Positions 1 to 24,000 of a DNA stretch of 24,000 bases are shown here, one piece after another (positions within the stretch are counted from its first letter, which is position 1; each line of letters starts with the position of its first letter). Source of the stretch: Metabacillus kandeliae. GTDB taxonomy: Bacteria; Bacillota; Bacilli; Bacillales; Bacillaceae. Position numbers and translations under genes: made by a program. The stretch lies in the NCBI RefSeq assembly GCF_021166585.1, contig NZ_JAJOZE010000001.1:56062-80061 (forward strand), in the 5' to 3' direction. Below the pieces are notes generated by a model. That model made no database searches. It had not been told where the DNA came from and saw only the letters and a program-made list of their open reading frames with translations.

Positions 1-176
1 GCTCCATTAATTTAGTCAACAGTTCATACTTTTTTAATCTTTTCTTCACTGATCAGTAACTTTTTTTCGATAGACTGCTCTTACCGTCAGGTGAGCCAAA
101 GCATTATTTTTTTCGTATTCTTATCAAAACATACTATAGTAGAGGAAAAAGCAAGGATAAAGGAGCAGGCACAATA

Positions 177-872
177 ATGGCAGAGAAAATATTGCTGGTG
201 GATGATGAAGAGCCGATTCTGGATGTATGCAGCAGGTATTGTCAAAAGGAAGGGTATACGGTGCTGACGGCGCATAACGGGGAAGAGGCGATAGAGATAT
301 GGAGGAGGGAGAAGCCTTCTTTAATTGTACTGGATTTAATGATGCCGATAAAAGATGGCTGGGAGACCGCGGAGGAGATTCGCTCAGTTGATGAGGATGT
401 GCCGATGATCATGCTGACGGCGCTCGGACAGGAAAAGGATCGCCTTTATGGTCTGACCCTTGGTGCTGATGATTATTTGACAAAGCCTTTCAGTCCGCGT
501 GAATTGGTGCTTCGGATTAAGAATATCCTTCGCCGGGTAAGCCGGACGGCACGCACAGAGCAGGAGACTGTTTCATTTGGCGAATGGGAGATCAGCAGCG
601 TTAAAAGGGAAATGCTTCTTTCAGGAAAACCGGTTGAACTAACGGCAAAAGAGTTCGATTTGCTTTGGAAGCTTGTCAGCCATCCTTCACAGGTTTTTTC
701 CCGCTCTCAGCTGCTTGAGCAGATTTGGGGCTATGACTTTGAAGGAGACGGCAATACGGTGAATGTGCATATCAGGAGGCTGAGGGAAAAACTGGAGAAG
801 GACCCGTCGAGTCCTGAGCGGATTAAGACAGTTTGGGGAATAGGGTACAAATTTGAGGGAGAAGCACAATGA
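177..872 (+). CDS. OmpR/PhoB-family two-component response regulator
   Basis: 231-aa ORF. ATG at 177 is preceded by AAAGGAG. N-terminal receiver domain (ILLVDDEE, LIVLDLMMP, KPF) and C-terminal winged helix (LTAKEFDLLWKL, VNVHIRRLREKL, VWGIGYKF). The stop overlaps the next start (ATGA at 869-872). Confidence 0.95.
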   Translation: MAEKILLVDDEEPILDVCSRYCQKEGYTVLTAHNGEEAIEIWRREKPSLIVLDLMMPIKDGWETAEEIRSVDEDVPMIMLTALGQEKDRLYGLTLGADDYLTKPFSPRELVLRIKNILRRVSRTARTEQETVSFGEWEISSVKREMLLSGKPVELTAKEFDLLWKLVSHPSQVFSRSQLLEQIWGYDFEGDGNTVNVHIRRLREKLEKDPSSPERIKTVWGIGYKFEGEAQ

Positions 873-1918
873 AGCTCAGGTCATTGCTGATCCTTTCCAA
901 CCTGCTTTCCTTATCGGTCATCCTTATTTTTCTTATTATAAGCTATGTTCAAATGTCCATTCCCCCTAGAACAAGCCTGTCGCTGATTGGGATTACCCTT
1001 TTAGCGGGTGCTGTGTCCTTTTTGATACACCTCGGCATTACCTCGCCTTTGCTGAAAGCGGTTAAGCAGATGATCAGTGACTCAAAAATGATTGGAGAAG
1101 GCCAATTTGAAGCGAGGACCTCTCTCTCTGGTCCTAAGGAAATCAGGGAGCTCGCACTTCAGTTTAATGATATGGCGGAAAGGCTGAACACATTATTTCA
1201 GCAGCTGAAGCAGTCTGAACGCTATAAAACCGAGCTGATTGCGAATATTTCTCACGATTTGCGCACGCCTGTTGCTTCCATTTTATCTTTTGCAGAGGCG
1301 CTTGAAGATGGAGTGGTACAAGATGAGAGGGACAGGATAGAGTATCTTGGCGTCATTAAAAGAGAAACGTTGAGATTAAGCAAGCTGATTGAAGAACTTT
1401 TTGAGCTGTCTGCTCTGGATAAAGAAAGCATGCCTTTTGAGCCGTCAGCCTCCTATGCAGATGATCTTCTTATAAAAAGTCTTCAGCAGTTTGAATTGAA
1501 ATTAAAGGAAAACGGACTGAAAGTTGAGGTGGGGATTGAAGAGAATTTACCGGCTGTCTATGCTGTGCCGGAGGCGATCATCCGCGTGCTGACCAATTTA
1601 ATTCAGAATGCCATAACCTATTCTCCGAGAAACTCCAGTTTGGGGCTTACGGTTGAAAAAAGAGAGAGCGGCCTGCTTTTTTCCGTTTCCGATGAAGGTC
1701 CAGGCATCGCAATAGAGGAACAAGGCCGCATATTTGACCGGTTTTACAGGCTGGAGAAATCCAGGAACAAAGAGCATGGCGGCACAGGCCTCGGTCTTGC
1801 GATCTGCAGGGAAATGGTGGAGCGCCACGGCGGTGAGATTGGGGTGATCAGTGCCCCGGGTGAAGGAAGCGAATTTTGGTTTACAATCCCATTTAATAGA
1901 AAGGAAGAGAGCATATGA
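869..1918 (+). CDS. Sensor histidine kinase, intramembrane-sensing type (two TM helices with a ~9-residue outer loop, HAMP, HisKA, HATPase)
   Basis: 349-aa ORF. TM1 is [22 protein letters not shown], the loop is [11 protein letters not shown]2 is [25 protein letters not shown]-like linker, H-box ISHDLRTP, N-box [10 protein letters not shown]1 DEGPGI, G2 [13 protein letters not shown] overlaps at both ends. Confidence 0.95.
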
Positions 1919-3033
1919 AATGGCTGATTGGTTTATTAGCTGCTGCGGTTATCATTTTTCTTGCCGTTTGGGTTCCGCAGCTGCCTCAGTATTTTACGAA
2001 ACGATCCTATGCGACAGAGGAAACACCAAAAGTGGAGCGCACTGCTGCGAAGGCATCAGCTATTTTTGCTGGCGGCTGTTTCTGGTGCATGGAGCCTCCA
2101 TTTGAAAAACTGGATGGAGTAGAAGAAGTGATTTCCGGCTATACAGGCGGGAAAAAGAAAAACCCTTCCTATGAGGAAGTGTCAGCAGGAACAACTGGCC
2201 ATGTTGAGGCAGTGCAAGTGATCTATGATCCGAGGAAAGTCAGCTATGACGATCTGCTTGAGGTTTTCTGGCGCCAGGTTGATCCGACTGATCCTGATGG
2301 ACAGTTTGTGGACAGGGGAAGCCAGTATGAGTCAGCGATTTTTTACGGTGATGAAAGCGAGAAGAAGAAAGCGGCGGCATCAAAGGAAAAACTGGAAAAG
2401 TCACATCGTTTTCAAAAGCCGATCGTGACAGAGATCCGCGAGGCTATGCCTTTTTATAAAGCAGAAGACTATCATCAGGATTATTACAAGAAAAGCAAGC
2501 TGCAATATGAGTTTTATAGAAAAAATTCCGGCAGGGATGCTTTTCTTGAAAAAGCATGGGGAAAGGACCGGGTTTTTCATCCTAAGCAGAAGACTGTATT
2601 TATGAAGCCTTCAAAAGCTGAGCTAAAAAAAATACTATCGCCTGAGCAGTACAAAGTAACACAGGAAAATGGCACAGAGCGGCCATACAAGAATGAATAT
2701 GCAGAGGAGTATGCAGACGGCATCTATGTGGATATCGTATCAGGCGAGCCTCTTTTCAGCTCAAAAGATAAGTTCGATTCAGGCACAGGCTGGCCTAGCT
2801 TTACAAAGCCCCTTGCTGCTGAAAACATTAAAGAAAAAGAAGACCGCGGGCTGTTCGGATCGCGGACAGAAGTCAGAAGCAAATTGGCTGATTCCCACCT
2901 CGGGCATGTTTTCAATGACGGACCGAAGCCTACCGGCAAGCGGTATTGCATGAACTCTGCCGCACTTAAATTTATCCCGGCCAAGGATTTAGATAGTGAA
3001 GGATACGGGGAATATACAAAACTCTTCCAATGA
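1915..3033 (+). CDS. msrAB: Membrane-anchored fused peptide-methionine sulfoxide reductase MsrA-MsrB
   Basis: 372-aa ORF. N-terminal hydrophobic signal-anchor ([18 protein letters not shown]). MsrA catalytic motif GGCFWCME with YHQDYY. MsrB domain with GTGWPSF and the catalytic RYCMNS. The MsrB zinc CxxC pairs are absent ([13 protein letters not shown]). The start overlaps the HK stop (ATGA at 1915-1918). Confidence 0.93.
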
Positions 3034-3110
3034 ATGTGCCCGTTCTGTTTCAAATTAATTGAATACAGGGAAAAAAAGAATGTTAGTTAAGAAGCAGCAG
3101 GGGGACATGT

Positions 3111-4343
3111 ATGAAAAAACTCATTTTATTTTTACTTGCAGCGGTACTTTTGGCTGGCTGCGGCAACGAAAAAAACACTGCAGAGGAAAGCAGCAGGCTG
3201 AAGCAGGAGAATTGGAGCGCCATTGAAAAAAATGCGGCAGGAAAAACGGTCCGCCTCTTTATGTGGGGCGGTGACCCCGGCGTTAATCAGTATATAGATA
3301 AATGGGTAAAGCCTGCCTTGAAAAAAGAGAAGAATGTTACTCTTGAAAGAGTGCCGATGGACACGCCTGAAATCCTGCAAAAGCTGATGAATGAAAAGCG
3401 GGCAGGACAGGAAAAAGGAACCGTTGACATTGTTTGGCTGAATGGCGAAAACTTTAAAAATGCTCAAAATGAAAAGCTTCTGTTCGGACCGATCACAACA
3501 ATGCTGCCGAACTATAAATCCTATTATGACGGAAGCTCTTCTGAAAATCAGTATGACTTCGGAACAAAGACAAACGGCTATGAAGCACCATGGGGGAAAG
3601 TTCAGTTTGTTTTTAACTACGATTCTTCGAAAGTGAAAAATCCCCCTAAAACCGTTGAAGAGCTGAAAGAGTGGATCAAAGCGAATCCAGGGAAGTTTGC
3701 TTATCCAGATCCAAAGGACTTTACCGGGAATGCTTTTCTAAGAATGCTTTTCTATGATTCTGCCGGCGGTGCTGACAGCATCCTGAAAAAAGGCTATGAT
3801 GAGCCTTTTGCAGAAAAAAACAGCCAAAAGCTTTGGAGCGGTTTAAATGAGATAGAACCTTATCTTTGGAAGAAAGGCAAACTTTATCCAAACAGCCTTG
3901 CCGAGCTTGACAGACTCTACCAAAACGGCGAAGTATGGATGACGATGGGGTATAACGACACAAGAGCTGAAAGCATGATAGAAAAAAATATTTTCCCGGC
4001 ATCAACCAAATCATTTGTACTGGACGCCGGCTCAATCGGCAACAAGCATTTTCTCGCTGTCCCTTATAACAGTGCGAAAAAAGAAGCTGCTTTGACGGCC
4101 ATCAATTTTCTCGAGTCTCCTGAAGCACAGGTTGAGAAGCTTTCGCCTGCTTATTGGGGAGAAAACATGGCGCTTGATTATGCAAAGCTACCGGAAAAGC
4201 TGCAGAAAAAAGCAGATTCTTATCGCAAAGGACCTTCTGTTTTGCCTGCTGAAACGCTGAAAAAGGCTTTTGTGCCTGAAGTTGATGCAAGGTATGTGAA
4301 CTGGCTGAAGGAGAACTGGCAGGATGAAGTTGTTCAAAAGTAA
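3111..4343 (+). CDS. ABC transporter substrate-binding lipoprotein, YnjB-like
   Basis: 410-aa ORF with RBS GGGGGA upstream. Lipobox LLAGC at residues 13-17. Type-1 solute-binding features (LFMWGGDPGVNQYIDKWV, VDIVWLNGENF) that I recall as typical of the YnjB family. Confidence 0.85.
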   Translation: MKKLILFLLAAVLLAGCGNEKNTAEESSRLKQENWSAIEKNAAGKTVRLFMWGGDPGVNQYIDKWVKPALKKEKNVTLERVPMDTPEILQKLMNEKRAGQEKGTVDIVWLNGENFKNAQNEKLLFGPITTMLPNYKSYYDGSSSENQYDFGTKTNGYEAPWGKVQFVFNYDSSKVKNPPKTVEELKEWIKANPGKFAYPDPKDFTGNAFLRMLFYDSAGGADSILKKGYDEPFAEKNSQKLWSGLNEIEPYLWKKGKLYPNSLAELDRLYQNGEVWMTMGYNDTRAESMIEKNIFPASTKSFVLDAGSIGNKHFLAVPYNSAKKEAALTAINFLESPEAQVEKLSPAYWGENMALDYAKLPEKLQKKADSYRKGPSVLPAETLKKAFVPEVDARYVNWLKENWQDEVVQK

Positions 4344-5982
4344 CCGTCCGCTGCTTCTCCTGCTGCCGGCAGCATTGCTGACGCTGATCTTTGCCGGAGC
4401 AGGGCTGTTCAGCTCTTTCAGAGAAAGCCTGTATTCTGACGGCAGCTACGGAATGTCTGCTTATCAAAAAATAGCCGCTGAAAAAGCTTATTGGGCAAGC
4501 CTGTTCTTCAGCTTCAGGATGGCTTTCTTCTCCTCCTTGGCGGCCATATTAGGAGGGCTTGTGATCACAAGAGCCATCTTCCCATTTTTAAAAAAGCCTG
4601 AGCGGAGGCTGTTTATTTGGCTGCCGCTTGTGTTTCCGCATTTTGTATGGGGGTATATGCTGCTGCTGCTTTTTGGAGAGAGCGGTTTCTTTTCAAGCCT
4701 GCTTCATCAGCTTGGCCTGATTTCAAGCCGGGAAGAATTTCCGGCCCTGATTAGAGACGAATATGGCATAGGGATTTTTCTGACCTATGTGTCAAAGGAA
4801 ATCCCATTTGTTATTCTAATGCTTTTGCCGGTCTATTTGTCGCTCGGCTCAAGGCAAAGGGAGCTTGTTACCGTAATGGGCGGGAGCCGTTATGATGCCT
4901 TTAAATCGGTCGAGTGGCCTGCCGTATATCCAGTTCTTGCGGAAACCTTTTTTATTCTTTTTGCCTTTATTCTAACAGCGTACGAGGTTCCAGCTCTTCT
5001 TGGCGCCCCTTACCCGAAATTTATTTCGGTGCTCGCCTACGAATGGTTCAATGACGGTGATTGGGCAAAGCGTCCAGAAGCTTATGCAGCACTGATCAGC
5101 CTTTCCATTCTGCTGCTGCTGCTTGTTTTTCTGTTTTACCGGACCGCGAAAAAACGCCCTTTTCTAAAAGGGCTCGCAAGCGGAGGGGAAAGTTATTTCA
5201 GGAAGGGATCAAAGCTCGTTTTCGGGCTGGTGCTTGCCGGATCTTTGCTGCCGGCTGTTTACCTTCTGCTATACAGTGTTCTTCCTTTGAAATGGGAAAG
5301 CTTTATTACTGGGGATCTTGATTTACATGGCTTTAGTCTCCTGTTCGGAGATCCGCTTATAGTAAAGGCGATTCTTTCTTCAGCGGGTATTGCGGCGGCA
5401 GTGATTGCCATCAATCTGCTTATTGGGATTCCTGCTGCAAAGTATTTGGCTCAGGAAACATATAAGCATAAAGCCGTATTTGAAGCCATCCTGCTGTCTC
5501 CGCTCCTGCTGCCCGCCATTATGCTTGCAATGGGGCTGCAGATTTTATTTATTAAAACTGGACTGGCAAACAATTTTTACGGAGTCATCATTATTCAGCT
5601 CCTTCCTACATTGCCTTATACCGTTAAAATTTTTTTGACAGGATTCGTTCAAACAGGGAAGCAGCTTGAAAGCCAGGCGAAAGTTCTCGGCGCTTCAAAT
5701 TGGCAGGCTTTTAAAACAGTGTATTTGCCGCTTCTTCTTCCGAGCTTTCGCGGAGCTGTTTTTTTAATCAGCGTTATATCGCTTGGTCAGTATTTGCTGA
5801 CTGCCATAATAGGAGGAGGAAATGTTGTCACGCTGGCAATGGTCTATTTTCCATACTTTCAGCAGGCTGATGACCGTTTGCTGGCAAGCTTCTCTATTGT
5901 TTTTGCCATTTTGCCGCTCCTATTGTGGTGGATTTTTGAATGTTTGCTAGCAGCTTTTTTACCTTATCGCAAGCGCAGGTGA
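4324..5982 (+). CDS. ABC transporter permease, double-length (two fused transmembrane domains), YnjC-like
   Basis: 552-aa strongly hydrophobic ORF with about 12 predicted helices in two repeated halves. RBS GAAGGAG at 4307-4313. The start overlaps the SBP gene by 20 nt. Confidence 0.85.
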   Translation: MKLFKSNRPLLLLLPAALLTLIFAGAGLFSSFRESLYSDGSYGMSAYQKIAAEKAYWASLFFSFRMAFFSSLAAILGGLVITRAIFPFLKKPERRLFIWLPLVFPHFVWGYMLLLLFGESGFFSSLLHQLGLISSREEFPALIRDEYGIGIFLTYVSKEIPFVILMLLPVYLSLGSRQRELVTVMGGSRYDAFKSVEWPAVYPVLAETFFILFAFILTAYEVPALLGAPYPKFISVLAYEWFNDGDWAKRPEAYAALISLSILLLLLVFLFYRTAKKRPFLKGLASGGESYFRKGSKLVFGLVLAGSLLPAVYLLLYSVLPLKWESFITGDLDLHGFSLLFGDPLIVKAILSSAGIAAAVIAINLLIGIPAAKYLAQETYKHKAVFEAILLSPLLLPAIMLAMGLQILFIKTGLANNFYGVIIIQLLPTLPYTVKIFLTGFVQTGKQLESQAKVLGASNWQAFKTVYLPLLLPSFRGAVFLISVISLGQYLLTAIIGGGNVVTLAMVYFPYFQQADDRLLASFSIVFAILPLLLWWIFECLLAAFLPYRKRR

Positions 5983-5987
5983 TAAAA

Positions 5988-6929
5988 ATGAGTTATTTAT
6001 TATTTAAAGGGACCAAGTTATACGGAAGCAGAACCATTTTTAAAGATTTATCTTTTTCAATGGAAAAAGGAAGGATGCTGTCACTAGTGGGTCCGTCCGG
6101 CACGGGGAAAACAACTCTCCTGCGCTGTATAGCCGGCATAGAAGGGCTTGATGAAGGAGAGCTTGTCATCAGCGGGAGCCATTTAGAGCATGTGCCAAGC
6201 CATAAAAGAGGCATTTCAATGATGTTTCAGGATGCGCTTCTGTTTCCGCATATGACCGTTTATGAAAATGCAGAATACGGGCTGAAGCTTGCAAAAGTGA
6301 ACAAAAAAGAACGGCAGGAAAGAGTGCACCAATTTTTAGCCAAAACGGAAATTGAGCATTTAAAGGATCTCTATCCAGATCAGCTGTCAGGAGGAGAACA
6401 GCAGCGGGTCTCACTGGCAAGAGCTCTTATTGTCAGGCCGAAGCTGCTGCTTCTCGATGAGCCGTTTGCAAGCCTCGATCCCATTCTCAGAGGCAAGCTC
6501 CGCATTTGGGTAAAAGAGCTGCTGAAGGAGGAAGGAATTACAGCTATGCTTGTCACACATGATATCGAGGAAGCGATGGTCATGGGTGACGAGGTGGCAT
6601 TGTTTGCAGAAACACGGTTTCTGCAAAAAGGGAAGCCTGCTGATTTATATTACCGTCCCGAAAATGCAGCCGCAGCCGCATTTTGCAGTGAAGGAATATA
6701 TGAAGATGACACCTTTTATCATGCTGAACAGTTAATAATAGCCGGCACAAGAGAGGAAAAAGGCTGGAAGGGAATTATTAAAGGACAGGTTTTTAAATAT
6801 GGATTGACGTTTTACATTGTCGAACTGGAGAATAAGCAATCCCTTACTATTTTTTCAAAGGAAGTTTTCTCTCCTGGTGATGCTGTTTCTGTTGTTTATG
6901 ATGGAGGAAGTGCGGTTAAAAGAGGATGA
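5988..6929 (+). CDS. ABC transporter ATP-binding protein
   Basis: Walker A GPSGTGKTT, Q-loop MMFQD, signature LSGGEQQR, Walker B LLLLDEP, H-loop VTHD. I place the start at ATG 5988 (MSYLLFKG), 5 nt after the permease stop. The ORF-track start at 5940 lies inside the permease gene. Confidence 0.9.
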   Translation: MSYLLFKGTKLYGSRTIFKDLSFSMEKGRMLSLVGPSGTGKTTLLRCIAGIEGLDEGELVISGSHLEHVPSHKRGISMMFQDALLFPHMTVYENAEYGLKLAKVNKKERQERVHQFLAKTEIEHLKDLYPDQLSGGEQQRVSLARALIVRPKLLLLDEPFASLDPILRGKLRIWVKELLKEEGITAMLVTHDIEEAMVMGDEVALFAETRFLQKGKPADLYYRPENAAAAAFCSEGIYEDDTFYHAEQLIIAGTREEKGWKGIIKGQVFKYGLTFYIVELENKQSLTIFSKEVFSPGDAVSVVYDGGSAVKRG

Positions 6930-7588
6930 AGGGGAAATTCAGCAAAATAATTTTCCTTGTCCTGATCGCGGCACTTATCCTGTTCGCCAATCAGCAGTTT
7001 TTAAAAATTGATCCGCAGTTATTAAAAAACCGTATTCTGTCCATTGGCATTTTTGCACCGATTGTTTATATCGTCCTTTATGCTGTACGGCCTTTCATAC
7101 TCTTTCCGGCATCTCTGCTTTCGCTGGCAGGAGGGCTTGCTTTTGGCCCTGTGTTTGGAACGATTTATACCATAGCAGGAGCTGTTTTAAGTGCAGCAGC
7201 CGCATTTTTAGCGGCAAAGAAGCTTGGGGCTGAGCGGTTTCTCTCAAAAGAGAAACATGCTGATCTCCATAAAAGGCTTGAAGAGAATGGATTTTTTTAT
7301 ATCCTTCTGCTAAGAGTGATTCCGCTCTTTCCATTTGATCTGATCAGCTATCTTGCTGCGATTTCATCAGTCAGGCTGCTGCCCTTCCTTGCTGCAACAG
7401 CCATTGGGATCCTGCCCGGCACAATTGTTTATAACTTTCTCGGATACAGCTTAACAGCAGGCAGCAGCGTTTTATTGATTGCGATTTCTGCTTTTATTCT
7501 AGTCAGCTGCATTCCGCTGCTGTTTAAAAATAAATTAAAAGGCTGGCTGCACAGCAGCAGAGCAGAAGGGAAGAACAAAGATGCTTGA
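6926..7588 (+). CDS. TVP38/TMEM64 (DedA-related, SNARE-associated) family membrane protein
   Basis: 220-aa polytopic ORF. It has the family-typical core RPFILFPASLLSLAGGLAFGPVFGTIYTIAGAVLSA and RVIPLFPFDLISYLAA. ATGA overlap with the ATPase stop. Confidence 0.8.
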   Translation: MKGKFSKIIFLVLIAALILFANQQFLKIDPQLLKNRILSIGIFAPIVYIVLYAVRPFILFPASLLSLAGGLAFGPVFGTIYTIAGAVLSAAAAFLAAKKLGAERFLSKEKHADLHKRLEENGFFYILLLRVIPLFPFDLISYLAAISSVRLLPFLAATAIGILPGTIVYNFLGYSLTAGSSVLLIAISAFILVSCIPLLFKNKLKGWLHSSRAEGKNKDA

Positions 7589-8192
7589 TACTCATGCCCG
7601 TAAATATGTACAGCCGGCAATTGAAGGAACAGCTGATGGGCTCCTGAGATATGGGTTGACAGCTAACCAGGTAACAGTGGCCGCATTTATTATTGGAGCT
7701 GCTTCAGGGCTGTTTGCCTTTATGGAACAGCCTGCTGCAGCACTGCTCGCTCTATGGCTGTCAGGCTTTCTCGATGCTGTGGACGGAACGATGGCCCGCA
7801 AAACAAAGCCAACGCTATTCGGCACAGTGCTTGATATTACCTTTGACCGGATTGTGGAAATCAGCGTAATCATCGGTCTTGCCTTTGCTCATCCTGAAGC
7901 CCAGTGGGCCCTTCTGCTGCTTGCTTGTTCTATTATTATTTCCATGACCATTTTTCTGACTGTCGGCGCTGTCAGCGAGAAGCAGGGAATCAAGACCTTT
8001 TATTACCAGGCCGGCCTCGCAGAAAGAACAGAGGGGTTTATTCTTTTTTCGCTGATGATCCTGTTTACTGGCCAACTGACTCTTTTAACATTGCTGTTCT
8101 TTGGGGTTGAATTATTTACGGCAGGCCAGCGGCTTTTCGAAGCCTCAAAGCTATTGAAGGAAAAGGGGAGAGAAAGCAATGAAAAAATATGA
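7581..8192 (+). CDS. CDP-alcohol phosphatidyltransferase family protein (small, YnjF-like size)
   Basis: 203-aa membrane ORF with the signature D-x2-D-G-x2-A-R-x7-G-x3-D-x3-D, read as DAVDGTMARKTKPTLFGTVLDITFD. RBS GAAGGGAAG. 8-nt overlap with the upstream gene. Confidence 0.85.
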   Translation: MLDTHARKYVQPAIEGTADGLLRYGLTANQVTVAAFIIGAASGLFAFMEQPAAALLALWLSGFLDAVDGTMARKTKPTLFGTVLDITFDRIVEISVIIGLAFAHPEAQWALLLLACSIIISMTIFLTVGAVSEKQGIKTFYYQAGLAERTEGFILFSLMILFTGQLTLLTLLFFGVELFTAGQRLFEASKLLKEKGRESNEKI

Positions 8193-9588
8193 TGTCATCG
8201 TGATCGGCGGGGGTTCTGGCGGCCTCACTGCAGCAGCAGGGGCAGCATCATTCGGTGCAAGGACCGCGCTGATTGACCGAAATGCTCTTCTTGGCGGAGA
8301 ATGCGTTTTTACAGGCTGCATTCCTTCTAAAGCATTGATTCATCAGGCAAATGAATACTGCCAGGCTAAAAAGCTGGCGGAAAAGCAGGGGCTGTCGTTA
8401 AAACTGGAGTTTGACGAGGTAAAAAAAGATGTGCAGAAAGCCATTGCAGCAGCTCAGAAAGCTGATTCTGACGAAAGGTTTAAAGAGCTTGGAGCAGATC
8501 TCTATCATGAGCAGGCTTATTTCCTTTCCCCTCATGAAATACAAGCAGGCAGTGAAGTGCTTTATGGCAAAAAAATCGTAATTGCAACAGGGTCAAGCCC
8601 AAGTGTACAAGAAATCCCCGGGCTGAAGGAAGCAGGCTTTGAGACGAATGAAACCATATTTGATCTGAATGAGCTGCCGGAAAAATTGGCTGTTATTGGC
8701 GGCGGACCAATCGGCACAGAGCTCGGCCAGGCATTTGCAAGGCTTGGAAGCGAAGTTGCCATCATCCAGCATGGAGAGCAGCTGCTTTCAAAAGAAGACC
8801 ATGATATTCAGGCGTTTTTAATGAACGTGCTGAAAAAAGAAATGAAAATCCTCACAGGGAGCAAAATAGCAAAAGTCAGGAAAAACGGGAACAAGAAAAT
8901 TCTGGAAATTGAACGGGAGTCAGAAATAGAAGAGCTGGAAGCGGACTGTGTGCTGCTAGCGGCAGGAAGGAAGCCGAATACCTCTTCGCTTAAGCTCGAA
9001 AACTGCGGTGTGAAATCAGATGAAATGGGCTATATTGAGGTAAATGATCATCTTCAGACGAATGTAAAGCATATTTACGCTTGCGGAGATGTAATCGGTA
9101 CATTCCAATTTACACATGCTGCCGGCCAGGAAGGAAAAAAGGTTGTCCAAAATGCCCTGTTTGGACTAAAGAGCAAGATGGACTATACCGCTATCCCTTG
9201 GAATACATACACAATGCCAGAGGTATTTCATTTAGGAAAGACAGAACGGGAAGCGGCTAAAACGATGCAGGGAGTCAAAGTTTATAAAAAGCGGCTTAAC
9301 GAAACAGACCGGTTTATTACCGCCGGGGAAGACGGACTGATTAAGATTATTACGGATTCCAAAAACCGAATCATCGGAGCGCATGCTGTCGGAAATGGGG
9401 CAGGAGACTGGATGCAGCCGGCTGTTCAGGCAATGGGCAGCAAAATCAGCACCCTCTCAAATATGGTTTATCCATATCCAAATCGTCCTGCTGCCATCGG
9501 ACAAACGGCTGATCTTTTCTGGCGCGAAAAATTATTTACCGGCCCAGTAAAAAAACTGGCTGGCGCTTATATCAAATATATCCGCTAA
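8179..9588 (+). CDS. FAD-dependent pyridine nucleotide-disulfide oxidoreductase (class I, CxxxxC redox centre)
   Basis: 469-aa ORF. FAD fold VIVIGGGSGG, redox disulfide GGECVFTGCIPSK, NAD(P) fold AVIGGGPIGTELGQ, second FAD motif ACGDV, and a C-terminal dimerisation domain. RBS AAAGGGGAG. 14-nt overlap with the upstream gene. Confidence 0.9.
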   Translation: MKKYDVIVIGGGSGGLTAAAGAASFGARTALIDRNALLGGECVFTGCIPSKALIHQANEYCQAKKLAEKQGLSLKLEFDEVKKDVQKAIAAAQKADSDERFKELGADLYHEQAYFLSPHEIQAGSEVLYGKKIVIATGSSPSVQEIPGLKEAGFETNETIFDLNELPEKLAVIGGGPIGTELGQAFARLGSEVAIIQHGEQLLSKEDHDIQAFLMNVLKKEMKILTGSKIAKVRKNGNKKILEIERESEIEELEADCVLLAAGRKPNTSSLKLENCGVKSDEMGYIEVNDHLQTNVKHIYACGDVIGTFQFTHAAGQEGKKVVQNALFGLKSKMDYTAIPWNTYTMPEVFHLGKTEREAAKTMQGVKVYKKRLNETDRFITAGEDGLIKIITDSKNRIIGAHAVGNGAGDWMQPAVQAMGSKISTLSNMVYPYPNRPAAIGQTADLFWREKLFTGPVKKLAGAYIKYIR

Positions 9589-9592
9589 ACGC

Positions 9593-9637
9593 AAAAAACG
9601 GCTGCATCTTCAGCGAATAGCGAAGACAGCCGTTTTC
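9593..9637. terminator. Bidirectional intrinsic terminator between convergent genes
   Basis: ACGGCTG..TCTTC..loop..GAAGA..CAGCCGT hairpin, flanked by an A-run (9593-9598) and a T-run (9633-9636). On the minus strand it is followed by T6. Confidence 0.7.
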
Positions 9638-9645
9638 TAAAAAGA

Positions 9646-10785
9646 TTAAGCATACCGCACTTCCTCAAACTCTATGAGAGCATCTTCGTATTCCTTTAGC
9701 AGACCATCAAAAATTTGCTCCCAGGTCTGAGAAAGGGCATAGTTCCGGGCGTTAAACGACATTTTCTCCCTTAAAAGATCTTCTTTCAGGATTTTCTCAA
9801 TAGCCTGAATAAAAGATTCAGCACTTCTCGGCTTGCACAGGCAGCCGGTTTGGCCTTCCTGAATAATGTTTTTAACCCCTCCGGAATCTGCTCCGATAAC
9901 GGGCAAACCGCAGGCAAGCGCCTCAAGCACCACATTGCCGAATGTTTCGGTAGGCGATGGAAAAACAAATAAATCAGAACCCGCATAGAGCTTTGCCAGC
10001 TTTTGTCCGCTTAAATAACCAGCAAAGGTCATATTCTCTGGTGCCTGTTTTTCCATATCAGCTTTAGAAGGGCCATCACCGACAATAATCCAATGAACCT
10101 GATCTCTTAATGCTGGCGGAAGAGAATGAGAAATTTTCATCAGCGTTTCAATGTCTTTTTCAGGAGCCAGCCTGCCGACATATGTTAAAATAAACTTTTC
10201 TTTAATGTTATATTCTTTATGCAGATCCTGATCTTTGTAAGGATTGAATAACGAGCAGTCAACTCCGCGGCCCCATATCCGGAGGTTGGAGAATCCCTGC
10301 CTTTTCAGCTGTAAAAGGGTTTCTTTTGAAGGTACAAATATTTTTCGAAACGGTTTATGAAACCAGTGCATATACTTCCATAGGAATTTTGAGAAAAATT
10401 GCAGATCATAATAATCAAGGTATTGGTCAAAATCAGTATGATAGGAACCGACTACTGGTATATTCAGTTTTTTAGCGTAATGAAGACCGCAAAATCCGAT
10501 ATTAAACGGTGTAGCGATATGAATGAGATCCGGCTTGAATTTTTGAAGTTCTGCCCTTACCTGCAGCATATTCGGCCATGCAACCCTGCACTCCGGATAA
10601 AGGAAAAAAGGGAAACTGACGAAACGGTGAATATGGCTCGAAAACAAAGATTCTTTTGTGCTCTCAGGTGCAAATACCTTGTATTCGTGGCCGCGGGCGT
10701 CCAAATAATCAGTGAATCGTTTTAGCGTACGGGCGACTCCATTTACATCTGGAGCATACGTATCGGTAAATATAGCAATCTTCAA
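9646..10785 (-). CDS. GT4-family glycosyltransferase (GT-B fold; N-terminus resembles lipid/diacylglycerol alpha-glycosyltransferases)
   Basis: 379-aa ORF. N-terminus MKIAIFTDTYAPDVNGV, C-terminal GT1/GT4 motif FVFPSPTETFGNVVLEALACGLPVI. TTG start at 10785 with GGAGGG 6 nt upstream. Confidence 0.9.
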   Translation of the reverse strand: MKIAIFTDTYAPDVNGVARTLKRFTDYLDARGHEYKVFAPESTKESLFSSHIHRFVSFPFFLYPECRVAWPNMLQVRAELQKFKPDLIHIATPFNIGFCGLHYAKKLNIPVVGSYHTDFDQYLDYYDLQFFSKFLWKYMHWFHKPFRKIFVPSKETLLQLKRQGFSNLRIWGRGVDCSLFNPYKDQDLHKEYNIKEKFILTYVGRLAPEKDIETLMKISHSLPPALRDQVHWIIVGDGPSKADMEKQAPENMTFAGYLSGQKLAKLYAGSDLFVFPSPTETFGNVVLEALACGLPVIGADSGGVKNIIQEGQTGCLCKPRSAESFIQAIEKILKEDLLREKMSFNARNYALSQTWEQIFDGLLKEYEDALIEFEEVRYA

Positions 10786-10870
10786 CTGAATCCCTCCAGA
10801 GATTAGGTTTCGGCCAAATCTTTAATAGGGGCTTGTAGGCAAAATTTCGGTTCGGATCCTAAATAATTAG

Positions 10871-11425
10871 CTAAAGAAGCTGGTTTGAGGCAAACTGGCT
10901 CACAATCAGAAAGCACAGCATGCTAGTTGATGTTCCGAGCAGAAATCCTGCAAGCACGTCTGATGGATAGTGAAGACCGAGATAAATCCGCGAAAGTCCA
11001 ACGCTGATGCCCAGCGGGATGAGCAAAACAGCCAGGCCAGGGAAAAACAGAAGCAGCGGAATGACAACTGAGAAAATAGCTGTTGTATGGCCTGAAGGAA
11101 ATGAATGGTCTTCAAGGGGATTAGCCGGAACCTTTGTTTCGTGAAGTGTAATATAAGGACGTTTGCGCGGATACAGTTTTTTAACAATAGCGACAGGGAT
11201 ATGACTGAGAGCAAGGGCAAGGCCGCTTGCAATTCCTGCAGCCCTGACAGGACCTGATGTGAAAAAAATAAGAATAAGGCATACCGCTATAGTTGAAGCT
11301 GCTCCGCCGACATGAGTGACATTTCTGAAGTAAAAGTTAAGAGCCTTCCGGTCAAAATGCCGGTTCAGGCTTCGAAGCAGTCTGCATTCAAAGCTGTACA
11401 TGTTTGCAATCAGTTTCGTCTTCAT
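10871..11425 (-). CDS. PAP2-superfamily (type 2 phosphatidic acid/undecaprenyl-PP-like) membrane phosphatase
   Basis: 184-aa membrane ORF with all three PAP2 motifs: KKLYPRKRP (KxxxxxxRP), PSGH, and SRIYLGLHYPSD (SRxxxxxHxxxD). RBS AAAGGAG. It lies 85 nt upstream of the GT4 gene on the same strand. Confidence 0.9.
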   Translation of the reverse strand: MKTKLIANMYSFECRLLRSLNRHFDRKALNFYFRNVTHVGGAASTIAVCLILIFFTSGPVRAAGIASGLALALSHIPVAIVKKLYPRKRPYITLHETKVPANPLEDHSFPSGHTTAIFSVVIPLLLFFPGLAVLLIPLGISVGLSRIYLGLHYPSDVLAGFLLGTSTSMLCFLIVSQFASNQLL

Positions 11426-11620
11426 ATATAGACGCTCCTTTTACCCTTTTCTATACATTGTAAGATAGAAATATTTAGTTAATAATAAGAGAATGTAAAG
11501 AATTTCATTCATTTGTTTTGCAATTTCTTTAAGATATTTCCAAATTGTAAATTCGCTGTCATTTATCAACGCTAATATTTTATGAAGAAGCACGCCATGA
11601 TAGCATATGGATATGCTTGA

Positions 11621-12136
11621 TTATTTAGAAATGGCCGTTTTATAGAGCTGTCCTTTTTCGATATATTCCCGGCGGATCCGTTCCATATCCTTTGTATCTT
11701 CAGGGGTCAGGCTTCTGATAACCTTTGCGGGCCTGCCGAAGGCAAGTGAATGCGGCGGAATTTTTTTCCCCTGTGGAACAAGGCTTCCGGCACCGATGAA
11801 TGCTCCTTCGCCAATTTCGGCTCCATCTAGAATAATGGAACCCATTCCGATCAGGGCCTGCTTTCTGATGATGCAGCTATGCAAAATGACCTGGTGGCCA
11901 ACGGTTACTTCGTCTTCTAATATTAACGGGTTATTAGGACTTTGATGCAGGCAGCATTGATCCTGTACATTGACCTTGTTTCCAATGACAGTCGGGGCGA
12001 CATCCCCTCTGATCACCGTATTAAACCAAATGCTCGATTCTTCGCCAATTACAACATCTCCAGAGATGGTGACATAGTCCGCAATAAAAGCGGAATCAGC
12101 GATAACTGGGAATTTTTCTTTGTAAGGATAAATCAT
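11621..12136 (-). CDS. ytoA: Gamma-carbonic-anhydrase-like hexapeptide-repeat protein
   Basis: Left-handed beta-helix repeats (IADYVTISGDVVIGEESSIWFNTVIRGD, VGHQVILHSCII, IGMGSIILDGAEIGEGAFIGAGSLV). Near-colinear with my recollection of B. subtilis YtoA. I prefer ATG 12136, which is 9 nt from GGAAAGGAAGGG, over the ORF-track TTG at 12142. Confidence 0.9.
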   Translation of the reverse strand: MIYPYKEKFPVIADSAFIADYVTISGDVVIGEESSIWFNTVIRGDVAPTVIGNKVNVQDQCCLHQSPNNPLILEDEVTVGHQVILHSCIIRKQALIGMGSIILDGAEIGEGAFIGAGSLVPQGKKIPPHSLAFGRPAKVIRSLTPEDTKDMERIRREYIEKGQLYKTAISK

Positions 12137-12272
12137 AATCAATTGCCCTTCCTTTCCAGGTCATGTTGGTAACATCATAACAAATATCTGAAACAGAAGG
12201 GTGAAAATACCATTTTATTAGGAAAAATAAGCAATTCGGTCAATAAATTTCAGTGCAGCAGGAGTGATGACA

Positions 12273-13070
12273 GTGTGGAAATGGAAGGCAGAAAATCCAA
12301 AAGGCGTAGTTGTGGCGGTGCATGGTGCAGCTGAGCACCACCGCAGATACAGATGGCTGATTGAGATGTGGAGATGTTCGGGCTATCATATCATTATGGG
12401 CGACCTGCCTGGCCAGGGCACGACAACAAGACAGCGGGGCCATATTGATTCCTTTGATGAATACATCAAAGAAGTGAACGGGTGGATTGAAGAAGCCGGG
12501 CGGTACGAGCTTCCAGTTTTTCTTCTGGGCCACAGCATGGGCGGTCTGATTGTGATCAGGTCACTGCAGGAAAAGCATCATAATTTGTCAGGTGTTATTC
12601 TTTCTTCACCTTGCCTTGGCATTGTCCATAAACCGAATCCTGCTTTAGATATACTGTCAAGAGGGCTGAACGTGCTTGCTCCTTCTTTAAGGCTTGACTC
12701 AGGTCTTTCCATTGATATTGCAACGAGAAACAAGGCCATCCGCGATGAAGACGAAAATGATTCTCTCTATGTTCGCAAAGTGTCTGTTAGATGGTACCGG
12801 GAACTAATCAAAGCAATGGAAGAAGCACATGCTAAAATAAATGATTTCCCTGACCTTCCTGTGCTCCTCATGCAGGGCGGAGATGATAAAATAGTGGATA
12901 AATCAGCAGTAAGGACCTGGTTCAATAAACTTGGGGTGCTCGAGAAATCGTATAAGGAATGGAAAGGGTTTTATCACGAAATCTTCAATGAGCCAGACAG
13001 AGAACAAGTATTCAAGATGGCAAAGCATTTTGCCGATGGGCATTTGCCAGAAAGCGAATGGAGTGAATAA
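12273..13070 (+). CDS. ytpA: Alpha/beta-hydrolase, lysophospholipase/monoacylglycerol-lipase family
   Basis: HG oxyanion motif VVAVHGAAEH, nucleophile elbow GHSMGG, late acid/His (GGDDKIV, YHEIFNE). Synteny with ytoA and ytpB. GTG 12273 sits 8 nt after GGAG (12261-12264) and matches the B. subtilis N-terminus MWTWK. The alternative starts at 12264/12267 are too close to the SD. Confidence 0.85.
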   Translation: MWKWKAENPKGVVVAVHGAAEHHRRYRWLIEMWRCSGYHIIMGDLPGQGTTTRQRGHIDSFDEYIKEVNGWIEEAGRYELPVFLLGHSMGGLIVIRSLQEKHHNLSGVILSSPCLGIVHKPNPALDILSRGLNVLAPSLRLDSGLSIDIATRNKAIRDEDENDSLYVRKVSVRWYRELIKAMEEAHAKINDFPDLPVLLMQGGDDKIVDKSAVRTWFNKLGVLEKSYKEWKGFYHEIFNEPDREQVFKMAKHFADGHLPESEWSE

Positions 13071-13074
13071 CGTT

Positions 13075-14154
13075 ATGTCAGTACCGGGCCATCCGATAGG
13101 ATTAATGGCAAAGGTGTACAGGGAGGTTTTTCCTGTAGTACACGAATTTCTTGGGAAATGGCGGGAAAAAGCGGAACAGATTCCTGATCCTGAGCTTCGA
13201 AGCCAGGCGGTCGCAAGCATTGATTCCAAAAGCTTTCATTGTGAAGGGGGAAGCATTCTCGCCATTCTGGCCGGAAGCCGCATGAGGGACACAATTGAAT
13301 TCATTGTTGCTTACCAAACCATCAGCGATTATTTGGACAACCTTTGCGACAGAAGCACAAGCCTTGATCCGGAAGATTTCGCAATGCTTCACAAGTCGAT
13401 GCCTGATGCCCTTACCTGCGGAGCTGAACTGCGCAATTACTATCAGTGCCGTAAAGAGCAAAATGACGGCGGCTATTTAAATGAACTTGTCACTGTTTGC
13501 CAAAGAAAGCTCGGAATGCTTGAAAATTATGAAATCATAAAACCCCATTTGCTTGAACTAGCCGGCTATTACTGCGATCTTCAAGTTCATAAGCATGTGA
13601 TGTTTGAAGAACGGGTTCCAAGGCTTGAAAACTGGTTTGACGGCCACAGGCCTGCCTTGCCTGACATGGAGTGGTACGAATTTTCAGCATGTGCCGGATC
13701 AACTCTGGGTATTTTCTGCCTTGTCTCTTATGCCTTCCAAGCATCCATGACAGAGCACATTGCAGGACAGATCAGATCAAGCTACTTTCCATACATACAA
13801 GGACTTCATATCCTCCTTGATTACTTAATTGACCAGGAAGAGGACTTGATTGAAGGCGATTTGAATTTTTGCAGCTATTATCCTTCAAGAGAAGAAATGA
13901 TCAGCAGAATGCAGCACTTTATTCAGCAGGCTGATAAAAATCTCGCGGGCATCCCTCATGAGAATTTTCACAAGCTGATCAACAGAGGTCTTCTCGGTGT
14001 CTACCTCTCAGACAGTAAAATAGCCGGACAGAGAGATTTAAATAAAATCGCAAGAAAACTCCTCCTGCAGGGAGGCTCGACATCGCTCTTTTTCTATTTG
14101 AACGGCAGGGCGTACAGGACCTTTCAAAAGTTTTCTTCTAAAAAAAGTTCTTAA
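13075..14154 (+). CDS. ytpB: Tetraprenyl-beta-curcumene synthase (YtpB/DUF2600 family terpene synthase)
   Basis: 359-aa product starting MSVPGHPIGLMAKVYREVFP. Acidic motifs DYLDNLCD and DYLIDQEED. It lies immediately downstream (4 nt) of ytpA, as in B. subtilis. The ORF-track start at 12931 is an in-frame extension through the ytpA 3' end. Confidence 0.85.
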   Translation: MSVPGHPIGLMAKVYREVFPVVHEFLGKWREKAEQIPDPELRSQAVASIDSKSFHCEGGSILAILAGSRMRDTIEFIVAYQTISDYLDNLCDRSTSLDPEDFAMLHKSMPDALTCGAELRNYYQCRKEQNDGGYLNELVTVCQRKLGMLENYEIIKPHLLELAGYYCDLQVHKHVMFEERVPRLENWFDGHRPALPDMEWYEFSACAGSTLGIFCLVSYAFQASMTEHIAGQIRSSYFPYIQGLHILLDYLIDQEEDLIEGDLNFCSYYPSREEMISRMQHFIQQADKNLAGIPHENFHKLINRGLLGVYLSDSKIAGQRDLNKIARKLLLQGGSTSLFFYLNGRAYRTFQKFSSKKSS

Positions 14155-14193
14155 AAAACTGCTCCCGCTCTAATAAGGCGGGGCAGTTTTTTT
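14153..14193. terminator. Intrinsic terminator after ytpB (A-run/stem/T-run)
   Basis: CTGC(T)CCCGC-9 nt loop-GCGGGGCAG followed by T7 and preceded by A6. Confidence 0.8.
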
Positions 14194-14200
14194 GTCCAGG

Positions 14201-14227
14201 AAAAAAGCCCGCGAGAACGGGCTTTTT
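14201..14227. terminator. Second, bidirectional intrinsic terminator. It is probably the stop for the minus-strand MgtC-like transcript.
   Basis: A6-GCCCG-CGAGAA-CGGGC-T5, symmetric on both strands. Confidence 0.7.
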
Positions 14228-14245
14228 CATACTGATTGTAAGAAG

Positions 14246-14520
14246 GGGGCGGCTTGCGCTTTTCTTTGTCCAGCTCCAGCCGCTAGCCCCTCGAGGTCAT
14301 AAGCCGCTCATCCAGGGAAAGGAAAGGTCGCCTTTCCCCGGCTGATCGTCTTATGCTTGTCGGGGCTGAACGAGCGGCTTGCGCTTTTCTGCATTGTCCA
14401 GCTCCAGCCGCTAGCCCGATCTGAGTCGCTTCGAAAAATCCCAAAAAGTCAAAGACCAGACTTTTCGGGATTTTCCTCCAGCGCTTGTCGAGGCTGAACG
14501 AGCGGCTTGCGCTTTTCTGC
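14246..14520. repeat. 128-bp-periodic array: a ~63-bp conserved module (partial, full, partial) alternating with two 65-bp variable long hairpins
   Basis: The conserved module GCTTGTCGrGGCTGAACGAGCGGCTTGCGCTTTTCTGCATTGTCCAGCTCCAGCCGCTAGCCC occurs at 14355-14417 (full). Its 3' part is at 14249-14289 (lacking GCA) and its 5' part at 14483-14520. The variable hairpins are at 14290-14354 and 14418-14482. Confidence 0.85.
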
Positions 14521-15218
14521 TACCCAACAGATTCTATTTCAACTGATTGTACGCCCTCCAGCTTTTTGAGCAGCAGGTAGACGTCAGAGGTTTGAATTCT
14601 TTCTGCGGTAAGCAGGAGGAGTTCTACTTTCTGCACGCTATCTTCCTTTTGGTCCCTGATGCGGATGTATTTGATGCGGAGATGATTATTTTTAACGGCA
14701 TCCAGGACGTTTTGGACCTTTGTGTTTTCTGTCAGCTGCAATTTAGTTTTCATTTCTTTTTGGTTAAGCTTCTTTGGTCCGAAACGCTTGATCAGCGGTG
14801 CAATCAGGTCAATGGATACAATGATTAGAATCAGGGCTGCAAGGGATTCAGCGTAGAAACCTGCGCCAATAGAAATGCCGAGTGCCGCAGCACCCCATAC
14901 AATGGCAGCTGTTGTCAGTCCGCTGATGACGTCATTGCTTCTTCTTAAAATCGCACCGGCCCCTAAAAATCCGACCCCTGAAACGATTTGAGCAGCCAGG
15001 CGGAGCGGGTCCATCGGCCGTGAATATTTTTCAGATAAAGCATAGGATGCTTCTATAGAAACGACAGTTAAAAGGCAGGCTGTGACTGAGATAATGATGG
15101 TTGTTTTAATACCGAGCGGTTTTTTCTTTATCTCGCGTTCCATCCCGATAATAATTCCGACAATCAAGGATAAGAATAATTTAATAAGTGCTTGCTGATG
15201 ATCCATAAATATTTCCAT
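14520..15218 (-). CDS. MgtC/SapB-family membrane protein with C-terminal ACT-like domain
   Basis: 232-aa product starting MEIFMDHQQALIKLFLSLIVG with GGAGGTG 5 nt upstream. MgtC core GMEREIKKKPLGIKTT and LAAQIVSGVGFLGAGAI. The upstream 49 codons of the ORF-track ORF run through a terminator and the ytqB 3' end. Confidence 0.85.
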   Translation of the reverse strand: MEIFMDHQQALIKLFLSLIVGIIIGMEREIKKKPLGIKTTIIISVTACLLTVVSIEASYALSEKYSRPMDPLRLAAQIVSGVGFLGAGAILRRSNDVISGLTTAAIVWGAAALGISIGAGFYAESLAALILIIVSIDLIAPLIKRFGPKKLNQKEMKTKLQLTENTKVQNVLDAVKNNHLRIKYIRIRDQKEDSVQKVELLLLTAERIQTSDVYLLLKKLEGVQSVEIESVG

Positions 15219-15242
15219 ATGAACACCTCCATTCTTATATAT

Positions 15243-15273
15243 AATAGGAAAAACCCGGAAGTAAGACTCCGGG
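15243..15273 (-). terminator. Putative intrinsic terminator directly after the ytqB stop
   Basis: The minus strand reads CCCGGA-GTCTTACT-TCCGGG followed by TTTTTCCTATTAT. The 6-bp stem abuts the TAG at 15274-15276. Confidence 0.55.
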
Positions 15274-15849
15274 CTAGCCTCTTTTTTCAATTGCAATAAT
15301 AAACGGCGGATCATTACTCTGGTTAATGAATTGGTATTGCAAAACATGGGCTTTTTTTTGATCAATGCTTGCCGTGTAGTTCAGGAGTTTGCTTTTTTCT
15401 TGTTTTCCTTCTGCATGCCCATGATAAACCACAAGTACAATAATGCCTTCCGGCTTCAGCATTGGCAGCAGCGCATCTATGGCTCTGATTGTTGTTTCAG
15501 GCTTCGTAACAACTGATTTGTCGCTGCCGGGAAGATAGCCCAGATTAAATACTGCTGCGCCAATTCGCCCCTTATGTGCTTCCGGCATTACTGCCTGTAT
15601 GTTTTCATGTCCGGTTAAATGCAATGTTGCGCGGTCGCTGAGACCTTCTTTATTGATGCGGTCTTTTGTTGCCTGAATGGCTGTTTCCTGTATATCAAAA
15701 CTGTGAACATGACCGCTATCGCCTGCTGCTTTAGCGAGAAAAACGGTATCATGCCCGTTTCCAGCAGTAGCATCGACGGCAATGTCTCCTTCATGAATGG
15801 CCATCGCTAAAAGCTTCCGGCAAAAAGGAAGGATTCCGTCAAGCTTCAT
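15274..15849 (-). CDS. ytqB: SAM-dependent (rRNA-type) methyltransferase
   Basis: SAM motif I VDATAGNGHDT, acidic motif II SFDIQ, and FNLGYLPGSD. Synteny with ytqA. I prefer the start at ATG 15849 (MKLDGILPF), matching the B. subtilis N-terminus as recalled. An alternative ATG at 15873 is in frame. Confidence 0.85.
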   Translation of the reverse strand: MKLDGILPFCRKLLAMAIHEGDIAVDATAGNGHDTVFLAKAAGDSGHVHSFDIQETAIQATKDRINKEGLSDRATLHLTGHENIQAVMPEAHKGRIGAAVFNLGYLPGSDKSVVTKPETTIRAIDALLPMLKPEGIIVLVVYHGHAEGKQEKSKLLNYTASIDQKKAHVLQYQFINQSNDPPFIIAIEKRG

Positions 15850-16810
15850 GTGCCTTCTTGCCTTCCATCCCATAAAATTTACCCTGCCAGCTGTTCCGCA
15901 TCTTCATTTCTTTGTCAATGGCGTTCAGTACACTCCATTTATCAACACTCCACATCGGTCCCACCATAAGATTAATCGGGCCGTCGCCTGTAATTCGGTG
16001 AATAATCATATCAGGCGGGAGAATTTCAAGCTGGTCGCAGACAAGGCTGACATATTGATCAAATGATAAAAATTCAAGCATTCCTTTTTCATACTGTTTG
16101 ACCATTGGTGTGCCTTTTAATAAATGAAGCAAATGTATTTTCATCCCTTGCACATCCAAAGCTGCTGCAGCCCGCGCTGTTTCCATCATCATCGCTTCAT
16201 TTTCAAGCGGAAGCCCGTTAATAATATGAGTGCAGACCCTGATATTGTGCTTTCGCAGCTTCTTGACGCCTTCTTTGTAGCATTCAAAATCATGGGCTCT
16301 GTTAATAATATTGGCTGTTTTTTCATGAACAGTCTGAAGGCCAAGCTCTACCCATAAATAGGTTCGTTCGTTCAGTTCAGCAAGATATTCCACTACGTCA
16401 TCAGGAAGGCAGTCAGGTCTCGTGGCGATGGAAAGACCTACAACTCCATCAAGCCCAAGAACTGTTTCGTATTTTTCCTTCAGTACCTCCACTGGAGCAT
16501 GGGTGTTGGTAAAGGCCTGAAAATAAGCCATATACTTGCCATTTTTCCATTTATCATGCATTTTAGAGCTGATTTTTTGAAATTGGGTCACAAGGTCTTC
16601 TGCTCTGTTGCCGGCAAAATCTCCTGAGCCGGCTGCACTGCAAAAGGTGCAGCCGCCAAAAGCTTGAGTACCGTCCCGATTAGGACAGTCAAAACCGCCA
16701 TCTAATGCAACTTTAAACACTTTATGTCCAAAAATCTGCCGCAGATGATAGTTCCATGTATGATATCTTTTATCATCACTGGCATACATAAAAGGATTAT
16801 GCTGATTCAT
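15839..16810 (-). CDS. ytqA: Radical SAM protein, TIGR01212-type
   Basis: 323-aa product starting MNQHNPFMYASDDKRYHTWNY. Cysteine cluster DCPNRDGTQAFGGCTFC. RBS GGGGAGG 6 nt upstream of ATG 16810. 11-nt overlap with ytqB. Confidence 0.9.
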   Translation of the reverse strand: MNQHNPFMYASDDKRYHTWNYHLRQIFGHKVFKVALDGGFDCPNRDGTQAFGGCTFCSAAGSGDFAGNRAEDLVTQFQKISSKMHDKWKNGKYMAYFQAFTNTHAPVEVLKEKYETVLGLDGVVGLSIATRPDCLPDDVVEYLAELNERTYLWVELGLQTVHEKTANIINRAHDFECYKEGVKKLRKHNIRVCTHIINGLPLENEAMMMETARAAAALDVQGMKIHLLHLLKGTPMVKQYEKGMLEFLSFDQYVSLVCDQLEILPPDMIIHRITGDGPINLMVGPMWSVDKWSVLNAIDKEMKMRNSWQGKFYGMEGKKAHEA

Positions 16811-16976
16811 CAGGTACCTCCCCTGAGAAGAAAAGTTCATCAGGACATATTACCACAAACTGATACAAAAAACAAGGCGCCTGCCAATTATTGAAACGTT
16901 TATTTGCAGCGGATTACCGCAAACTAATGAGGAAGCTTTCTATAGGGAGCTGCATCGAGAAGGGGAGGCTTTTCGG

Positions 16977-17240
16977 ATGGCAACAAGACAATCTGTAACA
17001 GATCACTTGAACATGTGCTCAGAAACGCTGTCTTATGCACAGGGGCAATACCATAACGGCCGCATGCAGGAGCACTACAACGATACAGAATACACAAAGG
17101 CACAGCAGATGCTGGAGGATGCCGTAAATGATAGTAACAAATTGTCATTAAGTGCAAATGACCAGCAGAAAGAAGAGCTTTACCGCATGAGACTTCAGCT
17201 TCAAGAGCTTCAAAACGAAATGATTCTTCAGCGCCATTAG
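16977..17240 (+). CDS. ytzC: Small coiled-coil protein, YtzC/DUF2524-like
   Basis: 87-aa ORF with RBS GGGGAGG 7 nt upstream. Its position between ytqA and ytrA matches B. subtilis ytzC. I recognise no catalytic motifs. Confidence 0.7.
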   Translation: MATRQSVTDHLNMCSETLSYAQGQYHNGRMQEHYNDTEYTKAQQMLEDAVNDSNKLSLSANDQQKEELYRMRLQLQELQNEMILQRH

Positions 17241-17251
17241 GGGGAAGCCAT

Positions 17252-17410
17252 ATGAAAAAGAGATCAAAGCAAAACAATCCAGAACAAAAAACAAAAAATG
17301 GCAGCAAGCATGATTTTGAATTTGGAAAAGAAGCCTCAGCTTTAGAAAACGTTAAAGTCAAAAATTCTAAAAAAAGCCAGCCGGTCAAATCCAAGCAGCA
17401 TCAGGAATAA
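17252..17410 (+). CDS. Hypothetical small lysine-rich protein (52 aa), not in the supplied ORF track
   Basis: My own translation is MKKRSKQNNPEQKTKNGSKHDFEFGKEASALENVKVKNSKKSQPVKSKQHQE. ATG 17252 is 5 nt after AGGGGGAA and 11 nt after the ytzC stop. The composition is low-complexity and basic. Confidence 0.45.
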   Translation: MKKRSKQNNPEQKTKNGSKHDFEFGKEASALENVKVKNSKKSQPVKSKQHQE

Positions 17411-17418
17411 ATGATAGA

Positions 17419-17467
17419 GCCTCCAGGTTTTTCTTTCAGCGCGTACGGGAAAGAGAACACTGGAGGC
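17419..17467 (+). promoter_or_regulatory. Long RNA hairpin whose 3' arm contains the Shine-Dalgarno sequence of the next small ORF
   Basis: GCCTCCAG (17419-17426) pairs with CTGGAGGC (17460-17467). The stem extends inward through GTTTTTCTTTC/GGAAAGAGAAC with G-U pairs and one mismatch. No T-run follows. Confidence 0.45.
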
Positions 17468-17474
17468 GATTAAT

Positions 17475-17654
17475 ATGGACATGAGAACCTATGTTGTGCA
17501 ATATACCGACAAGGATACACTTGAAAGAGTCTTTACAGGGCCTGTATTTCCTACAGAAGAGCAGGCTTACGAAAAACAGACTGAGCTTGAAGAAAAAGGC
17601 CATTTAGACGTAGTCTTCACGAGTGAAAATGACATCCTGGAAGACAGGGAATAG
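17475..17654 (+). CDS. Hypothetical small acidic protein (59 aa), not in the supplied ORF track
   Basis: My own translation is MDMRTYVVQYTDKDTLERVFTGPVFPTEEQAYEKQTELEEKGHLDVVFTSENDILEDRE. GGAGG at 17462-17466 is 8 nt before the ATG. A terminator follows directly. Confidence 0.55.
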   Translation: MDMRTYVVQYTDKDTLERVFTGPVFPTEEQAYEKQTELEEKGHLDVVFTSENDILEDRE

Positions 17655-17666
17655 AGCTTTAGAGTG

Positions 17667-17689
17667 GCAGCCTGCGGGCTGTTTTTTTT
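17667..17689 (+). terminator. Intrinsic terminator after the ytzC/small-ORF unit
   Basis: GCAGCC-TGCG-GGCTGT stem-loop followed by T8. Confidence 0.7.
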
Positions 17690-17716
17690 CTTGGTTAAAA
17701 GAGTGCCGGTTTTAGG

Positions 17717-17812
17717 GTTCGCCGATATAATCAGCAGTTCGCCGATATATTGAAAAGAGTGCTCGATATCCTGGAAGAATCCGCCGATAAAAAGAGGACA
17801 ACCGCTGATTTT
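17717..17812. repeat. Five direct copies of a GCCGATA-core motif at 20-21 bp spacing
   Basis: GTTCGCCGATATA is perfectly repeated at 17717-17729 and 17737-17749. Degenerate copies are CTCGATA (17762), GCCGATA (17783) and GCTGATT (17804). Confidence 0.7.
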
Positions 17813-17849
17813 TGTTCCAGAATACAGCTATAAATAAATCAACCCCAAA

Positions 17850-17888
17850 CCGGCCCTTAGTTAATAAAAGGGCCGGTATTTTCATTTT
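17850..17888 (+). terminator. Strong hairpin plus T-rich tail (second terminator/insulator upstream of the ytrA promoter)
   Basis: CCGGCCCTT (17850-17858) pairs with AAGGGCCGG (17868-17876) across a 9-nt loop, followed by TATTTTCATTTTCTT. Confidence 0.65.
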
Positions 17889-17915
17889 CTTGTTAAATTT
17901 TTCTGGAAAAACAAG

Positions 17916-17944
17916 TTGACTTTTTATCAATCACTATTTATTGT
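17916..17944 (+). promoter_or_regulatory. Putative sigma-A promoter of the ytr operon
   Basis: -35 TTGACT (17916-17921), 17-bp spacer, -10 TATTGT (17939-17944). The operator-like repeats start 5 nt downstream. Confidence 0.55.
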
Positions 17945-17948
17945 ATTA

Positions 17949-17973
17949 AGTGTACTACACTAATTAATACACT
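17949..17973 (+). promoter_or_regulatory. Putative YtrA operator: AGTGTA-13 bp-TACACT inverted repeat
   Basis: AGTGTA at 17949-17954 and TACACT at 17968-17973. This matches the inverted repeat I recall being reported for B. subtilis YtrA targets. It overlaps the expected transcription start. Confidence 0.6.
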
Positions 17974-18008
17974 AATTAATACACTAATTAATACACTAAT
18001 TAATACAC
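17956..18008. repeat. Perfect 12-bp tandem repeat (TACACTAATTAA) x4 plus a partial fifth unit
   Basis: Units at 17956, 17968, 17980 and 17992, then TACAC at 18004-18008. I counted these directly. Confidence 0.95.
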
Positions 18009-18082
18009 ACAGAAATAGGAAGCACCAGAACCGTCCCCATGCTTCCTACAATTCAACCCATATGGAGAAAGAAGGGAGATCG

Positions 18083-18472
18083 ATGGTCATAATTGATCCT
18101 CGAAGCTCAACCCCTATCTATGAACAAGTTATTCAGCAGATGAAAGAACTCTGCTTAAGAGGGGTGCTGAAGCCGGGTGACAAGCTGCCTTCTGTCAGGG
18201 AGCTTTCCACCATCATTGTGGCAAACCCGAATACAGTGGCGAAAGCTTATAAGGAACTTGAAAGAGAAGGGATTATCGAGACGCTGCGCGGAAGAGGGAC
18301 CTTTGTTTCCGAGACAGCAACAATAAAACTTGATGAGGGGAAGATCAGCATGCTGAAGGATCAGCTGAAAACACTGATAGTTGATGCGGTATACGCAGGA
18401 ATAGATGTTGATGACATCCATGAATGGATTGAAGATATCAAGAAGGAAGTTGGGGGGGAGAAAGATGCTTGA
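18083..18472 (+). CDS. ytrA: GntR-family (YtrA subfamily) transcriptional repressor
   Basis: 129-aa product MVIIDPRSSTPIYEQVIQQMKELCLRGVLKPGDKLPSVRELS...NPNTVAKAYKELEREGIIETLRGRGTFV. Winged HTH with the short C-terminal domain typical of YtrA. AAGGGAG lies just upstream of ATG 18083. The ORF-track start at 18062 adds 7 residues. Confidence 0.92.
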   Translation: MVIIDPRSSTPIYEQVIQQMKELCLRGVLKPGDKLPSVRELSTIIVANPNTVAKAYKELEREGIIETLRGRGTFVSETATIKLDEGKISMLKDQLKTLIVDAVYAGIDVDDIHEWIEDIKKEVGGEKDA

Positions 18473-19355
18473 AGTTAAAAATATAACAAAGAAACTGGAC
18501 AATGAGCTTGTGCTTGATTCTGTTTCTTTCACGCTCAATCAAGGTGAAATTTTTGGGCTGCTGGGCAGAAATGGCTCTGGAAAAACAACCCTTCTCCGCA
18601 TCATCCAGCAAATTCTTCTTCCCGATGAAGGGGATGTACTGTTTGAGAATGTTTCCATTCACATGCACCCGCTTGTGAAAAGGAAAATTTTCTATATGCC
18701 TGTACAAAACCTTTATTATGAGCGGTTCTCCTACATGGACTTAGTAAAGCTTTATAAAAGAATTTACCCCGATTTTGACGAAGAGTATGCGGGAAAATTA
18801 ATGGACCGCTACAGTCTTTCAAAAACAAAAAAATACCGGGAGCTGTCTACAGGTTTGAAAAAACAGCTTTCCCTTGTAATGGCCTTCGCTTCAAGGCCGG
18901 CTGTTATCCTTTTGGATGAGCCGACTGATGGTGTTGATGCTGTTACGCGGCATGATCTTTTGGAGCTGATGATCAGAGAGGTTGCTGACCGGAATACAGC
19001 CATACTGATTACCTCGCACAGGCTGGAGGATCTGGAGAGAATTTGCAGCAGAATTGGATTCCTTGAAGACAGCCGTCTGACTGGCATGACAGAATTAGAT
19101 GACCTAAAAGGAGATTTTACAAAAATACAATTCGCTATTGAAGAAAATGTCCTGTCTCTTTTGGAAGAAAGAAATATTCCGGTATTGAGCCAAACGGGAG
19201 TTTTTTATACGATTTTACTTCCAAAAAATGATGTAAAAAGCAGAAACTGGCTGAAAAACCTTCATCCAAATATATGGAATGAGATGCCAATCAGCCTTGA
19301 GGAAGTCTTTATTGCGAAATTTGGAGGGAAACGACAATGGCAGGAACAGGATTGA
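18465..19355 (+). CDS. ytrB: ABC transporter ATP-binding protein
   Basis: Walker A GRNGSGKTT, signature-like LSTGLKKQ, Walker B VILLDEPTDGVD, H-loop ITSHR. ATG 18465 is preceded by GGGGGGAG and overlaps the ytrA stop (ATGCTTGA). Confidence 0.9.
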   Translation: MLEVKNITKKLDNELVLDSVSFTLNQGEIFGLLGRNGSGKTTLLRIIQQILLPDEGDVLFENVSIHMHPLVKRKIFYMPVQNLYYERFSYMDLVKLYKRIYPDFDEEYAGKLMDRYSLSKTKKYRELSTGLKKQLSLVMAFASRPAVILLDEPTDGVDAVTRHDLLELMIREVADRNTAILITSHRLEDLERICSRIGFLEDSRLTGMTELDDLKGDFTKIQFAIEENVLSLLEERNIPVLSQTGVFYTILLPKNDVKSRNWLKNLHPNIWNEMPISLEEVFIAKFGGKRQWQEQD

Positions 19356-20284
19356 TTTATAAAGAGTGGCAGCAGTCAAAGCTTGCCTATGTACTCCTTT
19401 GGCTGTTTGTCTCTTTGCAGGTGCCGCTCTTAATATGGTCAGCGTACTCCAATTATCTGGAAACCTTAAAGCACAACAAGCACGCTGTGTTTCAATTAGA
19501 TTTCGAGAACCATTTATCACTTGGATTTACTATTTTATTTCCCTTCTTTCTTGCTCTATCTCAGCTTGGTTTAGAGAGAAGCAGAGGAACAATGGATTTT
19601 ACCCTTGCTCTTCCTTTTTCAAGAAGAAGGCTATTTCTTACAAAGTGGATTTCCGGCATTGCAAGCTTGCTCGGATCCGTCTTGATTTCCTATTTGATTG
19701 CAGCTGCCGCTCTTCAGGCAACACATGCTGTTGTTACAGGGATAAACCATCATTATTTGTTGTATGCAGCCTCTCTGTTGATGTTTTACTCCCTTTTCTT
19801 TGCAGCCGGCTGTCTGACAGGCACCGCCTTTGCACAAGGATTGGTTGCTTTTAGCACGGCCATTTTTCCGGTACTTGCTTATCTCTTAATTCTATCAAAT
19901 TTAAACGTATTCCATATTTATCCTGATAACGGACCCTGGAATCACATGAACACCTTTTCACCGCTCAGTTATACATCTTTGGCGAGATCAGGACAGTTAA
20001 ATATTTGGGTTCCCGTTTCTTATGCCATCATTTTTTCGATTATTGCTTATTTCTGCTTCCAAAAGCAGCCTGCAGAGCGGAATGGCAGCTTCTTTCTTTG
20101 GAAGCAGCTGAATGCACCAGTGCAGGCGATTGTCGTTTTACTTGGCGTCCTCGGCTTTGGAGCAGCAGGCCATGGTTTTTCATCTGGAAGCATTGTTGGC
20201 TACGTCCTCGGACTGATTATAGGTGCAGCCGCAGGCTTTGCCGTCAGCTACTTTATCATTTACCGGAAATATAAATTAGGATAG
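19337..20284 (+). CDS. ytrC: ABC-2-type transporter permease, YtrC/YtrD-like (single copy)
   Basis: 315-aa ORF with about 6 hydrophobic helices. RBS GGAGGG 8 nt upstream. 19-nt overlap with ytrB. Its position is equivalent to ytrC/ytrD. Confidence 0.8.
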   Translation: MAGTGLIYKEWQQSKLAYVLLWLFVSLQVPLLIWSAYSNYLETLKHNKHAVFQLDFENHLSLGFTILFPFFLALSQLGLERSRGTMDFTLALPFSRRRLFLTKWISGIASLLGSVLISYLIAAAALQATHAVVTGINHHYLLYAASLLMFYSLFFAAGCLTGTAFAQGLVAFSTAIFPVLAYLLILSNLNVFHIYPDNGPWNHMNTFSPLSYTSLARSGQLNIWVPVSYAIIFSIIAYFCFQKQPAERNGSFFLWKQLNAPVQAIVVLLGVLGFGAAGHGFSSGSIVGYVLGLIIGAAAGFAVSYFIIYRKYKLG

Positions 20285-20295
20285 GAGGTTCTGGG

Positions 20296-20994
20296 ATGAT
20301 CAGTGTTAAGAACCTTTCTCATTCTTTCTATATTGGGAAGAAAGGGAAAGAAAAAGAAATCCCCGTTTTAAAGAACATATCATTAACCATTGAAAAGGGT
20401 GAGATGGCGTCGATTTTAGGGCGCAGCGGTTCGGGAAAATCTACCTTGCTGAATCTGATTTCAGGCTACATGAAGCCGGATTCAGGAACTCTGCATATTG
20501 CAGGGAAAGATGTTACCTCTAACAGCGAATCTGAATGGGCGGCATTCCGGCTGCAGCATATGGGCTTTATCTTTCAGAGCTTTCAGCTTATTCCAGGGCT
20601 GACTGCGAGCGAAAATATCGAACTGCCGCTCACCTTAAAGGGATTGGCAGAGCCTGAAAGAAAAGAGCAGGTAAGAGAAATGCTCAGCAGAATCGGGCTT
20701 GAACAACATGGAGGCCATTATCCAAGCGAGCTTTCGGGGGGGCAGCAGCAGCGTGTCAGCATCGGAAGGGCACTTATTTCTAAGCCTGACATGATCCTCG
20801 CAGATGAACCCACAGGGAGCCTTGATACAGAAACTGAGCAGGAAATTCTTCAGCTTATGAAAGAATTAAACCGGGAGCAGCAGATTACCTTCTTCATTAT
20901 TACCCATGATGAAGAAGTAGCAAAAATCAGCACAAAACAATACCGCCTGACAGATGGCATGCTGGAAAGAGAAGGTGCTTCTGTTGAAATTTAA
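20296..20994 (+). CDS. ytrE: ABC transporter ATP-binding protein, MacB/LolD-like
   Basis: Walker [11 protein letters not shown]-loop FIFQSF, signature LSGGQQQR, Walker [14 protein letters not shown]-loop ITHD. RBS AGGAGG 7 nt upstream. Confidence 0.92.
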
Positions 20995-22267
20995 AGATCA
21001 GGTTATTCATATACGAAGAAACATGAAGAAAAACAGGCTGCGTCTGTTTATGACAGTGCTCGCCACCGCAATGGGCTGCGCTTTCCTTATTGTTCTCGCC
21101 TCCATTGGTTTCGGCTTTCAAAAATCAGCTGAAGATGAGATTGCTAAACAGATGGTTTTAACACAGGCAAATATTATGGGAAAACAGGTCAATGGCAAAG
21201 AGCAGGAAATTGGACCTGAGGATCTGAAGGAGATGGAAAGCATTGACGGCGTCAAAGCTGTGGTTCATAGACTGCCGGTTAGCGGAGAGCTGTCGATGGA
21301 GGGGCGGAAAAGCATTGAAGTCCAGCCGTATTTGACAGATTTAAAAGAAGAACAAAAATCAGATCTTCAGCTGGAAGCAGGAAGACTTCCAAAGGCAGAA
21401 AACGAAGTACTGGCAGGCTATCATTTAGCTGGAACACTGCTAACGGCTGAAGAAAGAAAACAGTTTGAAAAAAACATGAATGGCGAGGACGTAGCGCTTC
21501 CGAAAGGCTTTTCAGAAAGCTTGATTGGAAAAACCGTTTCCTTGAACGTGCAAGGAAAAGGAAAACAGGAAACAGAATCTCAAGACTTTAAGATTGTGGG
21601 AATCGTGAAAAAACCATCGCTTGAATATGCCAGAGATACAACTCTATTAATCAGTGAAGCTTATAAAGAAAAATTAGAAGGAATAACAGGCAGTAAATAC
21701 TCACACTATGATCCGCTGCGCGCTTATGCCGTTTCCATCGATAAAGTGGAGAATATCTCCAATGCCCTGAAAGAGAAAGGGTACCTTGTTGACTCTGTGT
21801 CAGAGAGAATAAAAGGGATGAGCGTCTTTTTTAACGCGCTTAAAATTGGATTGATTTTTGTCGGAGCGGTTGCCGTTCTGATCGCATCGATTGGGATTTT
21901 CAATACTATGACAATGGCTGTATCCGAAAGAACCCAGGAAATCGGCATTATGAAAGCGGTCGGTGCGCAGCCTGCAGTGATTAAAAGGCTGTTTTTGCTG
22001 GAAAGTGCCTGGATCGGCGTGATTGGCTCTGTTATCGGCATTCTCGTCTCCTATCTCATCAGCATCGCTGCGAACACAGTAATCCCGATGATCCTATCCT
22101 CCACAGCTGGAGGCGGACGGTTTGATATGACCTTCTCCTACATTCCGCCGAGCTTAGTCGCTATCTCTGCTGCCATCAGCATCGGCGTAGCCATTTTATC
22201 AGGACTCAGGCCTGCCGCAAAAGCAACGAGAATTAGTGTGCTGTCAGCACTTAGAAGAGAAGCATAG
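20984..22267 (+). CDS. ytrF: FtsX/MacB-type ABC transporter permease
   Basis: N-terminal TM (RLFMTVLATAMGCAFLIVLASIGFG), large extracytoplasmic domain, and C-terminal FtsX 3-helix bundle (IGIFNTMTMAVSERTQEIGIMKAVGA). I prefer TTG 20984 ([16 protein letters not shown]), which aligns with the B. subtilis YtrF N-terminus as recalled. GTG 20975 and ATG 20954 are in-frame alternatives inside ytrE. Confidence 0.88.
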   Translation: MKFKDQVIHIRRNMKKNRLRLFMTVLATAMGCAFLIVLASIGFGFQKSAEDEIAKQMVLTQANIMGKQVNGKEQEIGPEDLKEMESIDGVKAVVHRLPVSGELSMEGRKSIEVQPYLTDLKEEQKSDLQLEAGRLPKAENEVLAGYHLAGTLLTAEERKQFEKNMNGEDVALPKGFSESLIGKTVSLNVQGKGKQETESQDFKIVGIVKKPSLEYARDTTLLISEAYKEKLEGITGSKYSHYDPLRAYAVSIDKVENISNALKEKGYLVDSVSERIKGMSVFFNALKIGLIFVGAVAVLIASIGIFNTMTMAVSERTQEIGIMKAVGAQPAVIKRLFLLESAWIGVIGSVIGILVSYLISIAANTVIPMILSSTAGGGRFDMTFSYIPPSLVAISAAISIGVAILSGLRPAAKATRISVLSALRREA

Positions 22268-22384
22268 CGGCTATTCCCGGCAATGCCATAAACAGTAAAA
22301 GACATGTTCAGCTGAAAGTAAAAGCAGTCTGAAAACATAGAAAGATTACAAAGTAAAAACAATGAAAAAATAGATGTAAATCTA

Positions 22385-22413
22385 TTGAAAAATAAAGAAA
22401 AACGGCATACAAT
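22385..22413 (+). promoter_or_regulatory. Putative sigma-A promoter
   Basis: TTGAAA (22385-22390), 17-bp spacer, TACAAT (22408-22413). Confidence 0.45.
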
Positions 22414-22437
22414 CACAATTGGAATTGAAGTTAATAC

Positions 22438-22468
22438 GCGGAGGCGCAGAGCGCTTTCGTCTTTTTTA
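22438..22468 (+). terminator. Terminator-like hairpin with double T-tract
   Basis: A stem of about 10 bp at 22438-22460 (GCGGAGGCGC-AGA-GCGCTTTCGT, including three G-U pairs), followed by CTTTTTTATGGTCTTTTTT. Confidence 0.5.
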
Positions 22469-22511
22469 TGGTCTTTTTTATTCAATACTTAGTCAGCCTG
22501 ATTCTTTAGAA

Positions 22512-22533
22512 TGTCCAGCTCCAGCTGCTGGCC
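22512..22533. repeat. Solitary fragment of the 14.3-kb repeat family
   Basis: TGTCCAGCTCCAGCTGCTGGCC compared with TGTCCAGCTCCAGCCGCTAGCC (14395-14416) gives 20 of 22 identical positions. Confidence 0.5.
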
Positions 22534-22583
22534 TAAGCTGAAGACATTATAGCAGCGAACCAGGTAAATGAGGAGGTTTTAAG

Positions 22584-23777
22584 ATGCCGCGTTCTTTATG
22601 GCTTCTTGTGATCGGCACAATAATCAATGTAACTGCTTCTTCCTTTCTTTGGCCTTTAAATACAATTTATATCCATGATGAGCTTGGCAAATCGCTGACA
22701 ACAGCGGGATTTGTCCTTATGCTGAATGCCGGTGCCAGCGTTGCCGGCAACCTGTTCGGCGGTGTGCTGTTTGATAAAATCGGAGGGTACAAATCGATTC
22801 TCTTCGGCATCGTCATTACAATGCTTCCACTGGTCTGCTTAATTGTTAATCATTCATGGATGGTGTATGTCATTGCCCTGATTGTCATCGGGTTTGGAAC
22901 AGGTGTGGTCTTCCCTGCAACCTATGCGATGGCTGGAAGCGTCTGGCCTGAAGGCGGACGGAAAGCCTTTAATGCTGTGTATGTGGCCCAAAATTTCGGT
23001 GTGGCACTGGGTTCAGCTCTCGGCGGGCTTGTGGCATCCTATTCATTTGAATGGATTTTTCTTGCCAATGGCTTATTGTATGCCGTTTTCTTTTTGGTTG
23101 TTTTTTTCGGCTTCCGGAATATCGGGGTGCAGACAATCAATCCTGCTTCGGTTATTCAGAGAAGCAAGATGGAGAAGAACAAGAGCAAGCTGCTCGCTCT
23201 AACCTTTATTGCTGCCGGCTATCTTTTGTGCTGGATCGCTTACGTACAGTGGCAGTCCACCATTGCGGCCTATACGCAAAAGGTTCATATTTCACTTACC
23301 CAGTACAGCCTTCTTTGGACGATTAACGGAGCGCTGATAGTCCTTGCCCAGCCGCTTGTTTCATGGTTTGTCAAGCATGCGGCCAAATCGCTTAAAAAGC
23401 AGATGATCATCGGAATTGCCATTTTCATGGTTTCGTTCGGTGCTGCTGCAGCTGCAGAGGATTTTAGAGGCTTTTTCATTGCCATGGTGATTTTAACAAT
23501 TGGGGAAATGTTTGTCTGGCCTGCTGTGCCAACCATTGCCAATGATTTGGCTCCAAAAGGAAGAGAAGGCTTTTATCAAGGCTTTATCAACAGCACGGCA
23601 ACAGGCGGAAGGATGATTGGGCCGCTTCTCGGAGGCGCACTCGCCGATGCCTTCAGCATGCCGGTTCTTTTCGGTGTTCTGCTTGGACTTTTGATTGCCG
23701 GAATGGTCTTTACTATCGTTTATGACAGACCTCTGAAAGCCGAGGAAAAAGAAAAAAAGGTCGCTGTCAGCTCTTGA
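22584..23777 (+). CDS. Major facilitator superfamily transporter (12 TM)
   Basis: 397-aa hydrophobic ORF with two six-helix halves. MFS-type loop motif GGVLFDKIGGYKS. RBS GAGGAGG 7 nt upstream. Confidence 0.9.
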   Translation: MPRSLWLLVIGTIINVTASSFLWPLNTIYIHDELGKSLTTAGFVLMLNAGASVAGNLFGGVLFDKIGGYKSILFGIVITMLPLVCLIVNHSWMVYVIALIVIGFGTGVVFPATYAMAGSVWPEGGRKAFNAVYVAQNFGVALGSALGGLVASYSFEWIFLANGLLYAVFFLVVFFGFRNIGVQTINPASVIQRSKMEKNKSKLLALTFIAAGYLLCWIAYVQWQSTIAAYTQKVHISLTQYSLLWTINGALIVLAQPLVSWFVKHAAKSLKKQMIIGIAIFMVSFGAAAAAEDFRGFFIAMVILTIGEMFVWPAVPTIANDLAPKGREGFYQGFINSTATGGRMIGPLLGGALADAFSMPVLFGVLLGLLIAGMVFTIVYDRPLKAEEKEKKVAVSS

Positions 23778-23787
23778 TGGCAGAAGG

Positions 23788-23815
23788 AAAAGGCACGCGC
23801 GCTGCGTGCCTTTTT
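23788..23815 (+). terminator. Intrinsic terminator after the MFS gene
   Basis: GGCACGC-GCGCT-GCGTGCC followed by T5 and preceded by an A-run. Confidence 0.8.
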
Positions 23816-24000
23816 CTATTAAAGAAGAACACGTATTCTGTCAAAAAAGCAAAAATAATGAATTATTTGTTCGAAAATAATTTATATTCAAATGTATCCC
23901 TTGAAATAATAGGCTTAATGGCGTAATTGCTTACTCTCTTAAATATAGCAAAATAGTTAAATTGAATTATTTGGAATATTGAAAAAAATAATCCTTATTG

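Follow-up and report, generated by a model that had tools for sequence, protein, structure and literature searches.

REP and BIME repeats, like the family described here, are extragenic palindromic units which form mosaic arrays with conserved linkers and occur in both orientations, and their copy number varies, between strains for REP and between species for the present family. Many REPs lie just past or overlap stop codons, within 3' UTRs (PMC3733652; PMC12306157), and their termini can abut or supply the stop codon (PMC3733652). E. coli REPs located no more than 15 nt from a stop codon stall ribosomes (cited in PMC12306157). The ERIC, Correia/NEMIS, RUP and bcr1-bcr3 repeats, again like this family, are imperfect palindromes of 100-170 bp which are intergenic, often transcribed and form RNA hairpins. 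bcr1 measures 155 bp and has two separate stem-loops (PMC3184786), many copies of bcr2 and bcr3 are 'partial' (PMC6199540), and bcr3, found in the vicinity of housekeeping genes, has been linked to a longer mRNA half-life (PMC3446304); the family is likened here to bcr2 and bcr3 on the basis of their published descriptions. With attC sites the family shares a conserved foot, a variable palindromic centre, a similar length (57-141 nt), strand-specific folding, conserved unpaired bases, a bias in orientation with respect to replication and the apparent addition of new elements at one fixed junction. Group IIC introns insert after intrinsic terminators, and the arrays of the family, read in plus sense, would resemble them in their location downstream of a terminator hairpin and T-tract; in this sense the arrays are co-oriented with most genes.

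The family also differs from these systems in several respects. Its units are ∼120 nt long, compared with 20-40 nt for REP, and are arranged head-to-tail, whereas the orientation within REP/BIME alternates; they lack a GTAG or CGTC tag, the searches detected no RAYT gene, and an exchangeable interior cassette and polar arrays with a truncated terminal unit set them apart from REP/BIME. In contrast to repeats of the ERIC/Correia/bcr type, neither duplication of a TA or TTTAT target nor terminal inverted repeats of the classical form were seen. There is no integrase, attI or gene cassette as for attC, and the sites are dispersed in their hundreds rather than confined to one platform; the attC R''/L''-L'/R' boxes (RYYYAAC...GTTRRRY) are absent from the family consensus, and integrase or cassette ORFs were not found in the 105 loci. 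Intron ribozyme domains and a reverse transcriptase ORF, which would be expected of group IIC introns, are also lacking. A literature search with the core-sequence string, together with general searches for Bacillaceae repeats and RAYT, returned no description of the family.

The Bacillaceae-1 RNA motif (RF01690) consists of two hairpins with RUCCU terminal loops. Its discoverers considered that it probably acts in trans and that its loops bind protein (Weinberg 2010 supplement), and a role as a CsrA sponge was proposed for its reverse complement (PMC4333381).

Results

A tandem array of hairpin units downstream of sapB

The window (the whole 24 000-nt stretch of Metabacillus kandeliae DNA that was analysed) contains one array only, as determined by a scan with model R1, the covariance model of the family, for which 76 non-redundant units were aligned. 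The array spans 14245-14517 and comprises two complete units and a third that is truncated to 20 nt, all on the minus strand (Table 1). Each complete unit is a long imperfect hairpin of ∼100 nt, giving a whole repeat of about 120-125 nt when the tails are included, and its order on the minus strand is GAAAAGCGCA, the closing helices P1 and P2 with a 6-nt bulge, an inner hairpin cassette and GGAGCUGGAC.

Table 1. Features of the array and its surroundings in the window. R1 scores are partly circular, as both units belong to the training set of that model.
Feature	Position	Strand	Evidence and remarks
Convergent DUF2600 (YtpB-family) gene	12931-14154	+	Pfam PF10776
Terminator of DUF2600 gene	14163-14192	+	Terminator scan
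Bidirectional intrinsic terminator	14201-14227	both	Sequence; 12-bp helix in folds of both strands; A-tract 14201-14206, GCCCG/CGGGC stem-loop 14207-14222, T-tract 14223-14227
Truncated third unit GAAAAGCGCAAGCCGCCCCC	14245-14264	-	5' tail, P1 5' half and CCCC only
Repeat unit 2, full length	14268-14389	-	Model R1: 118 bits, E = 9e-33
Unit 2 cassette, subtype 'CAUAAG...CUUAUG'	within 14268-14389	-	Nearest relatives: loci L065, L069, L080
Unit 2 inner hairpin (segment 1 of first-pass annotation)	14290-14354		Arms ∼14298-14322 and 14331-14355; loop AAAGGTCG on +
Linker between units 1 and 2, AATGCA	14390-14395	-	
Repeat unit 1, nearest stop codon	14396-14517	-	Model R1: 92 bits, E = 3e-25, full length; fold
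Unit 1 cassette, subtype 'GCGCUGGAGG...CGAAGCGAC'	within 14396-14517	-	Nearest relatives: loci L102, L093, L032
Unit 1 3' tail GGAGCTGGAC	14405-14396	-	
Unit 1 inner hairpin (segment 2 of first-pass annotation)	14418-14482		Arms ∼14427-14450 and 14459-14483; 8-nt loop AAAGACCA on +
Unit 1 P1 5' half, AGCCGCT	14507-14501	-	
Unit 1 5' tail GAAAAGCGCA	14517-14508	-	
MgtC/SapB-family gene (sapB)	14520-15218	-	ORF list; Pfam PF02308, E = 1.4e-33; homologues named MgtC/SapB

The first-pass annotation had described this region as a conserved 63-bp module alternating at 128-bp intervals with two hairpin segments, and the repeats, segments, arms, loops and spacing were all found in place. A 38-nt repeat (14355-14392 and 14483-14520) is 97% identical and a 24-nt repeat (14266-14289 and 14394-14417) 100% identical, both with a spacing of 128, and the 17-mer GCGGCTTGCGCTTTTCT occurs three times in the window at spacings of 125 and 128, compared with 0.15 expected occurrences and none of 100 shuffles reaching three. 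The two segments are 65 nt each and form hairpins of ∼24-25 bp with 8-nt loops; to this extent they fold alike, as had been claimed, but the folds are not identical, since the inner stem of unit 2 has three 1x1 mismatches and that of unit 1 a different pattern. The array region folded to -146.8 kcal/mol on the minus strand (z -5.5 versus shuffles) and to -137.2 kcal/mol on the plus strand (z -5.0 versus shuffles). The window units also produce small spurious ORFs at 14283-14444 (minus) and 14357-14497 (plus).

The sapB stop codon (TAG, 14522-14520) is adjoined by the array, which starts 3 nt beyond it, and the location of the P1 5' half in unit 1 places the beginning of the helix at the 13th nt past TAG. 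The interval from stop codon to array is free of terminators. The bidirectional terminator that follows would stop the sapB transcript beyond the array, and the terminator of the convergent gene shields the array against plus-strand read-through. The earlier proposal of a structured 3' UTR on the minus strand agrees with this arrangement.

Structure and covariation across the family

The flanks of the conserved module extend each hairpin by pairing of AGCCGCT..AGCCCC with GGGGCT..AGCGGCT, as previously noted. P1 was found to pair across the hairpin in 44 cases and within the 'module' in five; pairing inside the module is thus ruled out, and the array is a series of tandem hairpin units rather than of repeats alternating with spacers. 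The unit is not a module plus spacer, as first delimited, and is instead a self-contained hairpin flanked by the conserved single-stranded tails GAAAAGCGCA and GGAGCUGGAC. P1 and P2, set apart by the conserved 6-nt bulge, both close the exchangeable inner hairpin cassette, and the conserved tetranucleotide at the foot is CTAG, inside helix P1/P2.

In the alignment of the 76 non-redundant units, 90.3% of cells were paired compared with 68.5% after shuffling, the covariation score was 0.536 (0.163 shuffled, at most 0.172 slid), and compensatory double changes were present in 23 of 29 pairs. The preservation of structure under sequence change that had been suspected from two hairpins is therefore true covariation across a large family. 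The two hairpins themselves did not arise by drift of a single one, as had been supposed, and represent two distinct and widespread cassette subtypes. Different genera share the sequences of the tails, bulge and apical loop, and units are retained at orthologous sites; a host function could explain either observation equally well.

Of 138 units, 121 folded better as the minus-sense strand, and G.U pairs numbered 428 versus 177. The asymmetry was the same within and outside transcripts (-4.75 versus -4.71 kcal/mol), which identifies it as a property of the element; the idea that the G.U bias comes from selection acting locally on host transcripts is rejected. A mini-terminator in the plus-strand tail (GCG-CUUG-CGC followed by a U-tract) was also considered and was dropped after inspection of P1 variants, because the AGCGGCT version in the window is unable to form that stem.

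Distribution and copy number

A scan with the family pattern detected more than 105 loci and at least 189 copies, spread over no fewer than 21 genera of the Bacillaceae and Planococcaceae, including at least 21 places within one 5.5-Mb Bacillus record and 11 on a B. thuringiensis megaplasmid. The family is multi-copy, dispersed and intergenic in several genomes, so the possibility raised in the first-pass annotation that the module might be unique to this locus does not hold. Single units were the commonest form among the matches listed, and linkers between units were variable in both length and sequence across the family. No copies matching the family pattern were present in phages and viral contigs; the bare 17-mer gave 11 matches in IMG/VR, the longer pattern none in the same collection.

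Association with the Bacillaceae-1 motif

In longer, composite units of the family the Rfam Bacillaceae-1 motif was found as part of the unit and in its orientation, a link that did not feature in the first-pass annotation. In these units the two-hairpin Bacillaceae-1 module is located between the P1 5' half and a CAUAAG-type hairpin, within the GAAAAGCGCA ... GGAGCUGGAC frame. Of the 25 copies resembling Bacillaceae-1, 24 are located 16-17 nt past the GAAAAGCG.A tail of a unit and share its strand, and GGAGCUGGA occurs 28 times in the flanked alignment of Weinberg et al. (2010). The motif and the family coincide in taxa, strand and physical repeat, and both are highly abundant and found in many gene contexts. 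The published motif is only ∼67 nt long and is described without the frame, the long hairpin cassettes, the tandem arrays or the polarity. Bacillaceae-1 thus proves to be one optional module of a larger array-forming repeat.

The window units, unlike composite units, are without the Bacillaceae-1 module; the subtype of unit 2 is the one that follows this module elsewhere. Model R2, built from Rfam-confirmed Bacillaceae-1 copies, had no match in the window; the whole window gave no Rfam match at gathering score (35 bits for RF01690), and a search of 14100-14600 at E ≤ 10 returned no RF01690, only chance matches to miRNA-like hairpins and terminators.

Array polarity, gene context and turnover

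The arrays are polar, with an exact 5' end and a 3' end that is usually a truncated unit followed by the host terminator. The terminal truncated unit was on the 3' side in 94 of 113 arrays, and a host terminator was on the 3' side in 43/89 and on the other side in 16/89. Where an upstream co-directional ORF was present the array started no more than 6 nt past its stop codon in 31 of 37 arrays, and the helix base lies 12-16 nt past stop codons. Both orientations relative to genes were observed, with about two-thirds of arrays antisense to the local gene direction and behind terminators; a terminator separated stop codon and array in 35 of 50 plus-sense arrays and in 3 of 48 minus-sense arrays. 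The plus-sense strand was co-oriented with local genes and with positive GC skew in 65-71 of 100 loci, a bias which is not explained by a purely passive element.

All-against-all clustering of 1128 ORFs from 105 loci revealed no enriched gene family, only ABC-transporter paralogues and orthologous housekeeping loci. With an IS200 TnpA sequence as query, no Y1 transposase, RAYT or IS200-type gene was detected in 0.86 Mb of flanks from these loci, leaving the REP/RAYT or IS200 logic originally invoked as an analogy. Genes lying between inverted units were ordinary ones, with no Y1 (RAYT) gene among them, and no transposase, recombinase or reverse transcriptase partner was linked to the repeat in the flanks of the 105 loci. 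A parent IS was not found, classical MITE terminal inverted repeats were absent (the sole 'inverted repeat' is the hairpin stem), and the 5' and 3' junctions showed no consistent duplicated flank that would represent a target-site duplication.

At fixed sites, the number, type and order of units differed between related species. Units differed at the trpS locus among the four taxa compared, and a Rossellomorea locus in six taxa carried from one to five units beside a 170-nt flank that was 100% conserved; array patterns such as a-b-a-b-a and b'-c were seen. The nearest sapB orthologues among those compared were element-free; in the closest of them the stop codon is separated from a terminator by just 20 nt. 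These filled/empty and unit differences come from genomes 69-93% identical at the protein level, and no insertion or excision was caught between near-identical strains; we therefore infer mobility only from distribution and turnover.

Discussion

These data establish the family as a genuine one with strong structure and a physical link to Bacillaceae-1, an orphan motif, and we read the array in the window as a BIME/MITE-like modular structured repeat within the sapB 3' UTR. The explanation that we regard as probable is that of a widespread non-coding modular structured repeat, akin in kind to BIME/REP, ERIC and MITE. Its units would have been inserted between the sapB stop codon and its terminator, having propagated via an intermediate in which the minus-sense strand, as single-stranded DNA or as RNA, is specifically folded, through the action of a putative trans-acting enzyme or by copy-choice at A-tract/terminator shoulders, with later amplification or reshuffling by unequal recombination. 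The array would be co-transcribed with sapB as a 3' UTR of ∼290 nt containing two long hairpins, the first 13 nt past the stop, and these may block exonucleases, serve as RNase targets or hinder ribosomes at termination. If the host benefits at all, this would be secondary. A bolder reading, which we offer as speculative, is that Bacillaceae-1 and the hairpin units both belong, as modules, to a single class of self-propagating element of the Bacillota that had escaped recognition, in which a folded unit of ∼120-190 nt (ssDNA or RNA) would be placed by a trans-acting enzyme on the A-tract shoulder of intrinsic terminators or directly after stop codons. Arrays would then gain units at one fixed junction while the opposite junction decays, and cassettes would be swapped inside a constant frame.

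The repeat might alternatively be a functional RNA selected by the host, that is, a minus-sense transcript which, alone or with Bacillaceae-1, binds or sponges a protein in trans or acts in cis on 3'-end stability or translation termination. The strong covariation and the sequence conservation of tails, bulge and apical loop are in keeping with this, as is the fact that the better-folding strand is the transcribed one whenever an array lies inside a transcription unit. The distance of the helix base from stop codons is comparable to that at which E. coli REPs stall ribosomes, as cited in PMC12306157; Bacillaceae-1 has been regarded as a likely trans-acting RNA (Weinberg 2010 supplement) and its reverse complement proposed as a CsrA sponge (PMC4333381), and the B. 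cereus trpS transcript has a 330-nt 3' UTR and a 621-nt 5' UTR. We nonetheless think this unlikely, given that the arrays occur in both orientations and mostly antisense to local genes behind terminators, have no consistent gene association, differ in copy number, unit type and order at the same site in close relatives, and yielded no promoter evidence. The better folding of the minus (sapB-sense) strand does not depend on transcription, which also counts against this reading. A single-stranded DNA hairpin element in the strict REP/RAYT, IS200/IS605 or attC sense would require an HUH/Y1 transposase or tyrosine recombinase encoded elsewhere, which would recognise the folded strand and conserved tails and cut and join units at A-tract shoulders. 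The absence of a Y1 or RAYT gene from the flanks and from between inverted units, of GTAG or CGTC tags, of an integrase and of cassettes with ORFs, together with a unit length far from that of REPs, makes this account no more probable than a functional RNA, and the active strand of IS608-type elements is expected on the lagging-strand template, which is here the weaker-folding strand. It does accommodate the strand-specific folding, the conserved non-Watson-Crick positions and bulge, the restriction of conservation to foot and apex around a variable centre as in attC, and apparent polar growth at one fixed junction (locus L072 compared with L039). The better-folding strand is also the negative-GC-skew strand in 71 of 100 loci, and REP termini likewise abut or supply stop codons (PMC3733652).

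One exact array end, a ragged and variably truncated opposite end and the mixing of unit types within arrays would all be accounted for by a non-autonomous retroelement, in which plus-sense unit RNAs (a hairpin and a U-tract end) are reverse-transcribed at A-rich sites, template switching producing mixed arrays and premature stops the truncated terminal unit. The location of plus-sense arrays after terminators, as for group IIC introns, fits this scheme. We consider it very improbable: no reverse transcriptase is nearby, the better structure is on the opposite (minus-sense) strand, the units have no ribozyme or intron features, and decay or recombination could just as well have left the truncated units. 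A CRISPR-like array, suggested superficially by the layout of a 63-nt 'repeat' and 65-nt 'spacers', or a purely local decaying tandem duplication, is refuted. The family exists at more than 105 other loci, so the array is not local; the 'spacers' are palindromic and belong to cassette families that recur in many genomes, each half of the 'repeat' pairs with the other side of its adjoining spacer hairpin and not with the other half, single units prevail among the matches listed, and no cas genes were found in the window or in the flanks of the 105 loci.

The preferred explanation, a modular structured repeat, has consequences for Bacillaceae-1, an orphan since 2010 (a likely trans-acting sRNA of uncertain strand), which is redescribed here as a module of an array-forming repeat; the strand asymmetry, gene-context polarity and site turnover provide testable constraints on its strand and function. 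The polar arrays and exact junctions point to a specific insertion mechanism in Gram-positives, in which REP/BIME-type systems are poorly known. If the self-propagating class exists, it would constitute a transposition or recombination system of a new kind, and an orphan 'sRNA' family that ranks among the most abundant in Rfam would have to be reassigned to a mobile element. Assemblies are likely to break at the units, which may also mislead repeat or CRISPR finders and which add spurious small ORFs to annotation. The repeats are located 0-6 nt past the stop codons of many housekeeping genes and ahead of their terminators, and an effect on termination, on the release of ribosomes or on mRNA decay, like that of E. 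coli REPs, would, if it exists, alter how numerous genes of the Bacillaceae are expressed.

The array in the window and its surroundings

An approximately 63-bp module alternating with two 65-bp hairpins of like shape had been described in the first-pass annotation, and the repeats, the hairpins, the conserved flanks that lengthen them and the neighbouring genes and signals were all found at this site. A 17-mer occurs three times in the region at spacings of 125 and 128 nt, for which the chance expectation is 0.15 and three copies were seen in 0 of 100 shuffles. Folding of the two 65-nt intervening segments yielded hairpins of 24–25 bp with 8-nt loops, both extended by the conserved flanks, and the array region folded far better than shuffled sequence (z = −5.5 on the minus strand, −5.0 on the plus strand).

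Positions of the array, its component repeats and neighbouring features in the window
Feature	Position	Strand	Remark
DUF2600/YtpB-family gene	12931-14154	+	
Terminator of DUF2600/YtpB-family gene	14163-14192	+	plus-sense only
Bidirectional terminator	14201-14227	both	adjoins array
Truncated unit	14245-14264	−	
Unit 2	14268-14389	−	
Unit 1	14396-14517	−	
Direct repeat, 24 nt	14266-14289 and 14394-14417		100% identical
Direct repeat, 38 nt	14355-14392 and 14483-14520		97% identical
ORF inside array	14283-14444	−	53 codons
ORF inside array	14357-14497	+	46 codons
MgtC/SapB-family gene (sapB)	TAG stop at 14522-14520	−	
Tandem repeat, 12 nt	17956-18017		perfect, 4.4 copies

The two terminator-like hairpins stand back to back (14163-14227) between the convergent DUF2600 and MgtC genes. 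In many Bacillaceae genomes, annotations of hypothetical proteins are likely to include repeat-internal ORFs such as the two lying wholly within the array. The 12-nt tandem repeat (TACACTAATTAA) is intergenic and overlaps a reading of that same tandem stretch with a 24-nt period.

A dispersed family of self-contained hairpins

Among plasmid records, blastn revealed related copies in replicons of Bacillus and Cytobacillus. A degenerate pattern derived from these plasmid copies was scanned across contigs, one genome per species, and matched more than 105 contig stretches (the loci designated L below) containing at least 189 cores, a scan biased by the search pattern and with locus counts taken among the matches listed; of the source genome, 24 kb was examined. 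The matches listed cover at least 21 genera: Bacillus, Rossellomorea, Cytobacillus, Mesobacillus, Neobacillus, Peribacillus, Metabacillus, Falsibacillus, Ectobacillus, Heyndrickxia, Halobacillus, Pontibacillus, Lentibacillus, Aquibacillus, Shouchella, Alkalihalobacillus, Nanhaiella, Lysinibacillus, Psychrobacillus, Planococcus and Planomicrobium. Repeat places number at least 21 in one 5.5-Mb Bacillus record and 11 in a B. thuringiensis megaplasmid; none were found in phage and viral collections.

Read in the R sense (the minus strand of the window and the sense of sapB, the opposite strand being the plus sense), a unit starts with the tail (G)AAAAGCG(C)A at its 5' end, followed by the variable 7-nt 5' half of helix P1 and the bulge YUGNUC, which is conserved. 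AG and the variable 4-nt 5' half of helix P2 then lead into the conserved internal loop GACAAGC/GACCUCGA and the inner hairpin, after which the 3' halves of P2 and P1 flank a conserved CUAG, and the tail GGAGCUGGA(C/U) closes the unit at its 3' end. The invariance of the tails is partly by construction, since units were selected on those two motifs. Units are mostly 116–122 nt long and arrays have a period of 120–128 nt.

Covariation in the units is strong. Across 76 units less than 90% identical to one another, standard pairs occupied 90.3% of cells against 68.5% after shuffling, the covariation score was 0.536 (0.163 shuffled, at most 0.172 with partners slid), and compensatory double changes were present in 23 of the 29 pairs. 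When adjacent units differed, the P1 3' half fitted the 5' half of its own unit and not that of the next by 44 to 5; P1 therefore pairs within the unit and an array is a string of self-contained hairpins. A reading of the array as repeats with spacers was ruled out by the same count.

The inner hairpin falls into several subtypes which recur across genera: CAUAAG...CUUAUG (unit 2 of the window), GCGCUGGAGG...CGAAGCGAC (unit 1), CAAAU...AUUUG, a B. cereus-type CUAAGG... form, and longer inserts that are not simple hairpins. Both window units have the unusual P1 variant AGCCGCU/AGCGGCU, which suggests either a constant frame with exchangeable interiors or a frame homogenised within the array. 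Between copies of one subtype the central 7–9 bp of the stem vary, fully compensated, and because the same variants turn up at separate loci and in more than one species, much of the 'hypervariability' of the inner hairpin is subfamily structure and turnover rather than drift in place. At L026, L047, L052, L054, L087, L091 and L095 an interior of ∼105 nt (…GAGATAAAGGAAACAC…GTTGACTTATCGTA…) replaces the simple hairpin in the same conserved frame, as in the R-sense unit at ∼5870-6015 of L047; in L026, L047 and L054 it had no Rfam match at the gathering score.

Relationship to the Bacillaceae-1 motif

No Rfam family matches the window. At other loci the Bacillaceae-1 model (RF01690) matches sequences that alternate with units, and its copies lie within units of ∼190 nt on the same strand (L015:5576-6015, L045:3358-3424, L075:6191-6571, L048:619-928 and others). 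A model built from the Rfam matches detected 27 copies in 100 sources; 24 of 25 copies near an element were on the R-sense strand, typically starting 16–17 nt past the 5' tail (GAAAAGCG.A), at the position of the conserved bulge. The composite unit folds as a P1-closed junction that bears the two Bacillaceae-1 hairpins and, after them, the CAUAAG-type hairpin. On the motif strand of the discoverers' flanked alignment, GGAGCUGGA occurs 28 times and AAAAGCGCAAGC nine times.

Bacillaceae-1 was described by its discoverers only as a likely trans-acting RNA with many gene contexts, whose RUCCU loops suggest a dimeric protein partner; a later paper noted the resemblance of its reverse complement to CsrA sites, the strand being uncertain, and it figures in a listing of the most abundant sRNA families. 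It appears that the motif as published is one module within a composite repeat. Given the composite units elsewhere, those of the window thus represent this modular repeat in the form that lacks Bacillaceae-1.

Polarity and strand asymmetry

The R-sense 5' end of the arrays is exact. It lay 0–6 nt past the stop codon, following a wide variety of genes, in 31 of the 37 arrays with a co-directional ORF of 100 codons or more upstream; the window junction reads TAG-CA-GAAAAGCG, with P1 beginning 13 nt after the stop codon. In 94 of 113 arrays the R-sense 3' end consists of a next unit truncated at a variable point. With crude long-ORF gene calls and terminators called by simple criteria of this analysis, 43 of 89 arrays had a host terminator within 160 nt on their 3' side, versus 16 of 89 on their 5' side. 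Arrays lying R-sense downstream of a gene started within 10 nt of the stop codon in 29 of 48 cases, with an intervening terminator in three of 48; for arrays lying plus-sense downstream, a terminator intervened in 35 of 50 and none of the 50 abutted the stop codon. From this dependence of terminator placement on orientation, it follows that the R-sense strand is transcribed when the repeat sits inside a transcription unit.

In L065 and in the R-sense 3' flank of L108, the 'truncated unit' runs seamlessly into a genuine host terminator beginning AAAAGCGCA (AAAAGCGCATGCAT-AATTAA-ATGCATGCGCTTTTT). This merging suggests that the 5' tail of the element imitates the A-tract shoulder of terminators or recombines with it. 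In L074 (minus strand, ∼397) a solo 5' unit fragment comes directly after an apparent tRNA gene 3' end (…GGTTCGAATCC…) and before a terminator.

The R-sense strand was the better folder in 121 of 138 unique units (mean difference −4.9 kcal/mol) and held 428 G.U pairs against 177 (p = 2e-19), the asymmetry arising mostly from a few conserved G.U positions. It was −4.75 for units embedded after a stop codon and −4.71 for all others, and is therefore a property of the family and not of selection acting on individual host transcripts. Arrays have no fixed orientation with respect to flanking ORFs; in 65–71 of 100 loci, the plus sense runs with the majority of local genes and with positive GC skew, a bias only partly explained. 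In the 100 loci from L015 to L119, the better-folding (minus-sense) strand had negative GC skew in 71 (p = 3e-5) and the other strand carried most coding sequence in 65; skew and gene direction were strongly correlated (r = 0.9), making replication-strand and gene-direction effects inseparable.

Turnover at orthologous sites

The trpS locus was compared in four taxa (TrpS identity 89–93%) and has two hot spots, one immediately past the T-box terminator and the other immediately past the trpS stop codon. At the 5' UTR site the arrangement is X+Y+partial, Y+X, X+partial or a ∼75-nt remnant, and at the 3' site Y+X, Y, X+partial or nothing. In B. cereus-like genomes (L034:5200-7300; L120, L122, L124) the repeat occurs at three sites around trpS, one of them flanked by the T-box terminator and the ribosome-binding site of trpS, inside the riboswitch-controlled 5' UTR. 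Six taxa were compared at a Rossellomorea locus: a flank of 170 nt is 100% conserved, yet the adjacent array ranges from one to ∼5 units that differ in their central stems. The first unit of L039 there is matched by the second of L072, a single comparison that hints at the addition of new units at the exact 5' junction. One array reads a-b-a-b-a-partial, a pattern indicating block duplication, and its orthologue b'-c-partial. In the nearest available sapB orthologue (69% identity) the stop codon is followed by 20 nt and a terminator, without the element, and none was found at the sapB orthologue of Metabacillus indicus; the array in the window is therefore lineage-specific.

Interpretation

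The family is dispersed in many copies, is intergenic in both orientations, is not associated with a gene, forms arrays and changes rapidly in number and type at fixed sites; these features are characteristic of an interspersed structured repeat in the manner of BIME/REP, ERIC or MITE elements. When 1128 ORFs from 105 loci were clustered in search of a linked gene, only ABC-transporter paralogues and orthologous housekeeping loci were enriched; an IS200 TnpA query found no match in 0.86 Mb of flanking sequence, and genes between oppositely oriented units were ordinary. The adjacency to stop codons parallels that of REPs, whose termini often supply stop codons (PMC3733652); in E. coli, according to work cited in PMC12306157, ribosomes are stalled by REPs that lie no more than 15 nt from a stop codon. 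A host RNA function would be a less likely alternative, poorly matched to the variable orientation, copy number and unit order.

The exact and ragged ends, A-tract or terminator shoulders, strand-specific fold and orientation bias fit several mechanisms. The interspersed repeat may have been spread by a single-stranded-DNA recombinase or transposase, or by copy-choice at terminator-like sequences, both compatible with these features; reverse transcription with template switching would be compatible, less well. Expression is hinted at only by the long 3' UTR of trpS in B. cereus ATCC 10987, a strain whose carriage of the repeat there is unconfirmed. In the window, judging from sequence, the most likely consequence would be a structured sapB 3' UTR of ∼290 nt, ending at the bidirectional terminator.
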